Position numbers and translations under genes: made by a program. Shown piece after piece: positions 1-64,000 of a DNA stretch of 64,000 bases (its first letter is position 1; every line of letters begins with the position of its first letter). The notes under the pieces were generated by a model. The model saw only the letters and a list, made by a program, of their open reading frames with translations. It did no database searches and was not told the origin of the DNA. The stretch covers positions 288,001 to 352,000 of the forward strand of contig CAWISW010000001.1 in the NCBI GenBank assembly GCA_963838925.1, given 5' to 3'. The stretch is from an uncultured Nitrososphaerota archaeon (GTDB lineage: Archaea > Thermoproteota > Nitrososphaeria > Nitrososphaerales > Gagatemarchaeaceae).

Positions 1-482
1 TACTCGGCGCATACCTCTACATCCGCTCCTTCACTCCGAACTGGCCTATCCCTGGCAGCATCCACGAGATCCCTCTGGGCCTCGCCAACACGATAGTGCT
101 GCTCACCAGCGGGCTCACCGCGTTCCTGGCCCTCGAGTCGATAAAGGAGGGCAAGCAGAGGCAGATGATAATGTGGCTAGGCGCCACCTTCGTCCTGGGC
201 GCGACCTTCCTCGGTGTGAAGGGCGCCGAGTGGTACAACCTCTACTTCGACAAGGGGTTCAGCTGGTCGTCCAGCCTCGCCGGCAGCACGTACTACTTCA
301 CGGTCGGGCTCCACGCAGCCCACGTGACGGTGGGCCTCATCCTGATGGTCTACCTGATCAAGAAGGGGCTGATGGGCGGCTACACGAAGGAGCACCACGA
401 GGGGATCGAGAACTTCGCGCTCTACTGGGCCTTCGTGGACATCGTCTGGATCTTCGTCTTCCCGCTGTTCTACCTGCTATAG
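1..482 (+). CDS. coxC: Heme-copper oxidase subunit III (5'-partial)
   Basis: The frame is open from the window start (LGAYLYIRS...LANTIVLLTS). It carries the COX3 motifs YYFTVGLHAAHV and LYWAFVDIVWIFVFPLFYL. Confidence 0.9.
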   Translation, partial: LGAYLYIRSFTPNWPIPGSIHEIPLGLANTIVLLTSGLTAFLALESIKEGKQRQMIMWLGATFVLGATFLGVKGAEWYNLYFDKGFSWSSSLAGSTYYFTVGLHAAHVTVGLILMVYLIKKGLMGGYTKEHHEGIENFALYWAFVDIVWIFVFPLFYLL

Positions 483-498
483 CATGGAGATATAGAAA

Positions 499-759
499 AT
501 GAACTACAAGCTCCCGCTGGCGGTCTGGCTCTACATGATCGTGACGACGGTCGGAGAGGTGCTCGTCTTCTACTCCGCGCCCGGGACATTTTCGGTCGAC
601 CTCGCGATAGGCGTCATCGCCATGATCAACAGCCTCGTGGCAGCGCTCTTCCTGATGAACATCCGGAAGGAGCCGCCCGTGATACAGTACCTCATGCTCG
701 CCCCTCTTGCGCTGATAATGGTCCTCATCCTGACGATGCTGTTCGCGTTCGCCCAGTGA
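499..759 (+). CDS. Small 3-TM protein, probable oxidase subunit IV
   Basis: 86-aa hydrophobic protein directly after subunit III. LVAALFLMNIRKE resembles the prokaryotic subunit IV motif. Confidence 0.6.
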   Translation: MNYKLPLAVWLYMIVTTVGEVLVFYSAPGTFSVDLAIGVIAMINSLVAALFLMNIRKEPPVIQYLMLAPLALIMVLILTMLFAFAQ

Positions 760-768
760 GTGATTGAG

Positions 769-1551
769 ATGCGATTCCAAGAATACGGGCCTCCAAAACT
801 GACGCTCGGAATCGTGGGCGTGATCGCGGCGATAATCCCCATCCTGGTCGGGTACTTCCTAGTCACCGGGATGGCGACGAGCTCCGGGTACACCTCCGCC
901 TTCCAAGGCGCGACCTCTACTACGACCGTCTCCACCTCGGCGAGCCCAGGAGCGGCGGTCGCCGTCTCGATCCCCAGCGGGGCGAGCAACCCGTCGAACC
1001 CCCCCGGCTACGCCCCTGACAAGATCACCGTGGTCATAGGAGTGAACGCGAGCGTCACCTGGACCAACAAGGACACGGCCGCCCACACCGTGACTTCGAC
1101 CAGCGTCCCGACAGGCGCCTCCACCTTCGACTCGGGCAACATGAACGCGGGGCAGACTTTCACTTACAACTTCACCCAGCCGGGCACCTACCAGTACCAC
1201 TGCAGCTATCACTCTTGGATGACCGGGACCGTGGTCGTGCTCAAGGGCGTCTCGACGGTCAAGGTCTCCATCCCGAGCGGGGCGAGCAACCCGTCGAACC
1301 CGCCGGGCTACGCCCCTGACAAGATCACCCTGGTGATTGGGCTCAACAACACGGTGACATGGTCGAACGACGACTCCGCAGCGCACACCGTCACCTCGAG
1401 CAGCGTCCCAAGCGGCGCGACCTCGTTCAACTCGGGCAACTTGAACGCCGGCCAGTCCTTCTCGTACACCTTCACGGTTCCTGGCACGTACCAGTACGGC
1501 TGCTCCTACCACTCCTGGATGGTCGGGACCGTCACCGTGGTCCAGGGATAG
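769..1551 (+). CDS. Membrane-anchored tandem cupredoxin (two plastocyanin-like type-1 Cu domains)
   Basis: N-terminal TM helix and Ser/Thr linker, then two domains each with AHTVT and YxCSYHSWMxG (H...C-x2-H-x2-M). Start is ATG 769 or GTG 760. Confidence 0.88.
   Translation: MRFQEYGPPKLTLGIVGVIAAIIPILVGYFLVTGMATSSGYTSAFQGATSTTTVSTSASPGAAVAVSIPSGASNPSNPPGYAPDKITVVIGVNASVTWTNKDTAAHTVTSTSVPTGASTFDSGNMNAGQTFTYNFTQPGTYQYHCSYHSWMTGTVVVLKGVSTVKVSIPSGASNPSNPPGYAPDKITLVIGLNNTVTWSNDDSAAHTVTSSSVPSGATSFNSGNLNAGQSFSYTFTVPGTYQYGCSYHSWMVGTVTVVQG
961..1545 (+). repeat. Intragenic tandem duplication, 300-nt period
   Basis: agcggggcgagcaacccgtcgaaccc...ggctacgcccctgacaagatcacc occurs at about 976 and about 1276. 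Confidence 0.85.
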
Positions 1552-1897
1552 CCGCACCCGACTCCCGTCCGCTTCCCTTCACCCCTCGCGCCTCGCTCCT
1601 TCTCCTCCTGACCGCTCTCGATTCTGCTCGAGAAGCGCTGAAAAGTTGTGCGGGCGATATTCAGACTCTTAATGGCGATTTGTCCGATTTTCTATTCTAC
1701 GCCACAGACTATCCGGTGCATTTCGCGCCGCTTTCAACAGCTCCTATCAAGGGCCGTAGACTTTTTCTCCGATAACGGTTTGATTAGACGAGCTGAGCGC
1801 TCATCTCCGAGGGGCCTCTTGCCCTAAACACGCCGCCCGCCCGTCTTGTGTCTTCGTTTTCCCTAAAAACCCTGAATTTTGCCCCGTTACCGAGAGC

Positions 1898-1905
1898 TTA
1901 AATAT
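1898..1905 (+). promoter_or_regulatory. TATA box for the small gene at 1935
   Basis: TTAAATAT lies about 30 bp upstream of GTG 1935, consistent with a leaderless start. Confidence 0.6.
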
Positions 1906-1934
1906 CAAGCGCGGGAGCGTAGAGCCGAGCAAAC

Positions 1935-2087
1935 GTGGTCACGGGCTACTGTGTCTACGAGAAGAAGAAGAACAGGGAGATCAAGAATCCCAAGCAGATC
2001 AAACTGAAGAACGGTCGGTTTGCTGTTCGGGGTACTTGCGGCTCATGTGGAAAGCCGATCTTCCGCATCGGAAAGCTGACCAAGTAA
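1935..2087 (+). CDS. Small basic DUF5679/Cren7-like protein (50 aa, not in ORF track)
   Basis: Manual translation: MVTGYCVYEKKKNREIKNPKQIKLKNGRFAVRGTCGSCGKPIFRIGKLTK. TATA upstream and T-tract downstream. Confidence 0.8.
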   Translation: MVTGYCVYEKKKNREIKNPKQIKLKNGRFAVRGTCGSCGKPIFRIGKLTK

Positions 2088-2178
2088 TCAGCGTCGACGC
2101 GGGAATCTCTCTTCCTCTTTATTTTTAACTCCGAAGGAAGACCTTATCACGCACGTCAGGGGAACGGGCGCTCTCCAG

Positions 2179-3630
2179 ATGGTCCTCGTCCTGTACAACA
2201 CCCTCGGACGGAGGCTCACGAAGTTCACGCCTCTCTCCGGCAGGCGGGTGCGGATGTACACGTGCGGGCCCACGGTCTACAACTACGCGCACATCGGGAA
2301 CTTCCGCACGTTCGTCTTCGAGGACGTCCTCCGGAGGTACCTGACCTTCAAGGGGTTCAAGGTCGACCAGGTGATGAACATCACCGACGTGGAGGACAGG
2401 ATAATAGAGGGGATCAAGAAGACGGGGAAGAGCCTGGGGGAGCTCACTGACTTCTACACGAAGGCCTTCGTGGAAGACCTCGCCGCCCTCAACGTCCAGA
2501 AGGCGGAGCACTACCCAAAGGCGACCGAGAACATCCCCGAGATAGTCGCAGCGGTGAAGACGCTCATCAAGAAGGGATACGCCTACAGGGCGGAGGACGG
2601 GTCGGTCTACTACTCGATCAAGAAGTTCAGGAGATACGGTCAGCTCTCGGGCATAAAGACCACCGCGACAAAGGCGGGGACCCGCACGGCCTCAGACCAC
2701 TACGAGAAGATGGGCGCCAACGACTTTGCACTCTGGAAGGCGTGGGTCCCAGAGGACGGCGAGGTCTTCTGGGAGACCCCCCTCGGGAAGGGGAGGCCGG
2801 GCTGGCACATCGAGTGCTCCGTGATGGCGATGAAGTACCTCGGCAAAACCCTCGACATCCACGCGGGGGCCATCGACCTCAGGTTCCCCCACCACGAGAA
2901 CGAGATCGCCCAGTCCGAGGCCCTCACGGGAAAGAAGTTCGTGAGGCACTGGCAGCACTCCGCCTTCCTGACCATGGAGGGGGGAAAGATGTCAAAGTCG
3001 GTCGGGAACATCGTCACGCTGAGGGAGCTCCTGCAGCGGGGGCTTTCCCCCAGGGCCATCAGGCTCTTCCTCATCAGCGCCCACTACCGGGAGGAGCTGA
3101 AGTTCGCCGACTCTTCGCTGGCCCAGGCCGCCGCCACCCTGGGGAGGTTCGACAGTCTCGTGCGGCGCCTGACTTCGGTCACCGGGGCCGCTGACCAGGC
3201 GGGCGACGCCGAGTGCTCCCGCCTCGCCAAGGAGCTCCTCGCGAGCTTCGAGGAGTCGATGGACGACGACCTGAACGTCCCGAGGGCGCTGGCGGCCTTC
3301 TTCACGTTCGACCGGAGGCTCAACTCTCTCTTGGACCAAGGGAAGGTCTCGGCGCGCGACGCCCAGAGGCTCCTTGACACCGTGAAGAAGGTCGACTCGG
3401 TCCTCGGGGTGATTCAGGGCGCTCCCGACCTGGGGTCAGGGAAGCTGGGCGAGAGGAGCGACCCCGAGGCGTCCCTCATCGCCGACCTGGTCGCGCAGCG
3501 CGAGGACGCGAGGAAGAGGAAGGACTACAGCAGGTCGGACGAGATCAGGGAGGAGCTGAGGAGGAAGGGGGTCGTGGTGGAGGACACCCCCACAGGCCCC
3601 GTCTGGCACAGGTTGTCAACACCATCTTAA
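2179..3630 (+). CDS. cysS: Cysteine--tRNA ligase
   Basis: Motifs CGPTVY, HIGN, GRPGWHIECS, FPHHENE, KMSKS. Confidence 0.97.
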   Translation: MVLVLYNTLGRRLTKFTPLSGRRVRMYTCGPTVYNYAHIGNFRTFVFEDVLRRYLTFKGFKVDQVMNITDVEDRIIEGIKKTGKSLGELTDFYTKAFVEDLAALNVQKAEHYPKATENIPEIVAAVKTLIKKGYAYRAEDGSVYYSIKKFRRYGQLSGIKTTATKAGTRTASDHYEKMGANDFALWKAWVPEDGEVFWETPLGKGRPGWHIECSVMAMKYLGKTLDIHAGAIDLRFPHHENEIAQSEALTGKKFVRHWQHSAFLTMEGGKMSKSVGNIVTLRELLQRGLSPRAIRLFLISAHYREELKFADSSLAQAAATLGRFDSLVRRLTSVTGAADQAGDAECSRLAKELLASFEESMDDDLNVPRALAAFFTFDRRLNSLLDQGKVSARDAQRLLDTVKKVDSVLGVIQGAPDLGSGKLGERSDPEASLIADLVAQREDARKRKDYSRSDEIREELRRKGVVVEDTPTGPVWHRLSTPS

Positions 3631-3691
3631 CGGTTGCTCAAGTAGGTTCAATCCCGGTGCATTAGTTCAGGCTGTGTGGACTTGTGCTCCG

Positions 3692-6076
3692 ATGCAGCGC
3701 GAGCTGTCACAGTTTTCACACGCCCGGGAGCTCTCCGCCTCCCAGCTCAAGCGCAGCATCTGCCTCTTTCGGAGCGACCTGAGGGCCAAGGTCGAGCCAG
3801 ACGGCTCGACCTCGTGGGTCCACAGCGCGACCGCCAAGAAGCTGCTCTTCGGCAGAGAGACAGCCGAGGTGTTCAAGATCCAGTCCGGGGTCAAGATCTC
3901 TGTAAAGGCCCAGGACGTCGTGGTGAGGGCGACGCCCTCGAGCGTCTCCTATGCGGCCCGCGGGCAAGAGAGGATCCAGGCGGCTCACACAGTCAGGCTG
4001 CTCGTCGGGGACTGCGAGGGCTCTGTGAGGAGCGTCAGGCTTACCAACAGGGGCGACGCGGTTACGAGGATCCGGATCATCACCCTCCACGACCCCACGT
4101 CCCTAAACTACAGGAGGGAGCGAGACCCTCCCGGCGAGATAGGCGTCAACGCCTTCAACCGCCACGACCAGGTCGTGATGGACGACGTAGGAGACACCAC
4201 CGGGGTCCGCGTCATCGGGTTCTCACCCCGCCCATCGGTCCTCTACATGACGAAGGACAAGGGAAGGGCAGCCGAGCTCCTGGCCCTAGGGGAGCTCCCA
4301 GAGAGCTCGCTCGGGATGTCGGGCTCGGTCATCCTGCTGGCCCAGCAGGACATCGACCTCCTCCCCGGCGCCACCGTGGAGGTGCGCACCATCTCGGTCT
4401 ACCACCCCTCATCGCTCGAGTCCGCCCTTAACGCGGCGGCCCTCCGCTCGGACGAGGGGGACTCGGAGCGTGGAGAGCCGCGAGGCGCGGAGTTCGTCTC
4501 GTCGAGCGCGTCGATGAACTTCACCTTCGACTGGGCGAAGGCCGCGCTCTACGCGATCGAGGGTGAGGGCAACACAGCGGAGCGGCTGTGGTCGGGAGTG
4601 GCGCTCTCGCTCATCAGGAGCGACTACTTCGAGAGGATGGCCGAGTCGCTCAAGGGCGGAGTGAGGAAGGACGGCACTCTCCGATACTCCGAAGGCTCGC
4701 CGGCCGGGGACCGCGCCGAGAGGCCGGGACCAGTGGAGACCTCCCTCTTCCTTCTGAGCGTCTGCGCGTACCTCAGCGCACGTTCGGGGGACAAGAAGCT
4801 CGTGAAAAGGTGGTACCCTCAACTGAAGAAGGTAGGGGACGGCCTGGCTGGACTGATCTCGGATGGGCTCGTCCCGTCCTCGTCCGACTCGCCCGACGGG
4901 TGGCGCAGGCGCTTGGGCGCCGGCTTCCCGACGGGTCACTCCTCGGAGGTCAACCTGCTGGCCGTCAGGGCGCTGAGGGACGCCTCCTCCGTCGCCTACC
5001 TCGCGGGCAAGGGGAGCGACTCGGCGAAGTTCCGCGAGCTCAGCGTGAGGCTCTCGAACGCCGTCAACGAGAGGCTGAGGGACTCCGAGAGCGGCGCCCT
5101 CGCCCTCAACGTGGATCCCAGGGGCGTGGCCCACCGGGAGGTGACAGTCGACCAAGCCGTGGGGCTCTCCTACTGCTCGCCCGACCCGAACCTGGCTTCG
5201 TCGGTCGTCCACAGGCTCCTCGAGAAGGACTTCGAGACCGGCTTCGGCCCGCGCACGATCTCGAGCTCCAACAGCCTCTACTACAGCCCGAGCTACGGCG
5301 ACGGCCAGCTCGGCGGATACTGGACGAGGGCGGCTCTCTCGCATTCCATCCTCGCATTCCTCACAGGCTACCCGAGCATAGGGAGCGCCCAGCTCGAGAA
5401 GGTCGCGAGGCTCGTGCACACGGACTCTGAGCGCCTGGGCGGCGTCCCGGGAGAGGTGCCGTACTGGGTCGACCCCGAGCGGAGGCAGATCGTGGGGTCG
5501 GGCTCCGACCCCGTGGCGGCCTCCAGGTTCATCGAGGCGGTCATGTTCGGCGAGGCAGGCCTGTCGCTCGGCCCTCAGGGGGCGAGGTTCAGCGTCCCGG
5601 AGGCCTCGCAGCTGAAGTGGCTGCTCATCCACGGCCTCGAACTTGGGCGGAAGGGGTCGCTCTTCGTCGGCAGGTCCTCGGGGAAGGCATTCGTCGCCAC
5701 CACCTACGACAAGGAGGCGATGGAGGACTCGCACGGAGCGGGCCGACAGGGCATCACCACCACCTCGTCTTGCTTCCCGGAGTGCGAACGGATGGCCGGC
5801 GCCTCAGGCCTGGAGTGCCTGCTGTTCTGGGACAACGGCGCTTCTCTCGTGTGCATCGGCAACACCAGCGCCTCCCCTTGCTCAGGCACGATCTCCGTCC
5901 CGCTGAGGTCCAAGTCCTTCGCCGCCTCCCTCTTCGCCCAGTTGGAGGAGCTTCAGCCGGAGACGGGGCTCTGGGGCAAGGTCGACCGGGTCAAGCTTCT
6001 GACCAAGCTCGAGGCGAAGGTGGAGCTCAAGCCGAACTCGTGGAAGATGCTCAGGATCTCCTCCGCGACGCACTGA
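3692..6076 (+). CDS. Six-hairpin glycosidase-like protein (glycogen debranching/GH94/GH116-like)
   Basis: N-terminal beta-rich region and helical catalytic-like region (FETGFGPRTISS..YYSPSY.DGQLGGYW), similar to the amylo-alpha-1,6-glucosidase C-domain. Start is uncertain (3674 or 3692). Confidence 0.55.
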   Translation: MQRELSQFSHARELSASQLKRSICLFRSDLRAKVEPDGSTSWVHSATAKKLLFGRETAEVFKIQSGVKISVKAQDVVVRATPSSVSYAARGQERIQAAHTVRLLVGDCEGSVRSVRLTNRGDAVTRIRIITLHDPTSLNYRRERDPPGEIGVNAFNRHDQVVMDDVGDTTGVRVIGFSPRPSVLYMTKDKGRAAELLALGELPESSLGMSGSVILLAQQDIDLLPGATVEVRTISVYHPSSLESALNAAALRSDEGDSERGEPRGAEFVSSSASMNFTFDWAKAALYAIEGEGNTAERLWSGVALSLIRSDYFERMAESLKGGVRKDGTLRYSEGSPAGDRAERPGPVETSLFLLSVCAYLSARSGDKKLVKRWYPQLKKVGDGLAGLISDGLVPSSSDSPDGWRRRLGAGFPTGHSSEVNLLAVRALRDASSVAYLAGKGSDSAKFRELSVRLSNAVNERLRDSESGALALNVDPRGVAHREVTVDQAVGLSYCSPDPNLASSVVHRLLEKDFETGFGPRTISSSNSLYYSPSYGDGQLGGYWTRAALSHSILAFLTGYPSIGSAQLEKVARLVHTDSERLGGVPGEVPYWVDPERRQIVGSGSDPVAASRFIEAVMFGEAGLSLGPQGARFSVPEASQLKWLLIHGLELGRKGSLFVGRSSGKAFVATTYDKEAMEDSHGAGRQGITTTSSCFPECERMAGASGLECLLFWDNGASLVCIGNTSASPCSGTISVPLRSKSFAASLFAQLEELQPETGLWGKVDRVKLLTKLEAKVELKPNSWKMLRISSATH

Positions 6077-6198
6077 TCCCGCGGTGCCGCCTGACCGTCA
6101 GGCCGCATCGAGGTTAAGATGAGTTAGCCTCCAGATGTAAATGAAATCACCCCGCGGTTATTATCAGGAACGCTCCAAGATGAGAGGAGACGAACCAA

Positions 6199-7041
6199 AT
6201 GGGAACCGTCAGCAAGGCTTCTGGGTCAGGGTCGAGGACGACGCTGGCCAGCAGGCAGACTGCGACGCGCATCTTCGCTGTGGCCAACCAGAAGGGGGGC
6301 GTCGGCAAGACCGACCTGACAGTGAACCTCGCATGCCAGCTGGCTGCGCTGGGGAAGAAGACCCTGCTGATCGACCTGGACCCACAGGCGAACGCCACCG
6401 ATTATCTCAACGCCCTGGGCGGGCCGGAGGGAAGGACTACGGCTGAGCTCCTCCTTGACGACTCTGTGACGCTCGACGACGTGGTGCTCGAGGGGTGCAG
6501 GGAGAACCTCGACCTCATCCCGTCACACCAGAACCTCAGCTCAAGCCAGATAAGGCTCGCGAACGACATCAACATGCAGTTCAAGCTCAAGAAGAAGCTG
6601 AAGGCCGTCACCGATGGCAGCCGGCGCTACGACTTCGTCCTCATCGACACGCCCCCCTCACTCGGCCTGCTCATGGTAAACACCCTCACCGCGGCGACCG
6701 GCGTGATCATTCCGGTCCAGACTCACTACTTCGCGATGGACGGCGTCGTCCAGCTCCAGGAGACGATCCACAAGGTGAGGGAGGACATCAACCCGGGCCT
6801 GAAGGTGCTGGGGGTGGTCCTTACGATGTACGACAGGAGGACGCTGATCTCTAGGGAGGTGGCTGAGAAGGTGAGGGACGAGTTCAGCGAACGCGTCTTC
6901 TCGACCGTCATCCCGATCAACGTGAGGCTCGCAGAGGCACCCAGCCACCACAAGTCGATCTTCGAGTACGATTCCGATTCCTCGGGCGCGAAGGCGTACA
7001 GGGAGCTTGCCAAGGAGATACTAAGTTGCCCAGACGTCTAG
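6199..7041 (+). CDS. parA: ParA/Soj family ATPase
   Basis: Deviant Walker A NQKGGVGKT, plus DLDPQANAT, IDTPPSLG and LAEAPSH. Confidence 0.93.
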   Translation: MGTVSKASGSGSRTTLASRQTATRIFAVANQKGGVGKTDLTVNLACQLAALGKKTLLIDLDPQANATDYLNALGGPEGRTTAELLLDDSVTLDDVVLEGCRENLDLIPSHQNLSSSQIRLANDINMQFKLKKKLKAVTDGSRRYDFVLIDTPPSLGLLMVNTLTAATGVIIPVQTHYFAMDGVVQLQETIHKVREDINPGLKVLGVVLTMYDRRTLISREVAEKVRDEFSERVFSTVIPINVRLAEAPSHHKSIFEYDSDSSGAKAYRELAKEILSCPDV

Positions 7042-7541
7042 GGGACGACCCGCTCGCGAGGGCGAAGAACGCAAAGGCCGACCCGTCACAAGCCTCGGCT
7101 CCGTCCACCGGCACCGCATCAGGGCAGTCCCTCCGACGGCAGTCGTACAACGACGTCTTCTTCGAGAGAAGGGCGGACGCTGGCCAGCAAGAGGTGGCGG
7201 CATCGCCCCAGCCTCAGCACATCGAGGCTGCTGAGATATCTGAGATCTCAGAGATCCCACAGATGCGAGAGGCCGCGGCCGCGCCGACCGTCCAGCCCAC
7301 GGAGGCCGCCGCAATCGTCACGCCAGAGGCCAGCGTTGCGCAGAACGAGGTGGTAGTCGCGGTCTCGCCTTCACGGCAGGTCGCCGAACCGGCGGGTTAC
7401 ATCGAAACGATCGTGGCGCAAGTGCAGGCTCAACCCGCCCCGACGCCTCAGCCAGCCGGCGCGACAGCGGACGGCCATAAGGCCGAGCCCCAGAAGAGCG
7501 GCGGCTTCTTCAAGCGCCTCTTCGGCAGGTTCGGACAGTAG
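7026..7541 (+). CDS. ParA-associated low-complexity protein with C-terminal amphipathic helix
   Basis: Overlaps the parA stop. N-terminus RRLGDDPL, A/P/Q/E-rich middle, C-terminus GGFFKRLFGRFGQ. Confidence 0.7.
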   Translation: MPRRLGDDPLARAKNAKADPSQASAPSTGTASGQSLRRQSYNDVFFERRADAGQQEVAASPQPQHIEAAEISEISEIPQMREAAAAPTVQPTEAAAIVTPEASVAQNEVVVAVSPSRQVAEPAGYIETIVAQVQAQPAPTPQPAGATADGHKAEPQKSGGFFKRLFGRFGQ

Positions 7542-7619
7542 CTCGCGACGAGCGCCTGCGGAACTGCCCACGCAACGACTTATTGGTCGCCTCCCGAACC
7601 GCGGCCTAGAGGCAAAATC

Positions 7620-7829
7620 TTGACCGGATTCACTACAGAGTCGCCGAGCAAAAAGTTCGTCATACTGGCAGAGTCTGGAAGGTGCGAGACCCTCCTGAAG
7701 GCCCTGGAGACGAGGGCGGCCAACGGCTATCGGGTCGTGCAGTGCTGGGGCGCGGGCGGGGGGCAGGGCATCTTTGGCAGCGGAGGCAACCCCGCCATGA
7801 CATACGTCCTGCTGGAAAAGCCCAGCTGA
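7620..7829 (+). CDS. Small hypothetical protein (DUF4177-like)
   Basis: 69 aa with the pattern LETRAANGYRVVQ...YVLLEK. Confidence 0.5.
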   Translation: MTGFTTESPSKKFVILAESGRCETLLKALETRAANGYRVVQCWGAGGGQGIFGSGGNPAMTYVLLEKPS

Positions 7830-7897
7830 CCCGGGCCGCCCCAGGGCCAAGCACAACCCACACAACACGTATCTCCTACCACAAAGGCGGGGTGCCA

Positions 7898-8287
7898 ATG
7901 ATCCTCGTCGACTGCACGGAGCTCTCGGCCGACGAGAAGCTCGCCCTCGCTTCGCAGATCTCGGACACCCTGGAGGGGGTCGCCATCGCCTTGGTCAAAG
8001 ACGACGCCATCGTATTCGACCAGCTCACGGACGAGAAGCTGAAGGCCTCCGTCGTGAAGGATGCCGTCTCAAGCTTCATCTCGAGGCGGAAGGACGCCGA
8101 GCACTACTCGCTGGAGGTGGTCGGCGAGCGCATAGTGGTGCACTCGGCAGACCCAGTGTCGGCGATGCGCAAGAAGGCGCAGAACAAGCTGCCGCCCAAC
8201 CTCCATCAGTGCTCCTACTGCGCGTTCGTCACCGAGTACGAAGAGGAGCTCACGGTCCACGCGCGGACCCATCTCTTCGGAGCGTAG
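7898..8287 (+). CDS. Hypothetical protein with C-terminal C2H2 zinc finger
   Basis: ATG at 7898; CSYC-x12-HARTH at the C-terminus. Confidence 0.7.
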   Translation: MILVDCTELSADEKLALASQISDTLEGVAIALVKDDAIVFDQLTDEKLKASVVKDAVSSFISRRKDAEHYSLEVVGERIVVHSADPVSAMRKKAQNKLPPNLHQCSYCAFVTEYEEELTVHARTHLFGA

Positions 8288-8409
8288 CGGCTCAGCCCCC
8301 CGCGGCCTTCCCCGCAGGCGGGAGACGCGTCAAGAGCGGCCGCATCGCCATGACAAACATCATTAACTTCTCACTTCGACGCTCACAAGAAGGTCGACTC
8401 TCCGTCAAC

Positions 8410-9411
8410 TTGAGCAAGACACGCGTATCTCTCGGGGAGGGGATAATGGTCGAGCTCGGGGTCATGAGGTACGCCCTCGACCCCAAGGCTCCTGTCAAGG
8501 CGGACTATACATTCGTCTCCCACGCCCACATGGACCACGTCGAGAGGCCGCACCCGAAGTCGAAGGTCCTCGCCTCGGACGAGACCGTCCTCCTCGCGCG
8601 GGCGAGGGGCGTGGAGCTCGGCTCGAACAGGCAGGCGCCGCCCGAAGGGGTCTCGCTCCTCGACTCCGGGCACATCCTCGGCGCGCGCGCGCTCTACATC
8701 GAGGACGAGCTGCTCTACACCGGGGACGCCGCTGGAAGGGAGCGCGCCTTCATGTGCCGGTGCAGGACCAAGAAGGCCAGGGTGCTGATCACCGAGACGA
8801 CCTTCGGAGACCCTCGCTACATCTTCCCGCCGCTCGACCAGACGGTCAAGAGGGTGAACGAGATGATAGCGCACACGTTCGACAAGGGGAGGCCGGTTGT
8901 GCTCATGGGATACCCGCTCGGCAAGTCGCAGATCCTCTCGTACCTCTTCTCGTCGTGGAACCCCTTCTTCGTCCACGAGTCGGTCGGACAGATGAACGAC
9001 ATCTACAGGGAGTCAGGGATCCCCCTGAAGAAGGAGGCAAGGACGATCGCAAAGACCCTCGAAGGGCTCCCCCAGGGCCCCTGGGTGATGGTCGCGCCCA
9101 TGATGAGCTCTCGGAACAAGCTCGCCGCGAGGCTCAAGAAGGAGTACGGGGCCGTCCTGGCCGCCTTCAGCGGGTGGGCGGTCGAGAGGGGCTACGGGAG
9201 CTACCTCGGAGCCGACTACTCCTTCCCCCTCAGCGACCACTGCGACTACGAGGAGCTCCTCAAGCTGGTGAAGGAGGTCTCCCCGGAGGTGGTGTACACG
9301 ACTCACGGCTTCACGAACGAGTTCGCGCGCACCCTCCGGGGGGAGGGCTACGACGCCAAGCCCCTCGACGGCTACCAAGCCGCCCTCTCGGACTACCACG
9401 ACGACACCTAG
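8410..9411 (+). CDS. MBL-fold beta-CASP nuclease
   Basis: Motifs SHAHMDH, SGHILG, YTGD, ETTFG, LSDHCD, THG. Start is uncertain. Confidence 0.85.
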   Translation: MSKTRVSLGEGIMVELGVMRYALDPKAPVKADYTFVSHAHMDHVERPHPKSKVLASDETVLLARARGVELGSNRQAPPEGVSLLDSGHILGARALYIEDELLYTGDAAGRERAFMCRCRTKKARVLITETTFGDPRYIFPPLDQTVKRVNEMIAHTFDKGRPVVLMGYPLGKSQILSYLFSSWNPFFVHESVGQMNDIYRESGIPLKKEARTIAKTLEGLPQGPWVMVAPMMSSRNKLAARLKKEYGAVLAAFSGWAVERGYGSYLGADYSFPLSDHCDYEELLKLVKEVSPEVVYTTHGFTNEFARTLRGEGYDAKPLDGYQAALSDYHDDT

Positions 9412-9515
9412 TCGACCGGCCCCGCGCGAGCCGAAGGATTTTAAAATCGATTTCGTCCGAGCTTTGTGCGGCAAGAAGCGCATGAGTGATTATCAAATCC
9501 GTGCCCAGTGAGCCA

Positions 9516-12500
9516 ATGTCAGAGCCTGGGTTCTCTTCGCTCTACGACTGGAGGGTGGTCGAGCCGAAGGTCAGGAAGTTCACCAAGGAGGCAGACCTCA
9601 TCAAGGAGATATCAAAGTCGATGGGGAGGAAGCGGAGGGTGGGCTACGTCGAAGGCCCGCCGACCCTCAACGGCGTCCCGCACATCGGGCACATCCGCGG
9701 CAGGATAATGAAGGACCTTTGGTTCCGCTACAGCACGCTCCTCCTCAAGGAGAACGTCGTCTTCCGCGCGGGGTGGGACTGCCAGGGGCTCCCGGTCGAG
9801 CTCCAGGCCGAGAAGGAGCTCGGGCTCTCGGGCAACAAGTGGGATGACCTCAAGCAGATAGGCGAGGAGAAGCTCGTAGAGGCCTGCAAGCGCCTCTTGG
9901 GCAAGTACCTGAAGTCCTGGGAGGACGCGGACGACCTCCTCGGCCTGCTCCTCGACCACTCGAAGGCCTACATGACCTACAAGGACGGCTACATCGAGAG
10001 GGAGTGGATGTTCCTCGAGCGGGCCTGGGAGAAGGGCATCCTCGGGGAGGGATTCAAGGTCGTCCCGTACTGCCCCAGCTGCATGACGTCGCTCAGCCAC
10101 GCGGAGGCGGTCCTCGGGTACGAGACCCTGGAGGACCCGAGCCTCTACTACAAGGTCAAGGCGTCGGACGGCAGCCTCCTGGTGATCTGGACGACCATGC
10201 CCTTCACCGTGGTCACGGACGAGATGGTCGGCGTAAAGCCCGACGCCAACTACGTCTACGTGAAGGTGGGCGGCGAGACCTGGGTCGTCGGGGAGGACAG
10301 GAAGGCTGCGCTCGCGAAGGAGCTCGGCCTGGAGTTCGGCGAGACCGTGAAGGTCGTCAAGGGCAAGGACCTCGACGGGCTCACCTACGCGCACCCCCTC
10401 CTGAAGATGATCCCCGGGCTCGACAAGCTCCACGCTCAGGGCAAGATACACAAGGTGGTCGCCGAGGAGTTCGTGGACACGGCCACGGGGACTGGGCTCG
10501 TCCACCTCTCGCCGGCCAACGGCGAGGAGGACTTTCTGGTCGCCACCCGGAGGGGAGTCCCGGTCTTCGCGCCCATCGACGACAGGGTGAGGTTCACTGA
10601 GGAGGCGGGCACGTTCGCGGGGCTCTACGTTAGGGACGCCGACAAGGTCGTCTCGAAGCTGCTCGCCGAGAGCGGGAACCTCGTAAACGAGGGCCGGCTC
10701 GAGCACGAGTATCCCACGTGCTGGAGGTCGGGGCACAGGCTCGTCTGGGTGGCGAGGCGCGAGTACTTCTACTGGATCGACCGGGTCAAGGACAGGCTCG
10801 TGGAGGCGGCCGAGAAGGTCGAGTACTACTTCGAGGCGCCGAGGAACAGGTTCATCGAGTTCCTGAAGCAGTCGCCGCCCTGGTGCATCTCCAGGGAGAG
10901 GGTGTGGGGGACGCCCCTCCCCATCTGGGTGTGCGCTGACTGCAAGGAGAAGGTGCCCGCCTTCTCGCGCCGAAGCATATTGGACAAGGCGAAGTCCCTC
11001 CCGGACGGCAAGGAGTTCGAGCTTCACAGGCCGTGGATAGACAGGGTCGTCCTCGAGTGCCCGAAGTGCGGAGGCGACTGCCGCAGGGAGCCGTTCGTGC
11101 TGGACACCTGGCACAACAGCGGCTCGGCGCCGCTCGCGGCCTTCACCGACGCCGAGAGGGCCGACCTCGTCCCGGTTGGACACCTGACCGAGGGGATCGA
11201 CCAGACCCGCGGCTGGGCGTACACCATGCTCGTCCTGAACGTCGTCTACGAGGAGAAGCCCGTCGCGCCGTACAAGGCCTTCCTCTTCCAGGGGCACGTC
11301 CTGGACGAGAAGGGGAGGAAGATGAGCAAGAGCCTCGGGAACGTCCTCGACGCCCACGAGATGCTCAACAACGGCTCCGTCGACCTGCTGCGCTATTACA
11401 TCATCTGGAAGAGCTCGCCGGTCGACGCGCTGAGCCTTGACACGAAGGAGATGACGGGAAGGCCCTACCAGGTGCTCAACACGCTGTACCACCTGCACGT
11501 CTACTTGCAGCAGAACGGGGAGCAGGACGGCTTCGACCCTCTCAAGCACACGGTGAAGTGGGCGGCGACAAGGAAGCTGCTCACGCAGGTGGACCTTTGG
11601 ATGCTCTACAACCTCCAACGGGCGGTCACTGCCGTCGGGGAGGCATATGGCGCGGGGAGGTACAACGAGGCCTGCAAAGAGCTCGAGCGCCAGATCGTCG
11701 AGGTGGTGAGCCAGGGATACGTGCGGATGGTGAGGAACGAGCTCTGGAGCGACACGCCCAAGGAGAAGCCTAGGAGGCTGGCGGTCTTCGCGGTGCTGGG
11801 GCACGCCCTCTCCACCGTGGACATGCTCCTCCACCCGGTCTCGCCCTTCCTCACGGAGTACCTCTACCAAGAGGTGTTCGGGGCGGGGAAATGGAGCCGG
11901 CCCCTCCTTCTCCAGGACCTCCCCAAGCTCGCCCTCCCCAAGACGGCGAAGGCCGAGAGCGAGGCGGCCGAGTTCGCCCTCATGGTGGAGGGTGCGTGCA
12001 ACTCGGCGAGGGAGAAGGCGAAGCTGAAGAGGCGGTGGCCTCTCAAGAGCATGGCGGTCTTCGTCCCCGCCGAGAGGGCCGCGAAGATGAAGCGGGCGCA
12101 GAGGCTGATCTCCCTCCTCTGCAACGTGAAGAAGGTCACCTTCGCGACGAAGGTCTCGTCGCTGCCGATCTCGGTCACGCTGACGCCGAACAGGTCGCAG
12201 ATCGGCGCCCACTTCAAGGAGAGGACCAACGACGTCCTCTCGCGGCTGAAGGTCCTCGAGGGGGACGCCGCATGGGAGGCCTACAGGACAGGGTCGCCCA
12301 TCAAGCTCACCACGGCCAAGGGAGACAAGGTAGACGTCCCCGTCTCCGCGATGGAGTTCAACTTCCGGGGGACCGGGGACTGGGAGGCAGCGGCCAGGGG
12401 TGAGACCATCGTCGCCATCGAGAAGGTGAGGGACGACAAGCTGATGGCCGAGGGCGTAGAGCGGGACGTCGCCAGGAGGATGCAGGCGCTCAGGAAGAAG

Positions 12501-12758
12501 CGCGGATACTCCCCCGCCACGGTGCTCGCGAAGGCCAGGGTCGCCGGGCTCGACGAGGAGACCATCGCGATGCTCTCGCCGCTGAAGAAGCACCTCGCGT
12601 TCCTCGTCCGCGTGAAGGAGGTCGAGGTCATGCAGGACCAGGCCGAAGGCGGGGAGTGGGAGGAGGACGAGCTCGACGGCAGGCCGATCTACCTCGACGT
12701 CTCGGGCGGCCTACTCGCCGGCAAGAAGGTGGCTGGCAAGCGAAGGCGGAAGGCCTGA
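9516..12758 (+). CDS. ileS: Isoleucine--tRNA ligase
   Basis: Motifs EGPP...PHIGH, GWDCQGLP, WTT, WCISRER, EGIDQTRGW, KMSKS. Confidence 0.96.
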   Translation: MSEPGFSSLYDWRVVEPKVRKFTKEADLIKEISKSMGRKRRVGYVEGPPTLNGVPHIGHIRGRIMKDLWFRYSTLLLKENVVFRAGWDCQGLPVELQAEKELGLSGNKWDDLKQIGEEKLVEACKRLLGKYLKSWEDADDLLGLLLDHSKAYMTYKDGYIEREWMFLERAWEKGILGEGFKVVPYCPSCMTSLSHAEAVLGYETLEDPSLYYKVKASDGSLLVIWTTMPFTVVTDEMVGVKPDANYVYVKVGGETWVVGEDRKAALAKELGLEFGETVKVVKGKDLDGLTYAHPLLKMIPGLDKLHAQGKIHKVVAEEFVDTATGTGLVHLSPANGEEDFLVATRRGVPVFAPIDDRVRFTEEAGTFAGLYVRDADKVVSKLLAESGNLVNEGRLEHEYPTCWRSGHRLVWVARREYFYWIDRVKDRLVEAAEKVEYYFEAPRNRFIEFLKQSPPWCISRERVWGTPLPIWVCADCKEKVPAFSRRSILDKAKSLPDGKEFELHRPWIDRVVLECPKCGGDCRREPFVLDTWHNSGSAPLAAFTDAERADLVPVGHLTEGIDQTRGWAYTMLVLNVVYEEKPVAPYKAFLFQGHVLDEKGRKMSKSLGNVLDAHEMLNNGSVDLLRYYIIWKSSPVDALSLDTKEMTGRPYQVLNTLYHLHVYLQQNGEQDGFDPLKHTVKWAATRKLLTQVDLWMLYNLQRAVTAVGEAYGAGRYNEACKELERQIVEVVSQGYVRMVRNELWSDTPKEKPRRLAVFAVLGHALSTVDMLLHPVSPFLTEYLYQEVFGAGKWSRPLLLQDLPKLALPKTAKAESEAAEFALMVEGACNSAREKAKLKRRWPLKSMAVFVPAERAAKMKRAQRLISLLCNVKKVTFATKVSSLPISVTLTPNRSQIGAHFKERTNDVLSRLKVLEGDAAWEAYRTGSPIKLTTAKGDKVDVPVSAMEFNFRGTGDWEAAARGETIVAIEKVRDDKLMAEGVERDVARRMQALRKKRGYSPATVLAKARVAGLDEETIAMLSPLKKHLAFLVRVKEVEVMQDQAEGGEWEEDELDGRPIYLDVSGGLLAGKKVAGKRRRKA

Positions 12759-13418
12759 CTCTACTATCTTCTTCGCGGCCCTCTCGACGTCGTACTCGAC
12801 CTGCCTGATCTCCAGCCCCACGCTCCCGCCCTCCGCGCTGAGTATCGCGAACGAGGCCCGGGTGTCGCCGTTGCGGGGCTGCCCCACCGCACCGGGGTTG
12901 AAGACCAGCCCGACCCCCTCTTCGCGCCATTCGAAGGCTTGGTGGGTGTGCCCGAGCGCAATCACGTCAGCTCCCACCTTCTTCAGGTAGTAGCCGAAGA
13001 GGTCAGAGTGCGTGGAGGGAAGGACGTACTCCCACATCGTGTCGTCCGGGGAGCCGTGCGCCATGTAGAGCCTCTTGCCTCCGATGTCGGCTCGGACCTC
13101 CTTCGGAAGCGACCCGAGAAACTCCCTGCTGTCGTCGGTGAGGTGCTTCGAGGTCCATATCGCCGCCATCGCCGCCCTGGGGTTGAAGTCGCCGACGTCT
13201 CCCTGGAGCGAGGCTTGGTCGTGGTTCCCCATGACGCAGGTCGCCCCGATTTCTCGAAGCACGCGGACCACCTCGTTGGGCGAGGCGCCGTACCCGACTA
13301 TGTCGCCGCAGCAGAAGACCTTGAGCTTCCCGACCTCGTCTAGGACTGCCTCGAGCGCCTCCAGGTTGGAGTGCACGTCGGAGACGAACGCGACCCGCGA
13401 TGCGCCCTTGCCCGGCAC
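12711..13418 (-). CDS. Calcineurin-like metallophosphoesterase (YfcE/MJ0912-like)
   Basis: Motifs SDVHSN, CGDIVGY, GNHD, HGSP, GHTH, NPGAVGQPR. Confidence 0.9.
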   Translation of the reverse strand: MPGKGASRVAFVSDVHSNLEALEAVLDEVGKLKVFCCGDIVGYGASPNEVVRVLREIGATCVMGNHDQASLQGDVGDFNPRAAMAAIWTSKHLTDDSREFLGSLPKEVRADIGGKRLYMAHGSPDDTMWEYVLPSTHSDLFGYYLKKVGADVIALGHTHQAFEWREEGVGLVFNPGAVGQPRNGDTRASFAILSAEGGSVGLEIRQVEYDVERAAKKIVESGLPPSLASHLLAGE

Positions 13419-13452
13419 TTTGTGCTCGGGGCCTGCACGTTCCGGTAGCTAT

Positions 13453-14754
13453 CTAAGATTTCGCCCGGGCGCCGGCGAACCGCCGCTGGATTATGCGGCT
13501 CCTGGTCTCGGGGAAGGCGGCCACCTGCAGGAGCTCGTTCGCCGTACCTGTCCTCTTGAGCATCCCTGCCAGCGCGAAGTACCAGGTCGAGCTCGGGACG
13601 GCTCCCTGGCTGTCAGGCATCTCGATCCTCGCGATCTTCGTTAGCGGGTCGTACTCGGTCGACGTCACATCCTCCCCCAGCTCCTCCCTCATCATCGCGA
13701 GCATGAACTTGACGGTCGTCTCGAACGGCTGGCGGGTCAGCTTGGAGGAGACCCTCGTCTCCAGGAGGCCGACGAGAGCATCGCCGATGCTCTCTATAGT
13801 GGCCTCGTCCTTCAAGACGCGCGCCACGGCCTCCACGAACAGGTCCTTCATCAGGAGCGGGTCCACGAAGAAGGGAAGGCCGTCGACCAGCTGCAGGGAC
13901 GAGATCGCCCTGCTGCTTGTCGCGTTCTTCCACAGCCCCTCGAAGAACTCGTCGCCTATCGCGCTCCTCAGCTCGCTGAGGACGATCTGGTACCCCCTCC
14001 CCGTCTGGCTGTTGACGATTATGAGCTCTGAGTTGTCGATGATGAAGATGCTCTTTGCGACGAAGTGTCTCCCGAACCTTAGCTTGAGCTTGGGCGATGA
14101 GAACGGGAACTCCGGGACGGTCTCCGTCAGCGATGAGACTATCCTCACCTCGGCGTCGTGCCTGCACGCGCTCTCGACCTCCTCGATGCACTCCTGGATG
14201 AGGTGGAGCCCCCAGTTGTCGACGATGCACTTCACCTCCTTCTCCGCCTTGAGTATCGACTCCTTGAGCTTCATGAGGAGGCTCTGCGAACCGAGGGAGA
14301 GGTACCTCTCCTCCATCACGTCCCCCGGGTTGATGTTCTTCTCCCTCACCTTCTTGAGGGCGACCATCGACTTCCTGAGCGTCCTCACCTTTCGCTCCCT
14401 CTCAACGAGGATCGACTGCAATACCTCGGGGGGCTGGGCCTCGAACCTCGAGGGCTTCCCGCCCTCGACCTCCCTGAGGAGGCCCTTCCTCGTGAGCTGC
14501 TGGGAGACCTGGTAGACCTTCGTCCTCGGGACGCCTGATGCGTATTGGATCTGGTTGACGGTGCAGGCGCCGTTGGAGAGGAGCGCGAAGTAGACCCTCG
14601 ACTCGTACTCGGTCAGGCCGAACCCCTGGAGCCCGACGACGAGCTCGCTGGAGTCGTCAGCGAGGGCCATTCCCCTTGATCCGTGATTAACTGCCATGCC
14701 ATTCACCGCGGTGACTGGTTGCTCGGTGACATTCCGCATAAGAAGACTGGTCAT
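13453..14754 (-). CDS. TrmB family transcriptional regulator
   Basis: The HTH region reads FGLTEYESRVYFALL...SGVPRTKVY, followed by an effector domain. The real start may be about 14670-14697. Confidence 0.85.
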   Translation of the reverse strand: MTSLLMRNVTEQPVTAVNGMAVNHGSRGMALADDSSELVVGLQGFGLTEYESRVYFALLSNGACTVNQIQYASGVPRTKVYQVSQQLTRKGLLREVEGGKPSRFEAQPPEVLQSILVERERKVRTLRKSMVALKKVREKNINPGDVMEERYLSLGSQSLLMKLKESILKAEKEVKCIVDNWGLHLIQECIEEVESACRHDAEVRIVSSLTETVPEFPFSSPKLKLRFGRHFVAKSIFIIDNSELIIVNSQTGRGYQIVLSELRSAIGDEFFEGLWKNATSSRAISSLQLVDGLPFFVDPLLMKDLFVEAVARVLKDEATIESIGDALVGLLETRVSSKLTRQPFETTVKFMLAMMREELGEDVTSTEYDPLTKIARIEMPDSQGAVPSSTWYFALAGMLKRTGTANELLQVAAFPETRSRIIQRRFAGARAKS

Positions 14755-14777
14755 GTAGAATGTACCAGCGAGTCAAT

Positions 14778-15425
14778 ATGTCCCAATTCGCAAGCAAGTG
14801 GGAGAAGTCAAACAGTCAAGGAATCACGTCACGAGTACGTGAGTCTGTCAAGAATCCGGGTCCCCTCAAGCCGAGGCTGGACCTGGCCGTAAGGCAGATT
14901 CAGGTGCAAGTCGCGAAACTCGATGCAACGTCGGCAAAGCTCAGGGAAAGAGACGCCTCGATCTTCAACAAGATCGTGTCATCTATCCAGAAGCATGACT
15001 CGCAGCATGCTTCGGTCTATGCGAACGAACTCGCAGAGATCAGGAAGATGAACAGGATGGTCACACAGGCCAAACTGGCTCTCGAGCAGATAACCCTGCG
15101 GCTGAACACGATCACCGAGCTGGGCGACATCGTCGTGACCCTCACCCCTGCAATGTCAGTGATTCGCAGCGTCAGGCAAGGGCTTGTCAGCGTACTTCCG
15201 GAGGCAGAAGGCGAGATCGGCGAGATATCAGGCCTGCTGAGCAGCATCCTAGTGGATGCGGGCACAGTCGGCGGATACCAGCTGAACTTCGAGGCTGCCA
15301 ACGAGGACGCCGAGAAAGTCCTAGCAGAGGCTGCAGCAGTCGCCGAGCAGAGGATGAAGGAGAAGTTCCCAGAGATTCCCTCTGGGCTCCCCTCGATGGA
15401 AAGCTCGACGGAAAGCACATCGTAA
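14778..15425 (+). CDS. cdvB: ESCRT-III/Snf7 family CdvB paralog (short form)
   Basis: Snf7 coiled coil ASVYANELAEIRKM...ALEQITLRLNTI, and EDAEKVLAEA. Confidence 0.88.
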   Translation: MSQFASKWEKSNSQGITSRVRESVKNPGPLKPRLDLAVRQIQVQVAKLDATSAKLRERDASIFNKIVSSIQKHDSQHASVYANELAEIRKMNRMVTQAKLALEQITLRLNTITELGDIVVTLTPAMSVIRSVRQGLVSVLPEAEGEIGEISGLLSSILVDAGTVGGYQLNFEAANEDAEKVLAEAAAVAEQRMKEKFPEIPSGLPSMESSTESTS

Positions 15426-15445
15426 AGGACTCAGGAATGGAAAAC

Positions 15446-15498
15446 GAGAGGGGTGCTCACCCGCTCAGGCGGGCGCATCCCCTCATCTCCTCTTTTTT
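15446..15498 (+). terminator. Stem-loop followed by a T-tract after the cdvB paralog
   Basis: gaggggtgc...cccgc-tcag-gcggg...gcatcccctc, then tcttttttag. Confidence 0.5.
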
Positions 15499-15717
15499 AG
15501 AATCTTAGGCTCGAAACCTTGGACCTGGTCCGAACAACTTGAAAACAACTAGAAACGAAGACGCGTCAGGGTCGAAGATTCGCGGCTTGTTCAGTCATTT
15601 GTTCTCTTTTGTTGACCAAAGGAATGATTACTTCGCATCGCCTTCACGCTCATGGATCGTGTCAGAGTCCTTGCTAGCGGGCGCAGTGGCTTCAGTGTCG
15701 GGGGTGCCATCCTGGTG

Positions 15718-16587
15718 ATGGCCTCGATGAGCCCGCTCCGGATATTCGGGAGAGGCAAGGGCGGGGGCGACTACAAGGGAAGGATAGCGATTGCCCTTCG
15801 AGAGATCGAGGCGCAGCGCAAGGAGCTCGACGGGCTGAAGGCCCGGCTCGCGGAGAGGAGGCAGAAGCTCTTCGAGACGACCGTCCGCGCCATCCAGGAG
15901 AAGAACCAGTCGAAGGCCGCGGTCTACGCCACCGAGCACGCGGAGGTCAGAAAGGTCTGCCGGGTGGTGGAGGCCAGCGAGCTCGCCCTCACTCAGGTTT
16001 CGTTGAGATTGCAGAGCATCACTGAGATCGGCGACGCGATGCTCCACATGGACACCGCGTTCAGGTCGCTGAAGCAGATCAGCAAGGAGATGCAGGGGGT
16101 AATCCCCGCGCTCGACGCGGCGTCGACCGACATCAACAGCACGCTCGTTGAGACCATGGCACAGATGGGGCAGATCTCCCCCAACATCAACATCGACATC
16201 AAGACGGAGAACTCCGAGGACCTCGTCGAGCAGGCGAAGAGGTACGCCGAGGAGCAGTCCGCCCGCCTCAGGGACAGCCTCAACATGATGCCCGGCAAGT
16301 TCGAGGAGCAGATCCTCCGCTCCTCTGAAGACCATACGCCGCTCCTTGCGACGGGCGACGACGAGGAGGAGGGCTTCGTGCTGGGCACCCTCTTCTCGGC
16401 CCCCAAGGACGAGAAGGTCGATTACGAGGTCCTGAGATACGCGGCGACCCACGAGGGCGCGCTCGACATCTCGAAGACGTCGCAGCAGCTCGGGATCCCG
16501 CAGGACCTCGTCGAGCAGTCGATGATACACCTGGTGGCACAGGGCAAGGTTAAACCGGCACCCTCTAGGAGCAACGAGTCGCGATGA
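15718..16587 (+). CDS. cdvB: ESCRT-III CdvB with C-terminal winged-helix-like domain
   Basis: Snf7 core (AAVYATEHAEVRK...LTQVSLRLQSI) and a C-terminal wH (GALDISKTSQQLGI...LVAQGKV). Its stop overlaps the cdvC start. Confidence 0.85.
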   Translation: MASMSPLRIFGRGKGGGDYKGRIAIALREIEAQRKELDGLKARLAERRQKLFETTVRAIQEKNQSKAAVYATEHAEVRKVCRVVEASELALTQVSLRLQSITEIGDAMLHMDTAFRSLKQISKEMQGVIPALDAASTDINSTLVETMAQMGQISPNINIDIKTENSEDLVEQAKRYAEEQSARLRDSLNMMPGKFEEQILRSSEDHTPLLATGDDEEEGFVLGTLFSAPKDEKVDYEVLRYAATHEGALDISKTSQQLGIPQDLVEQSMIHLVAQGKVKPAPSRSNESR

Positions 16588-17876
16588 GCGTAGTAGCAGC
16601 GAGAGAGCTGGAGGAGGATGCGAGGAAGTACGCGGGAGAGGCGATACGCCTCGACTCTCAGGGCGCCCACGGGATGGCGATCCAGAGCTACCAGAAGGCG
16701 ATCTCCACGCTGATCAAGCTCGTCAGGCTGTACCCGGACTACAAGCTCAACAGGCACTACATGGACAAGGCATCAATCTACCAAGAGCGCGTGAAGGCCA
16801 TCCAGCAGGCGCACGGGCTCGTCCCTCAGGACACGCCCCAGGAGGGCGCCAACTTCTCGATCATGGGGCCGAGCGGAAGCGGGAACGGGAGCGCGGGCCA
16901 GCGCGCAGAGTCGGATGCGCGGAGCCCGGCCACCGTGACGGTGGGCCACGACAGGGGTAACGGCAGCGGCGACAAGGGCCCGCAGATGGTCCCGCAGCTG
17001 AAGGCCTCCTTCAACGAGCTCGTCATCAAGGAGAAGCCGAACGTGAAGTGGGACGACGTGATCGGGCTCGACGACGCCAAGCGAGCGATCAGGGAGTCGA
17101 TCGTCTTCCCGTTCGAGAGGCCAGACCTTTTCCCTCTGGGATGGCCGCGCGGGATCCTCCTCTACGGCCCGCCGGGGTGCGGCAAGACCATGCTCGCGGC
17201 CGCCACCGCCGCGGAGATAGAGGGCTACTTCATCTCGATAGACGCCGCGTCGATAATGAGCAAGTGGCTCGGCGAGGCGGAGAAGAACGTCTCGAAGCTC
17301 TTCACCGAGGCGAGGAAGCTCCTGGACAAGGGCAGCCCCGTGATAATATTCATCGACGAGCTCGACTCCATCCTCGGGAGCAGGACGAACGAGGTGGGCG
17401 GCGAGACGAGGGTCAGGAACCAGTTCCTAAAGGAGATGGACGGCATCCAGGACAAGGGGAACGACGTCCACCTCTACACCGTGGGCGCGACGAACAAGCC
17501 GTGGTCGCTCGACTGGCCGTTCCTTCGCAGGTTCCAGAAGAGGATCTACATCCCGCTCCCGAACTTCGACGGAAGGATGTCGATGTTCAAGAGCTACACG
17601 GTTCCGATCAACGTCGACAGCAGCATCAGCCTCGAGGACCTTTCGCGGCTCTCCGACGGCTACTCGGGCTCCGACATACGCGACATCTGTCAGGGAGGAC
17701 AGATGCGCGTCGTCAGGGAGCTCTTCGAGACCGGGAAGGCGCTCGACAAGAGCGTCCAGCCCAGGCCGATCGTCATGTCGGACTTCAAGGAGATAATGAA
17801 GGCGCGCAAGCCCAGCGTCTCGCCTGAGATGCTCAGGGCGTACGCCAACTGGGCCGAGCAATACAAAGCTCTCTAA
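16584..17876 (+). CDS. cdvC: Vps4/CdvC AAA+ ATPase with MIT domain
   Basis: N-terminal MIT domain; GPPGCGKT, SKWLGEAEK, FIDELD, FLRRFQKRIYIPLP. Confidence 0.93.
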   Translation: MSVVAARELEEDARKYAGEAIRLDSQGAHGMAIQSYQKAISTLIKLVRLYPDYKLNRHYMDKASIYQERVKAIQQAHGLVPQDTPQEGANFSIMGPSGSGNGSAGQRAESDARSPATVTVGHDRGNGSGDKGPQMVPQLKASFNELVIKEKPNVKWDDVIGLDDAKRAIRESIVFPFERPDLFPLGWPRGILLYGPPGCGKTMLAAATAAEIEGYFISIDAASIMSKWLGEAEKNVSKLFTEARKLLDKGSPVIIFIDELDSILGSRTNEVGGETRVRNQFLKEMDGIQDKGNDVHLYTVGATNKPWSLDWPFLRRFQKRIYIPLPNFDGRMSMFKSYTVPINVDSSISLEDLSRLSDGYSGSDIRDICQGGQMRVVRELFETGKALDKSVQPRPIVMSDFKEIMKARKPSVSPEMLRAYANWAEQYKAL

Positions 17877-17911
17877 GATTCTTAAGGCGCTGAAAGGGGG
17901 ACCGGGGCGCC

Positions 17912-19224
17912 TTGGACGAGACTCCCGCACCCGAAGAGATAGCGAAGAAGCTCGGCGAGAAGGTCACCGTCAGCGGGTGGGTCCACGACGTCAGGCTCCT
18001 CGGCGGCATCAGCTTCATCCTCGTCAGGAACAGCGAGGGCATGGTCCAGGTCACTGCGCCGAGAAAGGCCGTCTCCAAGGAGGTCATGGACCAAGTCTCC
18101 GCCCTCCACCCTGAGGACGTCGTCCGCTGCACGGGCACCGTCAAGGAGGCGAAGGTCGCCAAGAACGGCTTCGAGATAATCCCAGACAAGGTCGAAGTGA
18201 TATGCGCGGCAGCCACCCCGCTGCCCCTCGACCCCAGGGGCGTCACCGACGCCAACATCGACACCCGGCTCAACTGGAGGACTCTCGACCTGAGGAGGCC
18301 CAGGTCCAGGCGATCTTCCGAGTCCAGGACGCCCTCATCGAAGGGATGGAGGCTCACCTGCGCGCGGCCGGGTTCTTGCGCATATTCACCCCGAGCATCC
18401 TAGGCGGCGTCTCCGAGGGAGGCGCCGAGGTGTTCAAGACCGACTACTACGGAAGGCCGGCCTTCCTGAGGCAGGACCCGCAGCTGCACAGGCAGCTCGC
18501 GATCGCCGGCGGCCTGGGGAACGTCTACGACCTGGGACCGAGCTGGAGGGCGGAGCTATCGCACACGCCGAGGCACATGAGCGAGCACAGGACGATCGCT
18601 CCAGAGCTCTCTTTCATCCAGGACGAGAGGGACACCATGCGGGTCGAGGAGGCGATGCTCGTCAGCGGCATCAAGAATGCCAAAGAGAAGTGCCGCAGCG
18701 AGCTCAACGTCCTCCATCTGGAGCTAGAGGAGCCGCGCACCCCGTTCCCCGAGCTCGCCTTCCCTGAGCTTTACGAGACACTGAAGAAGCTAGGCCACGC
18801 CCTCCCCCGTGACAAGGATCTCGACAGGGAGTCAGAGAAGCTCCTGTCCGAGTTCGTCAAGAAGGAATATGGCTCAGACTACTTCTTCGTCAACCGCTTC
18901 CCCTCCTCGGTCAAGCCCTTCTACGTGATGCGCGTCGACTCGGAGCCCGAGTTCGCCCGCTCCGTGGACCTCGTGTACAAGGCGCTCGAGCTCTCGTCGG
19001 GAGGGCAGAGGGAGAACCGGCACGACAAGGTGGTGGAGCAGATATCCCAGAAGGGCCTCGACCTCCAGGGGCTCATGTGGTTCACAGAGCCGTTCAGGTA
19101 CGGCGTGCCGCCGCACGGCGGGTTCTCGCTGGGGATCGAGAGGCTCACGGCGTCGCTGCTGGGCATCGAGAACATCAAGGAGGCCGCGCTCTTCCCGAGG
19201 GACCCCGAGCGACTCCAGCCCTAG
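17912..19224 (+). CDS. aspS: Aspartate--tRNA ligase, split by a 1-nt frameshift at about 18300
   Basis: The OB domain (GWVHDVRLLGG...DLRRP) is in one frame and the catalytic domain (VQAIFR...GGFSLGIER...FPRD) in the -1 frame. May be an assembly error. Confidence 0.85.
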
Positions 19225-19249
19225 GGGAGACGGCGGACGCCCGACGCGC

Positions 19250-19600
19250 CTAGCCCTGGCTTTCCTCAGCCCATTCCTGGAGCTCGGAGAGAGGGAACTC
19301 CTCTCCGACAAAGTCCTCGTCCGCGTTCCTTCCCACGCTCTCTACGCGGATGTCCCTCTGGATCGGCGTCTTTGTGACGGTCACCGGCGGGGCAAGAGCG
19401 GACACCGTAAGGTCTGGTGGGGTGGACAGCACGGAGTTGCAGCTCGCGCAACGGAAGTACCATCTCTCCAGCGCCATCGAGTCCACCGCCATGGCCGTCT
19501 CCCAGAGGGCGGGGGACTTGCACAGCGGGCAGTTCGGCAGGTTCCTGTCGATCCAGTTCTGGGAGACGGTCCCTTGACCGGGGAGTCGTTTGAATTCCAC
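19250..19600 (-). CDS. Small zinc-ribbon hypothetical protein
   Basis: CPLC...CASC pairs. The start is uncertain; GTG 19600 was chosen. Confidence 0.55.
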   Translation of the reverse strand: MEFKRLPGQGTVSQNWIDRNLPNCPLCKSPALWETAMAVDSMALERWYFRCASCNSVLSTPPDLTVSALAPPVTVTKTPIQRDIRVESVGRNADEDFVGEEFPLSELQEWAEESQG

Positions 19601-19702
19601 GGTGCGCCGCGGCGGGCCGGCGTTTCTAAATCTTGTCATGGCCTCCCGGATCTGAAGCAAGGCGGACGCGTCCCCGCCACCGTCGATTACGAGGGCGCCG
19701 AC

Positions 19703-20233
19703 CTACATCCGCAGGGTGGCTTCCCTTTCGGACTCCACCAGGAGCTCTATCCCCTTGACCTGCTTCACGATCTTCTTGAGGGCCTCTATCTCGCCGCGGA
19801 GCCTCTCGGGCCTCCTTCCGGGGATTATCACCTTCGTGAGCTTGCTGCCGTCGGGGAGCCAGACCGTGTTCACGGTCAGGATGCGGATCGGGTAGAAGAG
19901 CTCCTCCAGGAACTGCCTGTCGGAGTTCGACGTCCCTATCACCCAGACCTTCCCCTTTAGCATGTCCTCGAGCTTCTGCTTTATCTCGGGCTTGGACCTG
20001 AAGAGGGCGGCGTCGGCCTGCTCCATCTCCATGACGTAGCTCCCCTCGACCTCGTACGACCGAAGGAGCGCCGCCTTGTTGAGCTCGGGGACTGACTCCG
20101 CCAGCTTCACCAAGACCTTCGAGACGACGATGTCGGAGTTGGATATCTGCCCTGCGCTCAGCTTCGCCTGACACTTGGCACAGAGGATGCCCGTCTTGGC
20201 GTCGAAGGCGCATATCGGTATCCTGAGTGGCAA
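19703..20233 (-). CDS. Archaeal NusA-like protein with N-terminal Zn motif
   Basis: PICAFDAKTGILCAKC and ELFYPIRILTVNTVWLPDGS are typical of the archaeal NusA-like family. Confidence 0.7.
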   Translation of the reverse strand: MPLRIPICAFDAKTGILCAKCQAKLSAGQISNSDIVVSKVLVKLAESVPELNKAALLRSYEVEGSYVMEMEQADAALFRSKPEIKQKLEDMLKGKVWVIGTSNSDRQFLEELFYPIRILTVNTVWLPDGSKLTKVIIPGRRPERLRGEIEALKKIVKQVKGIELLVESEREATLRM

Positions 20234-20349
20234 GACCTAACTGGGAAAACCGCCCCGCCCGCTGATATAAAAATGTCTACCCCGAAAAACCATAGGCCGA
20301 CGTCGGGGCTAGGTTTATCCGAGATTGCCCGCTTCATCCCCATCGGATC

Positions 20350-21459
20350 ATGAGGCTCTTCGAGTTCCAAGGAAAGGAGCTCTTCTCAAGGTACGGCATC
20401 CCCGTCCCCCGCTCGAAGCTGGTCGGCGACCCCGCGGAGGCAGTGTCGGCCGTCGGCGACCTCGGCCTCCCGGCGGTCATCAAGGCGCAGGTCCTCGCGG
20501 GAGGGAGGGGGAGGGCGGGCGGGGTCGTCGTGGTGAGGACCAGGGACGAGGCCGAGAGGGAGGCGAGGCGCATACTGGACCTCTTGGTGGGGGGCGAACC
20601 CGCCAGGGCGCTCCTCGTCGAGGAAGCCTCCGAACACTCCGAGGAGATGTACCTCTCGGTCTCCCTCGACAGAGGGAGGAGGGAGTTCGTGGCCCTCGCT
20701 TCGAGGCGCGGGGGGACCGAGGTCGAGTCCCAGCCCGAGGGGACCATGCTCGAGCTTCCCGTGCCCCTCGAAGGGCTGAGCGCGGCCGACGCCTCGGCCC
20801 TGGCCGCCAAGCTCGGCCTCTCCGGGAGGACCTCCTCAGAGTTCCGCTCGATACTCCTCAAGCTCGAGAGGCTCTCCCGCGAGGAGGAGTGCGAGCTCGC
20901 GGAGATCAACCCCCTCGCGGTCCACGCGGACGGCAGCCTTCTGGCGCTCGACTCCAAGGTGGTGCTCGACGACAACGCGCTCTTCCGCCACCCAGAGTTC
21001 TCGCAGCTCCCCCCCGAGGACCCTATGGAGGGCGAGGCGGCGAGGTTCGGCTTCGCTTTCGTGAGGCTGGACGGGGACATCGCGGTCGTCGGGAACGGGG
21101 CGGGCCTCGTGCTGTCGACCCTCGACATGGTGGCCGACCAGGGAGGAAGGGCGGCGTGCTTCCTCGACCTGGGAGGGGGCGCGCAGCGGGAGAGGGTCGA
21201 GGCCGCCCTGAGGCTGGTCCGCGGGCTCCCGAACGCGAAGGCGATCCTGGTCAACATATTCGGAGGGATAACCCGGACCACCGACGTGGCCGATGGACTG
21301 AAGGACGTCCTCGCCGAGGGGCCCATCGCGCCCGTCTTCGCAAGGATCAGCGGCGCGGAGGAGGCGGAGGCGCGCGCGATGCTCGCGAGGCCGGGAATCT
21401 CGGTCTTCTCCGCCGCGAACGATGCGGTCCTCGCGGCCGTCAAAGAGGCCTCGGCTTGA
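20350..21459 (+). CDS. sucC: Succinyl-CoA synthetase beta subunit
   Basis: Motifs LFEFQGKELF, KAQVLAGGRGRAGGV, EINPL, GNGAGL, NIFGGITR. Confidence 0.93.
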   Translation: MRLFEFQGKELFSRYGIPVPRSKLVGDPAEAVSAVGDLGLPAVIKAQVLAGGRGRAGGVVVVRTRDEAEREARRILDLLVGGEPARALLVEEASEHSEEMYLSVSLDRGRREFVALASRRGGTEVESQPEGTMLELPVPLEGLSAADASALAAKLGLSGRTSSEFRSILLKLERLSREEECELAEINPLAVHADGSLLALDSKVVLDDNALFRHPEFSQLPPEDPMEGEAARFGFAFVRLDGDIAVVGNGAGLVLSTLDMVADQGGRAACFLDLGGGAQRERVEAALRLVRGLPNAKAILVNIFGGITRTTDVADGLKDVLAEGPIAPVFARISGAEEAEARAMLARPGISVFSAANDAVLAAVKEASA

Positions 21460-22331
21460 CGTTCGCCGTCCCTCTGAACGACGCCCCCGTGATAGTCCAG
21501 GGAATCACCGGGAGGTACGGCAGCCTACACGCGGGGCTGATGCGGGCCTACGGGACCAACGTCGCCGCGGGGGTCACGCCCGGAAAGGGAGGGGAAGCGG
21601 TCGACGGGGTGCCCGTCTGCGACAGCGTCAAGGAGGCTGTCGAGAGGACGGGCGCGAAGGCCTCGGTCCTCTTCGTCCCTGCGCCAGCCCTCCTCTCCGC
21701 CGCACAGGAGGCGGTCGCCGCCGGGATCAGGCTCCTCGTCGCCATCACGGAGCACGTGCCCATCCGCGACACCCTCGAGATGATCCGCCTGTGCGACAGC
21801 ACGGGCGCGCGCGTCATCGGCCCGAACACCCCCGGGCTGATAATGCCCTCGAGGAGGCTGAAGCTGGGGATAATGCCCGCGCCCTCGTTCATGGAGGGAG
21901 ACGTCGCGCTCTTCTCCCGCAGCGGGACGCTCATGTACGAGGTGGCCGACGGGCTCTCGAGGAGCTCCCTGGGGCAGCACGTCTCGATGGGCGTGGGGGG
22001 AGACCCGCTGAACTGCACCACCCTGACCGAGTGCCTGGACTGGGTCGCGGGGGTGGACGAGGTCAGGTCGGTCGTGCTCGTCGGGGAGATAGGGGGAGAC
22101 GCCGAGGAGAGGCTCGCCTCCCACATCACGTCGTCCAAGTTCTCAAAGCCGGTCGTGGCCTACATCGCGGGGAGGTCTGCCCCGAAGGAGAAGCACATGG
22201 GGCACGCCGGGGCCATCATCCACGGAGAATACGGGACCGCCGAGTCAAAGGTCGGGGCATTGAGAGAGGCGGGAGCCAAGGTGGCAATGACGACCGCGGA
22301 CATCCCCGCCCTGGTCAAGTCCTCGCGCTGA
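21456..22331 (+). CDS. sucD: Succinyl-CoA synthetase alpha subunit
   Basis: Motifs VQGITG, GVTPGKGG, IGPNTPG, SRSGTL, GEIGG, MGHAGA. The TTG start overlaps the sucC stop. Confidence 0.93.
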   Translation: MTFAVPLNDAPVIVQGITGRYGSLHAGLMRAYGTNVAAGVTPGKGGEAVDGVPVCDSVKEAVERTGAKASVLFVPAPALLSAAQEAVAAGIRLLVAITEHVPIRDTLEMIRLCDSTGARVIGPNTPGLIMPSRRLKLGIMPAPSFMEGDVALFSRSGTLMYEVADGLSRSSLGQHVSMGVGGDPLNCTTLTECLDWVAGVDEVRSVVLVGEIGGDAEERLASHITSSKFSKPVVAYIAGRSAPKEKHMGHAGAIIHGEYGTAESKVGALREAGAKVAMTTADIPALVKSSR

Positions 22332-22401
22332 GGCTACCGGGCCGGTCTGACCTCGAAAAGTCCTTAAGCGGGCCTTGAACGGCTTTGGAAGGAATTCCCG
22401 A

Positions 22402-22569
22402 ATGCCGATTGCAGATGTGACGAAGAAGCAGATTGCCCAGAAGCGCCGCCTGTTCCTGAAGGTGTGCCTGCGCTGCGGGGCGAGGAACGCGCTTCAGGCC
22501 ACAAGGTGCAGAAAGTGCCACGCGTCGGTCTTGAGGCTGAAGAACAGGTCCGTCGGGCTCAAGAAGTAG
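22402..22569 (+). CDS. rpl40e: 50S ribosomal protein L40e
   Basis: KVCLRCGARNALQATRCRKC. Confidence 0.93.
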   Translation: MPIADVTKKQIAQKRRLFLKVCLRCGARNALQATRCRKCHASVLRLKNRSVGLKK

Positions 22570-22616
22570 CAATCAACCCAGAGCTTAAATCGACTCGAAA
22601 GTCGCGGATTGGCTCT

Positions 22617-22691
22617 GGGCCGGTCGTCTAGCCTGGTTAAGACGCTGCTCTCACACGGCAGAGTTCCCCGGTTCAAATCCGGGCCGGCCCA
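22617..22691 (+). tRNA. tRNA-Val(CAC)
   Basis: Cloverleaf: acceptor GGGCCGG/CCGGCCC, D arm GTCT/AGAC, anticodon arm CTGCT-CT-CAC-AC-GGCAG, T loop TTCAAAT. TATA-like cttaaat at about 22584. Confidence 0.95.
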
Positions 22692-22726
22692 CTCCCTCTT
22701 CAACCTCCAGTTCGCGTCGGCGTATC

Positions 22727-23830
22727 TTATTGGCCGACGCCTAGCGTGTTCCCGATCCCTGCGAAGAGGACGCTGTCGCCCTCCTTCGTCCTCTCCATGA
22801 TCACCGCCGTCATGGCGTCCGCCACAGCCTGCGAGGCCTCGGCGATCTCCTTCCTCATCACCCCTAGCGCCTCGGCCTGGCTCTCCTTCACAAGGATGGC
22901 GTATATGGGGACGGAGTGCTTTGAAGCCACCTCCTCGATCCCGAACTTCTCCGTCCCGATCCCGCCGATTGCGGCGCCCATCCCCTCGACCATCTCGCCC
23001 GTCTTCTCGCCTTCCAGCTTCAGGGCGGCGTCGACCATGATTATCGCGCTCAGCTCGACCTTCTTCTCCTCGACGACCTTCCGGATCGCGACATCCATCT
23101 CGCCGACGTACCCCATCGGCCCCTCTGCCTTGACCACGTACAATGTCCTGCCCTTGTACTCCGTCTTGCTCAGAACGGTGTCCCGCGCGATCGGCTCCTT
23201 GGGCGCCTTCACCATGAACCTCGAAGCGACCAGGGCGCCCACGCCGTCTCCGATGGGCTGGGCGCTCGCGATGGGCTCCATCGCGTCGCTGAAGGAGGCG
23301 GCCATCTCCATGATCTGGGGCAGGCTCGCCTGGATCTGGACGAGGGTGAAGTAGGACTTTGTCTTCCTGCTCGTGAGATAGTAGTGCCTGACCACCTTGT
23401 AGATCGTATCGAGCGCGCTGGAGATCTCGACGAGGTTCTGGGCGACCGAGACCTTGACCGGGTCGTCGACGCCCACGAGCCGCTGGACCTCGCTCCTCAC
23501 CCTCACGTCGCTGTTCCTTACGACCTGCTGCATCTTGGGGACGACCCCCGCCGGGTCGAGGGTCTCGGGCATTATCGTCACGAACTCCAGCAGCTGGTCG
23601 AGCCTCTTCGCAGTGTCGCCAGCCGGCCTCCCCGCCAGGATGTAGTCCAGGGTCTGCTTCGACGCCCTCTCCTTGCTCGTCATGAGGCGGTCGACCGCCC
23701 TGCTGACTCCTCCTATCGAGATGTAGTACTGGAGCTGCTGCCCGAAGACTATGAAGACGAAGAAGAATGCAAGGTAGACCACGGTCAGCAGGTCGTTGGT
23801 CCCGGCGCCGAACTGCAGCGGGGAGGTCAT
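22727..23830 (-). CDS. DUF1512 family membrane protein
   Basis: N-terminal TM; PIGDGVGALVA, IMVDAALKLEGE, GIGNTLGVGQ. Confidence 0.8.
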   Translation of the reverse strand: MTSPLQFGAGTNDLLTVVYLAFFFVFIVFGQQLQYYISIGGVSRAVDRLMTSKERASKQTLDYILAGRPAGDTAKRLDQLLEFVTIMPETLDPAGVVPKMQQVVRNSDVRVRSEVQRLVGVDDPVKVSVAQNLVEISSALDTIYKVVRHYYLTSRKTKSYFTLVQIQASLPQIMEMAASFSDAMEPIASAQPIGDGVGALVASRFMVKAPKEPIARDTVLSKTEYKGRTLYVVKAEGPMGYVGEMDVAIRKVVEEKKVELSAIIMVDAALKLEGEKTGEMVEGMGAAIGGIGTEKFGIEEVASKHSVPIYAILVKESQAEALGVMRKEIAEASQAVADAMTAVIMERTKEGDSVLFAGIGNTLGVGQ

Positions 23831-23905
23831 TGCGGTCCGCTCTTGCAAGGAGCTCCTCTTAAACACGAGAAAGGGTCCGCGGGCTAGCTGGCCGCGGGAG
23901 GGCGC

Positions 23906-24715
23906 TCAGTCGTTTATCCTGAGCTTCTTTTCGACGTAGGGCTTCATGATGATGTCCCAGGGGGTGATCACGGTGCCCCTCGACGTGAGGCACTGCCCGA
24001 TGTCCCCGCCCAGGGTGTTCGCGGCGGCCTTGAGGGTCGTCCTCCCGGGGACCCTCCGTGGGCGGCTCTTCTCGATCTCGGCGATGGGCATCTCCAGCAG
24101 GCTGTCGGGGTTCGCCGCCAGGTCGTGGAGGACCGCGGGGCTGAACACGTGGCTGATGATGCTCCTGTCGGAGATGAACGCGCCGCCCGCCGAAAGGAAG
24201 ACGCGCCTGAACCTGTGGCTGAACATGAAGAGCAGCGCCTTCCGGAGCGGCGTCATGCCTGGGAGGGCGAACACCGGGGACGCGACGTCCTTCACCTGCA
24301 GGTCGCTCTCGAGCGTCCCGCTCTTGTAGAGCTCCAGGACGTCGGCCAGGCTCACGGGCACCCCCGTCCTCTCGGTGTCGCTGATCCATGCGAACCCGAA
24401 CCTCTCCTTCAGGAACACGTCGAACAGGCGCTCCAGCCCCTCGTCCGCGCTCACCACGCCGATGCTCTGGGCCGCGTCCTCGCACGGCTTCTCGATGAAC
24501 CGCCAGAACCCGCCTTGCCCCAGCGCGAGCAGCCTCTTGAGGAGCGAGTATCCGTGGAGCGCCCGGGGTCGGGTGGCGGTCACGTCCACGACCAGGGGGA
24601 GGCCGTCTATCTGCTGGAAGCGGAGCATCGAGACCGCAGGCAGCATCGGCATCTTCGGGTCAAGCACGGGGTACGCCCTGTTGAAGACGTGCGGCAGTGC
24701 GTCTCTGATCTTCAA
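23906..24715 (-). CDS. CBS-domain protein
   Basis: Repeated CBS-like units (LRKALLFMFSHRFRRV, VITPWDI). Confidence 0.7.
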   Translation of the reverse strand: MKIRDALPHVFNRAYPVLDPKMPMLPAVSMLRFQQIDGLPLVVDVTATRPRALHGYSLLKRLLALGQGGFWRFIEKPCEDAAQSIGVVSADEGLERLFDVFLKERFGFAWISDTERTGVPVSLADVLELYKSGTLESDLQVKDVASPVFALPGMTPLRKALLFMFSHRFRRVFLSAGGAFISDRSIISHVFSPAVLHDLAANPDSLLEMPIAEIEKSRPRRVPGRTTLKAAANTLGGDIGQCLTSRGTVITPWDIIMKPYVEKKLRIND

Positions 24716-24804
24716 TCGAGAAACACGGTGCCGCTATGAACGATAGATATGCTTTCTCTGGGTGGCCCATTCGGCGCGAACTCGGGGCTGGCCCAGGCCC
24801 CCGC

Positions 24805-25755
24805 TCAGCCGGTCACGAAGTCGAGGACCGCGGCGGCCCCGTAGAGCTTGTTCTCGGCCTGCCTCCACACCACCGACCGCTTCCCCTCGATGACGTCGTC
24901 GGTTATCTCCATCCCCCTGTGCGCGGGGAGGCAGTGCATCACTATCGCATCCTTGGACGCGAGCTTCAGGGTCTCCGAGTTGATCTGGAACCCGCGGAAT
25001 GCCCGCAGGCGCCGGGCCTTCTCGCTCTCCTCCCCCATGCTCACCCAGACGTCGGTGTAGAGGACGTCCGAGTCGACGGCCGCCTCCTTCGGGTCGTCTA
25101 CGACCTTCACGGTCGACCCCGCCCTCTTCGCGTTCTCCTCCGCCTTGCGGAGGACGTCGGGGTTGGGCGCGTAGCCCGAGGGGCACGCGGCCACGATGCT
25201 CATCCCCACGAGGGACGCCCCGAGCAGAAGCGAGTTGCACACGTTGTCCCCGTCCCCGATGTACGCGAGCTTCAGGCCCCGGAGCTTCCCCTTCGTCTCG
25301 TTTATCGTGAAGAGGTCGGAGATCGTCTGCGTCGGGTGCTCGAGGTCGCTCAGCCCGTTCACGACCGGGACCCCGGAGTAGGCGGCCATCAACATCAGCG
25401 TCTCGTGGGAGTAGACCCTTCCTACTATCACGTCGAGGTAGCCGCCGAGTATCCTGGCCGTGTCCTTGACAGGCTCGCCGCGGCTCGTCTGGAGCTCGTC
25501 CGCCCCCAGGTATATGGGGTGCCCGCCGAGCCGCACGGTGGCCACCTCGAAGCTCGTCCGGGTGCGGGTGGAAGGCTTCTCGAAGAGGAGCCCGACCGCC
25601 CTTCCGCGCAGGTCGGCGAGGGGCTCGCGCCTCTTCATCAGCTGCTTCAGTGACTCGGTCCGCTCGAGCATACCTGAGAGTTCGCGCGGCGAGAGGTCAG
25701 AGACGGAGAGGATGGAACGGGCCTTCGACTCTGACTTTGCCGGGGTGCGAGACAC
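24805..25755 (-). CDS. argF: Ornithine carbamoyltransferase
   Basis: Motifs FEKPSTRTR, HPTQ, DVWVSMG, MHCLPAHRG. Confidence 0.95.
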   Translation of the reverse strand: MSRTPAKSESKARSILSVSDLSPRELSGMLERTESLKQLMKRREPLADLRGRAVGLLFEKPSTRTRTSFEVATVRLGGHPIYLGADELQTSRGEPVKDTARILGGYLDVIVGRVYSHETLMLMAAYSGVPVVNGLSDLEHPTQTISDLFTINETKGKLRGLKLAYIGDGDNVCNSLLLGASLVGMSIVAACPSGYAPNPDVLRKAEENAKRAGSTVKVVDDPKEAAVDSDVLYTDVWVSMGEESEKARRLRAFRGFQINSETLKLASKDAIVMHCLPAHRGMEITDDVIEGKRSVVWRQAENKLYGAAAVLDFVTG

Positions 25756-25823
25756 TGGTTACTGCCCGCCCTAGCCTTCTAAGCCCTGATATTTCCGTAG
25801 TGCGCTCTGCCGCAGGGCGGTGC

Positions 25824-26978
25824 CTAACCGGGTGCGGTCTCGGGGCGGAAGTCGTCGGGGTACGAGCGGGCGTTCGGGGTCCTCTGCTTCCTCGGCCTCG
25901 AGCGCTGGACGAGCTCCTTCACCCAGTTGTTCACCTCGTCGAAAGCGTCGGCTAGCTCGAAGGAGCGGACGCTGTACGAGTAGTGGTCCCTCGGGTGGAC
26001 TAGGAAGACCTTGACCTCGTACTTCTTCTTCGGGGACTTCGTCTCGCCCATCTTGATTACCGCTCTGGCCTCTGAGATGTCGGGGACGCTCCTGCGGAGG
26101 AGCTCCACCGCGCCCTGGAACTTCTTTCTCGCGGTCTCGGCCTCGAAGGGGTCGTCCGGGAGCCCGACGATGTACATTGGTATTGAGGTCTGCGAGGCCT
26201 TCTTGGTGAGGACCCTCAGGAAGTCGCGGTAGGTGACAATCCCTTGGATCTCGCCTGTGCCCACTATCACCGAGTAGTTTGACCCGCTCTTGGACATGTT
26301 CTGGTAGGCGTCGCGGAGGGAGTCGCCGATCTCGTTCGTCAGGACGTCCTTCATCGAGAAGATCCCTAGCGCCTCGTCGTACCTCCCCGTCCTCGTGTCG
26401 CCCTTCATGTTCCTGTCGGCCTTTGGGAGGAGGTTGAACACCATCTGGTCCGAGGTGACTATGCCGTCGAGCGCCCCCTTCTTGGTCACTGGGAGCTGGT
26501 CCACCTTCTTCCTGAGCATCGCCTCCCGGGCCTTCGAGACGCTGTCAGAGGCGTCCATGCATATAGGGCTGGGGGTCATTATCGTCGAGATCTTTCCCGG
26601 GGTGTCCGAGTCGAGCAGCCTTGCGACTATCGACGGGGACGTGATCTGGCCGATGAGCTTCTTCTCCTTGTAGACCGGCATCGACCGGGTCCTGTACTCG
26701 TGCATGAGCGTCGCAGCGTCGCTGACCGTGTTGTTAGGCCCAAGACGGGGCACCTGGTGCATGACCGAAAGGATCTTGGTGTTGAGGCTCGTCACGTTCA
26801 GGAGGTCCCGAACAGAGACGATGCACGTCGTGGCATCGCCGTCGTCCGCGAAGGCCTCCATGAGCTTCGATTCCCTGAGGTACCCTATCACCCTCGTGAC
26901 AAGGTCTCCCGACGGGAAGATCTCGGCCTCCGTCAGGAGGTCTGTGACTGGCATCCGCATTAACTGGTCTGGTTTCAT
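25824..26978 (-). CDS. 4xCBS protein with C-terminal HPF/RaiA-like domain (candidate ribosome hibernation factor)
   Basis: Four CBS units, then a roughly 100-aa beta-alpha-beta-beta-beta-alpha pattern (MYIVGL...KYEVKVFL...FELADAFDEV) and a basic tail. Confidence 0.65.
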   Translation of the reverse strand: MKPDQLMRMPVTDLLTEAEIFPSGDLVTRVIGYLRESKLMEAFADDGDATTCIVSVRDLLNVTSLNTKILSVMHQVPRLGPNNTVSDAATLMHEYRTRSMPVYKEKKLIGQITSPSIVARLLDSDTPGKISTIMTPSPICMDASDSVSKAREAMLRKKVDQLPVTKKGALDGIVTSDQMVFNLLPKADRNMKGDTRTGRYDEALGIFSMKDVLTNEIGDSLRDAYQNMSKSGSNYSVIVGTGEIQGIVTYRDFLRVLTKKASQTSIPMYIVGLPDDPFEAETARKKFQGAVELLRRSVPDISEARAVIKMGETKSPKKKYEVKVFLVHPRDHYSYSVRSFELADAFDEVNNWVKELVQRSRPRKQRTPNARSYPDDFRPETAPG

Positions 26979-27055
26979 CGTAAAGGTCGCCGCAGGGTTC
27001 GCCCGAAGATGCTCTCTATTTAATCAGTTTACGCTTGTCGCCCAGACCCGCCCCG

Positions 27056-27661
27056 TCAGCGACCCAGGCTTCCGGCGGGCCTGAAGGCGCCCTTCCTCGA
27101 GAGGGCCGCGACCATCGCGACGGCGACAAGGGCCACGACCGCCAATGCGCTCGATGGGAACTCGGGCGCCGTCGAAGTTGTCGTTGCGCTCGTCGCTGCG
27201 GTAGTGGTGACCGAAGTCGTCGACGTGTCGGAGGTGCTCACGGTAGTCGTAGTCGTCGTGGTAACGGTGGGAGAGTACGTGAACGTGGTGACCATCGACG
27301 CGGTCGACCCGTTGCCGCCCCAGGTGGCATTGACCGTGAAGGTGCCCGCAGTCCACGCGGGGTTCCCGCCGGGCACTGAGGTGCCGGAGTAGCTCCCGCT
27401 CGACGGGTCGGGGTTGGAGTAGACGACGTCAGCCACGCTTCCCGCCGAGTTCTTTATCGTGATTATGACCGCGGTGTTTGCACCCGGCGCCGGTGAGACC
27501 ACGCCCGAGATCGCTATCGGCTGAGCGCCCGAATACGAGGGCGAGGCGGTCTGCACGGTTATCGTGTAGCTCGTGGCGGCGTAGGCCGGCACGAGGGCCT
27601 GCGAAAACAAGAAGATCAGCGTCAATGCGCCAGTGATGCCGAGGACGTGGGAGGAGGCCAT
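27056..27661 (-). CDS. Secreted Thr-rich surface protein with PEF-CTERM sorting signal
   Basis: Signal peptide, Ig-like domain, poly-Thr linker, then APEFP + TM helix + RK. Confidence 0.8.
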   Translation of the reverse strand: MASSHVLGITGALTLIFLFSQALVPAYAATSYTITVQTASPSYSGAQPIAISGVVSPAPGANTAVIITIKNSAGSVADVVYSNPDPSSGSYSGTSVPGGNPAWTAGTFTVNATWGGNGSTASMVTTFTYSPTVTTTTTTTVSTSDTSTTSVTTTAATSATTTSTAPEFPSSALAVVALVAVAMVAALSRKGAFRPAGSLGR

Positions 27662-27717
27662 TTTTCTCTAGGCCGCGGGGTCGCAACCTCTGCAATTTAA
27701 GATGTGCCGGCTGGATC

Positions 27718-29340
27718 TCAGTGCTTGAACGCCCTAGTGTGGGTGATTGCCATTGCGATGCCGTACTCGTCGGCCGCCTTCACCACCTCGGGGTCGCTTA
27801 TCGAGCCTCCCGGCTGGATCACGGCGGCGACGCCCGCCTTCCCAAGGAGGTCTACGTTGTCGCGGAAGGGGAAGAACCCGTCCGAGGCGCAGACCGCACC
27901 CCTCGCCCTCGCTCCCGCGTTGTCGAGGGCGATCTTGACCGCGCCGCTCCTCTTCCTGAAGCTCGCGACGCCCAGCGTCCAGAACTCTTCGAGGCCCCCC
28001 TTCTTCCCCAGCCTCCCGTCTGCCACCACTATGCCGTTCGACTGGACTCGCCTCACCAGCTCCCACGTCGCGAGCAGCCTCTGGACCGTCCCCTTGTCGG
28101 GCTTGGCCTTCGTCGGGAAAGTCAGCTTGCCCGGGTCGAGCTTGTTCCTGTAGTCGACGGCGTCCTGGAGCAGGAGCGCCCCTTCGAGCTCCTTGAGGTC
28201 GTACATGTAGTCGGGCCTCTCGACTGCCTGGATCATCCGAATCTTCTTCTTCTGCTTCGCCTCGAGCAGCTTGAGCGCGGCGGACTCATAGCCCGGGGCT
28301 ATGAGTATCTCCGTGTATACCGATGCGTCCTTCTTTCCCTCGTTCCTCCCGATCAGGCGGGCGGCGGCGAGGTCGACCCCCCGGTTCACTATCACCGTCC
28401 CCCCGAAGTCCGCCTCGGGGTCTGAGGCGTGCGCCAGCGCGTACGCCTTCGAGATGGTCGGGGCGAAGGCGAACCCGCTGATCTGGCCGTGCTTCACGGT
28501 CGCGGCGGTGGGAAAGTCCTCGAAGCCCTCCACGATGTCGTAGGCGCTGCCGATGTCGAGGTAGTTGTTGAACGATAGCGCGTCGCCGGTCAGCTGCTTC
28601 CACCCGGTCATGCTCCTCGCCCCGTCGATCGAGTAGACCGCCGCCTTCTGGTCGGGGTTCTCCCCGTACCTCGCGTCTCGGTACTTCGACGCCGAGAGCA
28701 CGAACTTGGCGGGGAAGGCCTCTCCCGGCGAGAACCTCCTCCTCAGCTCGTTGTAGATCGCCGCGTCGTACGAGGCCGTCGTCGCGAAGGCCTCCACCGC
28801 GAGGGCCTTCCTCAGCGCGAGCCCGACCTTCCCCCGGTTCCTCTTGAGCTCCTCGAGGACCGTCCCGTAGAGCTTAGGCGACGGGACCACCGTGACGTAG
28901 AGGTGGTTCTTCGTCGAGGCCCGCACCATCGACGGCCCGCCTATGTCGATGTTCTCGATCACAGTCTCGTCCGTGGCGCCCGGGTCCCTCGAGACCCTCT
29001 CGAAGGGATAGAAGTTGCAGACGACCATGTCTATGGGGGCGACCCCCATCTCCTTCAGCTCCTTCATGTGCCCGGCGTCCCCCCTCTTGGCGAGGATCCC
29101 AGCGAACAGGTTCGAGTGGAGCGTCTTCACCCGTCCAGAGAGAGCCTCCGAGAGCCCCATCGCCTCGCTGAGGCTCCTGACGTCCACGCCCCCCTCCTTG
29201 AGCGCGCTGAATGTCCCGCCCGTTGCCAGCAGCTCGATCCCGAACGAGCGCAGGCCCTTCGCGAGCTCGACCAGCCCTGACTTGTCAGCGACGCTCAGTA
29301 TCGCCGTCTTGACCTCGATGTAATCGGTTGACTTCGACAT
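27718..29340 (-). CDS. purH: Bifunctional AICAR transformylase/IMP cyclohydrolase
   Basis: Motifs GRVKTLH, NIDIGGPSM, YGENPDQ, ASDGFFPF, QPGGS, RAFKH. Confidence 0.93.
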   Translation of the reverse strand: MSKSTDYIEVKTAILSVADKSGLVELAKGLRSFGIELLATGGTFSALKEGGVDVRSLSEAMGLSEALSGRVKTLHSNLFAGILAKRGDAGHMKELKEMGVAPIDMVVCNFYPFERVSRDPGATDETVIENIDIGGPSMVRASTKNHLYVTVVPSPKLYGTVLEELKRNRGKVGLALRKALAVEAFATTASYDAAIYNELRRRFSPGEAFPAKFVLSASKYRDARYGENPDQKAAVYSIDGARSMTGWKQLTGDALSFNNYLDIGSAYDIVEGFEDFPTAATVKHGQISGFAFAPTISKAYALAHASDPEADFGGTVIVNRGVDLAAARLIGRNEGKKDASVYTEILIAPGYESAALKLLEAKQKKKIRMIQAVERPDYMYDLKELEGALLLQDAVDYRNKLDPGKLTFPTKAKPDKGTVQRLLATWELVRRVQSNGIVVADGRLGKKGGLEEFWTLGVASFRKRSGAVKIALDNAGARARGAVCASDGFFPFRDNVDLLGKAGVAAVIQPGGSISDPEVVKAADEYGIAMAITHTRAFKH

Positions 29341-29456
29341 TCGCTCACCCTCTCTCCGTCGCTGCCGGCTCCTCGCCGCGCTAGCTATTTCGCCGTATCG
29401 GTAGCCGGCCGGTTTAACAGGAACGTGGCAAATCCGACTTAAATAGACGCGGAAAA

Positions 29457-29747
29457 TTGGCGTTATTCACGACTAAAGGTCGCACGTTTGAGGTGAGCGT
29501 GGTCATCTCCAACAAGCCGGGCGTGCGAGAGCCCGAGGGTGAGACCATACTCCACGACCTTGTCGCCAAGTCAGGTTTCGAGCAGGTCGAGTCGATTCGC
29601 GCGGGGAAGTACCTGCGGGTCAGGGTCGTCGCGCCCGACGCCGCCTCTGCGAAGCGCCTCGTGGAGAAGATGTGCAACGAGCTTCGGATATTCAACCCAG
29701 CGGCCCACTCTTGCGAGGTCTCCGTCGGGAGGATGCCGGGCCAATGA
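29457..29747 (+). CDS. purS: FGAM synthase subunit PurS
   Basis: KPGVREPEGETI...IRAGK...MCNELRIFNP, directly upstream of purQ. Confidence 0.88.
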   Translation: MALFTTKGRTFEVSVVISNKPGVREPEGETILHDLVAKSGFEQVESIRAGKYLRVRVVAPDAASAKRLVEKMCNELRIFNPAAHSCEVSVGRMPGQ

Positions 29748-30463
29748 AGGTCGCCGTGATCAGGTTCCCGGGGAGCAACTGCGACCTCGACATCATGGCC
29801 GCGCTCAGGACCATCAGAGGCATAGAGCCCGTCCTCGTGTGGCACGAGGACAGCTCCCTAGGAAGCGGAGCCTACGGCGCCGTCGTGCTCCCGGGCGGCT
29901 TCTCCTTCGCCGACCGCCTCAGGGCCGGGGCCATCGCCGCCAACTCGCCCGCCATGGCGAGGGTGAAGCGCCTCGCAGACAGGGGGACGCCGGTCCTCGG
30001 CGTCTGCAACGGCTTTCAGATTCTCGTCGAGAGCGGGCTCCTGCCGGGGGCTCTGCTTCGCAACTCCAGCTTGAAGTTCGTCTGCGAGTGGACGTTCGTC
30101 CGCGTGGAGAACACCAAGACCCCGTTCACCTCGGGGCTCAAGGAGGGCCAAGTGCTGGGCCTCCCGATCGCGCACGGGGAGGGGCGCTACTACCTCCCGC
30201 CCTCCGAGCTCGCGCAGCTCGAGAAGGACGGGATGGTCGCCTTCAGGTACTGCGACGCGGCCGGCAGGGTCACCCCGGCCAGCAACCCGACTGGGACGGT
30301 GCACAACATAGCCGGCGTCTGCAACAAGGAGGGGAACGTCGTGGGGCTGATGCCGCACCCGGAGAGGGCGACGAAGGCCCTCCTCAGCCCGCTGGGCCGA
30401 GCCGACGGCGCCCTGGTCCTCTCCTCCCTGCTGGTCAAGACCGGAGGCGGGAAGAGGGCTTGA
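29744..30463 (+). CDS. purQ: FGAM synthase subunit PurQ
   Basis: Motifs FPGSNCD, GVCNGFQ, AHGEG, MPHPER. Confidence 0.95.
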   Translation: MKVAVIRFPGSNCDLDIMAALRTIRGIEPVLVWHEDSSLGSGAYGAVVLPGGFSFADRLRAGAIAANSPAMARVKRLADRGTPVLGVCNGFQILVESGLLPGALLRNSSLKFVCEWTFVRVENTKTPFTSGLKEGQVLGLPIAHGEGRYYLPPSELAQLEKDGMVAFRYCDAAGRVTPASNPTGTVHNIAGVCNKEGNVVGLMPHPERATKALLSPLGRADGALVLSSLLVKTGGGKRA

Positions 30464-32676
30464 AGGCGGAGCAGCTGGGGCTCGGGCTCACCCAGAAAGA
30501 GATCGCGTTCGTGAGAAGGTCGCTGGGCCGCGAGCCCAACGAGACCGAGTGGTCGATAATCGACGCCGAGTGGTCCGAGCACAGCAGCTACAAGTCCTCC
30601 AGAGGCCTCCTCAAGCTCTTCCCCACCACGGGGAAACGGGTCGTCCTCGGCCCGGGCTACGACGCGGGAGTCGTGGACGTCGGAGACGGGTACGTGGTGA
30701 CCCTGCACATTGAGAGCCACAACCACCCCTCGGCCGTCGACCCCTACGGCGGCGCATCCACCGGGATAGGCGGGGTCCTCAGGGACATTCTCTCGGTGGC
30801 GAGCAGGCCGATAGCGCTCGTCGACATCCTGAGGTTCGGGCTAATCGAGAGGAGCGGCCACTCCAGGTGGCTCCTCAAGAACGTGGTGAGGGGGATAGCC
30901 GACTACGGCAACTGCGTGGGCGTCCCCACGGTGGCGGGGGAGATAGAGTTCGACGACTCGTTCGAGAGGAACTGCCTCGTCGACGTCGCGTGCGTCGGGG
31001 TCGGCAGGAAGGGGGACCTCATCCTCGGCGAGGCGAAGGCGCCCGGCGACGTCCTAGTCCTGATCGGCGGGAGCACGGGGAGGGACGGCATCAAGGGAGC
31101 CACGTTCGCCTCCAAGAACCTCAAGGAGGACGCGGCGAGCGAGCGCTCCTCCGTCCAGGTGCCTGACCCGTTCATGAAGAAGCTCCTCCTGGACGCCCTG
31201 CTGGAGATAGTCTCGCGCCACGGAGCGATAAGGGGGATGAAGGACCTTGGAGGGGGCGGCCTCTCCACGGCCCTCTCCGAGGTCGCTTCGAAGGGGGGAA
31301 CCGGGGTGGACGTGGAGCTGAAGAGGGTCAGGCTGCGGGAGGACGACATGTCGCCCACCGAGATAATGATCTCAGAGTCTCAGGAGAGGATGCTCCTCGT
31401 GTTGCCCTCCGGGCCAGGCGGAGGGGAGGGCGTGATCTCGGTCCTCGAAAAGTACGGAGTCCCCCACTCTGCCATCGGCAAGGTGACGTCCACCCCAGAG
31501 CTCGTGCTAAGATGGGACGGGAAGGTGGTCGCCGACCTCCCCTCCTCGCTGGTCACCGACGCCCCCCTCGTCAACTGGCCTTACACGAAGCCAAAGCAGG
31601 CGCGGCCCGTCCCCGCAGCCTCAGGCAGAAGGGAACAGCCAGGCCTCAAGGAGGCATTGCTCTCGCTCCTGTCCTCGCCCAACATCGCGAGCAAGAGGTG
31701 GGTCTACCAGCAGTACGACCACGAGGTGGGGGTCAGGACGGTCGTCAAGCCGGGGCAGGCGGACGCCGCTGTGATGAGGCTGCCCAACGGCAAGTTCCTC
31801 GCGATAAAGGGCGACGGCAACAGCAGGCAGGCCTCCCTCGACCCGTACCAAGGCGCCGCAGGCTGCGTGGCGGAGGCGTGCAGGAACGTGGTGGCGGTCG
31901 GGGCGGAGCCCATCGCGCTGGTCGACCACCTCCAGTCCGGGGACCCGTCCGACCCCGAAGTCTACTGGGCCTTCCGCGAGACCCTCACGGGGATGGCCGA
32001 CTACTGCAGGGCGTACGGCCTCCCGGTGGTCGGGGGGAAGGTAAGCTTCTACAACGAGGACTCTGCGACAGGCCGAGCGATAAAGCCGAGCCCGATCGCC
32101 CTCGTCGTCGGCCTGGCCTCCAGAGCGGAGAACCTCAGGACGATGGCTTTCAGGAAGGAGGGGGGCTCGGTGGTCGTCGTCGGCAAGACGAAGCCCGAGC
32201 TCGGGGGGTCCGAGCTCTCATCGAGGTTCCCGGCGTCCGTGAGAGGGATCCAGCCGTCTCCCAGGGTAGACGCGCGAGAGGACCTCAAGACCTGCCGAGC
32301 GGTCCTGAGGCTGATCGACTCGGGAGCCGTTGACGCGGTCCACGACTGCTCCAGCGGGGGGCTCGGCGTCGCGCTCGCGGAGATGGCGATGGCGGGCGGC
32401 TTGGGCGCGAGGGTCGACGTCTCGACCGTACCGGGCAGCTGCGCGACGCCCCTCGACGCACTCTTCTCCGAGTCCCACGGGAGGTTCGTGGTCACGGGCG
32501 CGGACGGGAGAGCGGTATCTGCGGCCCTGCGCCGCGCGGGGGTGCCCCACGAAGTGATCGGGAAGGTGGGCGGGGCGGCGCTGTCGTTCTACTCCGGGAG
32601 CTCGCGTCTCGCGAGCGTCCCCATCACGTCGATGCGCGCAAAGTGGGAGGGCGCGATACCGGGGCTGATGGACTAG
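30460..32676 (+). CDS. purL: FGAM synthase subunit PurL
   Basis: Motifs WSEHSSYK, ESHNHPS, SESQERM, QYDHEV, HDCSSGG. The TTG start overlaps the purQ stop. Confidence 0.95.
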   Translation: MKAEQLGLGLTQKEIAFVRRSLGREPNETEWSIIDAEWSEHSSYKSSRGLLKLFPTTGKRVVLGPGYDAGVVDVGDGYVVTLHIESHNHPSAVDPYGGASTGIGGVLRDILSVASRPIALVDILRFGLIERSGHSRWLLKNVVRGIADYGNCVGVPTVAGEIEFDDSFERNCLVDVACVGVGRKGDLILGEAKAPGDVLVLIGGSTGRDGIKGATFASKNLKEDAASERSSVQVPDPFMKKLLLDALLEIVSRHGAIRGMKDLGGGGLSTALSEVASKGGTGVDVELKRVRLREDDMSPTEIMISESQERMLLVLPSGPGGGEGVISVLEKYGVPHSAIGKVTSTPELVLRWDGKVVADLPSSLVTDAPLVNWPYTKPKQARPVPAASGRREQPGLKEALLSLLSSPNIASKRWVYQQYDHEVGVRTVVKPGQADAAVMRLPNGKFLAIKGDGNSRQASLDPYQGAAGCVAEACRNVVAVGAEPIALVDHLQSGDPSDPEVYWAFRETLTGMADYCRAYGLPVVGGKVSFYNEDSATGRAIKPSPIALVVGLASRAENLRTMAFRKEGGSVVVVGKTKPELGGSELSSRFPASVRGIQPSPRVDAREDLKTCRAVLRLIDSGAVDAVHDCSSGGLGVALAEMAMAGGLGARVDVSTVPGSCATPLDALFSESHGRFVVTGADGRAVSAALRRAGVPHEVIGKVGGAALSFYSGSSRLASVPITSMRAKWEGAIPGLMD

Positions 32677-34107
32677 ATGGGCGCCAAAGAAGCGTGCGGT
32701 GTGTTCGGCGCATACTCGAGCAAGGGGACCGACGTCGTCCCTAAGATACTGAAGGGCCTCGAGGCACTCCAGCACAGGGGGCAGGAGTCCTGGGGGATAG
32801 CGGTCAACGGGAAGCCCGTCTTCAAGCGGATGGGCCTGGCATTCAACTGGACGAACTTCGCCCGAGAGCTCAACGGGTACAAGGGGGGCTCGGGAATCGG
32901 GCACATCAGGTACTCGACGAAGGGGCGCTCCAACCTGGGCAACGCGCAGCCGATCCAGTTCGGGAGCGAGTTCAGCATCGCCCACAACGGGACCATCGTG
33001 AACACCGAGGACCTCCAGAAGACCGTCCTGGCGTCCCGCTCGGGCGCCGACTGCTCCACCGACACGAAGGTGGTGGGGCACAGGCTCCTCCAGATCCTGA
33101 AGGAGGAGAACGACTGGTTCTGGGCATTCGAGCGCCTCTCCAAGGAGGTAAAGGGCGCGTACACCTTCACGATAATCAACAAGCAGGGAGAGGTCTTCGC
33201 GGCGAGAGATCCGAGGGGCTACAGGCCGCTCTGCATCGGGCTCCACGAGAGGTCGGGGACCTACATCGCAGCCTCCGAGAGCTGCGCCCTCACCGCGGTC
33301 GAGGCGCAGTTCATCCGAGACGTGGCGCCGGGAGAGATGGTGCGCCTGGGCAGCCCCAAGAAGGGGTTCGAGGCCTTCCGGTTTGCGCCCAAGGTCGCGT
33401 CCGCCCACTGCTCCTTCGAGTACACCTACTTCGCCCATCCCGCGTCGGTCATCGACGGCGTGAACGTGTACGAGGCGAGGAAGAACGTGGGCAAGATCCT
33501 CGCCCGACGGAGGAGGATGAAGGGGAAGGTCGTCATCCCGGTGCCGGACTCGGCGCGCCCCGCTGCGCTCGGCTACTCGACGGAGAGCGGCATCCCGATG
33601 GACGAAGGGCTCATGAAGGACAGGTACAGGCGGAAGGGCAGCATGAGGAGCTTCATCGAGCCCAAGCAGGGCGGGCGCGAGGAGGTGGTGAAGAGGATCA
33701 TTCCCATCAAGGAGACCATCCAGCACAAGGACGTGATCGTGGTCGACGACAGCGTCGTGCGCGGCACCAGCTCCGAGATCATCGTAGAAGCCCTCCGCGA
33801 GGCTGGCGCCAAGAGCATCAAGATGGCGATAACCTTCCCGCCCATAATGCACCCGTGCTACATGGGGGTCGACTTCCCCAGCAGGGAGGAGCTCCTCGCG
33901 TACAGGGTGGCGCGCGACGAGACGGACATCGAGGCGATCAGCGCCAAGGTCGCGAAGTCGCTGGGGGTCGACGAGCTGCACTACAACGACATCGACGGGC
34001 TCGCGGAGGCGATAGGCCTCCCGAAGGATAGCCTCTGCTTCGCGTGCATCAACGGGGACTACTCCAAGCTGGGCGCGGTCAAGCCCAAGAAAGAGTTGAA
34101 GGCCTGA
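32677..34107 (+). CDS. purF: Amidophosphoribosyltransferase (Fe-S type, short propeptide)
   Basis: Motifs CGVFG, LQHRGQE, HNG, VDDSVVRGTS, PCYMG, LCFAC. Confidence 0.96.
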   Translation: MGAKEACGVFGAYSSKGTDVVPKILKGLEALQHRGQESWGIAVNGKPVFKRMGLAFNWTNFARELNGYKGGSGIGHIRYSTKGRSNLGNAQPIQFGSEFSIAHNGTIVNTEDLQKTVLASRSGADCSTDTKVVGHRLLQILKEENDWFWAFERLSKEVKGAYTFTIINKQGEVFAARDPRGYRPLCIGLHERSGTYIAASESCALTAVEAQFIRDVAPGEMVRLGSPKKGFEAFRFAPKVASAHCSFEYTYFAHPASVIDGVNVYEARKNVGKILARRRRMKGKVVIPVPDSARPAALGYSTESGIPMDEGLMKDRYRRKGSMRSFIEPKQGGREEVVKRIIPIKETIQHKDVIVVDDSVVRGTSSEIIVEALREAGAKSIKMAITFPPIMHPCYMGVDFPSREELLAYRVARDETDIEAISAKVAKSLGVDELHYNDIDGLAEAIGLPKDSLCFACINGDYSKLGAVKPKKELKA

Positions 34108-34113
34108 GCGCCT

Positions 34114-34752
34114 TTGCCCGCCGCCCCGACCTGCAACATAGGAATCCTCGTCTCCGGCAGGGGGAGCAACATGCTCGCCATCATCCGCGCCATAGAGCGC
34201 GGAGGGATCAAGGGCGCGAGGGTGGCCGTCGTGATAAGCGACAAGCGCGACGCGAGGGCACTGAAGTCGGCGCTGAGCCACGGGATCGAAGCCGTCTGGC
34301 TCGACCCGGCCGAGGCGGCCAGCAGGCTAGACTACGACATGAGGCTCCTCGACGTCCTCAGAGACAAGGGAGTGACCACGAAAGGCGGTCTCGTCGCGCT
34401 CGCCGGTTTCATGAGGCTGCTCTCGCCCGAGTTCGTCGACGCGTTCAAGGGCAGGATCATCAACATCCACCCCGCCCTGCTCCCGTCGTTCCCAGGGCTG
34501 AGGGCGCAGGAGCAGGCGCTCGAGTACGGGGTCAAGGTCTCGGGGTGCACCGTGCACTTCGTTGTCCCCGAGGTCGACTCGGGCCCGATAATCCTCCAGG
34601 GCGCGGTGAAGGTGGAGGAGGGGGACTCCCCAGAGTCCCTTTCAGCGAGGATCCTTAGGCAGGAGCACAGGCTCTACCCGCTCGCGGTCAAGCTGTTCGT
34701 CGAAGGAAGGCTAAAAATCGAGGGCCGCAGAGTGGTGATAGCAAGGAAATGA
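34114..34752 (+). CDS. purN: GAR transformylase (folate-dependent)
   Basis: Motifs SGRGSNM, LAGFMR, NIHPALLP, DSGPII. Confidence 0.95.
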   Translation: MPAAPTCNIGILVSGRGSNMLAIIRAIERGGIKGARVAVVISDKRDARALKSALSHGIEAVWLDPAEAASRLDYDMRLLDVLRDKGVTTKGGLVALAGFMRLLSPEFVDAFKGRIINIHPALLPSFPGLRAQEQALEYGVKVSGCTVHFVVPEVDSGPIILQGAVKVEEGDSPESLSARILRQEHRLYPLAVKLFVEGRLKIEGRRVVIARK

Positions 34753-35627
34753 CCGCCACCATAATGGACGGCAGGGCACTGGCGGCGGAGATCAAGTCCC
34801 GCCTCGCCCAAGAGGCGGCGATGATGAAGGGCGCGGGGGCCGTCCCGAAGCTGGCGACCATCCTCGTGGGCGACGACGCGCCCTCCAAGGTCTACCTTGG
34901 GGGCAAGCACCGCGCGGCGCAAGAGGTCGGCATAGGCCTCGAGACCTACCACCTCCCGGGGACCTCGCCTCCCCAGGACCTCTCCCTCCTGATACGCAGG
35001 CTCAACTCAGACAAGTCGGTGAACGGGATCCTCCTCCAGCTTCCGCTGCCCGGGCACCTGGAGCCGAGGGAGATGATTGAGCAGATCTCGCCAGCGAAGG
35101 ACGTCGACGGCCTCACGGCCGCCAACATGGGCCGGCTCTTCTACAACCAAGGCATCCTCGTGCCGTGCACGCCCAAGGGGATAATGGAGCTGCTCCACCA
35201 CTACAACGTCCCGCTCACGGGGTCGAGGTGCGTGATCATCAACAGGAGCGCCCTGGTCGGGAGGCCGCTCATGCACCTCCTCCTCGCCGAGGACGCGACC
35301 GTCACCGTGTGCCACTCAAAGTCCGTCGACTTCATCTCGATCACGAGGCAGGCGGACGTCGTGGTCACAGCCGTCGGCAGGCGGCCCGGCTTCACCCTGA
35401 CGAGGGAGATGGTGAAGGAAGGCGCGGTCGTGGTCGACGTCGCGATGAACAGGGTCCACGGGAAGCTCACCGGGGACGCCGAGTTCGAGGAGGTGTCGCA
35501 GAAGGCCTCCATGATAACCCCCGTCCCGGGAGGCGTGGGGCCGATGACCATCGCCATGCTGATGGAGAACACCCTCATCGCCACCGCGCTTCAGAACGGC
35601 CTGAAGGACGCGGGGGTGCTGAAGTGA
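34749..35627 (+). CDS. folD: Methylene-THF dehydrogenase/cyclohydrolase
   Basis: Motifs KDVDG, PCTPKG, TPVPGGVGPMT. Confidence 0.95.
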   Translation: MTATIMDGRALAAEIKSRLAQEAAMMKGAGAVPKLATILVGDDAPSKVYLGGKHRAAQEVGIGLETYHLPGTSPPQDLSLLIRRLNSDKSVNGILLQLPLPGHLEPREMIEQISPAKDVDGLTAANMGRLFYNQGILVPCTPKGIMELLHHYNVPLTGSRCVIINRSALVGRPLMHLLLAEDATVTVCHSKSVDFISITRQADVVVTAVGRRPGFTLTREMVKEGAVVVDVAMNRVHGKLTGDAEFEEVSQKASMITPVPGGVGPMTIAMLMENTLIATALQNGLKDAGVLK

Positions 35628-36242
35628 TTGCTGCGGGACGCCCGTCGCGGTAACCCGGCAGACGTGAGGGAGAGAAAGCAGGGGATCAGGGCCGCCGCTC
35701 TGCGCAAGAGGAGGTCCATCGCCCAAGGAGAGCTGGCGGAGCTGAGCACCCTCGTCGAGTCGAACCTGCGGTCGCTGAGGGAGTACCGGGACGCGCGGCT
35801 CCTGGTGTCGTACTGCGCCAAGGAGGACGAGGTCCAGACGCGACACATCATAGAGCGCGCCCTCGGGGAGGGGAAGCGGGTCGCCGTGGTCGTCACCGAC
35901 GTCTCGTCCAAGACCCTGAGCTTCTCCGAGATAGACTCGTTCGAGGACGACCTCGCCCCCGGGGCGTTCGGGATACTCGAGCCGAAGAAAGGTCACCTCC
36001 GCCCCATCTCCATCAGGGAGGCGGACCTAGTCCTCGTGCCCCTCGTGGCTTGGGACGAGAAGGGGCACCGCCTCGGCTACGGGGCAGGGTACTTCGACCG
36101 CGCGCTCGCGGGAGCGAAGCGGGTGACGAAGGTCGGCCTCGCACTGGAGTCTCAGCGGCTCCCCAACATCCCGGCGTCCAGGCACGACGTCCCCCTCGAC
36201 GTCGTCGTGACCGAGAAGAGGGTGGTCAGGCCGGCGCGATGA
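35628..36242 (+). CDS. 5-formyltetrahydrofolate cyclo-ligase
   Basis: Motifs FGILEP, RLGYGAGYFDR, HDVPLD. Confidence 0.92.
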   Translation: MLRDARRGNPADVRERKQGIRAAALRKRRSIAQGELAELSTLVESNLRSLREYRDARLLVSYCAKEDEVQTRHIIERALGEGKRVAVVVTDVSSKTLSFSEIDSFEDDLAPGAFGILEPKKGHLRPISIREADLVLVPLVAWDEKGHRLGYGAGYFDRALAGAKRVTKVGLALESQRLPNIPASRHDVPLDVVVTEKRVVRPAR

Positions 36243-36299
36243 ACGGAGCGGGCAAGAAAGCATTCAAAAACACTCGGAGCGGGAGTGGGTAGCGAGAGA

Positions 36300-36743
36300 A
36301 TGCCAGAGGACATACGGGTTGCAATAATCGCGGGAAGCAAGAGCGACCAACAGGTCGTCGACGACGCCGTGAAGGCGCTCACCGAGCTGGGAGTCTCGCA
36401 CGACGTCCAGTTCCTCTCGGCGCACAGGAACCCGGAAGGGCTGCGCAAGTACCTCGCCGGGTCGAAGGCAGAAGTCTTCATCGCAGTGGCAGGCCTCGCG
36501 GCGCACCTCCCAGGCGTGATCGCCTCCCAGACCATCAAGCCAGTGATCGGGGTCCCAGTGAGCGCCAAGCTCAACGGCCTTGACTCTCTGCTTTCGATCG
36601 TGCAGATGCCGCCCGGTGTCCCCGTCGGCTGCGTGGGGATCGACAACGCGAGGAACGCGGGCATCCTCGCCGCCGAGATCGTGGGCCTCCGCGACCGCAA
36701 GGTCAGCGGGAGGCTGGAGAAGATGAGGCTAGCGTGGCGATGA
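36300..36743 (+). CDS. purE: PurE (N5-CAIR mutase/AIR carboxylase)
   Basis: Motifs [28 protein letters not shown]. Confidence 0.95.
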
Positions 36744-37594
36744 GGGGCCAGTCGCAAAAGCCCCCCGGGCGATTCGTCCGGTCGGGCAAGGTCAAGGACA
36801 TCTACGACCTGGACGCCGGCCACCTGCTCTTCCACTTCACCGACCGCGTCTCGGCGTTCGACGTGGTCCTCCCGACGACCATCCCTAGGAAGGGGGAGGC
36901 GCTCTGCAAGATGGGGGCGTACTGGTTCGAGACGCTCGGAGTGCCCCACCACATGGTGAGGCTCGAGGGGAACAACATGATGGTCGTCAAGAAGCTCAAG
37001 ATGATAATGGTCGAGTGCGTCGTGAGGGGGTACCTCTACGGGAGCCTCTTCGAGAGGATGAGCAAGGGCGAGGTCTCCCTCCCAGTGCCGAAGACCTTGG
37101 CGGCGAAGCTCCCGGCTCCGTTCTTCGACCCCACGACCAAGTCCGAGGTCCACGACGAGCCGATCACCGAGGCCCAGATCATCAAGGACAAGCTCATGAC
37201 GGCCCCCGAGCTGAAACAGGTGAAGTCGTCGACGATCCAGGTCTACGAGAAGATGTCCGAGAGGGCGAAGGGCGCGGGCTTCATACTCGCGGACCTCAAG
37301 CTGGAGTTCGGAAAGGACGCCCACGGGAGCATCCTCATGGCCGACTCCATCGGGCCAGACGAGTTCAGGATGTGGCCGTCTGCCTCCTACGCCCCTGGCA
37401 AGTCCCAGGAGAGCTACGACAAGCAGCCCATCCGCGACTGGCTCCAGTCGTCCGGCTACAAGGCAGCGCTCGACGCCGCCAGGAAGGCGGGAAAGCCCGT
37501 CCCGACCCCCCCAGAGCTTCCTCGCGAGCTGGTCGAAGAGGTGAGCCGGAGGTACGCCCACGTGTACGAGAGCATCACCGGCAGAAAACTCTAA
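36734..37594 (+). CDS. purC: SAICAR synthetase
   Basis: Motifs [36 protein letters not shown]. Confidence 0.95.
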
Positions 37595-37626
37595 GCGTCG
37601 CACAACGACCAGGAAAAGGCCCACCC

Positions 37627-38700
37627 TTGCCCAAGGAGAACCGAGAGAGACACGGCGACGCCTACGCCCGCGCCGGCGTCGACCTCACCAAGGTCCGCTC
37701 GATCCAGGGGACGATAGCCGACTCCCTCTCAGCCACGTTCGAGACGAGGAAGGGCAAGTTCGGCGAGCCGGCGATGAGGATAGGCCACTACGCGGGGCTG
37801 ATCGACATCGGCGGCCAGAGGCTCCTCGCCATGCACACCGACGGAGTCGGGACGAAGGTGCTGATAGCCCAGGAGATGCGAAGGTTCGACACCATCGGCA
37901 TCGACTGCGTCGCGATGACCGTGAACGACCTCATCTGCATGGGCGCCGAGCCCGTGGCGCTCCTCGACTACCTCGCGCTCCAGAAGGAGGACGACGAGCT
38001 CGTGACGCAGATATCCCGGGGGCTCGTGGCGGGCGCAAAGGACGCGGGGGCCGCCATCGTGGGGGGTGAGACGGCGATAGTGGGCGACCTCCTGAAGGGG
38101 ATCGACGGCTACGGCTTCGACCTTGTCTCGATGGGGGTCGGGTTGGTGAAGAAGGGGTCGCTCATCGACGGGAGCGCCGTCCGCGAGGGCGACGCCGTGG
38201 TGGGGATAGGCAGCTCGGGGCTGCACTCGAACGGATACACCCTTGCCAGGCGCCTGGTGAGAGGCCACAACCTCGACGAGGAGGCCGCGGGCCTCGGCGA
38301 GAGCATAGGCGAGGCCCTCCTGAAGCCCACGAAGATCTACGTCGCCCCCACCCTCGACGCTGTGAGGCGGCGCGAGGTGCACGGGATAGCGCACATAACT
38401 GGCGGAGCCTTCACCAAGCTCACGCGCCTCGTCGGCCAGAGGAAGCTGCAGTTCAGGCTGAGCGCGCTCGAGAAGGGGAGCGCCCCGCCCATCTTCGCGT
38501 TCCTCCAGGAGGAGGGGAGCCTGAGCGACATGGAGATGTACAGGACCTTCAACATGGGCGTGGGGCTCTGCCTCGTCACGCCTCGCGACGAGGTCGAGGG
38601 GGTGATCCGCGACTATAGGAAGAGGGGCTTCGACGGCTGGCAGATAGGCGCTGTGAGGAAGGGCGAGGGCGTGACCGTAGGGACGAAGCGCGTATCCTAG
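37627..38700 (+). CDS. purM: AIR synthetase
   Basis: Motifs YARAGVD, TDGVGTK, GGETA, SSGLHSNG, HITGG, TFNMG. Confidence 0.95.
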   Translation: MPKENRERHGDAYARAGVDLTKVRSIQGTIADSLSATFETRKGKFGEPAMRIGHYAGLIDIGGQRLLAMHTDGVGTKVLIAQEMRRFDTIGIDCVAMTVNDLICMGAEPVALLDYLALQKEDDELVTQISRGLVAGAKDAGAAIVGGETAIVGDLLKGIDGYGFDLVSMGVGLVKKGSLIDGSAVREGDAVVGIGSSGLHSNGYTLARRLVRGHNLDEEAAGLGESIGEALLKPTKIYVAPTLDAVRRREVHGIAHITGGAFTKLTRLVGQRKLQFRLSALEKGSAPPIFAFLQEEGSLSDMEMYRTFNMGVGLCLVTPRDEVEGVIRDYRKRGFDGWQIGAVRKGEGVTVGTKRVS

Positions 38701-38717
38701 AGCCGCGGCCCGCGCCC

Positions 38718-40169
38718 TCAGTACTCGACCTTGGGTCGGCTCGCTTTCTTTCGCCCAGCAAGGATCGGGGAGACGACCTTCTTGAGGAAGAGCTCGCAGC
38801 TCTCGCGGGCGTCGCCGGTGTGGGTGGAGGGGTCCAGCAGCAGCTTGATCTGCTTCTTCGAGAGCTTCGAGGCTATCACCCTGTCCTCCGAGAGGAGGCG
38901 CCCGATGGGGTTCGGCTCGCCCTTCATCACCGACTCCCACGCCTTGAACGACTTTGACCTGATGAGCTCGTGCATCTTCTGCCTGTCCTCCCCCTTCGCG
39001 ACGAGCTCCATCATCACGGCCTCGGTCCCTGCGAAGGCCCCGAACCTCTCCAGGTTCTTCTCGATCATCGCGGGGTACAGCCGAAGGCCCCTCATCAGCC
39101 TCTCGTAGATCGCGAGGCACTCGTCCACGGCCAGGAACGCCTCGGGGATGACGATCCTCCTGGCCGCCGAGTCGTCGAGGGTCCTCTCGAGGATCGTGTT
39201 CGACGCGTTCATGAACGCGACCATGGGCATCACCGAGACCACCCTTGCAAGGGAGCACATCCTCTCCGCCGTGACCGGGTTCTTCTTGAACGGCATGGCG
39301 CTCGAGCCGACCTGCGACTCCTCGATGGGCTCTGAGAGCTCGCCGAAGGCGGGGGACTGGAGCACGCGCATGTCCAGGCCGAACTTGGCGCAGGAGGCCG
39401 CGACCGAGGCGAGCGCCGAGAGGACGAGGTAGTCCAGCTTCCTGGGGTATGTCTGAGTGGAGACGTCGAAGTACCCTATCCCCAGCCCCGACATCACGTC
39501 CTCCTCGAGCCGCCTCACCTTCGCTTCGCTCCCCAGGAGCTTCCTGAAGCTCGCCGAGGTTCCTACGGCCCCCTTGACGCCCTTGCCCTTCAAGAACTCC
39601 TTCCTGATCGTCTCGATGAGCCTGATGTCCAGCACGATGTCCTGGGCGTAGTTCGCGAACCTGTACCCGACGGTGGTGGGCTCGGCAGGCTGGAGGTGCG
39701 TCCAACCCATGCAGACCAGCCCCTTGTGCCTCCTGACCCTCCCCGCGGCGGCGTCGAGGCAGCTCACCAGCCGCCCCAGCAAGAGCTCGAGCCCCTTGTC
39801 GAATATCATGACGTCGGCGTTGTCCTCGATGTCCATGGAGGTCGCGCCGAGGTGCAGCTTCCCTCCCCCCTCCCTCGCCTGCTCTGCGAAGACCCTCAGC
39901 TCAGCCATGAGGTCGTGCTTGATGCGCTTCTCTATCTCGTGGGCCCTTGCTATGTCTACCTCCTCCTCGCCAGAGCTCCTCTTGATGCCCTCGAGCTCTT
40001 TCCCCGAGAGGAGGCCGAGGTCCGCCTCTGCCTCCGCCAGGCTCAGCCACACCTTCCTCCACGTCGCCCTCCTGCGAGTCTCGGAGAAGAGCGCCCTCAT
40101 CTCCCCGCTGCCGTAGCGCCACGTGAAGGGAGAGAGGTAGGAGTCGTAGCCGTAGGCGCCGTCTTTCAA
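38718..40169 (-). CDS. purB: Adenylosuccinate lyase
   Basis: Motifs HDLMA, HLGATS, THLQPA, GSSAMPFKKNP. Confidence 0.95.
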   Translation of the reverse strand: MKDGAYGYDSYLSPFTWRYGSGEMRALFSETRRRATWRKVWLSLAEAEADLGLLSGKELEGIKRSSGEEEVDIARAHEIEKRIKHDLMAELRVFAEQAREGGGKLHLGATSMDIEDNADVMIFDKGLELLLGRLVSCLDAAAGRVRRHKGLVCMGWTHLQPAEPTTVGYRFANYAQDIVLDIRLIETIRKEFLKGKGVKGAVGTSASFRKLLGSEAKVRRLEEDVMSGLGIGYFDVSTQTYPRKLDYLVLSALASVAASCAKFGLDMRVLQSPAFGELSEPIEESQVGSSAMPFKKNPVTAERMCSLARVVSVMPMVAFMNASNTILERTLDDSAARRIVIPEAFLAVDECLAIYERLMRGLRLYPAMIEKNLERFGAFAGTEAVMMELVAKGEDRQKMHELIRSKSFKAWESVMKGEPNPIGRLLSEDRVIASKLSKKQIKLLLDPSTHTGDARESCELFLKKVVSPILAGRKKASRPKVEY

Positions 40170-40214
40170 GTGCCTGCCCTGCCGTCGCCGCCTTGGGATT
40201 AAACCTTGTCGCGC

Positions 40215-41888
40215 TCACCACTTGAACTCCACGAAGAGCTTCTTGGCCTCGCGGCTGGCCCAGCTGTAGGAGAGGGCGGTTACGGCGACGGCGAAGGCGA
40301 GCGAGACCAGGTAGAGGGCCTGGACCTTCGACTCGAGCCCCGGATAGAGAGCCAGCGCGTCGCCGACGATCGAAGGGAGGGCGGTGATCACGACGACGAC
40401 CATGCCGACTATCACCATCGCGATTATCCCGAAGGGGTCGACGAACCTGGGCCTGGGCCTCTCTTGGAAGTCGGGGTACTTCGCCCCGAACGCCGTCCCG
40501 ATGCAAACCTCCTGTGCGGTTATCGCTACCGCGATCACGAGGTTCTGGAGCGTGGCGATGGGCGGCGGCCTGGTGATGACCGTGACGACGACGAATATCC
40601 CGATGGTCGCGACCATGGCCAGCAGCATGGATGTGAACAGCTTGGCGCGCAGCACCTGCTTGGCGGTCAGAGGGAGGGAGTAGAGCAGGGAGGCGGACCT
40701 CTGCTCCTGACCGAAGCTTATCGACGAGATGATGAGGCCGAAGAGACCGCCCACGAACCAGATGGGGATCTGGTCGGTCGCTGAGGGGACCTGGGGCGTC
40801 GCGGTGGACGCCTGGCTCACGCCGGGGTTGACGAATATCTCGAAGATGAACACGATGCCGAGGACAAAGGGGATCGCGAAGTACTGGAGAAGCTCGCGAC
40901 GCCTCGTCAGCCCCTTGAGGTCCTTCTTGACGAGCGTCGCCTCCGCGGCGCTCAAGCCGAACAGCGAGAAGAAGGGAGAGCCCGCGCCGGGCTTGTACTC
41001 CCCGCCCCCCACGCTCACCTGGGAGGGCGTCGGCGACCAATACCTAGAGCGGACCTTGATGGCCACCCAGAGCATCCCCGCGGAGAAGGCGACCGTCGCC
41101 GCGGTGTATGCCGCGTTCTGGGCTACGTCGCCCACGAGGCTCGCCCTGACTGCGAGGGACGCCCACAGGACAGGGAGGAACTCGACCGCGTTGAGCGCCG
41201 AGTTGAAGCTCCCCACGAGGTCGATGAGGAAGACGAAGTTGAATATCACCTCGACCACCAGGATCACCCCGACCGTGGCCGCAAGCCTGAGGACGAGCGC
41301 GCCGCGCCTGGCGCGCCCCATCACGACGTTGCTGACCCTGTTGATGGCCGCCCTCAATATCTCGACGATCGCCCCGCCGTAGAACAGGGAGACGCAGCTC
41401 AGGGCGAGCATCTCGACCCAAGTCCCCCCGTATCCGAACCTCACTGCCGGCCCGAGGGTCAGCCCCATTATCACGGAAGGCACCAAAGAGTAGGTGTACG
41501 CGACGGAGATCACGGAAGCGGCGACGTACTCCCTCTGCGTCACCGGGAGCCAGTTTATCGCGTCGCTGGAGGCGAACTTCGAGGACGCGCTGAGCTCGAA
41601 GAGCACCCCCGCGACCAGGACGATGCTCGGGACGAGGACTGGGACGAAGACCAGGCTCTCCTTGACGGCCGCTATGAGCGACTGTCCCTGTGCAGACGGC
41701 AGCGAGAGGATGATTCCGGCGACGAAGAAACCCAAGAGGGCGCAGGCGGCGAAGGCGACCGCGTCTATCACCCCAAGGAACGAAGGGTTCCTGAAGATGC
41801 TCTCGCCGCCTCTCCCGCTCCGCCCGGATCGCAGCTGGGACTTTGCGAGTATCAGCGCGATGGCGTAGACTCGGCCCTTCGTTGTCAT
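40215..41888 (-). CDS. ABC exporter permease (multi-TM)
   Basis: Two-lobed polytopic membrane protein (WLPVT, KKDLKGLTRR, YSLPLT), downstream of an ABC ATPase. Confidence 0.8.
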   Translation of the reverse strand: MTTKGRVYAIALILAKSQLRSGRSGRGGESIFRNPSFLGVIDAVAFAACALLGFFVAGIILSLPSAQGQSLIAAVKESLVFVPVLVPSIVLVAGVLFELSASSKFASSDAINWLPVTQREYVAASVISVAYTYSLVPSVIMGLTLGPAVRFGYGGTWVEMLALSCVSLFYGGAIVEILRAAINRVSNVVMGRARRGALVLRLAATVGVILVVEVIFNFVFLIDLVGSFNSALNAVEFLPVLWASLAVRASLVGDVAQNAAYTAATVAFSAGMLWVAIKVRSRYWSPTPSQVSVGGGEYKPGAGSPFFSLFGLSAAEATLVKKDLKGLTRRRELLQYFAIPFVLGIVFIFEIFVNPGVSQASTATPQVPSATDQIPIWFVGGLFGLIISSISFGQEQRSASLLYSLPLTAKQVLRAKLFTSMLLAMVATIGIFVVVTVITRPPPIATLQNLVIAVAITAQEVCIGTAFGAKYPDFQERPRPRFVDPFGIIAMVIVGMVVVVITALPSIVGDALALYPGLESKVQALYLVSLAFAVAVTALSYSWASREAKKLFVEFKW

Positions 41889-41903
41889 GCTCCCTGCCCC
41901 CTC

Positions 41904-42689
41904 CTATCGGGAGAGTTCCCTGACAACCTCGCCTATGTCGTCCGTCCCGGTCATCTTCAGGAAGACCTCCTCCAGGCTCGAACCGGGGAGCCCCGCGGTC
42001 TGCCTGAGCTCGGCGACCGTCCCCTCGGCCATTATCGTCCCCTGGTACATGATGGCCACCCTGTCGCAGAGGGCTTGCGCTATCTCGAGCACGTGGGTGC
42101 TGAAGAGGATCGAAACCCCCTCGCTGGCCAGCTCCCTGAGCAGGTCCTTCACCAGCCGAGCGGAGCGCGGGTCGAGGCCGTTCAGCGCCTCGTCAAGGAC
42201 CAGTATCTGCGGCTTGTGGACGAGCGCGGAGATCAGCGTGATCTTCTGCTTCATCCCCTGCGAGTAGCCGCTGATCATCTCGTTCTCGTGCCCCGCGAGC
42301 TGCATCCCCTCGAGGAAGTGCGAGACCCTCTCCTTCCTCTCCGACGGAGGGACGCCGTACATCTCGGCCACAAAGTCGATGTACTCGATCCCCGTGAGGA
42401 ACTCGTAGAGCTGAGGGGTCTCCGGGACGTACCCGAGCTTCTTCTTCAGCTCGACGGGCGCGGTCGCCTCGTCCTGGCCGTTGATGAAGACCTTCCCGTT
42501 GTCGGGCTTCAGTATCCCCAGCACCATCTTCATGGTCGTGGACTTGCCGCTTCCGTTCGGGCCGAGCAGGCCGAGGATCTCCCCCCTCTTCAGAGTGAGG
42601 TTGATGCCCCTGACCGCCTTGACGTCGCCGTAGGACTTCACGAGCGCCTCGAGCCTGAGGGCGGCCTGCTGGTCGGGGGGAGAGTCCAA
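41904..42689 (-). CDS. ABC transporter ATP-binding protein
   Basis: Motifs GPNGSGKST, YSQGMKQK, LDE, STH. Confidence 0.95.
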   Translation of the reverse strand: MDSPPDQQAALRLEALVKSYGDVKAVRGINLTLKRGEILGLLGPNGSGKSTTMKMVLGILKPDNGKVFINGQDEATAPVELKKKLGYVPETPQLYEFLTGIEYIDFVAEMYGVPPSERKERVSHFLEGMQLAGHENEMISGYSQGMKQKITLISALVHKPQILVLDEALNGLDPRSARLVKDLLRELASEGVSILFSTHVLEIAQALCDRVAIMYQGTIMAEGTVAELRQTAGLPGSSLEEVFLKMTGTDDIGEVVRELSR

Positions 42690-42780
42690 CTAGATCACGA
42701 TGGAAATCCCCCGCGTGATATAGGTTGTGAATCCTTCGAACCCTTAATACGCCGAGCAGAGACCGAAACCGCGACCCCAA

Positions 42781-44799
42781 TTGACAGGAGAGGCCGAGAT
42801 ACTCGGCGAGTCCCTCCCGTTCGAAGAGCGAATCGAGCTCCCCAACTGGGCGCACCGAAGGGCCGACCTCGATGAGTACCGCGCCATGCACGCGTCGTCG
42901 GTCAAAGATGCCGCGAACCAGTGGGAGCGCGTCGCCAACGAGCTCCCCTGGCAGAGGCACTGGGACAAGGTCCTCAGCGCGGGAGACCATCCCCACGTGG
43001 CGAAGTGGTTCGAGGGAGGCGCGCTGAACCTGTCGCAGCTCGCGCTGGACAGGCACGTCCAAGGGCCCAGGAGGAACAAGGTGGCGCTCATCTGGGAAGG
43101 CGAGGCGGTGGGCAAGGACGGGGAGCCCTCAGAGGTGAGGAAGCTCACCTACTTCGACCTGTGGAGGGAGGTGAACAGGTTCGCCTTCCTGCTGAAGAAC
43201 AACTTCGGGATGAAGAAGGGCGACAGGATGGCCGTCTACCTTCCCATGATCCCGGAGGCGTTCGTCGTCCTCCTCGCGGCGGCGAGGCTGGGCGTGACTT
43301 TCACGGTGGTTTTCAGCGGTTTCAGCGCGGAGGCGCTGGCTTCAAGGATCAACGACCTGGGCGCCAAGCTGCTGGTGACGGCGGACGGGCTGAACAGGAG
43401 GGGCAAGCAGGTGGACCTCAAGGGGATCGCAGACAGCGCGCTGGAGCAGACCAGGACGGTCAGCCAAGTCATAGTCGTCAGGAGGACGGGCTCGAAGGAG
43501 GCGAACATGAAGCCCGGGAGGGACTACTGGTTCGACGACCTCATGCGCGGAGTCCCGACCTCCGCGCGCGTCGAGCCGGAGCCGCTCGAGAGCGAGCATC
43601 CGCTCTACGTCCTCTACACTTCCGGGACCACCGGCAAGCCCAAGGGCATGATCCACGACACGGGCGGTTACGCCGTCCTCCTGCACGCTACGATGAAGTG
43701 GGTCTTCGACATCAAGGACGACGACGTCTACTGGTGCCCCGCCGACATCGGGTGGGTCACGGGCCACAGCTACGTCGTCTTCGGCCCGCTCATGGAGGGG
43801 GCGACCGCGGTGATCTACGAGGGGACGCTCGACTTCCCCCAGCCCGACAGGTGGTGGCAGGTGATAGAGAGATACGGCGTCTCGGTCTTCTACACCACCC
43901 CGACTGCCACTCGGATGCAGATGAGGTTCGGCGAGGACTTCGTGAGGAAGCACGACAGGAGCTCCCTCAGGCTCATGCACAGCGTCGGCGAGCCGATCAA
44001 CCCGTCCGCCTGGAGGTGGCTCTTCGAGGTCGTGGGCGAGAAGAGGTGCCCGGTGGGCTCGACCTGGTGGATGACCGAGACAGGGGGAGTGATGATCAGC
44101 AACCTCCCCGGCCTCATGCTCATCCCGATGAAGCCCGGCACGAACGGGCTCCCCATCCCCGGGATAGACGCCGACGTCGTGGACGAGAAGGGCGAGTCCG
44201 TGCAGCACGGCCAGAAGGGCTTCCTCGTCATACGCAACAGCTGGCCGGGCATGCCCGGCGCACCGACCGGGATGTGGGGGGACCCCGAGCGGTACGCCAA
44301 GCAGTACTTCGAGCGCTTCCCCTCGAAGGGCTTCTTCTTCTGCGGGGACTACGCGGTCAAGGACAACGACGGGTACATCTGGGTCGCCGGCAGGGCAGAC
44401 GAGGTCCTGAAGGTCGCCGGGCACAGGATAGGGACCTTCGAGCTCGAGTCGTCCATCGTCTCCCACAAGGCGGCCTCCGAGGCCGCGGTGGTCGCGATCC
44501 CCGACCCCATCAAGGGCGAGGTGCCCATCGCGTTCGTGGTTCTTAGGCAGGGGTACGCGCCCGGGGAGGAGCTGCGAAAGGAGATACGGCTCTGGGTCAG
44601 GAGCAACTTCAGCCCCATCGCGGAGCCGTCGCAGGTCTACTTCGTGAACAAGCTCCCGAAGACCAGGAGCGGCAAGATAATGCGGCGGCTCGTGAAGGCC
44701 GTGGCGGAAGGCAAGCCGCTCGGAGACGTCGCCACCCTCGAGGACGAGGCGTCGGTCGAGGAGGTCAAGCAGGCCTACGAGAGCCTCACGGTAATCTGA
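42781..44799 (+). CDS. acs: Acetyl-CoA synthetase (AMP-forming)
   Basis: Motifs YTSGTTGKPKG, ADIGWVTGHSY, WWMTETG, PKTRSGKIMRR. Confidence 0.95.
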   Translation: MTGEAEILGESLPFEERIELPNWAHRRADLDEYRAMHASSVKDAANQWERVANELPWQRHWDKVLSAGDHPHVAKWFEGGALNLSQLALDRHVQGPRRNKVALIWEGEAVGKDGEPSEVRKLTYFDLWREVNRFAFLLKNNFGMKKGDRMAVYLPMIPEAFVVLLAAARLGVTFTVVFSGFSAEALASRINDLGAKLLVTADGLNRRGKQVDLKGIADSALEQTRTVSQVIVVRRTGSKEANMKPGRDYWFDDLMRGVPTSARVEPEPLESEHPLYVLYTSGTTGKPKGMIHDTGGYAVLLHATMKWVFDIKDDDVYWCPADIGWVTGHSYVVFGPLMEGATAVIYEGTLDFPQPDRWWQVIERYGVSVFYTTPTATRMQMRFGEDFVRKHDRSSLRLMHSVGEPINPSAWRWLFEVVGEKRCPVGSTWWMTETGGVMISNLPGLMLIPMKPGTNGLPIPGIDADVVDEKGESVQHGQKGFLVIRNSWPGMPGAPTGMWGDPERYAKQYFERFPSKGFFFCGDYAVKDNDGYIWVAGRADEVLKVAGHRIGTFELESSIVSHKAASEAAVVAIPDPIKGEVPIAFVVLRQGYAPGEELRKEIRLWVRSNFSPIAEPSQVYFVNKLPKTRSGKIMRRLVKAVAEGKPLGDVATLEDEASVEEVKQAYESLTVI

Positions 44800-44870
44800 C
44801 GATTCTCCTTGCGAGCCTTAAATAACGTCCACGGCCGGGACGGTAGAACAGCCGGAGTGTTGTCCCAGTC

Positions 44871-45980
44871 TTGCTAATGATACCAGGGCCTTCTCAGCCC
44901 GACCCGGAGGTCCTGAAGGCGCTCTCGGAGCCGGTGCTCCCTCACTACGGCGCGAAGTGGAAGGGCATCTACGAGGACACGACCTCCAAGCTGAAGAGCG
45001 TCTTCGGCACCTCCAAGAGCGAGGTCATCCTGATGCCCGTCCCCGGGCAGGTAGCCGTGGAGACCTCCGTCGTCAACCTCGTCGGGCGCGGAGGGACGGG
45101 CTTCGTCTGCGTGAACGGCGTCTTCTCAGGCATGATCCCGCAGATGATGAAGGCGATCGGTGCGAAGCCGGTCGTGATACGCTCCAAGCTCGGCTCAGGG
45201 CCGACCCCCGAGGACGTAGCGGCCGCCCTCGACGCCGCTGGAAAGGACGTCGCGGGCAGGGCACTGTTCCTCGTCCACACGGAGACCTCCACCGGCGCGG
45301 CGAGCTCTCCGGCCGAGATCTTCAGGGTCTGCAGGAAGAGGGGCGTGCTCACCGTCCTCGACGCCATCTCGACCTTCGGAGGGATGGAGGTCAAGATGGA
45401 CGAATGGGGAGCCGACTACGTGATAGGGTACGCGAGCAAGGCGATGGGCGGGGTGTTCGGCGCGCAGCCCGTGGCGATAGGCAAGGCCTCCTGGGAGGCG
45501 GCGAAGAAGAACAAGCCGCGCATCCACAGCTTGTTCCTCGACCTCAACACTTGGAGCGACGCCATCGAGAAGGACGGCTCCTGGGGCCACCCATATCCGT
45601 CCTCCATGCCGACCTCCGTCATAGTCGCCCTGCGAAAGGCGACAGACCTCGTGCTGAAGGAGGGGCTCCAGAACCGGTACAAGAGGCACGCAAGGGCCGC
45701 CGCCCAGGCGAGGGACGGCCTCGAGGGGATGGGGCTGGAGATCTTCACGGAGAAGCGCTTCTACTCCAACACCGTCAGCGTCGCCAAGGTGCGCCCCGGC
45801 TGGTCGGCCGCCCTGCGGAGGATGCTCCTCGAGGAGTACGACATCATGATAGCGGACGGGCTCGAGTCCCTGAGCGGCAAGATAATCAGGATAGGTCACA
45901 TGGGGACGTCGGCCACGCCCAAGGCGATATCTGCGACCGTCGACGCCCTCTCAGACTCGCTGGCCAAAGTGAGACCATAG
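44871..45980 (+). CDS. Class V PLP aminotransferase (alanine-glyoxylate/serine-pyruvate type)
   Basis: Motifs LMIPGP, HTETSTG, DAIST, ASKAMG, RIGHMG. Confidence 0.88.
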   Translation: MLMIPGPSQPDPEVLKALSEPVLPHYGAKWKGIYEDTTSKLKSVFGTSKSEVILMPVPGQVAVETSVVNLVGRGGTGFVCVNGVFSGMIPQMMKAIGAKPVVIRSKLGSGPTPEDVAAALDAAGKDVAGRALFLVHTETSTGAASSPAEIFRVCRKRGVLTVLDAISTFGGMEVKMDEWGADYVIGYASKAMGGVFGAQPVAIGKASWEAAKKNKPRIHSLFLDLNTWSDAIEKDGSWGHPYPSSMPTSVIVALRKATDLVLKEGLQNRYKRHARAAAQARDGLEGMGLEIFTEKRFYSNTVSVAKVRPGWSAALRRMLLEEYDIMIADGLESLSGKIIRIGHMGTSATPKAISATVDALSDSLAKVRP

Positions 45981-45984
45981 CAGC

Positions 45985-46992
45985 TCAGAGAGGGAGGTTC
46001 ACAGCCTTCCCTTCCTGCATCGACTTCCTCGCTGCGGCGGCGATCTCCACGGCCGCCTTGCCGTCCTGAGCCGTCACCCTGGTGTCGGAGTCCTTGACGA
46101 TGGAGTCCACGAACGACTCCATCTCCAGCCTGTAGGCCTCGGCGAACCGCTCGGGGTACCACGCGTAGGTGGCCACGTCTTCGTGCGAGCCTTTCAGCAC
46201 CCTGATGCTGCTGGTGGCGTCGGGCCTGGTGAAGATTGCTCCCTCCGTGCCGAGCACCTCGACCCTCACGTCGTATCCGTAGCTGGACATCCTGCTCGCG
46301 TCCACCTGCGCGACCACCCCGTTCGCAAGCGAGAGGTTCGTTATGACAGTGTGCTGGTCGGGCTCCGAGCGCGGCGACCCCTCGGCCTCCACCCTGCTCA
46401 CCTCGCTGCCGCAGAGCCATCTCACCAGGTCGTAGTCGTGGGTGCACGTGTCGAAGAATATCCCCCCGCTGCTCTTGAGGTCGGGCCACTGCGCGGGGTT
46501 CGGGACTGGGTCCCGGGTGTTCGACCTCACGAGCACGATGTTGCCTACCTCGCCGGAGTCTAGGGTCTCTTTCACCTTGACGTGGAGCGGGTCGAACCGC
46601 CTCTGGTATCCCACCTGGAACTTCGCGGGCGACTTCTGGCTCGACCTCAGCACCTGCTCGGCGTCGTGGTAGTTGTTCGCGATCGGCTTCTCGCAGAAGA
46701 CGTGCTTGCCCGCTTCGCACGCGAACTTTACGATCTGCGGCTTGTGGATCGTGGGGGTCGCGATGACTATTGCCTGCACCTCGCGGTTCTCGACGAGCCT
46801 GAGATAGTCGGTGAAGACGTTCGTGACTCCGAACTCTGCCGCCAGTCTCTTGGCCGAGTCCTCCACGACGTCTGAGACGGCCACCAGCCTGGCGTTCGAG
46901 ACGCCCTTCGCGAGGTTGGCGGCGTGGATCCTTCCCATCTTGCCCGCGCCGATTATCCCGACGCCGACCTGACCGCTCCCCTGTGCCGCCAC
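45985..46992 (-). CDS. Gfo/Idh/MocA oxidoreductase (inositol 2-dehydrogenase-like)
   Basis: Motifs GAGKMG, CEKP, GYQRRFD, SGGIFFD..HD, YGYDVRVEV. Confidence 0.88.
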   Translation of the reverse strand: MAAQGSGQVGVGIIGAGKMGRIHAANLAKGVSNARLVAVSDVVEDSAKRLAAEFGVTNVFTDYLRLVENREVQAIVIATPTIHKPQIVKFACEAGKHVFCEKPIANNYHDAEQVLRSSQKSPAKFQVGYQRRFDPLHVKVKETLDSGEVGNIVLVRSNTRDPVPNPAQWPDLKSSGGIFFDTCTHDYDLVRWLCGSEVSRVEAEGSPRSEPDQHTVITNLSLANGVVAQVDASRMSSYGYDVRVEVLGTEGAIFTRPDATSSIRVLKGSHEDVATYAWYPERFAEAYRLEMESFVDSIVKDSDTRVTAQDGKAAVEIAAAARKSMQEGKAVNLPL

Positions 46993-47090
46993 GACCGGGC
47001 CTCCTCTTCGCGTAGTGGTAAAAACGATTCCTCCTTACTCTCCTGTGGCGCCGGAGACTTGCTCGGTCTGAACTTGGCCCCCTTTCCGGT

Positions 47091-47246
47091 CTAGTCTCTA
47101 GGTCCTCTTCTCTCGATCTCTCTCTTCAGCGTGTCAGGCATGGGCCTGCAGCCGCACTCCCTCGCGTGCTCCATGTGCCAAGCGACCCTCTGGTCGAAGG
47201 TCGGGTCCTTCGGCATCGGGTGGGCAGAGTGCCAGCCCTCGTTCAT
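47091..47246 (-). CDS. Small His/Cys-rich hypothetical protein (51 aa, not in ORF track)
   Basis: Manual translation: MNEGWHSAHPMPKDPTFDQRVAWHMEHARECGCRPMPDTLKREIERRGPRD. Co-oriented between lsrF and the dehydrogenase. Confidence 0.65.
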   Translation of the reverse strand: MNEGWHSAHPMPKDPTFDQRVAWHMEHARECGCRPMPDTLKREIERRGPRD

Positions 47247-47295
47247 GCTCAATGTCCCGAGCGACGGCTCGTAGCAGTCCTGTCTCCGGACGTGC

Positions 47296-48141
47296 CTAGG
47301 AGCGCCCGCGGCGCGTGCGGCGAGGGGCGGGGTGAGCGGTCAGCTCCTCGATCTTCGTCTTGGTCGAGTTGAAGAGCTCGAGCGCCTCCTTCTCCGTGGC
47401 TCCCTCGTGCACGATCGCGCTGATCGCCTTGATCATGGCGACGGGGTTGTCGTTCTGCCAGATGTTCCTCCCCATGTCGACCCCCACCGCGCCCTCGCCG
47501 ATGGCGCTCGAGACGAGGTGGAAGACGTCCGCCTCCGTGTTGAGCTTCGGCCCTCCGGCCACGACAAGCGGGACGGGGCAGCCCTCGACCACCCTCGAGA
47601 AGCCGTCGCAGTAGTATGTCTTCACCAGGTGCGCGCCGACCTCGGCCGCGATCCTGCATGCGAGCGAGAGGTACCTGTCGTCCCTCTTCTCGAGCTCCTT
47701 CCCGACGGCCGTTATCGCCATCACCGGCATCCCGTACTCCTCCCCCTCGTCGACCAGCTTCCCCAGGTTCAGGAGGGTCTGCTTCTCGTTCGGCGCGCCG
47801 ACGAATATGGAGAGCGAGACCGCGGTCGCGTTGAGGCGCACCGCGTCCTTCATCGAGGTCGTTATGCCCTCGTTGCTCAGGTCGTCCTGGAGTATGCTCG
47901 TCCCTCCCGACACGCGAAGCAGGATCGGGATGTCCCAGTCGGGGTCTACCGAGCTGCGGAGGATACCGCGCGTCACAGAGACGACGTCCGCGTAGGGGAC
48001 GAGCGGCTCGATCGTCCTGCGCGGGTTCTCGAGCCTGCGAGTGGGACCCATGAAGTAGCCGTGGTCGCATGCCAGCATCACCGAGTGACCGGTGGACGGC
48101 CTGATCATCCGAGACATCCTGTTCTTCAGTCCATAGTCCAT
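47296..48141 (-). CDS. lsrF: LsrF-like class I aldolase/thiolase
   Basis: GLKNRMSR, MLACDHGYFMGPT, VKTYY, AGGPK, GVDMGRNIWQ. Confidence 0.8.
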   Translation of the reverse strand: MDYGLKNRMSRMIRPSTGHSVMLACDHGYFMGPTRRLENPRRTIEPLVPYADVVSVTRGILRSSVDPDWDIPILLRVSGGTSILQDDLSNEGITTSMKDAVRLNATAVSLSIFVGAPNEKQTLLNLGKLVDEGEEYGMPVMAITAVGKELEKRDDRYLSLACRIAAEVGAHLVKTYYCDGFSRVVEGCPVPLVVAGGPKLNTEADVFHLVSSAIGEGAVGVDMGRNIWQNDNPVAMIKAISAIVHEGATEKEALELFNSTKTKIEELTAHPAPRRTRRGRS

Positions 48142-48195
48142 CGTTGTTTCTGCCTCCTTGTCACCGTTCAGTGATATTATCCTTTGCGCCCTAGC

Positions 48196-48600
48196 CTAAC
48201 GCTCTCTCGCTTCGTCAAAGGCTCTGTTCGTGAGCTCGTCCGCCTCCGAGTTCTTCTCGCGCGGGATCCACTCGAAGCGGAGCCGCGAGAACTCCGTCGC
48301 CATCTCCTTCGCCTTCAGGTACTTCTCGCGGTATCCTCCGGACTTGACCTTCCAATTCCCTTCCATCTGGTTGACTAGCAGCTTCGAGTCTGAGAAGACG
48401 GTTATCTCCTCGTCGCGGCGCACCTTCAGGTGCTCGAGCGCCTTGACCAGGCAGAAGTACTCTGCGAAGTTGTTCGTCACGCCCGCGCCCGCTACGCCGT
48501 GCCCGGAGTGGGCCCTCTTCCCGCCCTCGTAGACGACGTACCCGTAGGTTCCCAGGCCGGGGTTGGGCTCGGCCCGCCCGTCAGTGTAGACCTCGATCAC
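48196..48600 (-). CDS. rnhA: Ribonuclease HI
   Basis: Motifs YTDG, TNNFAEY, SDSKLLVNQ, WIPREKNSEADEL. Confidence 0.92.
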   Translation of the reverse strand: MIEVYTDGRAEPNPGLGTYGYVVYEGGKRAHSGHGVAGAGVTNNFAEYFCLVKALEHLKVRRDEEITVFSDSKLLVNQMEGNWKVKSGGYREKYLKAKEMATEFSRLRFEWIPREKNSEADELTNRAFDEARER

Positions 48601-48717
48601 GGGCGCTTGGCCTTGCGCAGGCCAGATATGTTGTTTCAGGGGACGTTCGATTAGAATTGGGGGAGGTTGCCTCCCTTCGAGGCCAACCCCTTCGTCCGTG
48701 CTGACGCCGAGGCGCGC

Positions 48718-49083
48718 CTACTCCTCGTTGTCTTCCAGTTCTTCAGTGATCTCAGCGACCTCTGCTGCGTTAGAGATCTCCGAGGCTCCTGAAGCGGCGG
48801 TCGTAGCTGAACCCTGCACGACGGTGCCCATCGCGTACCGGTTCGAGACCTGCGTCACCTTGATCCTGGCCGACTGCCCTTGCTTGCCGCCGGCCACGAA
48901 GATGACGAAGCCGTCGATCTTTGCAATCCCGTCGCCACGCCTGCTGATGTCGGAGATGGTGACGTCGTACTCCTTGCCCACCTCGACTGGCTTTGGCTTT
49001 GAAGAATCGAAACCGCTGTCTCTATCTCTGCTGCCGAATCCGCCGCGGCTCCCAAAGCCGCCTCCACGTTGTCCGAAACTCAT
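48718..49083 (-). CDS. Single-TRAM-domain RNA chaperone
   Basis: KPVEVGKEYDVTISDISRRGDGIAKIDGFVIFV; RG-rich N-terminus and acidic tail. Confidence 0.9.
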   Translation of the reverse strand: MSFGQRGGGFGSRGGFGSRDRDSGFDSSKPKPVEVGKEYDVTISDISRRGDGIAKIDGFVIFVAGGKQGQSARIKVTQVSNRYAMGTVVQGSATTAASGASEISNAAEVAEITEELEDNEE

Positions 49084-49227
49084 CCGTTATCACTTCCTAC
49101 CGCAGTTTCCTTCGGTGAAGGGCGTAGCCTGGCCGAAGTAATTAAGTCTATTCTGGGTTCGCTCCGACTTTCCCCCCTGCCGGTGGGAATAGCGATAAAT
49201 AGCGAGGCGGGGTCAAAGAAGACGGAA

Positions 49228-50109
49228 TTGAAGCAGCGCGATTTCACGCACTTCGTCGACCAGCTCGCAGAGAAAGGAGAGCCGTTCGTGGTGGCGACCG
49301 TCGTGCGGATCCACGGCTCCTCGCTAGGCAAGCCGGGGTTCAAGGCCGTCGTCTCCCGCGAGGGAAGGATAGTCTTCGGGACGATAGGGGGCGTCTGCCC
49401 AGAGTCCGCCATCGCGACGATGTCGCTCGAGGCGCTCAGGACGGGGCAGGCGAAGGTCGTGAAGGTCCACCTCGAGGACGCGAGGTCGGCGGTGGACGGG
49501 ACGCTCAGGAACGCCAGCCCCGACGAGGTTTATGTGGAGACGAACTGCGGGGGGACGATGGAGATCTACGTGGAGCCCTACCTCCCAGCGAACAGGCTCG
49601 TCCTCATCGGCCAGGGCGGGAAGGACGACGTCGAGGACGGGCTCGTGAAGCTGGGCAAGACCCTCGGCTTCGAGACCGTCGTGATAGACCACCTGCCCGT
49701 CCTGAGCGAGGACCCCGACGCTCTCATCACAGACCTCGACTACGACGTCTCCAAGTTCCAGTTCAAAGAGTCAGACTCGGTCGTCGTGCTGACCAAGGGG
49801 GAGCGGGACGTCCCCACGCTCGAGGCCATCTCGAAGGCGAAGGTGAGGTTCGTCGGGCTGATGGCCAGCCTCCAGAGGGTGAGCGAGGACGTCGAGCAGC
49901 TCAGGGCGCGGGGAGTCGCGCCCGCCTTCCTAGAGTCGCTTCACTCGCCCGTCGGGATAGACATCGGCGCGGTGACCCCCGACGAGGTGGTGGTCAGCAT
50001 CATGGCCGACGTGGTCGCCACGAAGCGGGGGAAGCACGCCCCCCACGCGGTCTTTCTGAGCAAAGTGCTGGGAGGCCAGCTGGGCTCCCAGCCTTCGCGG
50101 GCGGACTAG
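49228..50109 (+). CDS. XdhC/CoxI molybdoenzyme maturation protein
   Basis: [38 protein letters not shown]. Confidence 0.88.
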
Positions 50110-50112
50110 CCC

Positions 50113-51015
50113 ATGCTCCCGCGGAGCTTCCGGTACTTCTCGCCGACCTCCTTGGAGGAGGCCTCCGACCTCCTGAAGGAGCACGCGGGGGACGTCAAGC
50201 TGCTCGCGGGCGGGATGAGCCTCATCCCCCTGATGAAGCTGCGGCTCGCGTCGCCAGCATACGTGGTCGACATCGCCCGCGTGAAGGGCCTCGACTACAT
50301 CAGGAAGAGCGACGACGGCAAGTCGCTATTCATCGGTCCGCTCACAAGGCACCACGCGCTGGAGTCCTCCCAGCTCGTGGCGGAGAGGGCGCCCCTGCTC
50401 GCAGAGACCGCCGCGTCCATCGGGGACCCGCAGGTGAGAAACAGGGGCACGATCGGAGGCGCGCTGGCCCACTCAGACCCCAGCGGCGACTGGGGAGCGG
50501 CGATCCTGGCGATGAGGGGGACAGTGAAGGCCTTGGGTCCCTCGGGGGAGAGGAGCATCGCGATAGACGACTTCCTGGTAGACACGTTCACCACAGCGCT
50601 CAAGGAGGACGAGATCATCACCCAGGTCTCCGTCCCCCTCCCGCCCGAGAAAGGGAGCGGCTCGGCGTACATGAAGCTCGAGAGGAAGGCGGGGGACTTT
50701 GCGACCGTCGGCGTCGCCGTCCAGCTCTCGCTCCAGGGCGGGGCCGGAGGGGACGCCTGCACCTACGCCGGGATCGGGCTGACGGCGCTCGGGCCGAAGA
50801 ACCTGCGCGCGAAGATGGCCGAGGGATGCTTGGCGGGCCGCAAGCTCACGAAGGAGTCCATCGCCGCGGCTTCCTCCGCCGCAGGGAAGGAGTGCTCGCC
50901 GAGCGACGACCCGCTGCGAGGCTCGGCGAAGTACAAGAGGGAGATGGCAGGGCTCTTCACGAGGCGCGCGGTAGAGCTGGCTGTCGCCAGGGCTCGGGGA
51001 CAGGGACCCTCATGA
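50113..51015 (+). CDS. coxM: CO/xanthine dehydrogenase FAD subunit (CoxM/CutM)
   Basis: [23 protein letters not shown]. Confidence 0.9.
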
Positions 51016-51518
51016 CCAGCTCTCCCAAGACGCCGGTGAAGATCAGGGTCAACGGCGAGGACCGCACCAAGGAGGTCGAGCCTCGCATGCTCCTGGTGCA
51101 CTTCCTGAGGGAGGATCTCGGCCTGACGGGAACCCACGTGGGGTGCGACACCTCCAACTGCGGCGCGTGCACGGTCCTCCTCGACGGCAAGTCGGTGAAG
51201 TCCTGCACGGTCTTCGCCGTCCAGGCCGACGGCACCGAGCTGACGACGATCGAAGGGATGCAGGACGCGGACGGCCAGCTCCACCCCATCCAGAAGGCGT
51301 TCTGGGAGAACCACGGCCTCCAGTGCGGCTACTGCACCCCCGGGATGGTGATGCAGGCGGCCTGGCTGCTGAGCGAGAACCCTCACCCCTCGGAGAGGGA
51401 GATACGCCTGGGGATCTCAGGGAACCTTTGCAGGTGCACGGGCTATCAAAATATTGTAAAGTCCATCGACGAGGCCGCGAAGGCCATGAGCTCAAAAGGG
51501 AAGGACGCGCGCCGATGA
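51012..51518 (+). CDS. coxS: CO/xanthine dehydrogenase 2Fe-2S subunit (CoxS/CutS)
   Basis: [27 protein letters not shown]. Confidence 0.93.
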
Positions 51519-51533
51519 GCCTAGGTGCCTAGG

Positions 51534-51725
51534 TCACTTGGTGACGAGCGGGGCTGGGGCCGTCTGTAGCCTGTGCGCCCGGCCGTGCCTGTACATGTGG
51601 ATGTAACAGTACTTGGCTCCGCACACATGGCAGGTGAAGAAGTACTCTTTCCCAAGAGCCTTTCCGCAAAAACTGCAACTTGCAGTCTTGCTCGTCTTTG
51701 ACTCCGGGTACATCTCGTTTGCCAT
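51534..51725 (-). CDS. Small AN1-like zinc-finger protein
   Basis: CSFC...FTCHVC...YCYIH...H pattern. Confidence 0.7.
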   Translation of the reverse strand: MANEMYPESKTSKTASCSFCGKALGKEYFFTCHVCGAKYCYIHMYRHGRAHRLQTAPAPLVTK

Positions 51726-51772
51726 GCCCTACTCTGCAAGGCTTTGTAGGCCATGGTGATTCTTAAGCATAG

Positions 51773-51813
51773 ATATTGGAATATTGGAATACTCAAACCA
51801 ATATTGCAATATT
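51773..51813. promoter_or_regulatory. AT-rich array of ATATT(G) motifs (putative operator)
   Basis: ATATTGGA twice in tandem, then overlapping palindromes CAATATTG and AATATTGCAATATT, upstream of the zinc-finger gene's TATA. Confidence 0.5.
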
Positions 51814-51820
51814 TGCACAA

Positions 51821-52765
51821 TTACGCGTTGTGCCCGACGACCATCTGCCCCACCACCGACGTCCACGCCCTTGCGCAGTTCCCCGGGTCGTACCCTCCCC
51901 CTCCCAAGGCGACCATCCTCCCTCCGCAAGTCCTGTGCGCGACCTGATGCAACGCTCTTGCGACCCGGGCGTGGAATTCTTCCGAAAATTTCAGCCCCCC
52001 GATGGGGTCGCCCGCCAGCCCGTCGGCCCCGCATTGGAGGATGACGAACTCCGGGTCCGCGCGGGTTGCAAATTCTTCAAGTTTCGGCAGGATGTCGCGG
52101 ATTCGCTCGTCTCCCTCGCCCGGGAGGAGGGGGACGTTGAGCTTGGTGCCCCTTGCTGCGCCGATTCCCGTCTCGTCCTCCCTGCCGCTGCCCGGATACA
52201 GGAACCTCCCGTCCTCGTGGACGTCGAAGATGAAGACATCGGGGTCGGACACGTAGGGATAGAAGACCCCGTCGCCGTGGTGCACGTCGATGTCCACGTA
52301 GAGGATCCTCCTGAGGCCCCTCTTCCTGAGCAGCTCGATGGCCACGCCTATGTCGTTGAAGACGCAGAAGCCCGCCGAGCGGTCCGGGCGGGCGTGGTGG
52401 AGGCCCCCCACCGGGTTGAAGCCGTGGTCCGCCTCCCCGTCGACGACCATCTGCACGCAGGACAGCGTCGACCCGACCGCAGTCTCCGCGGCCTCGAGGA
52501 CTCCCTTGAACGCGGGGGTGTCCCCCTCGTCGAGGAAGCCGTAGCCGAGGGTCGAGGCCTTCTTCACGAACTCGACGTGGCCCTTCTTGTGGAATAGCTC
52601 GAGGGTCTCCTCGTCGGCCTGCTCCGGTTCCACATCCACTTCCCCGAGCCGCATCTTGGCGAGGGCCTCCCAGAAGGCCACCACTCTTGCCGAGTTGAAG
52701 GGGTGGGGCGCGGGGAACGAGTACCTGAGCAGGCCTTCCCCCTTGACGACGCATGCGCGGCACAT
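51821..52765 (-). CDS. Histone deacetylase family protein (AcuC-like)
   Basis: GGLHHA, GFCVFND, DIDVHHGDG, QCGAD, GGGGY. Confidence 0.92.
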   Translation of the reverse strand: MCRACVVKGEGLLRYSFPAPHPFNSARVVAFWEALAKMRLGEVDVEPEQADEETLELFHKKGHVEFVKKASTLGYGFLDEGDTPAFKGVLEAAETAVGSTLSCVQMVVDGEADHGFNPVGGLHHARPDRSAGFCVFNDIGVAIELLRKRGLRRILYVDIDVHHGDGVFYPYVSDPDVFIFDVHEDGRFLYPGSGREDETGIGAARGTKLNVPLLPGEGDERIRDILPKLEEFATRADPEFVILQCGADGLAGDPIGGLKFSEEFHARVARALHQVAHRTCGGRMVALGGGGYDPGNCARAWTSVVGQMVVGHNA

Positions 52766-52775
52766 GGGGCTCGGG

Positions 52776-53828
52776 TCACATCTTGGTTGCCAGAGAAGAG
52801 ACGGCGGTCCTGAGGGAGTCCGCCCCGGCCTTCACGAGCTCCGACGGCCTGACCATGCCCATGCCTTTGAGGAGCTCTTCGGAGATCAGCCTGTTCGGGC
52901 CTGACGTCAGCTCCCCGGTCACGTTGGAGTAGTCGGGCTCCTTGTCGAGGGCGTAGCAGTGCATGGCGTGGATGTCGAGGACCGACCTGACCACCTCGTA
53001 CCCGAGGAACGAGTAGCACTCTACCGTGTCCAGCGACTGGAGCAGCTCCGTCGCCTTGCCGCGCACTATCGCCATCGCGTCGTCAGCCCGGTACCTGCCG
53101 AACCTCAGCGACATCTGCATGTCCATGGCGGTGGTCCGCATGACGTCGTAGAGGACGGAGACGGTCTCCAGGCGGTTCTCGCAGGACGCCCTCGAGGCGA
53201 GCCTGAACCCCGACGCCTCGGTCCACTCCTTGAAGCTCGCAGACTTCCTCCTGGAGAGCCCCTTCATCTGGGCGAAGAGGTGGCTGGGCGAGGGCACCTG
53301 GAGGCTGGAGAATATCTCCGAGAAGCAGAGGTCGGTCGAGGCCGACGTCAGCCAAAAGTCTGCCTCAGGCAGGTTCTGCGCGACGTTCTGGTCCACCCTC
53401 CCCAGGGCCTTCAGCGCGGCGGCGAGGTGGGACTCCGCCGCCTTGGCGCAGTTCTCCCTGAACTTCCTGTCGCAGTTCGCGACGGTGCCGGCAAGGAGCA
53501 GCGAGCCGTCCCTCAGGATCTTTGCCCTCGCGAGCGCGGCGGCGAGCTCCGGGTCCGGGTTGCGCAGCTCCCTCTCGGGCCTGAACACTATCTTCGCGTA
53601 GAACTCGCCCGCGCGCACGTACTTCGGGGGCGTGGGGTCCTTGCTGACCACGATGAGGTCGTACTCGCAGCTCTTCCTCGCCATCCTCGCCGTGTGGCAT
53701 CCCACGATGGCCACCTCGTTCGAGGGGTACGTCTTCAGCACGCTGAGGATCGTCTGCGTGTTCGGGTCGACATCCTGCGAGGGCGGAGGGACTCCGCGCG
53801 TCCTCGAGGCGGCAGGCCTGCGGCTCAT
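52776..53828 (-). CDS. Conserved hypothetical protein with degenerate nucleotidyltransferase-like N-domain
   Basis: VAIVGC...CEYDLIVV, followed by a helical domain. Confidence 0.5.
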   Translation of the reverse strand: MSRRPAASRTRGVPPPSQDVDPNTQTILSVLKTYPSNEVAIVGCHTARMARKSCEYDLIVVSKDPTPPKYVRAGEFYAKIVFRPERELRNPDPELAAALARAKILRDGSLLLAGTVANCDRKFRENCAKAAESHLAAALKALGRVDQNVAQNLPEADFWLTSASTDLCFSEIFSSLQVPSPSHLFAQMKGLSRRKSASFKEWTEASGFRLASRASCENRLETVSVLYDVMRTTAMDMQMSLRFGRYRADDAMAIVRGKATELLQSLDTVECYSFLGYEVVRSVLDIHAMHCYALDKEPDYSNVTGELTSGPNRLISEELLKGMGMVRPSELVKAGADSLRTAVSSLATKM

Positions 53829-53847
53829 CGCTCCATCCCCATTCCCC

Positions 53848-54870
53848 TCAGTCCGTTATGAGCGCCTTCATGCACTGCTGCTCGGCCGCCGCAGCGAAGG
53901 CCTGCTCCGACTCCGCCAGGGGGAACCTGTGCGTGATGAGGTCGGTGACCGAGACCGCGCCCGCCGCCAAGAGCTTCGTCGCCGACGCCGTCTCATTCTC
54001 GCTCGACGCGTAGCTCGTCACCACGGACGTCCCGTTGAGGAACATCTGCGCGAGGTCGATCGTCCCCTTCGCCCCCCTCTTCGGCGCACCGAAGAGCAGC
54101 ACCCGCCCGCCCCTCGCAGCCTGCCTCGTGGCGTCCTCGAAGGCCGAGGTGCTCGCGGTCGCGACCACCACGAGCTCGGGCCCTCCCGGCATCGCTGTCC
54201 GGAGCGTCCTCTCCTTCTCCTCCTGGTTCGCGGGGTTGAAGACGACATCCGCGCCGACCTTGCGGGAGAAGGAGTTCCGGTACTCGCTCACGTCGCCCAC
54301 GGCGACGTTCTTGATCCCCGCGTGGCGAAGAAGCTTGAAGATCATGAGCCCCACTGGACCGGCGCCGTAGATCGCAGCGCCCCGCACGCGTTGCACGACC
54401 GCGGTCTCCAGCCCCAGGATGCAGCACGAGAGCGGCTCGATGAAGCTCGCCTCCTCGTAGCCGAGGCCCTCGGGGAGCTCGATCACCGCCCCGCGGTCGA
54501 CGTTGAACTTGGGCACGATGAAGCGCTCCGCCAGCCCGCACGGCTCGAGGTTGTGCTTCGCGAACTCGTAGCAGTAGGTGGTCTTCCCTCGCTTGCATAT
54601 GTCGCACGACAGGCAGGGGACGTGGTGGTGCGCGAACACCCTCATCCCGCGAGAGACGTTCTGCACGCCGCGGCCGACCTCCTCCACCTCTCCCACCGCC
54701 TCGTGACCCAGGATCTTGGTGGTTATCCCGACTCCCTGGACCTTCTCGAGGTCGGTACCGCAGACCCCGCAGCACTTTAGCTTGACGAGGACCTCCCCCT
54801 CCGCTGGGGATGGCTCGGGGACGTCCTCGATCCTTACGCCCCCGGCTTGCCCGACAAGCGCAGCTTTCAT
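53848..54870 (-). CDS. Zn-dependent alcohol/polyol dehydrogenase
   Basis: CGVCGTD, GHE, CLSCDIC...C, GAGPVG. Confidence 0.92.
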   Translation of the reverse strand: MKAALVGQAGGVRIEDVPEPSPAEGEVLVKLKCCGVCGTDLEKVQGVGITTKILGHEAVGEVEEVGRGVQNVSRGMRVFAHHHVPCLSCDICKRGKTTYCYEFAKHNLEPCGLAERFIVPKFNVDRGAVIELPEGLGYEEASFIEPLSCCILGLETAVVQRVRGAAIYGAGPVGLMIFKLLRHAGIKNVAVGDVSEYRNSFSRKVGADVVFNPANQEEKERTLRTAMPGGPELVVVATASTSAFEDATRQAARGGRVLLFGAPKRGAKGTIDLAQMFLNGTSVVTSYASSENETASATKLLAAGAVSVTDLITHRFPLAESEQAFAAAAEQQCMKALITD

Positions 54871-54951
54871 TCTGAGTTACGTGAGCTCCTTCTTGAGAAG
54901 GCTATAAGCGCGCGCATGAAAAATCCATGTCGGCATCCCTGCTCGCCCAGC

Positions 54952-55080
54952 TCACTTTGGAAGTCCGGAGACGTCCTCACAATCGAGCAGTGCGCCGCAG
55001 TTCGGGCATTGATACTTACAAGTGCTGATCTGGACCATCATCGTGCCACAGTAGCAGCGCTCGCCGCTCTGTCTCGACAT
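54952..55080 (-). CDS. Small CPxCG-type zinc-finger protein (42 aa, not in ORF track)
   Basis: Manual translation: MSRQSGERCYCGTMMVQISTCKYQCPNCGALLDCEDVSGLPK. Confidence 0.65.
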   Translation of the reverse strand: MSRQSGERCYCGTMMVQISTCKYQCPNCGALLDCEDVSGLPK

Positions 55081-55196
55081 GCGCACCGAGTACCTCAAAA
55101 CCGAGAAACCCCGCCTCGCTAAAAGCACTTCCGCGCTCCTGCGTTCCCGCGGAGCCTTGGTTTATCTACGGACCTAGGCGTCGGAGATGGGCAGTC

Positions 55197-55997
55197 TTGG
55201 CGAAGGGTAGCGACAAGTGGGGGCAGGGTGGCGGGCCGAGGATCCGGGTCGAGGTCATCCTCGCCGTCCTCGTGGCCGTGAGCTTGGTCGGCGTCTACTT
55301 CTACTACCTCGAGGGTCGCGGGCTCTCGGGCACCGAGCAGGGAGGGGTCACGACGGTCACCACGACCGGCATCGGCTGCAACGACAGCAGCTTGCCCCCG
55401 GCCGCCGAGAGCGTGGAGGCAAACCCGACGTTCTTGAACCTCAGCGACGGGCTCTGCTACAACTACATGGGGGGGTCGGTGCCCTCCGTCATGCTCTTCG
55501 CCTACTACAACGGCACCATCGCGTACCCGTGCGGAGACGCGCCCTTTCTCCTGCCCGCTTCCGTCATCCAGGTCCAGACAGACGGCTCGGGGGGAGTCAC
55601 CGCCGCCCAATTGGTGAGCCCGAGCGCGGCCGCTCCCCCAGCAGAGAGGTGCGCTTCAGCGATCCCCCTCGAGGTCGCGTCGGTCACCAGCGTCGAGTCC
55701 ACGATCCCCGCGGTCCCGCAGCTGAACGTCACCCTCACCGTCCCGGTCGGAGGGATGCCCATCGCCAGCGTCCAGGCGGTCTTGACCCTCGACGGGGGGT
55801 CGCAGAAGTTCCAGTTCAACGGCGTGACCGCCACAACGCCGCTGACCTCTCCCAACTCGGTCTCGAGCACGGAGATAGTCCTCTCTGACCTCGCCTTCAG
55901 CGGCAACGAGGTCTACCCTATGACCATCTCAGGCACATACAGCGGAGGGCAGACCTTCAGCTACGTCGTCCACTTCCAAGTATACGGGGCACCCTGA
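55197..55997 (+). CDS. Membrane-anchored extracellular hypothetical protein
   Basis: N-terminal TM helix and an S/T/V-rich beta-like ectodomain with 4 Cys. Confidence 0.7.
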   Translation: MAKGSDKWGQGGGPRIRVEVILAVLVAVSLVGVYFYYLEGRGLSGTEQGGVTTVTTTGIGCNDSSLPPAAESVEANPTFLNLSDGLCYNYMGGSVPSVMLFAYYNGTIAYPCGDAPFLLPASVIQVQTDGSGGVTAAQLVSPSAAAPPAERCASAIPLEVASVTSVESTIPAVPQLNVTLTVPVGGMPIASVQAVLTLDGGSQKFQFNGVTATTPLTSPNSVSSTEIVLSDLAFSGNEVYPMTISGTYSGGQTFSYVVHFQVYGAP

Positions 55998-56095
55998 CGG
56001 GCAGTTTCGGTGGAAAACGCGCGAAAAGGGTTTTAGCCATGCGTTTGCACATGGAAATCCAGCTTTTGCCGCCACCGCAGGACTCGGACGAAGGG

Positions 56096-56326
56096 ATGCC
56101 CAGGCTTGTCAGGAGGAACCCTAGCAAGCCCGTGACGAAGTACTGCGTCAACTGCCTCGCCCCGCTTGAGAAGGGGAGCGAGCTCGGCGGCTGGCTCGTG
56201 CCCCAGGACTACTACTGCAAGAAGTGCGGCTACAAGGGGTACGTCTACCTCGAGGACAGGAGGAGCGAGGACGAGGAGGAAAGGCGCGAAAAGGCGCAAT
56301 CGTCGGCCGAGCGCCGAGACCCATAA
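56096..56326 (+). CDS. Small zinc-ribbon protein
   Basis: YCVNC...GWLVP..YYCKKCGYKG. Confidence 0.7.
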   Translation: MPRLVRRNPSKPVTKYCVNCLAPLEKGSELGGWLVPQDYYCKKCGYKGYVYLEDRRSEDEEERREKAQSSAERRDP

Positions 56327-56331
56327 CCAAG

Positions 56332-57492
56332 TTGTCCCCCAAGGCGAGGGCCCTCAACCCGCCCCTCTCGGAACCCGACGACCCAGAGCCTTATCCGAAG
56401 GTGAACTGGCTCTTCTTCTTCGTCGGCATCATCATCTTCACGGTGGCTATGATGTTCGTGTCGTTCCCGGCCGGCCTCTACACCGTCTTCGGGACGCACC
56501 TCTCGAACAGCTACACAGCCTCCACCCGCGTCACCGCCCTGACCTACGACTTTGTCTTCGCGAGCGTGCAGATCCCTGTCTTCGGCCCAATCTTCAGCAC
56601 CCTGGGAGGCATCTTCGTTCTCTTCTCCGCGATCTACTTCGCGTTCCTCGTGTTCGCGGCGAGGCAGGGCTCCGGCCTCCTCGGGGCGCTCCGCTCGTCC
56701 ACCACAAGGGGGTACGACGCGCTCTTCACGAACCCCCTCGCCGCCACCACGGTGCTGGTCGGGGCGACCAGCCTCATGACCCAGCTGGTCGACTCGGTCC
56801 AGACGAACGCCGGGATCTCCACGGGATCGCTGAGTGGGGACCCGTTCTCGCTGCTCGTGGACTTCACCGTCGCCCCCCTGCTCGAAGAGACCACGTTCAG
56901 GGTGATAATGCTGGGCATCCCGGTGCTGGTGCTCTCCCTCATCCTGCTCCGGGGCTTCTCTCTGAAAAAGGCGGCCAAGGTCTTGTGGCGCCCGTCCTCT
57001 TTCTGGGACGTCGACGAGACCGAGGAGGTGGTGACGCCGCGCACATTCAGCGATACGAGCCCGTCGATCTTCCCTGACCAGCAAGCAGACTCTCTCAAGG
57101 TGAGGGCGATGAAGCCAATCGTCTACGTGTTCCTGCTCCTCTCCTCCCTCATCTTCGGATATGCGCACTACGCCTCCGGGGCCGGGTGGGGGCCGGGAAA
57201 GATCAGCGAAGCAGCCCTCGCCGGGCTCGCCCTGGGCTACCTGTATGTCAAGTACGGCTTCCACACCAACGTCCTGCTCCACTGGTCGATCAACTACGTG
57301 GGGAGCGTCTTCTCGTTCCTCGCCCAGGGCCTCTGGGGGGTGCCTTGGACCTCCAACACGGGGAGCTTCCTTGACGTCATCCCCACCGTCGAGATAATCT
57401 TCCTCCTAGGCGTGCCGTCAGCGCTCATCGTGGCAAACGAGCTGCTGAAGCAGGCAATGGGCGGGAAGAAGAAGGGGCTGCCGGCGCTCTAG
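56332..57492 (+). CDS. CPBP/CAAX (Abi) intramembrane metalloprotease
   Basis: Motifs EETTFR, FGYAHY, HWSIN in a polytopic membrane protein. Confidence 0.88.
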   Translation: MSPKARALNPPLSEPDDPEPYPKVNWLFFFVGIIIFTVAMMFVSFPAGLYTVFGTHLSNSYTASTRVTALTYDFVFASVQIPVFGPIFSTLGGIFVLFSAIYFAFLVFAARQGSGLLGALRSSTTRGYDALFTNPLAATTVLVGATSLMTQLVDSVQTNAGISTGSLSGDPFSLLVDFTVAPLLEETTFRVIMLGIPVLVLSLILLRGFSLKKAAKVLWRPSSFWDVDETEEVVTPRTFSDTSPSIFPDQQADSLKVRAMKPIVYVFLLLSSLIFGYAHYASGAGWGPGKISEAALAGLALGYLYVKYGFHTNVLLHWSINYVGSVFSFLAQGLWGVPWTSNTGSFLDVIPTVEIIFLLGVPSALIVANELLKQAMGGKKKGLPAL

Positions 57493-57606
57493 CCGCGTTA
57501 GAATCCGCATGGGTTCAGGCTGAGAAAACCATGCGTTCACTGGGGGCAATCCGACCGTGGGGTTAGATTTTGCACGGGGGAAAGTGACTTTCGGTCATGC
57601 AAAGAG

Positions 57607-57622
57607 CAGATTTATAAATCTG
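57607..57622 (+). promoter_or_regulatory. TATA box embedded in a perfect 16-bp palindrome
   Basis: CAGATTTATAAATCTG, with the TATA about 30 bp upstream of ATG 57641. Confidence 0.65.
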
Positions 57623-57640
57623 GATTAACGTGAAACGGAC

Positions 57641-57778
57641 ATGGAACTCGACCAGAAGGTCAGATACGCTCTAGTGGCTTTCGCTCTAACCTCGGCAATC
57701 CTGGCAGGGCTCGGGATTCACACGGGGCAGCTAGGCATGCACTTGAAGGCGCTAGAGATCGGCGGCGGGATGGACTAG
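57641..57778 (+). CDS. Small hydrophobic/secreted peptide (45 aa, not in ORF track)
   Basis: Manual translation: MELDQKVRYALVAFALTSAILAGLGIHTGQLGMHLKALEIGGGMD. It has its own strong TATA. Confidence 0.7.
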   Translation: MELDQKVRYALVAFALTSAILAGLGIHTGQLGMHLKALEIGGGMD

Positions 57779-57784
57779 CGGTCG

Positions 57785-58957
57785 CTAGCTTAGGTCTCGA
57801 ATCTTAAGCACGATGCCCTCGAGGCGGGGCATGAGCGCGGCGCTGTCAAAGGTCCAGCGGCCGGTCCGCTCGTCCCAAAGGTTGTGGCCTATGGTGAACG
57901 ACTTCATCTCCCTCCTGTCGAGCAAGAACATCTCTGCTCTGTTTCCATAAGGCTTCAGAAGCCTCTTCAGATACTCGAGCGCTTCGTTCACGACTTCCAG
58001 CGGGAAGAACAGCTGCGAGTAGTAGGCGTCGCCCGCGGCCTCGGACCAGAGGAAGGGAAGGCGATTCAGCATGCTCCGAAGCGTCATCTTCTCCTGCTCG
58101 CTCATCTCGCGGACGATCAGCGAGACGCCAAGGTACTCGTGCTTCCCGAACTTCTGGAGCCTTTCGGCGCTGAAGTCGTACTTCATTCCGTTCCAGGTTA
58201 TCGAGTAGTCCCTGATTAGCCTCTGGCCCAGGACGTGATGCGCGTAGTGCCAGCCGAGCGTCTTGTAGTTGACGTCGATGCCGTTCACCTTCTTGATTGC
58301 CGCCCGAATCTCCATCAAGGAGCGGTCGCCGTCCTTCCAAAGCTCCTTCAGGATGAGCAGGTCGATCTTGTCCACTCTCTTCCTCTCGGAGATTGTTGCC
58401 CGGGCGGCTCTTTCGTCGACGGGTGGCGGCCTGCTCCAGTCGAAATCCCAAACGCCCTCGTCGAAGTTGAAGCACTCGGCTCGCATCGGCGAGACCCTGA
58501 ACCAGGGGCAGTCGAAGAACTCGACCGAAGAGAAGACCCCCTTCTCCGCAAGGCTCTCGATGAAGCGGTGGAACTCCTTAGTGAACTCTCGCGGAACTCC
58601 GGCGTGGACTATGTACGTGTCTTGAGGCATGGTTCCCGCATACGCCACGACGTAGCACGTCTCGCTCATCGCCTCGAAGAGCTCGTGCGCCTTCTTGCTG
58701 TAGGGGTCGCAGACCTTGAGCTTCATCACGACCCTGGTCAGTCCTAGGGCGCCGTAGTCGACGTCTGCCTTTATCTGAAAACCCCTCTTGACTATCTTCT
58801 CCTTGTATCGGTACCTGACGCTCTCCTTGAACTGCCCCAGCCGCCTCGATATCTCGGCGATGTCGGGACCTATCTCCGTGATCAGCTTTACGAGCGCGAC
58901 CGTGTTTTCACTGGCATCGTGCTGAACTCCGTCGCTTTGTGGCGGCACGACATCCAA
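57785..58957 (-). CDS. Tandem (two-module) Lrp/AsnC-like transcriptional regulator
   Basis: HTH1 IAEISRRLG..KESVRYR with VDYGALGL; HTH2 DKIDLLILKEL..DGDRSL. Each is followed by an effector-like domain. Confidence 0.75.
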   Translation of the reverse strand: MDVVPPQSDGVQHDASENTVALVKLITEIGPDIAEISRRLGQFKESVRYRYKEKIVKRGFQIKADVDYGALGLTRVVMKLKVCDPYSKKAHELFEAMSETCYVVAYAGTMPQDTYIVHAGVPREFTKEFHRFIESLAEKGVFSSVEFFDCPWFRVSPMRAECFNFDEGVWDFDWSRPPPVDERAARATISERKRVDKIDLLILKELWKDGDRSLMEIRAAIKKVNGIDVNYKTLGWHYAHHVLGQRLIRDYSITWNGMKYDFSAERLQKFGKHEYLGVSLIVREMSEQEKMTLRSMLNRLPFLWSEAAGDAYYSQLFFPLEVVNEALEYLKRLLKPYGNRAEMFLLDRREMKSFTIGHNLWDERTGRWTFDSAALMPRLEGIVLKIRDLS

Positions 58958-59065
58958 GAAATTATTACAGGCTCGAAGTACGGAGTTTCTATATTACGTG
59001 TTATGGAATGGGCTTCTAGATTCCGCCTTCTGCGAGCAGCCGAGCGCGAGTCTATTCGCAGTCTA

Positions 59066-60013
59066 CTAGATTCCGAGCGCCGAGCGCAGGCCCTTGTACC
59101 TGTTCCTGATGGTAACCTCGGTGACGCCCGCAGCCTCTGCGACGTCCCGTTGGGTCTTGTCCTCACCTTCGAGGGTGCAGGACACGTAGAGCGCGGCCGC
59201 CGCGAGGCCCATCGGGTCCTTCCCGGCCGAGATCCGCGCCTCCTCCGCCTTCTTGAGTATCTCTAGAGCCCGCCTCTTGGTCCTCTCCGAGAGCTGCGCC
59301 CTCGACGCGATCCTCGAGACGCACTTCGTGGGGTCGACCACGGGCATCTTGATGTCCATCTCCTTCAGGAGCAGCCTGTAGCACCTGGCGATGTCCTTCT
59401 TCTTCACGTTGGAGACGTTCGCGAGGTCCTTGAGCGTCCTCGGGGTCTCCCTGTCCCTGCAGGCCGCGTACAGGGAGGCGGCGATTATCGCGGAGATGGA
59501 CCTTCCCCTCACCAGCCCCCTCTCCAGAGCCTTCCTGTAGATGTAAGCAGCCTTCTCGACAACGGCGTCGGAGACGGAGAGCTTGTCAGAGAGCCTGTCC
59601 AGCTCGCTGAAGGCCTGCCTGAGGTTCCTGTCCTGGGGCTCGTGGACCTGGCTCCTGCTGTCCCACGTCCTCAGCCTCTCCACCGTCGCCTTCATCGATC
59701 CCGAGAGAGACTTGCCGGAGGCGTCCTTGTTGACGGCTCCTATGACCGTGGCCAGGCCCATGTCGTGCATGGCTATCGAGGTCGGGATGCCGCCCCTCGA
59801 CCTGTCGTCCTTCTCCTCCTTGGAGAACGCCCTCCATTCGGGGCCCGTCTCCTCTATCTTTTCCTTTACCACGAACCCGCAGCTGCTGCAAACCAGCTCT
59901 CCCCCGGCGTTGTCCACGACCATGGGACCCTTCCCGCACCTGGGGCACTTGTCCAGCGCCTTCTGCAACCTCATCAGCCTCGAGAAATCTCTTTCAGATG
60001 ACAAGCAATACAC
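59066..60013 (-). CDS. tfb: Transcription initiation factor IIB
   Basis: Zn ribbon CPRC...CSSCG, GPEWRAF, two cyclin repeats, GKDP.GLAAA, VTEVTIRNRYK. Confidence 0.97.
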   Translation of the reverse strand: MYCLSSERDFSRLMRLQKALDKCPRCGKGPMVVDNAGGELVCSSCGFVVKEKIEETGPEWRAFSKEEKDDRSRGGIPTSIAMHDMGLATVIGAVNKDASGKSLSGSMKATVERLRTWDSRSQVHEPQDRNLRQAFSELDRLSDKLSVSDAVVEKAAYIYRKALERGLVRGRSISAIIAASLYAACRDRETPRTLKDLANVSNVKKKDIARCYRLLLKEMDIKMPVVDPTKCVSRIASRAQLSERTKRRALEILKKAEEARISAGKDPMGLAAAALYVSCTLEGEDKTQRDVAEAAGVTEVTIRNRYKGLRSALGI

Positions 60014-60116
60014 TCCGGTAAGGCGTGAGCCAAACTTGCAAATCTTTTACACCTATTTAGCTTTTGTGGAGAATTAGGCCTTCTGAGGTTCAGGTTTGCA
60101 TCCGTTTTCTCCTTGG

Positions 60117-60330
60117 GAGAATCGACGGCCAGTGCAGGTTCTGTTAACTCTTCAGCTCAGGCAGTGGGCGAGTCAACTTGCTGGCATCGACTCGGAGGAT
60201 TAGGGTCTTCCTCGTCCCGTTCCCCGTCACTGCTTCACCTGCCAGCCCTTTCTCCTCCTCTATCGTGTGCGAGCGACTTTCCTCCTCTCGCCTCTCCGAC
60301 CGAGGAGAAAGGGAACGGTCGAACCTGGAC
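60117..60330 (-). ncRNA. Putative omegaRNA/reRNA overlapping the tnpB 3' end (boundaries approximate)
   Basis: Expected position for a TnpB guide RNA. GCTGGCA/TGCCAGC stem at 60180-60186 and 60240-60246. The low-complexity C-terminal tail of TnpB is encoded here. Confidence 0.55.
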
Positions 60331-61458
60331 CGCCCCCTCTCGGATAGGTTCAGGGCCGCGTTCACGTCCCTGTAAATCCACTCCTTGCACTTCTGGCACC
60401 AGAGCATCCTCGCGTGCGCGACATCACCCCTTGCAGGATTGTGGAGCTTCTCCCCACACGCCGAGCACGTCGAGGATGACCCGTAGGTCTCAGACTTTGT
60501 CAGCAGAACCACAGTCAGGCCCTTCCATGCTGCCTTGTATTCGAGCATCTTCTTCGCCTTCCGGTGGGGCCACGAGTTGAGCCTGAACCTGTAGCCTGCA
60601 CCTTGCCCGTTCCCTCTTTGGTACAACCTCCTGATGTCGGTCAGGTCCTCGATAGCAAGCGCAGCCCCTTGCCTCGCCGCGTCATCGACGATATAGTTCG
60701 TGGCCGCGTGGAGGATCTGGTCGCTCCTGTGACGGGCCCTACTCCAGTACTTGCGGGCGAGATTCCTTCGTATCCTGACGTCGTTCCTCTTGAACGATCC
60801 GACTATCTCCCTGGTCGTCTGCCTCATCTTGACCAACTTCGTCATCTCGACCAAGGTGACGTTTTCTTTATCACCGAACGTGATGTTCTTCTCGTTCCTG
60901 TCCAAGCCATAGACTCTTCTTATCTCAACAGGTTCGATGTGCTTCGAATAGCAGAGCGATAGCGAGTCGGGAGTTATGGTGAGGCTCCTGACCTTCCCCT
61001 CTGAGAGCTTCCTGACCGCATATTGATTGAGCTTTATGTCGAAATACTTGTCACGTCTCAGCGGGATGAAGAGCCTCCCCTTCATTGTGATGAAGAAACC
61101 CGAGATGATACATGAAACCGGTCTCAAAGGCCTGGGATGGGCTGCTTTGATTCCTCGCTTCTCGCCTTTGTTGCGACTTTGGACGACTGCGCAGGCGCGC
61201 GTTATCGACGCGACCTTGTAACAAGAAGGAAACTCGGTGTTCCTGAGCGTCCGGTAGAATCCCTTCATCCCCTTGCGGTTCTCAATCCCATGTGCTTCGG
61301 CGTAGTTGACTGCGTCATAGGTCGCTGTTAGACATTCGTTAAGCAGACCACGTAGCTGCTCGCTGGAATGCGATTGGGTGACACACTTTGTTGCCCGCAA
61401 CAATCATCTGGGATGCAATCGTATAAACGCGCCCATGAGCCGAAGAGTTACCAGAGCC
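60137..61458 (-). mobile_element. Non-autonomous TnpB-only element with terminal inverted repeats and 8-bp TSD
   Basis: TIRs at 60137-60158 and 61437-61458 (19/22 identical). Direct repeat CCAGTGCA at 60129-60136 and 61459-61466. No transposase gene inside. Confidence 0.85.
60144..61403 (-). CDS. tnpB: TnpB RNA-guided nuclease
   Basis: RuvC-I GLDRN, RuvC-II AIEDL, Zn finger CSAC...CQKC, RuvC-III RDVNAALN. Confidence 0.92.
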   Translation of the reverse strand: MLRATKCVTQSHSSEQLRGLLNECLTATYDAVNYAEAHGIENRKGMKGFYRTLRNTEFPSCYKVASITRACAVVQSRNKGEKRGIKAAHPRPLRPVSCIISGFFITMKGRLFIPLRRDKYFDIKLNQYAVRKLSEGKVRSLTITPDSLSLCYSKHIEPVEIRRVYGLDRNEKNITFGDKENVTLVEMTKLVKMRQTTREIVGSFKRNDVRIRRNLARKYWSRARHRSDQILHAATNYIVDDAARQGAALAIEDLTDIRRLYQRGNGQGAGYRFRLNSWPHRKAKKMLEYKAAWKGLTVVLLTKSETYGSSSTCSACGEKLHNPARGDVAHARMLWCQKCKEWIYRDVNAALNLSERGRSRFDRSLSPRSERREEESRSHTIEEEKGLAGEAVTGNGTRKTLILRVDASKLTRPLPELKS

Positions 61459-61530
61459 CCAGTGCATCAAGCTTTTATATCGAGCCCGGCACTTTGTCGC
61501 CAGGTCGCGCTCGTGGGCTCAGAGTTGGTC

Positions 61531-62160
61531 ATGTTCGAGAACGCCCTCCAGTTCATCGGGGCGTTCGTGGCCTTTTCCATCGCCCTCGTCGCATACAAGG
61601 GTGTGCGCGAGACGAGCAGCTCCTCGATGCTCAGGCTCGCGGCTGCCTTCGTCTTCCTCGGGGCCGGGTTCGTCCTCCAGGGGCTGGACAGCGTCGGCGC
61701 GTTCGGCAGCATCCCTGGGCTCTCGACCTCCATCGACACGATAATGGTCGCCGGCATGTTCCTACAGACGGTGGGCTACTTCTTCTTGGCATTCTCCCAC
61801 GTCCTGGACGTGGTCGTCTCAAGGCGGCTGGGGCCGCTCCTCGTGCTCCTCCCGATACTCGCGGTAGGCCAGACCAGCGTGGAGACCGTCCTCCGCAGCC
61901 TGTCCTTCTACTTCATACTGTACGGGGTGCTAGAGACGGCGCTCTCGTATACAAAGTCGAGGAACCCCAACACGCTCTTCATCGCGACCGGGCTGGGCAT
62001 GCTCGCCGCCGGGTGGTGGGTCTCGCTCGCGGCACCCGACCTCGTATTGTTAACATTGTTGCAGCTTTTGATGAGAGAAGTTGGACTGATTGCGCTATTC
62101 GTCCCAGTCTTGAGATTCTCGTTCAGGAAGCCAGGAGACTTGTTGAATGCCCCAGTATAG
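61531..62160 (+). CDS. Multi-TM hypothetical membrane protein
   Basis: About 7 hydrophobic segments; TATA-like ttttatat at about 61473; overlaps the downstream wHTH gene. Confidence 0.7.
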   Translation: MFENALQFIGAFVAFSIALVAYKGVRETSSSSMLRLAAAFVFLGAGFVLQGLDSVGAFGSIPGLSTSIDTIMVAGMFLQTVGYFFLAFSHVLDVVVSRRLGPLLVLLPILAVGQTSVETVLRSLSFYFILYGVLETALSYTKSRNPNTLFIATGLGMLAAGWWVSLAAPDLVLLTLLQLLMREVGLIALFVPVLRFSFRKPGDLLNAPV

Positions 62161-62434
62161 GACCCAGGGCAAGATCATCGCGGACATCCTGGTCACCGCC
62201 CGAGACATGAACACCGACGGCCAGGGCGTGGGGATCACCACGCTGCTCAGGCGCGGGAACGTCTCCTACAGCAGGATGACCAAGCTGATAGTCGACCTTG
62301 TGGGAGCGGGCCTCCTTCTCGAGGAGACCATGGAGAAGAACTCAAAGTATCGCATAAGCGACAAGGGGATGATGTTCCTCCAGGCATACATGCAGTTCGA
62401 GGACTTCGCCCAGTCCTACGGATTGAGACTCTAA
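62147..62434 (+). CDS. Winged-helix regulator (HTH_45/DUF4364-like)
   Basis: YRTQGKIIADIL...ITTLLRRGNVSY...YRISDKG. Confidence 0.82.
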   Translation: MPQYRTQGKIIADILVTARDMNTDGQGVGITTLLRRGNVSYSRMTKLIVDLVGAGLLLEETMEKNSKYRISDKGMMFLQAYMQFEDFAQSYGLRL

Positions 62435-62513
62435 GGGCCTCTCTCGCGGCTTTAGGCTAGCTTTTTTACTGCCTGTAGGTGCTGTCGCGTCCGGAGCGGT
62501 CGGCTAGCAAGAA

Positions 62514-63431
62514 ATGATTGGCTTCCTAGGGGCAGGCAGGGTGGGCGCCCAGGCGGCGCTCGAGGTCGCGTCCGCCGGCATCGACGACGTCACCCTCGTG
62601 GACATCCTCCCCGGGCTTGCCGAGGGCGAGGCCATGGACATATCGCAGAAGATAGCGGAGACCGGCGTCGACGTGGAGGTGAGGGGCTCGACGGACTTCT
62701 CCGCGCTCCGCGGTTCCACGGTGGTGGTGATAACCGCCGGGCTGGCACGCAAACCCGGCATGACCCGGATGGACCTCCTGGAGAAGAACGCGGGGATAGT
62801 CTCCGCCGTCGCCAAGGAGGTCGCGAAGCACGCCCCCACGGCGGTCGCCCTCACGGTGACCAACCCGATGGACGTCATGAACTACGTGGTCCTGAGGAAG
62901 ACGGGCTTCCCGAAGGGGAGGGTCGTGGGGATGGGCGGGATACTCGACCTCTCCCGGTTCAAGTCGACCATCTGCGCGATGCTCGACGTCTCGCACTCGT
63001 CGATAACCTCGCTGGTGATAGGGGAGCACGGCGAGAGCATGCTCCCCCTCCCGAGGTTCACCTCGATAGGGGGCGTCCCGCTTTCCATGCTCATGGACGA
63101 GACCCAGATCGGGCTGGCCATCGAGACGACCAGGCGCGTCGCGATCGACGTGATCTCGAAGAAAGGGGCGACCGTGGACGCGCCGGCGAACGCGGTGGTC
63201 AAGATGGTCAAGGCCATCGCTTGGGACCGCAAGGAGGTCATCCCCGCCTCGGCCTACCTCGAGGGAGAGTACGGGGTCGACGGCCTCTGCATAGGGGTCC
63301 CCGTCGTGCTGGGGGCGAGGGGAGTCGAGAGGATACTCCCGCTCGACCTGAACGAGAGGGAGAAGGCCCAGTTCCATAGGGGCGCCAAGACCATCCGCGA
63401 GGGCATAGCCGCGATAGGCGCGGCCCTCTAG
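62514..63431 (+). CDS. mdh: Malate dehydrogenase (LDH-like)
   Basis: GAGRVG, ARKPGMTRMDL (Arg specificity residue), TNPMD, GEHG. Confidence 0.92.
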   Translation: MIGFLGAGRVGAQAALEVASAGIDDVTLVDILPGLAEGEAMDISQKIAETGVDVEVRGSTDFSALRGSTVVVITAGLARKPGMTRMDLLEKNAGIVSAVAKEVAKHAPTAVALTVTNPMDVMNYVVLRKTGFPKGRVVGMGGILDLSRFKSTICAMLDVSHSSITSLVIGEHGESMLPLPRFTSIGGVPLSMLMDETQIGLAIETTRRVAIDVISKKGATVDAPANAVVKMVKAIAWDRKEVIPASAYLEGEYGVDGLCIGVPVVLGARGVERILPLDLNEREKAQFHRGAKTIREGIAAIGAAL

Positions 63432-63542
63432 CTCCGACCGCAAGCAAGAACTACGCGGATTGACGAAAACAGCGAGATATGGCTCGCCGTCGCTCATTTC
63501 CCCGAATACTTTTATTGCCGGTATGACGGCGTTGGGACGACA

Positions 63543-64000
63543 TTGCTCATAATAGCACTAGTGAAGGGCGTCCCGGCCAGGCTCACGAAGGTCGTGAGGG
63601 TAGACAACATCGTCCAGCGCGACGCGATGGAGATGGTCGTCAACCCCAACGACGAGAAGGCCATAGAGGCTGCCGACTTCCTCAAGAGGAAGGTAGGGGG
63701 CAAGATAGTCACTCTCAGCATGGGGCCCGACGCCAGGCTCAGGCCCATCCTCACCCCGCTCTACGGCGCGGAGGCCACGGGGGTGGACGAGGAGATCATA
63801 CTCAGCGACCCCAAGCTCGCAGGCTCCGACACGGTGGCCACGGCCTACGCTGTGGGGCATGCAGTCTACAAGATTTACGAGAGGCACGTAGTCCCGTTCG
63901 ACACCCTGATCAAGCTCCTCACCGATGGAGCCTCCCTCCAGGAGATAGAGGCAAAGGCGAGGGAGCTCTACGACCAGAACCTCATCCCCAACAAGGTGTA
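63543..64000 (+). CDS. etfB: Electron transfer flavoprotein beta subunit (3'-partial)
   Basis: Manual translation: LIIALVKGVP...NPNDEKAIEAA...LSMGP...LSDPKLAGSDTVATA. Runs off the window end. Confidence 0.85.
   Translation, partial: MLIIALVKGVPARLTKVVRVDNIVQRDAMEMVVNPNDEKAIEAADFLKRKVGGKIVTLSMGPDARLRPILTPLYGAEATGVDEEIILSDPKLAGSDTVATAYAVGHAVYKIYERHVVPFDTLIKLLTDGASLQEIEAKARELYDQNLIPNKV

Follow-up and report, generated by a model that had tools for sequence, protein, structure and literature searches.

A small peptide gene paired with a convergent tandem Lrp/AsnC-fold regulator in an uncultured Nitrososphaerota archaeon: a candidate peptide/regulator cassette

Two convergent genes in the genome of an uncultured Nitrososphaerota archaeon, one of 45 codons and the other encoding a 390-aa protein of Lrp/AsnC type, raise the question of whether the small product is the signal that its neighbour reads. 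The pair lies in a 64,000-nt stretch of DNA (hereafter the window, from whose first letter all positions are counted), part of which is contained in four DNA runs from one study and in none of the RNA runs listed. An earlier note had drawn attention to the locus, and the five features that it described are all confirmed in the sequence. These are a 45-aa small ORF at 57641-57778 on the plus strand (product MELDQKVRYALVAFALTSAILAGLGIHTGQLGMHLKALEIGGGMD); a TATA element, TTTATAAA, inside a 16-bp perfect palindrome 19-34 bp 5' of the ATG; a 6-bp gap between the small-ORF stop, which ends at 57778, and the end of the minus-strand 390-aa ORF at 57785; a gene for a CAAX-type protease (CPBP/Rce1-like) before the small gene; and an AT-rich composition, which amounts to a modest dip (GC 0.55-0.60 across 57450-59100 versus 0.61-0.70 in the flanks). 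We propose, with a probability of roughly 0.4, that the two genes form a cassette of a peptide and its cognate regulator, working in the manner of RRNPP or Rgg-SHP systems through a receptor that is not homologous to theirs.

A conserved small gene with a variable tail

Judged by comparison across genomes, the 45-codon ORF is a real gene, and what chance could produce is far exceeded. A profile of its family, whose members have ~40 residues, finds a small ORF beside homologous regulators in dozens of genomes at E values of 1e-15 to 1e-25, and the ATG start falls in one shared column in 37 of 38 unique family ORFs. The earlier note had staked its proposal on the ORF being conserved, and it is conserved under purifying selection: pN is below pS in 666 of 666 family pairs, the median dN/dS across 209 small-ORF pairs is 0.35 and the codon-position entropies of the family are 1.00/0.63/1.53. 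The family comprises 657 database clusters, every one labelled 'hypothetical' and with no match in Pfam; a search of NCBIfam returned no family for the CPBP protein, the small ORF or the regulator.

Residues 1-25 (57641-57715, plus strand) resemble a signal peptide, with a conserved polar n-region (MELDQKVRY), an uncharged h-region at residues 10-22 and a c-region of G-L-G. Among 37 unique family members, position -3 is A, G, S or T and position -1 is Gly in every one, and residues 10-25 are uncharged in all 37; the mean number of Lys plus Arg residues is 2.0 in the n-region (residues 1-9) versus 0.43 in the tail. By pattern counting only, n-region charge, h-region and small residues at -3 and -1 are thus all as in Sec-type substrates of signal peptidase I, and we take the layout of the leader to be that of a Sec signal peptide, with cleavage predicted from the same pattern. 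The leader segments evolve slowly, with pN/pS of 0.24 and 0.30.

The remainder of the protein, residues 26-45 (IHTGQLGMHLKALEIGGGMD), which with the stop codon occupies 57716-57778 on the plus strand, is the proposed mature peptide. Such tails have few residues (13 to 23 across the family), are rich in Gly and carry a mean net charge of -0.7, on the acidic side; they differ between paralogues and share the motif [LI]-[ED]-x-x-G-G-x-G/x in the family alignment. A varying C-terminal tail had been anticipated, and the tail is indeed the most variable part, with the lowest identity of the three segments (0.34-0.38) and a pN/pS of 0.65 versus 0.24 and 0.30 in the leader; a part that determines specificity would be expected to evolve fastest in this way.

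Certain clades repeat the tail or encode it by itself, which singles it out as the functional module. A leader is followed by 2-3 repeats of LH.I..GDPGGxGGPN at one locus of the window's genome (L004) and at three others (L097-L099), while two loci (L061 and L107) hold 16-residue, tail-only ORFs that consist of a single leaderless unit, MxxxxxDP[IM]GGxGPS[YN]. Three more (L104, L105 and L106) carry leaderless ORFs with 3-5 tandem tail units, and the units of L104 differ at synonymous sites with the peptide kept. A six-frame search of 61 relatives found the repeat forms in only four genomes (G001, G002, G011 and G015), and a database search with the 63-aa five-repeat peptide gave none of 849 candidates at E ≤ 0.001; five-repeat ORFs are probably either uncalled as genes or penalised as repeats in such a search.

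A tandem Lrp/AsnC-fold regulator and its pairing with the peptide gene

The convergent gene (57785-58957, minus strand) encodes the 390-aa protein that we propose as both transcription factor and peptide receptor. Its AF2 model (pLDDT 87.3, pTM 0.85) has two successive modules, each a helix-turn-helix (HTH) unit with a beta-alpha-beta-beta-alpha-beta (RAM-like) domain, the three-helix HTH units lying at residues 15-56 and 197-243. The earlier assignment to the Lrp/AsnC type holds by this fold and through relatives of the protein, but hardly by its own sequence, for which the Pfam HTH_AsnC match reaches only E 0.09. Among 56 aligned relatives, 28 match the HTH_AsnC-type family PF13404 (best E 2e-6) and 13 match PF13412, so that relatives and model together place an AsnC-type winged HTH at the N-terminus; in a profile search of the PDB, residues 193-230 also weakly match LrpC and ST1022 (E 0.03-0.09). 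Each half resembles known regulators such as Escherichia coli AsnC (2cg4), Pyrococcus horikoshii PH1519 (2cyy) and S. tokodaii ST1022 (2efo) in combining an AsnC-type HTH with an effector-type domain, and many Lrp/AsnC structures align to the model at TMt 0.56-0.69. The protein differs from them in that two modules are fused in one chain and in that Pfam AsnC_trans_reg matches neither the regulator nor any of the 56 relatives, though the corresponding fold occurs twice in the model. The best whole-chain fold match is NirDL (4ch7; E 2.3e-9, TMq 0.52, TMt 0.62, 12% identity, rmsd 6.3 Å). No hydrophobic segment was found in the regulator (maximum 19-aa Kyte-Doolittle score 1.0), indicating a soluble protein. 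The basic third helix of the first HTH is conserved (E45, R48, Y49, R50, Y51 and K52), and many aromatic, His and Arg residues are invariant (R48, Y49, W236, H237 and H241 among others).

The pairing of the two genes is conserved and ancient, and soil archaea carry it many times over. We found 607 homologues of the regulator, with up to 13 matches in one genome. The presence of an adjacent hydrophobic ORF of 40-55 aa, set beforehand as a test on regulator homologues, was borne out in two samples: a first, regulator-first sample, in which 28 of 33 loci have a convergent adjacent family member, and a second, wider and partly overlapping the first, in which 75 of the 78 homologous loci that could be assessed carry a family member convergent with the regulator, of leader type in 69 and tail-only in 6. 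The pair persists in further families of the order (L086, L088, L090 and L091), where regulator identity falls to 25-28%, and elsewhere in the phylum one more family has a remote version of it (L191/L192). On a quick maximum-likelihood tree of 89 regulators with SH-aLRT supports, the peptide labels change 10 times versus a mean of 38.9 when shuffled, none of 200 shuffles being as low, and the tail-only clade is nested within a leader-type clade.

Genomes commonly hold several paralogous pairs. Three leader-type small ORFs occur in the window's genome, of which two adjoin regulators, and a fourth regulator there has a repeat-type peptide ORF. One small ORF of this genome is an orphan that lies beside a multi-pass membrane protein with no regulator, which counts against the cassette reading, as does the finding that, beyond the order, a convergent small hydrophobic ORF accompanies only 5 of 19 resolved homologues. 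Such an ORF is also missing beside ~37 of the 89 unique regulators, including whole sub-clades at ~30-34% and ~26% identity, which shows that members of this regulator family can do without a peptide gene next to them. A search for amoA in the genome gave no match, and its control matched in no genome either.

A contrast of alignment columns between 42 peptide-linked and 18 peptide-less regulators, aimed at locating a peptide-binding site, gave 5 discriminating columns (E53, N230, Y231, W236 and A341) and no clear cluster. Co-folding of the regulator alignment with the alignment of the whole small protein, whose own fold was uncertain, gave no verdict for or against binding (score 0.00 in two runs).

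Promoter elements and neighbouring genes

The TATA box of the small gene lies ~27 bp 5' of its ATG, and an AT-rich box at -30 to -24 from the ATG is present in ~95% of 37 family promoters, which implies that the gene is transcribed from a promoter of its own, as an mRNA that is leaderless or nearly so. The palindrome that holds this box (CAGATTTA/TAAATCTG; 57607-57622, plus strand) is well conserved among orthologues only in its left arm and the TATA itself. A repeat search located two 17-nt direct repeats on the plus strand, GTTAGAATCCGCATGGG at 57497-57513 and GTTAGATTTTGCACGGG at 57562-57578, 65 bp apart start to start. Their degenerate pattern has exact matches at these two sites only in the 64-kb window, and their TTAGA..GCA cores are conserved in 9 orthologous promoters; they are candidate operators, to which the regulator may bind. 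An imperfect inverted repeat just 5' of the TATA box (TTTGCAC...N...ATGCAAA; 57569-57603, plus strand) has 17-nt arms that are 76% complementary, of which the TGCAAAG arm is conserved in orthologues, and it too may be functional.

Upstream, the CPBP gene (56332-57492, plus strand) matches Pfam PF02517 at E 1.4e-9 (38.5 bits versus a cut-off of 22.4). Its reading frame is open from a GTG at 56224, and the TTG start at 56332 adopted by the earlier note gives 386 aa. The three catalytic motifs are intact (EETTFR at 185, FGYAH at 275 and HWSIN at 317) and agree with the EExxxR, FxxxH and HxxxN/D of CPBP/Rce1-like (Abi) proteases, and at least 5 hydrophobic peaks are as in a multi-pass membrane protein. 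The caution that this protease may be only a neighbour proved well placed: the gene is syntenic in just two clades, namely in every orthologous locus retrieved and, with 39-44% identity, in one further clade, and in the other paralogue clades its place is taken by VIT1, MscS, SpoIIM, GtrA or other genes. The genes that neighbour the cassette mostly encode membrane proteins. We regard CPBP as a neighbour and a possible processing enzyme. A single match of the genome to SBP_bac_5 (Opp/Dpp-type) exceeds the cut-off and suggests a possible route of uptake.

Comparison with known systems and rival explanations

The closest functional parallels are the RRNPP systems of Bacillota (Rap-Phr, NprR-NprX, PlcR-PapR and Rgg-SHP), in which a pro-peptide gene of 40-48 codons likewise adjoins the gene of a cytoplasmic regulator, the precursor joins a secretion-type N-terminus to a variable C-terminal part and a genome may hold several paralogous pairs. 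The Phr and PapR precursors are comparable in length and are exported by Sec. In contrast, the receptor here has a non-homologous tandem Lrp/AsnC fold, the host is an archaeon and the tail units can be tandem repeats. No TPR family was found in Pfam for the regulator or its 56 relatives, nor any TPR structure among the listed fold matches; without a TPR domain, the regulator is not an RRNPP member and any likeness is functional only. Group III Rgg/SHP loci have a peptide gene that is convergent with, and overlaps, the regulator gene (PMC13361665).

Firmicutes also have leaderless communication peptides (LCP, such as SIP with RopB), which are leaderless, of mature size and encoded beside the gene of the receptor-regulator (PMC10518010). 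The 16-residue tail-only ORFs resemble them, whereas receptor fold and peptide sequence are unrelated, and the leaderless forms described here derive from leader-bearing ones and can carry 3-5 repeats. In Staphylococcus aureus, the CPBP/Abi protease MroQ is reported to take part in AgrD maturation (10.1101/2021.12.29.473670 and 10.1101/516906). A CPBP gene with intact motifs directly 5' of a pre-peptide gene recalls this arrangement, which differs in that CPBP linkage is here found in only two clades and that AgrB, AgrC and AgrA have no counterpart. Convergent gene order, leaderless peptides and the involvement of a CPBP protease all have bacterial precedents, which favour the cassette reading.

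Our literature search found no description of a module of small peptide and tandem-Lrp protein nor, for Archaea, any cell-cell signalling by peptides that are genetically paired with a cytoplasmic receptor. Archaeal quorum-sensing reports concern acyl-homoserine-lactone-like molecules and diketopiperazines.

In the proposed cassette, the first gene would be a mini-gene with its own TATA box and a leaderless mRNA, encoding a pre-peptide in which a 25-residue Sec-type signal peptide precedes a tail, and the second, convergent with it and with stops 6 bp apart, would encode a cytoplasmic tandem Lrp/AsnC-fold transcription factor. The pre-peptide would be exported and cut after the invariant small-x-Gly site, perhaps with further trimming by the neighbouring CPBP where a clade has one. 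Either the whole tail or a piece of it would be the cognate effector of the adjacent regulator, reaching it by re-uptake or, for the leaderless tail-only forms, directly in the cytoplasm, and the regulator would bind the repeats and palindrome at the peptide promoter, giving a feedback loop and control of nearby membrane-protein genes. Two further points count against this reading. The leaderless repeat forms could not use Sec, and a secreted role would require another exporter for them. The known effectors of Lrp/AsnC proteins are small molecules, amino acids among them, and we know of no peptide ligand for the effector sites of this family.

The cassette reading has a stronger form, in which these would be the first archaeal ribosomal peptide pheromones with cognate cytoplasmic receptors: Sec-exported, polyprotein-like or leaderless peptides of 10-20 residues, sensed by tandem Lrp/AsnC proteins in which the fused effector domains have turned into peptide receptors, in many private channels per genome and reaching other lineages of the phylum (L191/L192). 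We consider this form rather unlikely. The 657 'hypothetical' small-protein clusters and 607 regulator homologues can be linked pair by pair into dozens of cognate and non-cognate peptide-receptor sets, which are testable with synthetic peptides and purified protein without culturing the organisms. If binding proved true, peptides would join the ligands of the Lrp/AsnC effector fold, a function could be assigned to many archaeal micro-ORFs and, in soil Nitrososphaerales that are uncultured and non-model, communication or self-sensing would come within reach of experiment.

Alternatively, the tandem-Lrp protein may be the dedicated transcription factor of the mini-gene, with the peptide its output and not its ligand, which we hold to be possible but doubtful. 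The peptide would then have an extracellular or envelope role, for example as an antimicrobial or competition peptide, in metal binding or as an envelope or adhesion factor, and CPBP, where present, would confer immunity or take part in processing, as happens in class II bacteriocin loci; CPBP/Abi proteins do act as bacteriocin immunity proteins. The small gene's own conserved promoter with its repeats and palindrome, and a leader of signal-peptide design, fit this explanation, adjacency is equally expected of a dedicated regulator and its target, and secreted effector peptides, too, typically have multi-copy precursors and mature parts that evolve fast. A purely secreted output is nevertheless hard to reconcile with leaderless tail-only forms that have been retained and even multiplied, with units that differ at synonymous sites only, the short, Gly-rich and acidic tails are unlike known cationic pore-forming peptides, and the tail-to-tail pairing down to ~25% regulator identity is, in our judgement, tighter than is common between a regulator and one target among several. 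Were the locus only a regulator with its target, it would still be a clean and widely conserved regulon unit with a defined promoter architecture.

The N-terminal nonapeptide invites a different explanation, since it is the most conserved segment of the small protein (identity 0.67-0.76, pN/pS 0.24), beyond the needs of a signal-peptide n-region. This cytoplasmic end could be the functional contact, which counts against a pheromone-type cassette and would suit an uncleaved, single-pass 40-aa protein whose nonapeptide serves as a dock that sequesters or releases the regulator, with the tail outside sensing a cue and the membrane protease, where present, freeing the regulator. An N-in orientation is predicted from charge, the neighbouring genes mostly encode membrane proteins and a His stands at +2 past the hydrophobic stretch in 34 of 37 family members. 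That stretch, however, has only ~13-16 residues, short for a stable membrane span, and terminates at a textbook small-x-Gly site; the nonapeptide is nearly identical between paralogues of one genome and so could not confer pair specificity; and conserved tail-only forms lack both anchor and nonapeptide. We judge such a tethered modulator to be improbable.

It is very unlikely that the tandem Lrp-fold protein is an enzyme or chaperone acting on the peptide, in RiPP-like modification or recognition, by analogy with Lrp-fold enzymes such as NirDL/AhbAB (siroheme decarboxylase). NirDL is the best whole-model structural match, invariant positions of the regulator include many aromatic, His and Arg residues, an acidic residue of invariant type precedes the GG of the peptide, and repeated cores are common in RiPP precursors. 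The rank of NirDL, though, may reflect architecture only, as it is the sole solved tandem Lrp-fold chain among the top matches, and the likeness is at fold level (12% identity), with family-level sequence similarity lacking: no siroheme-decarboxylase family of Pfam is matched by the regulator (E up to 0.1) or its 56 relatives (E up to 0.01). Up to 13 matches in a single genome and the conserved basic third helix of the first HTH fit regulators better, and neither the many paralogues nor the peptide partner has a counterpart in haem d1 or haem biosynthesis.

Lastly, a small hydrophobic toxin of a type I toxin-antitoxin-like locus, under antisense control by overlapping convergent transcripts, would agree with a small hydrophobic protein that is convergent with its neighbour at 6 bp and has many paralogous copies per genome, but the partner is a conserved 390-aa protein and not an RNA, selection acts on the tail motif, the cleavage-site pattern fits a signal peptide, and we rejected this most improbable reading on account of the conserved tail-only forms, which have no hydrophobic part.

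Locus layout and the small gene

The locus comprises a CPBP/Rce1-like membrane protease gene on the forward strand (56224 or 56332 to 57492; PF02517, E = 1.4e-9), a small ORF of 45 codons on the same strand (57641–57778) and a regulator ORF of 390 codons on the reverse strand (57785–58957), with 6 bp between the stop codons of the latter two. GC content is 0.55–0.60 across the small ORF and regulator versus 0.61–0.70 in the flanks, and a perfect 16-bp palindrome (CAGATTTA/TAAATCTG, 57607–57622) containing TTTATAAA lies upstream of the small ORF. Because the three genes, the palindrome, the spacing and the lower GC were all found, every element observed in the earlier note, which suspected a peptide-signalling module here, is confirmed: protease, 45-codon ORF, TATA palindrome, 6-bp stop spacing and GC dip.

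Comparison across relatives shows the small ORF to be a genuine, conserved gene. Its ATG falls at the same aligned column in 37 of 38 unique ORFs, pN is below pS in all pairs (666/666), median dN/dS is 0.35 (209 usable pairs) and third codon positions are the most variable (codon-position entropy 1.00/0.63/1.53). The 38th ORF, from a relative's locus (L055), looks degenerate: at L055/L159 the family ORF has lost its ATG and carries charged residues inside the hydrophobic stretch (TVDEEVRQVSIALADTSLVFRALG...), and is probably a copy in decay, its neighbouring regulator being intact. In a large collection the family forms 657 clusters, all labelled 'hypothetical', and no Pfam domain was found in any of them.

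The family consensus is MTLDxKVRYGMxALxGASxVLAALGLHxGPLExxGGxGxx. Among 37 unique members, residues 1–9 carry a mean of 2.0 Lys+Arg, residues 10–25 are free of charge in all 37, position 23 is A, G, S or T and position 25 is Gly in every member, and position 27 is His in 34; the remaining tail spans 13–23 residues (mode 15), is net acidic and contains few Lys or Arg. This pattern shows the n/h/c layout and the −3/−1 rule of signal-peptidase-I substrates, and marks the small protein as a predicted one. Mean pairwise identity declines along the chain, from 0.67 in residues 1–9 to 0.52 in residues 10–26 and 0.34 in the tail, and pN/pS is 0.24 in residues 1–9, 0.30 in residues 10–25 and 0.65 in the tail (269 moderately diverged pairs among 81 unique sequences).

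When 37 family promoters were aligned on the ATG, AT content was 0.81–0.95 at −30 to −26 and 0.70 at −25 and −24. An archaeal TATA box would keep this distance from a transcription start that coincides with the ATG or lies close to it, so the small gene would have its own promoter and probably a leaderless mRNA. Among sequencing runs searched for this stretch, the only ones to cover part of it were 4 DNA runs from one study, and no RNA run was present. At nine orthologous loci CATGCAAAGCGCAGATTTATAAATC is conserved together with two upstream TTAGA..GCA repeats, and the degenerate repeat pattern has exact matches in the window at 57498 and 57563 only. In another paralogue clade a different perfect palindrome, AAGCATATGCTT, abuts the small-ORF TATA (L028, L030, L031, L043, L045 and L049), which suggests clade-specific operators; we infer that the repeats and palindromes are candidate operators of the adjoining regulator.

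A tandem Lrp-fold regulator paired with the small gene

The HTH_AsnC match of the 390-aa protein alone reached an E value of only 0.09, and PF13404 was matched by 28 of 56 aligned relatives (best E = 2e-6). An AlphaFold2 model from the 56-relative alignment was confident (pLDDT 87.3, pTM 0.85) and consists of two modules in succession, in each of which a three-helix HTH precedes a beta-alpha-beta-beta-alpha-beta unit. Its top Foldseek match in the PDB was the fused siroheme decarboxylase NirDL (4ch7; E = 2.3e-9, TMt 0.62, 12% identity), followed by many single-module Lrp/AsnC regulators (TMt 0.56–0.69); siroheme decarboxylase identity was rejected by sequence in a Pfam search of the regulator and its 56 relatives. 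The protein thus shares the HTH and fold of Lrp/AsnC regulators but has the modules fused in tandem, and neither it nor the 56 relatives show a sequence-level match to the effector-domain family. A hydropathy scan of the protein revealed no hydrophobic segment. Since Pfam, the model and the fold matches listed show no TPR domain in the regulator, the system is not a member of RRNPP. A large protein collection held 607 homologues at E ≤ 1e-3, some of which carry the name 'DNA-binding Lrp family transcriptional regulator' (one source). Four paralogues are encoded in the window's genome and up to 13 matches occur in relatives.

When 61 related genomes were searched in six frames with the 45-aa product, matches directly adjoined regulator matches, convergently, at numerous loci and for several paralogues within a genome. 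With a family profile built from 26 small ORFs adjoining regulators, 28 of 33 regulator-first loci were seen to have an adjacent, convergent family member; of the other five, two belong to distant paralogues, one is truncated by a contig end and two were later shown to be tail-only, encoding leaderless tail units. A second regulator-first sample came from a species-representative genome collection; of its 80 loci, 78 could be assessed, 69 with a leader-type ORF (~40 aa), 6 tail-only and 3 without an ORF. This sample partly overlaps the first, and kin loci in it are non-independent. The expectation that regulator homologues and paralogues have an adjoining small hydrophobic ORF was therefore borne out in 28/33 and then 75/78 assessable loci. 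Those relatives whose records carry a name are MAGs with the label Nitrososphaerales or Thaumarchaeota; Candidatus Gagatemarchaeum stordalenia is one of them.

A quick maximum-likelihood tree with 89 unique regulators brings those linked to a peptide together: one clade of 46 rows (SH-aLRT 96) contains 36 regulators of the leader type, 6 tail-only and 4 peptide-less ones, and the peptide labels need 10 changes versus 38.9 on average after shuffling. The tail-only clade sits inside leader-type lineages with tails ...LDPIGGVGP and ...LDPTGPGPLT. No adjacent small hydrophobic ORF was found at about 37 of 89 regulators, including entire sub-clades at ~30–34% and ~26% identity to the window protein. 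Across the phylum, 24 of 151 sampled genomes had a regulator homologue at E ≤ 1e-10. Outside the order, a convergent small hydrophobic ORF accompanied 5 of 19 resolved homologues, one of these ORFs being kept in two genomes (L191/L192) with a common K-I-R-L / F-G-V design. One of the three leader-type small ORFs of the window's genome is an orphan, outside the window (G000:C3:164475–164642, reverse strand; MTLDQKIRYGSMALAGAAAVAAAFGIHLSPLADIAGGAGAG), with no regulator nearby; the gene just downstream of it encodes a 343-aa multi-pass membrane protein that gave no Pfam match.

Tail variants and readings of the pair

Tails occur repeated, leaderless and variant in other clades, and these three derived forms suggest that the tail is the small protein's functional unit. 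In a distant regulator clade (L004, from the window's genome, and L097–L099), which includes that genome's fourth paralogue, the leader design recurs in ORFs of 68–80 aa, and after it a 16-residue unit, LH.I..GDPGGxGGPN, is present in two or three tandem copies. The 76-aa ORF convergent with the most distant paralogue in the window's genome, outside the window (G000:C1:379180–379410, locus L004:2594–2824, reverse strand), has a signal-peptide-like leader and three GDPGGSGGPN repeats with LH.I.. spacers between them, and is kept in three other genomes (L097–L099). In a clade at 41–43% identity to the window's regulator the peptide ORFs are entirely leaderless, either as single units (MSTQLQDPIGGAGPSY in L061, MNTQTEDPMGGVGPSN in L107) or as three to five tandem units, [DE]PIGGFGPS[YCN]. 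The latter ORFs (L104:2295–2414, L105:2312–2503 and L106:2387–2575, all on the reverse strand and convergent with a tandem-Lrp gene) encode 39–63 aa with 3–5 copies of a 10–12-residue unit in a polyprotein-like layout; the L104 units differ at synonymous positions and keep the peptide. A database search with one leaderless repeat product gave no match. Repeat forms are present in 4 of 61 related genomes, and more tail variants occur in other families of the order (L086, L088, L090, L091, L095 and L096).

The reading that covers most observations, to which we assign a probability of roughly 0.4, is a pre-peptide/receptor cassette, in which the tail would be released outside the cell (or made inside it in leaderless forms) and act as cognate effector of the neighbouring regulator, which would in turn control the peptide promoter. 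It would explain the signal-peptide design, the shared leader with paralogue-specific tails, the multi-copy and leaderless tails, the tight pairing with a cytoplasmic double-HTH protein, the dedicated regulated promoter and the occasional membrane protease. A possible uptake component is encoded in the window's genome, where SBP_bac_5 gave a single match above cut-off. Two observations speak against the cassette: the N-terminal nonapeptide is very highly conserved, and some regulator clades lack a peptide. The main rival, a plain regulator-and-target pair with the peptide as output, is only somewhat less likely than the cassette. The conserved leaderless tail-only forms count against a purely output role; they also weigh on a membrane tether, which ranks third. 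An enzyme or RiPP-like model is less probable still, and a toxin, again disfavoured by the tail-only forms, comes last.

Our literature searches found no description of this peptide–regulator pairing. Every unusual feature of the cassette has a bacterial precedent: overlapping convergent shp/rgg pairs (PMC13361665) for the layout, leaderless communication peptides (PMC10518010) for the tail-only forms and a CPBP/Abi protease in AgrD maturation (bioRxiv 10.1101/2021.12.29.473670) for the protease.

The protease and other neighbours

The CPBP motifs EETTFR, FGYAH and HWSIN are intact, and every orthologous locus retrieved has CPBP immediately ahead of the small ORF (58–69% identity). CPBP is also present in a second, non-sister clade that includes tail-only loci (33–44%). 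The same place is held in other clades by VIT1 (4 loci), MscS (2), SpoIIM (2) or GtrA, and elsewhere by an acyltransferase and a dCTP-deaminase-like gene or by unassigned ORFs. Since other genes replace CPBP in this way, gene content indicates that the universal unit is the peptide and regulator only and that CPBP is a recurrent, dispensable neighbour, in keeping with the earlier caution that the protease might be just that.

The CPBP and peptide genes of one clade (L024, L054, L061 and L107) are separated, on the peptide's strand, by a dCTP-deaminase-like gene that matched PF22769 in L024 (E = 4e-8). In the window, a 95-aa ORF (56039–56326, forward strand) with CxxC...CxxC and a very acidic/basic C-terminus, for which zinc-ribbon matches were weak only (E = 0.018–0.06), stops 5 bp ahead of the likely CPBP start. 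A transcription factor B (TFIIB) gene (59066–60013, reverse strand) with a zinc ribbon and two cyclin repeats (E = 3e-45) immediately precedes the regulator gene in the same orientation, with a 108-bp spacer between them. Further on, a 419-aa ORF (60144–61403, reverse strand) looks by eye like an IS200/IS605-type TnpB/OrfB, with a C-terminal CxxC...CxxC, and GC falls to 0.49–0.56 around it, at about 60.0–61.5 kb.

Follow-up and report, generated by a model that had tools for sequence, protein, structure and literature searches.

A tnpB-bearing transposon with IS6-type ends at an archaeal promoter edge, and a possible homing role for its T-rich flank

The window (the whole 64,000-nucleotide stretch of DNA that was analysed) holds an element, copy A, whose sole cargo is a tnpB gene and a putative guide-RNA scaffold. 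Its limits were set from the ends of paralogue alignments, terminal inverted repeats (TIRs), a target-site duplication (TSD) and element-free sites in relatives. The element, its ends and its coding frame are as follows.

60137..61458, minus strand: copy A, whole element, 1322 bp
60137..60159, no strand assigned: tnpB-distal (3') TIR arm, from comparison of the inverted ends; contains the 3' half of scaffold helix 7
61436..61458, no strand assigned: tnpB-proximal (5') TIR arm, from the same comparison; begins GGCTCTGGTAAC on the tnpB strand
60129..60136, no strand assigned: TSD copy at the tnpB 3' end; would form the first 8 nt of a read-through guide
61459..61466, no strand assigned: TSD copy at the tnpB 5' end, from the sequence
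60144..61403, minus strand: tnpB frame, 419 aa, predicted TTG start; stop codon within the 3' TIR arm
61422..61427, minus strand: candidate tnpB promoter read from the sequence, internal TTTATA, 32-37 nt inside the 5' end

The inverted ends are 23 nt each and 87% complementary. The 8-mer CCAGTGCA at 60129-60136 and 61459-61466 touches both element tips with an 8/8 match (chance at a fixed place, 1.5e-5), and the minus (tnpB) strand reads ...AAAAGC TTGA TGCACTGG, then the element, then TGCACTGG CCGTCGATTCTC. Two paralogues from this genome (77-78% identity) align exactly to the limits of copy A (60136/60137 to 61458), each with its own perfect 8-bp duplication, giving perfect TSDs in 3/3 genomic copies; TIR/TSD scoring recovered 8-bp TSDs in many copies from relatives as well. 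Nine genomes of the same genus have the flanks adjacent, with a single copy of the duplicated 8-mer region and the element absent. Four DNA read runs yielded short contigs only, among which neither a junction nor an element-free allele appeared. The TIR/TSD anatomy described in the earlier note is thus real, and the empty site that it reconstructed by removing the element and one TSD, with the tnpB-strand flanks it gave, is correct. The same observations already contradict a reading of copy A as a canonical IS200/IS605 (IS1341-type) element moved by a Y1 TnpA, with a pair of similar subterminal hairpins mistaken for the TIR and a repeat that arose by chance. Although tnpB-only elements are usually of the IS200/IS605 kind according to passages of PMC4810608 and PMC3119063, the ends here are truly inverted and not hairpins, the perfect 8-bp TSDs recur in all three genomic copies and many relatives, the empty sites hold the whole flank including one TSD copy, and a search of the genome (87% complete) for Y1_Tnp (PF01797) gave 0 matches. 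This reading was given practically no credence.

The encoded protein retains an intact RuvC D/E/D triad (GLDRN, AIEDL and YRDVNAALNL) and CxxC...CxxC pairs, and matches Pfam PF07282 at 55 bits (cut-off 26.3), corresponding to the zinc-finger/TNB domain between RuvC-II and RuvC-III. NCBIfam NF040570 (guided_TnpB) scored 75.1 bits against a curated cut-off of 100, and solved TnpB/Cas12f chains matched weakly (best E = 1e-6) over the RuvC/zinc-finger part. Judged by these scores, the protein is a divergent member of the family with a distant relationship only to characterised TnpBs. Among aligned frames of >300 aa the triad is kept in 16/17, the exception (L131) being frameshifted at RuvC-III; tnpB is broken in several copies, with open frames of 156, 233 and 295 aa. 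An A/T-rich box resembling the internal TTTATA of copy A is present in other copies. Internally deleted tnpB-type copies of 347, 468 and 764 bp have good TSDs.

Only 20 of the 97 unique scored tnpB-type copies passed the TIR/TSD filter, and four further copies brought the validated tnpB-type set to n = 24. L036 and L067, obtained by boundary refinement with ±3 shifts, were likely false positives and were left out; L029, filter-passing but doubtful, was kept in every count. Matching TSDs are missing from many tnpB-type copies, which fits intramolecular replicative events and equally fits decay or mislocated ends.

The 3' end of tnpB overlaps the putative scaffold, beyond which a guide may be templated.

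60137..60340, minus strand: putative omegaRNA scaffold of 204 nt or more; its 5' limit is an alignment anchor
60117..60136, minus strand: putative guide template of 20 nt, the TSD and the next 12 nt of flank; placed from the scaffold end, length by analogy

RNAalifold of 36 copies gave 40 pairs, 12 of them with compensatory changes; 97.2% of cells were paired, versus 32-49% in controls with slid partners, and the covariation score was 0.241 versus <=0.085 in the slid controls. The 3' strand of the last scaffold stem (helix 7) is at 60143-60149, and 60137-60142 (AGAACC, tnpB strand) make up an unpaired tail before the putative guide. Many relatives had matched only up to position ~1290, from which came the idea of a scaffold ending ~32 nt before the element end, with the TIR in guide position. 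This was rejected because all relatives end ...ACAGAACC, a conserved terminal motif, after a variable hairpin, and the segment pairs with the scaffold. No Rfam family matched copy A at threshold; a match to the C/D-box family sR43 (19.6 bits, gathering score 45) was taken as chance. The conserved, covarying structure runs into the tnpB-distal TIR, in agreement with the earlier proposal that the TIR doubles as the 3' end of the omegaRNA scaffold. Since the structured RNA ends there, a guide read through past the tnpB-distal end would consist of the TSD plus flank. That such a transcript continues as the sequence after TTGA, as had been pointed out, is true, but any target-site duplication gives this automatically.

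The copy A 3' arm reads GGTTCTGTT and the 5' arm GGCTCTGGT, with one change in TGT. These ends (GG tip, cTGTt (CTGT) motif, short TIRs, 8-bp duplication) match the IS6/IS26 signature, for which GG tips, CTGT and 8-bp repeats are given in passages of PMC8477213, PMC10581047 and PMC7986276. The same genome carries 4 DDE_Tnp_IS240 genes, one of them within an autonomous element (G000 C2:509147-511129; 1983 bp) with GGTTCTGTTCAA ends, an 8/8 TSD and a PF13610 match of 61.9 bits. The 383-aa IS6-like transposase (G000 C2:509162-510310) occurs in 60/97 genomes of the taxonomic family (f1), and 20 of the 30 autonomous IS6-like loci in relatives have 8/8 TSDs; tnpB is absent from all 20 of these. The TIRs of the autonomous loci match the copy A arms at up to 18/20 positions (the 5' arm, 61436-61458, is 18/20 against L261). 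As partner transposases, ISL3 (no match in 5 genomes) and IS1595 (two copies in one relative, TIRs unrelated) were rejected, and a genome self-BLAST showed no high-identity multicopy IS. The earlier analogy with ISDra2 (IS200/IS605, TTGAT) does not carry over to mobility, the ends being IS6-type and the genome search having found no Y1 transposase.

As tnpB is the only long frame in copy A and no IS240-type DDE transposase lies inside, copy A is, on its sequence, at most a non-autonomous IS6-type derivative and not an IS6 insertion sequence proper. It most likely moves in trans, by means of an IS6-like DDE transposase whose gene lies at another place in the genome. That TnpB, an RNase-H-fold RuvC nuclease, is itself the transposase of this TIR/TSD family would agree with its being the sole frame in the element and with the absence of a transposase gene from all tnpB-type copies. 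Autonomous elements with near-identical ends and the same TSD length, however, encode an IS240-type DDE transposase without tnpB; a conventional mover is therefore sufficient, and TnpB as transposase was considered highly improbable.

The flank beyond the 5' end of tnpB belongs to a divergently transcribed neighbour.

61467..61472, plus strand: six bases between TSD and TATA box, TCAAGC; in the neighbouring promoter they take the BRE position, and they are conserved at the 9 empty sites
61473..61480, plus strand: TTTTATAT, TATA box of the divergent host gene; little or no variation among 9 element-free relatives
61531..62160, plus strand: host gene for a membrane protein that weakly matches DUF7521; its promoter abuts the element, and its ATG and upstream region are conserved in relatives

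Copy A sits at the upstream (probably BRE) edge of its neighbour's promoter, and TTGA (minus strand, 61467-61470, inside the six-base spacer) is therefore promoter sequence; it may also be a nuclease recognition motif. Among the 24 validated tnpB-type copies TTGA occupies -4..-1 in 2, copy A and the deletion derivative L292. The recurrent feature is instead a TATA-like box at -13 to -7 plus T at -3 and -2 (A/T at -12, 24/24; T at -9, 20/24; T at -3, 15/24; T at -2, 16/24), and a divergent frame starts 22-53 nt from the TSD in 14/20 tnpB-type copies. Absence of a shared motif beside the TSDs of further copies would have spoken against the earlier note; the tabulated flanks (n = 24) do contain one, of which TTGA as such is not the shared part but a piece of a 13-nt BRE/TATA-like promoter flank already found in empty sites. 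For the latter reason the TATA-like flank was rejected as a part of the element. A genome-wide promoter profile from a noisy ORF set, meant as a check on whether the bases next to the TSD are BRE, contained TTTAWA in 18/693 upstream regions and only a weak A/T signal at -5/-4.

The same flank adjoins autonomous IS6-like elements without tnpB, at the same distance to the TATA box. T at -3 occurs in 15/24 tnpB-type versus 11/16 autonomous copies, the bases adjoining the TSD are only loosely conserved, and motif sharpness at -4..-1 shows no clear difference between the two groups; A against G at base -1 (11/24 tnpB-type versus 2/16 autonomous, p = 0.04) is too weak to use. Because the T-rich bases next to the TSD are the same beside tnpB-free elements, they need no TnpB explanation, and since those elements insert at the same TATA distance, the insertion site is most likely picked by the transposase or the promoter complex. 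These comparisons bear on the earlier suggestion of an ISDra2-like TTGA(T) TAM next to the TSD, with homing logic built on that motif. TTGA at -4..-1 does occur in copy A, L292 and the autonomous L242, but its rarity in the tnpB-type set, the position of the fifth base in copy A (within the variable TSD), the pre-existence of the motif as conserved promoter sequence in empty sites and the distance of the protein from characterised TnpBs (best structure match, E = 1e-6) all argue against it, and it was judged improbable.

The side on which the TATA-like flank lies was recorded relative to tnpB. Among the 20 filter-passing tnpB elements it lies on the tnpB 5' side in 17, on the 3' side in 1 and on neither in 2, and in the four further tnpB-type copies it is always on the 5' side, for a total of 21:1. 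In the autonomous elements, where orientation was defined by the transposase gene only, the flank is divided 8 / 8 by side, with 1 both and 3 none. For these counts the binomial p is 1e-5 and the Fisher p 0.002. Among 12 good copies of a wider, A/T-rich class sample the side signal is weak (5' side, 4; 3' side, 1; both, 2; none, 5). The difference between 21:1 and 8:8 favours a role of TnpB for the promoter-side flank, and this bias of the tnpB elements is the best support for the homing proposed below.

The flank might alternatively matter only to the transposase or promoter complex, TnpB then using another TAM or target, or lying idle. The bias would in that case come from elsewhere, for instance from a transpososome steered by the inequality of the TIR arms, or from selection against guide-RNA transcripts that run on into the host gene. 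Autonomous elements without tnpB do have the same flank motif, degeneration in tnpB elements is visibly greater in the 5' arms than in the RNA-constrained 3' arms, and several copies have a broken tnpB (frames as above). However, the guide position leaves only the empty site as matching DNA, with the promoter flank as its 5' context; tnpB and scaffold are conserved with catalytic residues intact, and autonomous elements tolerate both orientations. A flank without any function for TnpB was therefore regarded as rather unlikely, though a serious competitor.

The preferred explanation, which was considered probable with modest confidence, is that copy A is a non-autonomous IS6/IS26-type transposon, moved in trans and placed at a promoter edge, whose TnpB homes to empty sites by means of a T-rich flank TAM. 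An IS6-like DDE transposase would act in trans, make the 8-bp duplication and set the element down at the BRE edge of a host promoter, six bases upstream of its TATA box. Scaffold read-through beyond the tnpB-distal end would give a guide consisting of the duplication and the 3' flank. The only other DNA matching that guide would be the element-free copy of the site, where the match is preceded by the T-rich promoter flank; this flank would supply the TAM, with a loose consensus of about T-T-T/G-A and not TTGAT. TnpB would cut empty sites, and repair would copy the element in. Bacterial IS6 members move by replicative cointegration without excision, as stated in passages of PMC8477213 and PMC7986276, so that the usual rationale of restoring the element after excision is weakened.

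A bolder proposal, held tentatively and open to considerable doubt, is that the host core promoter has two uses for an archaeal IS6-type DDE lineage whose sole cargo is TnpB and its guide RNA. The position six bases upstream of the TATA box would serve as the insertion landmark (possibly via bound TFB/TBP), and the T-rich BRE side as the TAM for cutting element-free alleles, while the first third of the guide would be the TSD. Homing competence would then be confined to insertions in which tnpB faces away from the promoter, which would explain the 21:1 bias. If true, this dual use would couple RNA-guided homing to a replicative, TSD-making transposon and to integration directed by the promoter complex in archaea.

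TnpB has been understood through IS200/IS605 and IS607 elements, in which restorative homing is useful because excision leaves no scar, and in which the TAM is the target site of the transposase. In copy A the TnpB/guide-RNA module is carried by a transposon that has inverted ends, duplicates 8 variable bases and is probably moved replicatively. An active TnpB would here have to take the duplication as guide sequence and find its TAM outside it; this geometry, unlike that of IS605 or Fanzor, makes it possible to test directly what TnpB does for a DDE transposon. Compact TnpB/scaffold pairs, with natural guides and flanks in large number, are a further resource of the family. The fixed placement of tnpB-type and autonomous IS6-like elements at the BRE/TATA edge points to safe-haven targeting in archaea, of which the passages drawn on from the IS6 reviews contain no description.

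Among known systems, IS200/IS605 elements are reportedly the setting of TnpB homing, with TTGAT as the TAM of ISDra2 (Karvelis 2021; Meers 2023). Copy A resembles them in that DNA past the tnpB-distal end would provide the guide, the TAM should lie in the flank of the opposite end, and the transposase target motif would double as TAM. It differs in having no Y1 transposase found in its 87% complete genome, inverted ends, a likely mover that is replicative and not excising, and an 8-bp duplication, because of which the guide would start with duplicated bases and the filled site would keep an 8-nt match. The IS200/IS605 homing model is summarised in a passage of PMC13565253.

IS6/IS26 elements (IS26, IS257/IS431) and MITEs share with copy A the GG tips, CTGT at positions 5-8, short inverted ends and 8-bp duplication described in passages of PMC7986276, PMC6807381 and the Tnp26 binding study PMC8477213; the autonomous relatives here encode a DDE_Tnp_IS240 transposase, and gutted MITE-like derivatives exist. 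Copy A, in contrast, lacks a transposase, carries tnpB and a guide-RNA scaffold, and is inserted at the upstream edge of an archaeal promoter, as are its relatives, of which the autonomous ones, unlike typical IS6/IS26, are 2-3.5 kb long with SWIM/zinc-finger N-termini and passengers. In their available passages, the IS6 reviews PMC7986276 and PMC6807381 name only two MITEs and one passenger-carrying member, and on target specificity those of PMC7986276 hold no discussion of preference, only two reference-list titles. A literature search for TnpB, the IS6 family and archaea returned no paper linking them and no printed report of TnpB in IS6-type elements.

DDE-associated TnpB lineages (PNAS 2023, PMC10691335; PMC13565253) resemble copy A in carrying tnpB inside inverted terminal repeats, its 3' end <250 bp from the transposon end. 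Passages of both sources describe solo tnpB copies bounded by the ends of transposase-bearing relatives, implying mobilisation in trans, and name IS630, ISL2, IS1031, tyrosine recombinases and Cas1 as partners, IS6 not being among those named there; PMC10691335, in the part available, counts six DDE branches of TnpB. Fanzor in eukaryotic DDE transposons is likewise an RNA-guided nuclease riding in TIR/TSD transposons, with a short fixed TSD (TA, TTAA) read as part of the TAM and the 3' TSD in the scaffold (PMC13565253, in part). The copy A TSD, by contrast, has 8 bases of variable sequence, and it is the guide that would have to include it. Ty3 inserts at Pol III start sites and Tf1 upstream of Pol II promoters. 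Copy A and its relatives resemble both in being inserted at a fixed place beside the transcription initiation complex, sparing coding sequence; Ty3 and Tf1 are eukaryotic retroelements, whereas the element described here is a DDE transposon beside an archaeal BRE/TATA.

The tnpB-bearing element of the window (copy A) and its only long open reading frame are placed as follows:

60137-61458, tnpB on the minus strand: tnpB-bearing element (copy A), 1322 bp
61403..60144, minus strand: tnpB, the only long ORF of copy A, encoding a divergent TnpB of 419 aa

Copy A has an archaeal TFB gene on one side and a small gene for a membrane protein on the other. Its termini are 23-nt inverted repeats (TIRs; 87% complementary), and the 8-mer CCAGTGCA stands on either side. 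Two further full copies in the source genome are 77-78% identical to copy A, and homology of both to the window breaks off exactly at 60136/60137 and 61458. A perfect 8-bp duplication flanks each of the three (TGCACTGG, CCTTCTTA and TTTCGGCC, tnpB strand), and a genome-wide search returned no TIR ends of this type beyond these copies. In 9 same-genus genomes the element is absent, the TFB-side and membrane-gene-side flanks adjoin and the duplicated region is single. Since this region is single-copy in element-free relatives and every copy has its own duplication, the repeat is a true target-site duplication. Paralogue boundaries, duplications and empty sites thus confirm the anatomy described in the earlier note, and the 9 element-free genomes show its reconstructed empty site to be correct. 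The protein scored 55 bits against Pfam PF07282 and 75 bits against NCBIfam guided_TnpB (model cut-off, 100 bits); solved TnpB/Cas12f chains matched it weakly, over the RuvC/zinc-finger part. The source genome carries 8 TnpB-like genes in total, 3 of them more distant relatives with a common ...AGAACC 3' terminus. Just upstream of the promoter-side flank of one paralogous copy, ~650 bp upstream of its tnpB, lies another TnpB-like gene (contig C1:360524-360715, outside the window); it is unrelated and belongs to the canonical GVDLG...DRDLNAA type.

The TIRs of the tnpB element share the IS6/IS26 signature of GG tips, cTGTt and 8-bp repeats, and transposase binding at IS6/IS26 ends needs TGT at positions 6-8 (excerpts of PMC8477213, PMC10581047 and PMC7986276). 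The source genome (87% complete) gave no match to Y1, ISL3 or IS1595 transposases and carried 4 DDE_Tnp_IS240 genes. One of these, inside an element of 1983 bp that has GGTTCTGTTCAA ends and is flanked by a perfect 8-bp duplication (contig C2:509147-511129; L245:1354-3336), encodes a 383-aa transposase with SWIM and IS240 DDE domains. A small ribbon-helix-helix-like ORF and a 139-aa membrane-protein ORF are possible passengers of this element. The transposase was present in 60/97 genomes of the source genome's family, often in many copies. Among 30 autonomous loci, 20 combined an 8/8 duplication with same-type TIRs (identity at most 18/20 with the 5' arm of copy A and 17/20 with the 3' arm); the other 10, weak candidates only, were dropped. 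None of the 20 contained tnpB or scaffold-like DNA, and tnpB-type copies shortened by internal deletion to 347, 468 and 764 bp had good duplications. Because of the IS6-type ends, the autonomous relatives and the deleted copies, the tnpB element is best read, on sequence grounds, as a non-autonomous IS6-type element mobilised in trans.

Other insertions were also recorded. An IS6-like element of 2806 bp in the source genome (C2:410327-413132; L243:132-2937) has 23-nt TIRs (GATTCTGTTAAC...), an 8-bp duplication, a TTAAA box ~5 nt from it, passenger ORFs and a 302-aa IS240-type transposase with an N-terminal zinc ribbon; a 1893-bp relative in G015 (L242) has TTGA adjoining its duplication. At L271 and L272 (genomes G044 and G088), only the 8-bp duplication separates an autonomous IS6-like element from the end of another element; the resulting arrays are reminiscent of IS26 targeted insertion beside an existing copy. 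The copy L017/L040 carries an additional solo 5' end ~325 bp upstream, with the perfect duplication at the outer end and not the inner, and is a nested or composite insertion. Two identical, inverted 1314-bp IS1595-family copies with unrelated TIRs (L237 and L238; G027 C1:~1214245-1215558 and ~1243356-1244669) have exchanged their flanking 7-8-mers, an arrangement suggesting that recombination or intramolecular transposition has inverted the ~29 kb that separates the two.

Bases next to the duplication were tabulated across tnpB-type copies drawn from the 97 family genomes, public genome contigs and metagenome contigs. Scaffold-core matches (221) were reduced by 17 without the terminal motif and 82 on DNA too short for both ends; the remaining 122 (97 unique) were scored and filtered for TIR ≥10/16 and duplication ≥6/8. 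Twenty passed, and 4 copies added by targeted retrieval gave 24 validated copies. The 77 unique copies failing the filter were left out of counts; these may be decayed, have a mislocated 5' end or reflect events separating both duplication copies. The earlier note had proposed TTGA(T) as a target-adjacent motif (TAM), by analogy with the TTGAT of ISDra2. TTGA at -4..-1 (counted outward from the duplication on the tnpB-5' side) occurred in 2/24 validated copies, so this specific analogy is not supported, although the tabulation did uncover a recurrent T-rich, TATA-like flank. This flank, T-W-T-W-T-A-A at -13..-7, was confined to the tnpB-5' side (A/T at -12 in 24/24, T at -9 in 20/24, A at -8 in 19/24), with T at -3 in 15/24, T at -2 in 16/24 and A at -1 in 11/24. 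Neither the duplicated bases nor the 3' flank gave a sequence signal in validated copies.

The flank motif is read as the BRE and TATA box of a divergent host gene. At copy A it is TCAAGC-TTTTATAT (plus strand), kept in 9/9 empty sites upstream of the membrane-protein gene's conserved ATG. By mechanical ORF calls, a long ORF directed away from the element begins 22-53 nt from the duplication in 14/20 copies (2 of the other 6 had <140 nt of flank), a spacing compatible with a TATA box followed by a short leader or none. A promoter consensus built from the source genome to place -4..-1 as BRE was too noisy. The TFB gene downstream has its own AAAGC-TAAATAG box (window 60056-60064, minus strand), conserved in relatives; copy A therefore has a promoter on either side, the two back to back, and read-through of its guide RNA would head toward the TFB promoter.

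Autonomous IS6-like elements also lie ~6 bases from a TATA-like box, with the same bases adjoining the duplication (T at -3 in 11/16). Since these tnpB-free elements share both distance and flank, site choice is most likely the work of the insertion machinery or the promoter complex and not of TnpB. Orientation was scored in all classes by one promoter-side criterion.

Side of the promoter-like flank by element class (at least 6/7 A/T in a window starting 4-8 nt beyond the duplication)
tnpB elements, first set (n=20): 5' side only 17; 3' side only 1; both 0; none 2
tnpB elements, added copies (n=4): 5' side only 4; 3' side only 0; both 0; none 0
Autonomous IS6-like (n=20; side relative to the transposase gene): 5' side only 8; 3' side only 8; both 1; none 3
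tnpB elements from the wider class sample, restricted to good copies (n=12; mostly A/T-rich genomes, in which this criterion has poor discriminating power): 5' side only 4; 3' side only 1; both 2; none 5

The wider class tally (37/301 genomes) includes three unpublished genomes, whose loci were left out. One-sided tnpB cases had the flank on the 5' side in 21/22 (binomial p = 1e-5), and the 21:1 split differed from the 8:8 of autonomous elements (Fisher p = 0.002). The tnpB insertions are separate events, because their duplications and flanks differ.

The 200 nt that follow the RuvC-III motif were conserved far above the rest of the element. All relatives terminate in ...ACAGAACC, 15-48 nt past the conserved block, with an optional hairpin between. 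RNAalifold on 36 diverse copies predicted 40 pairs, 12 with compensatory changes; 97.2% of cells pair versus 32-49% with slid partners, and the covariation score was 0.241, a value that 0/500 shuffles reached, versus at most 0.085. The last predicted helix joins an upstream GTTGACT to the inner part of the 3' TIR arm, leaving the terminal AGAACC single-stranded. Covariation and this use of the TIR arm therefore support the part of the earlier interpretation in which the TIR doubles as the 3' end of the omegaRNA scaffold; as a whole, that interpretation has partial support. In the modelled structure, a read-through guide would start with the duplication. A sub-threshold Rfam match inside the scaffold (C/D-box sRNA sR43, window 60155-60217, minus strand; 19.6 bits, gathering score 45) is probably chance.

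Beyond the anatomy, we infer the following sequence of steps. The IS6-like transposase would place the element at the BRE edge of a promoter, producing the 8-bp duplication; tnpB would probably be expressed from its own internal TTTATA, and scaffold transcription would cross the 3' TIR and reach the duplication and flank. The guide would find its match in another context only at the empty allele, preceded there by the T-rich promoter flank. If that flank were the TAM, homing would be possible only for insertions with tnpB directed away from the promoter, and the orientation bias of tnpB elements would follow. The filled site would retain the TAM and an 8-nt match, and self-avoidance would, as the earlier note points out, depend on longer pairing, a requirement known for other TnpBs. 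This homing geometry is plausible, with the orientation bias as one indirect support. Against it, -4..-1 is loosely conserved, no sharper than beside tnpB-free elements, and bacterial IS6 members are described as not excising (PMC8477213 and PMC7986276, in excerpt).

A full-text literature search found no link of TnpB to the 'IS6 family' in archaea. The excerpted passages of the IS6 review mention two MITEs and one member that carries a passenger, and by term search they have 'target specificity' in reference titles only (PMC7986276). A 2026 review lists ISL2, IS630, IS1031, tyrosine recombinases and Cas1 as tnpB partners, with IS6 unnamed in that section (PMC13565253, section 6.2). Inverted-repeat elements carrying tnpB, tied to DDE transposases and mobilised in trans, are already published (PMC10691335, section 9); copy A likewise has its tnpB within inverted repeats and a putative in-trans mover, and its ends are of IS6 type.
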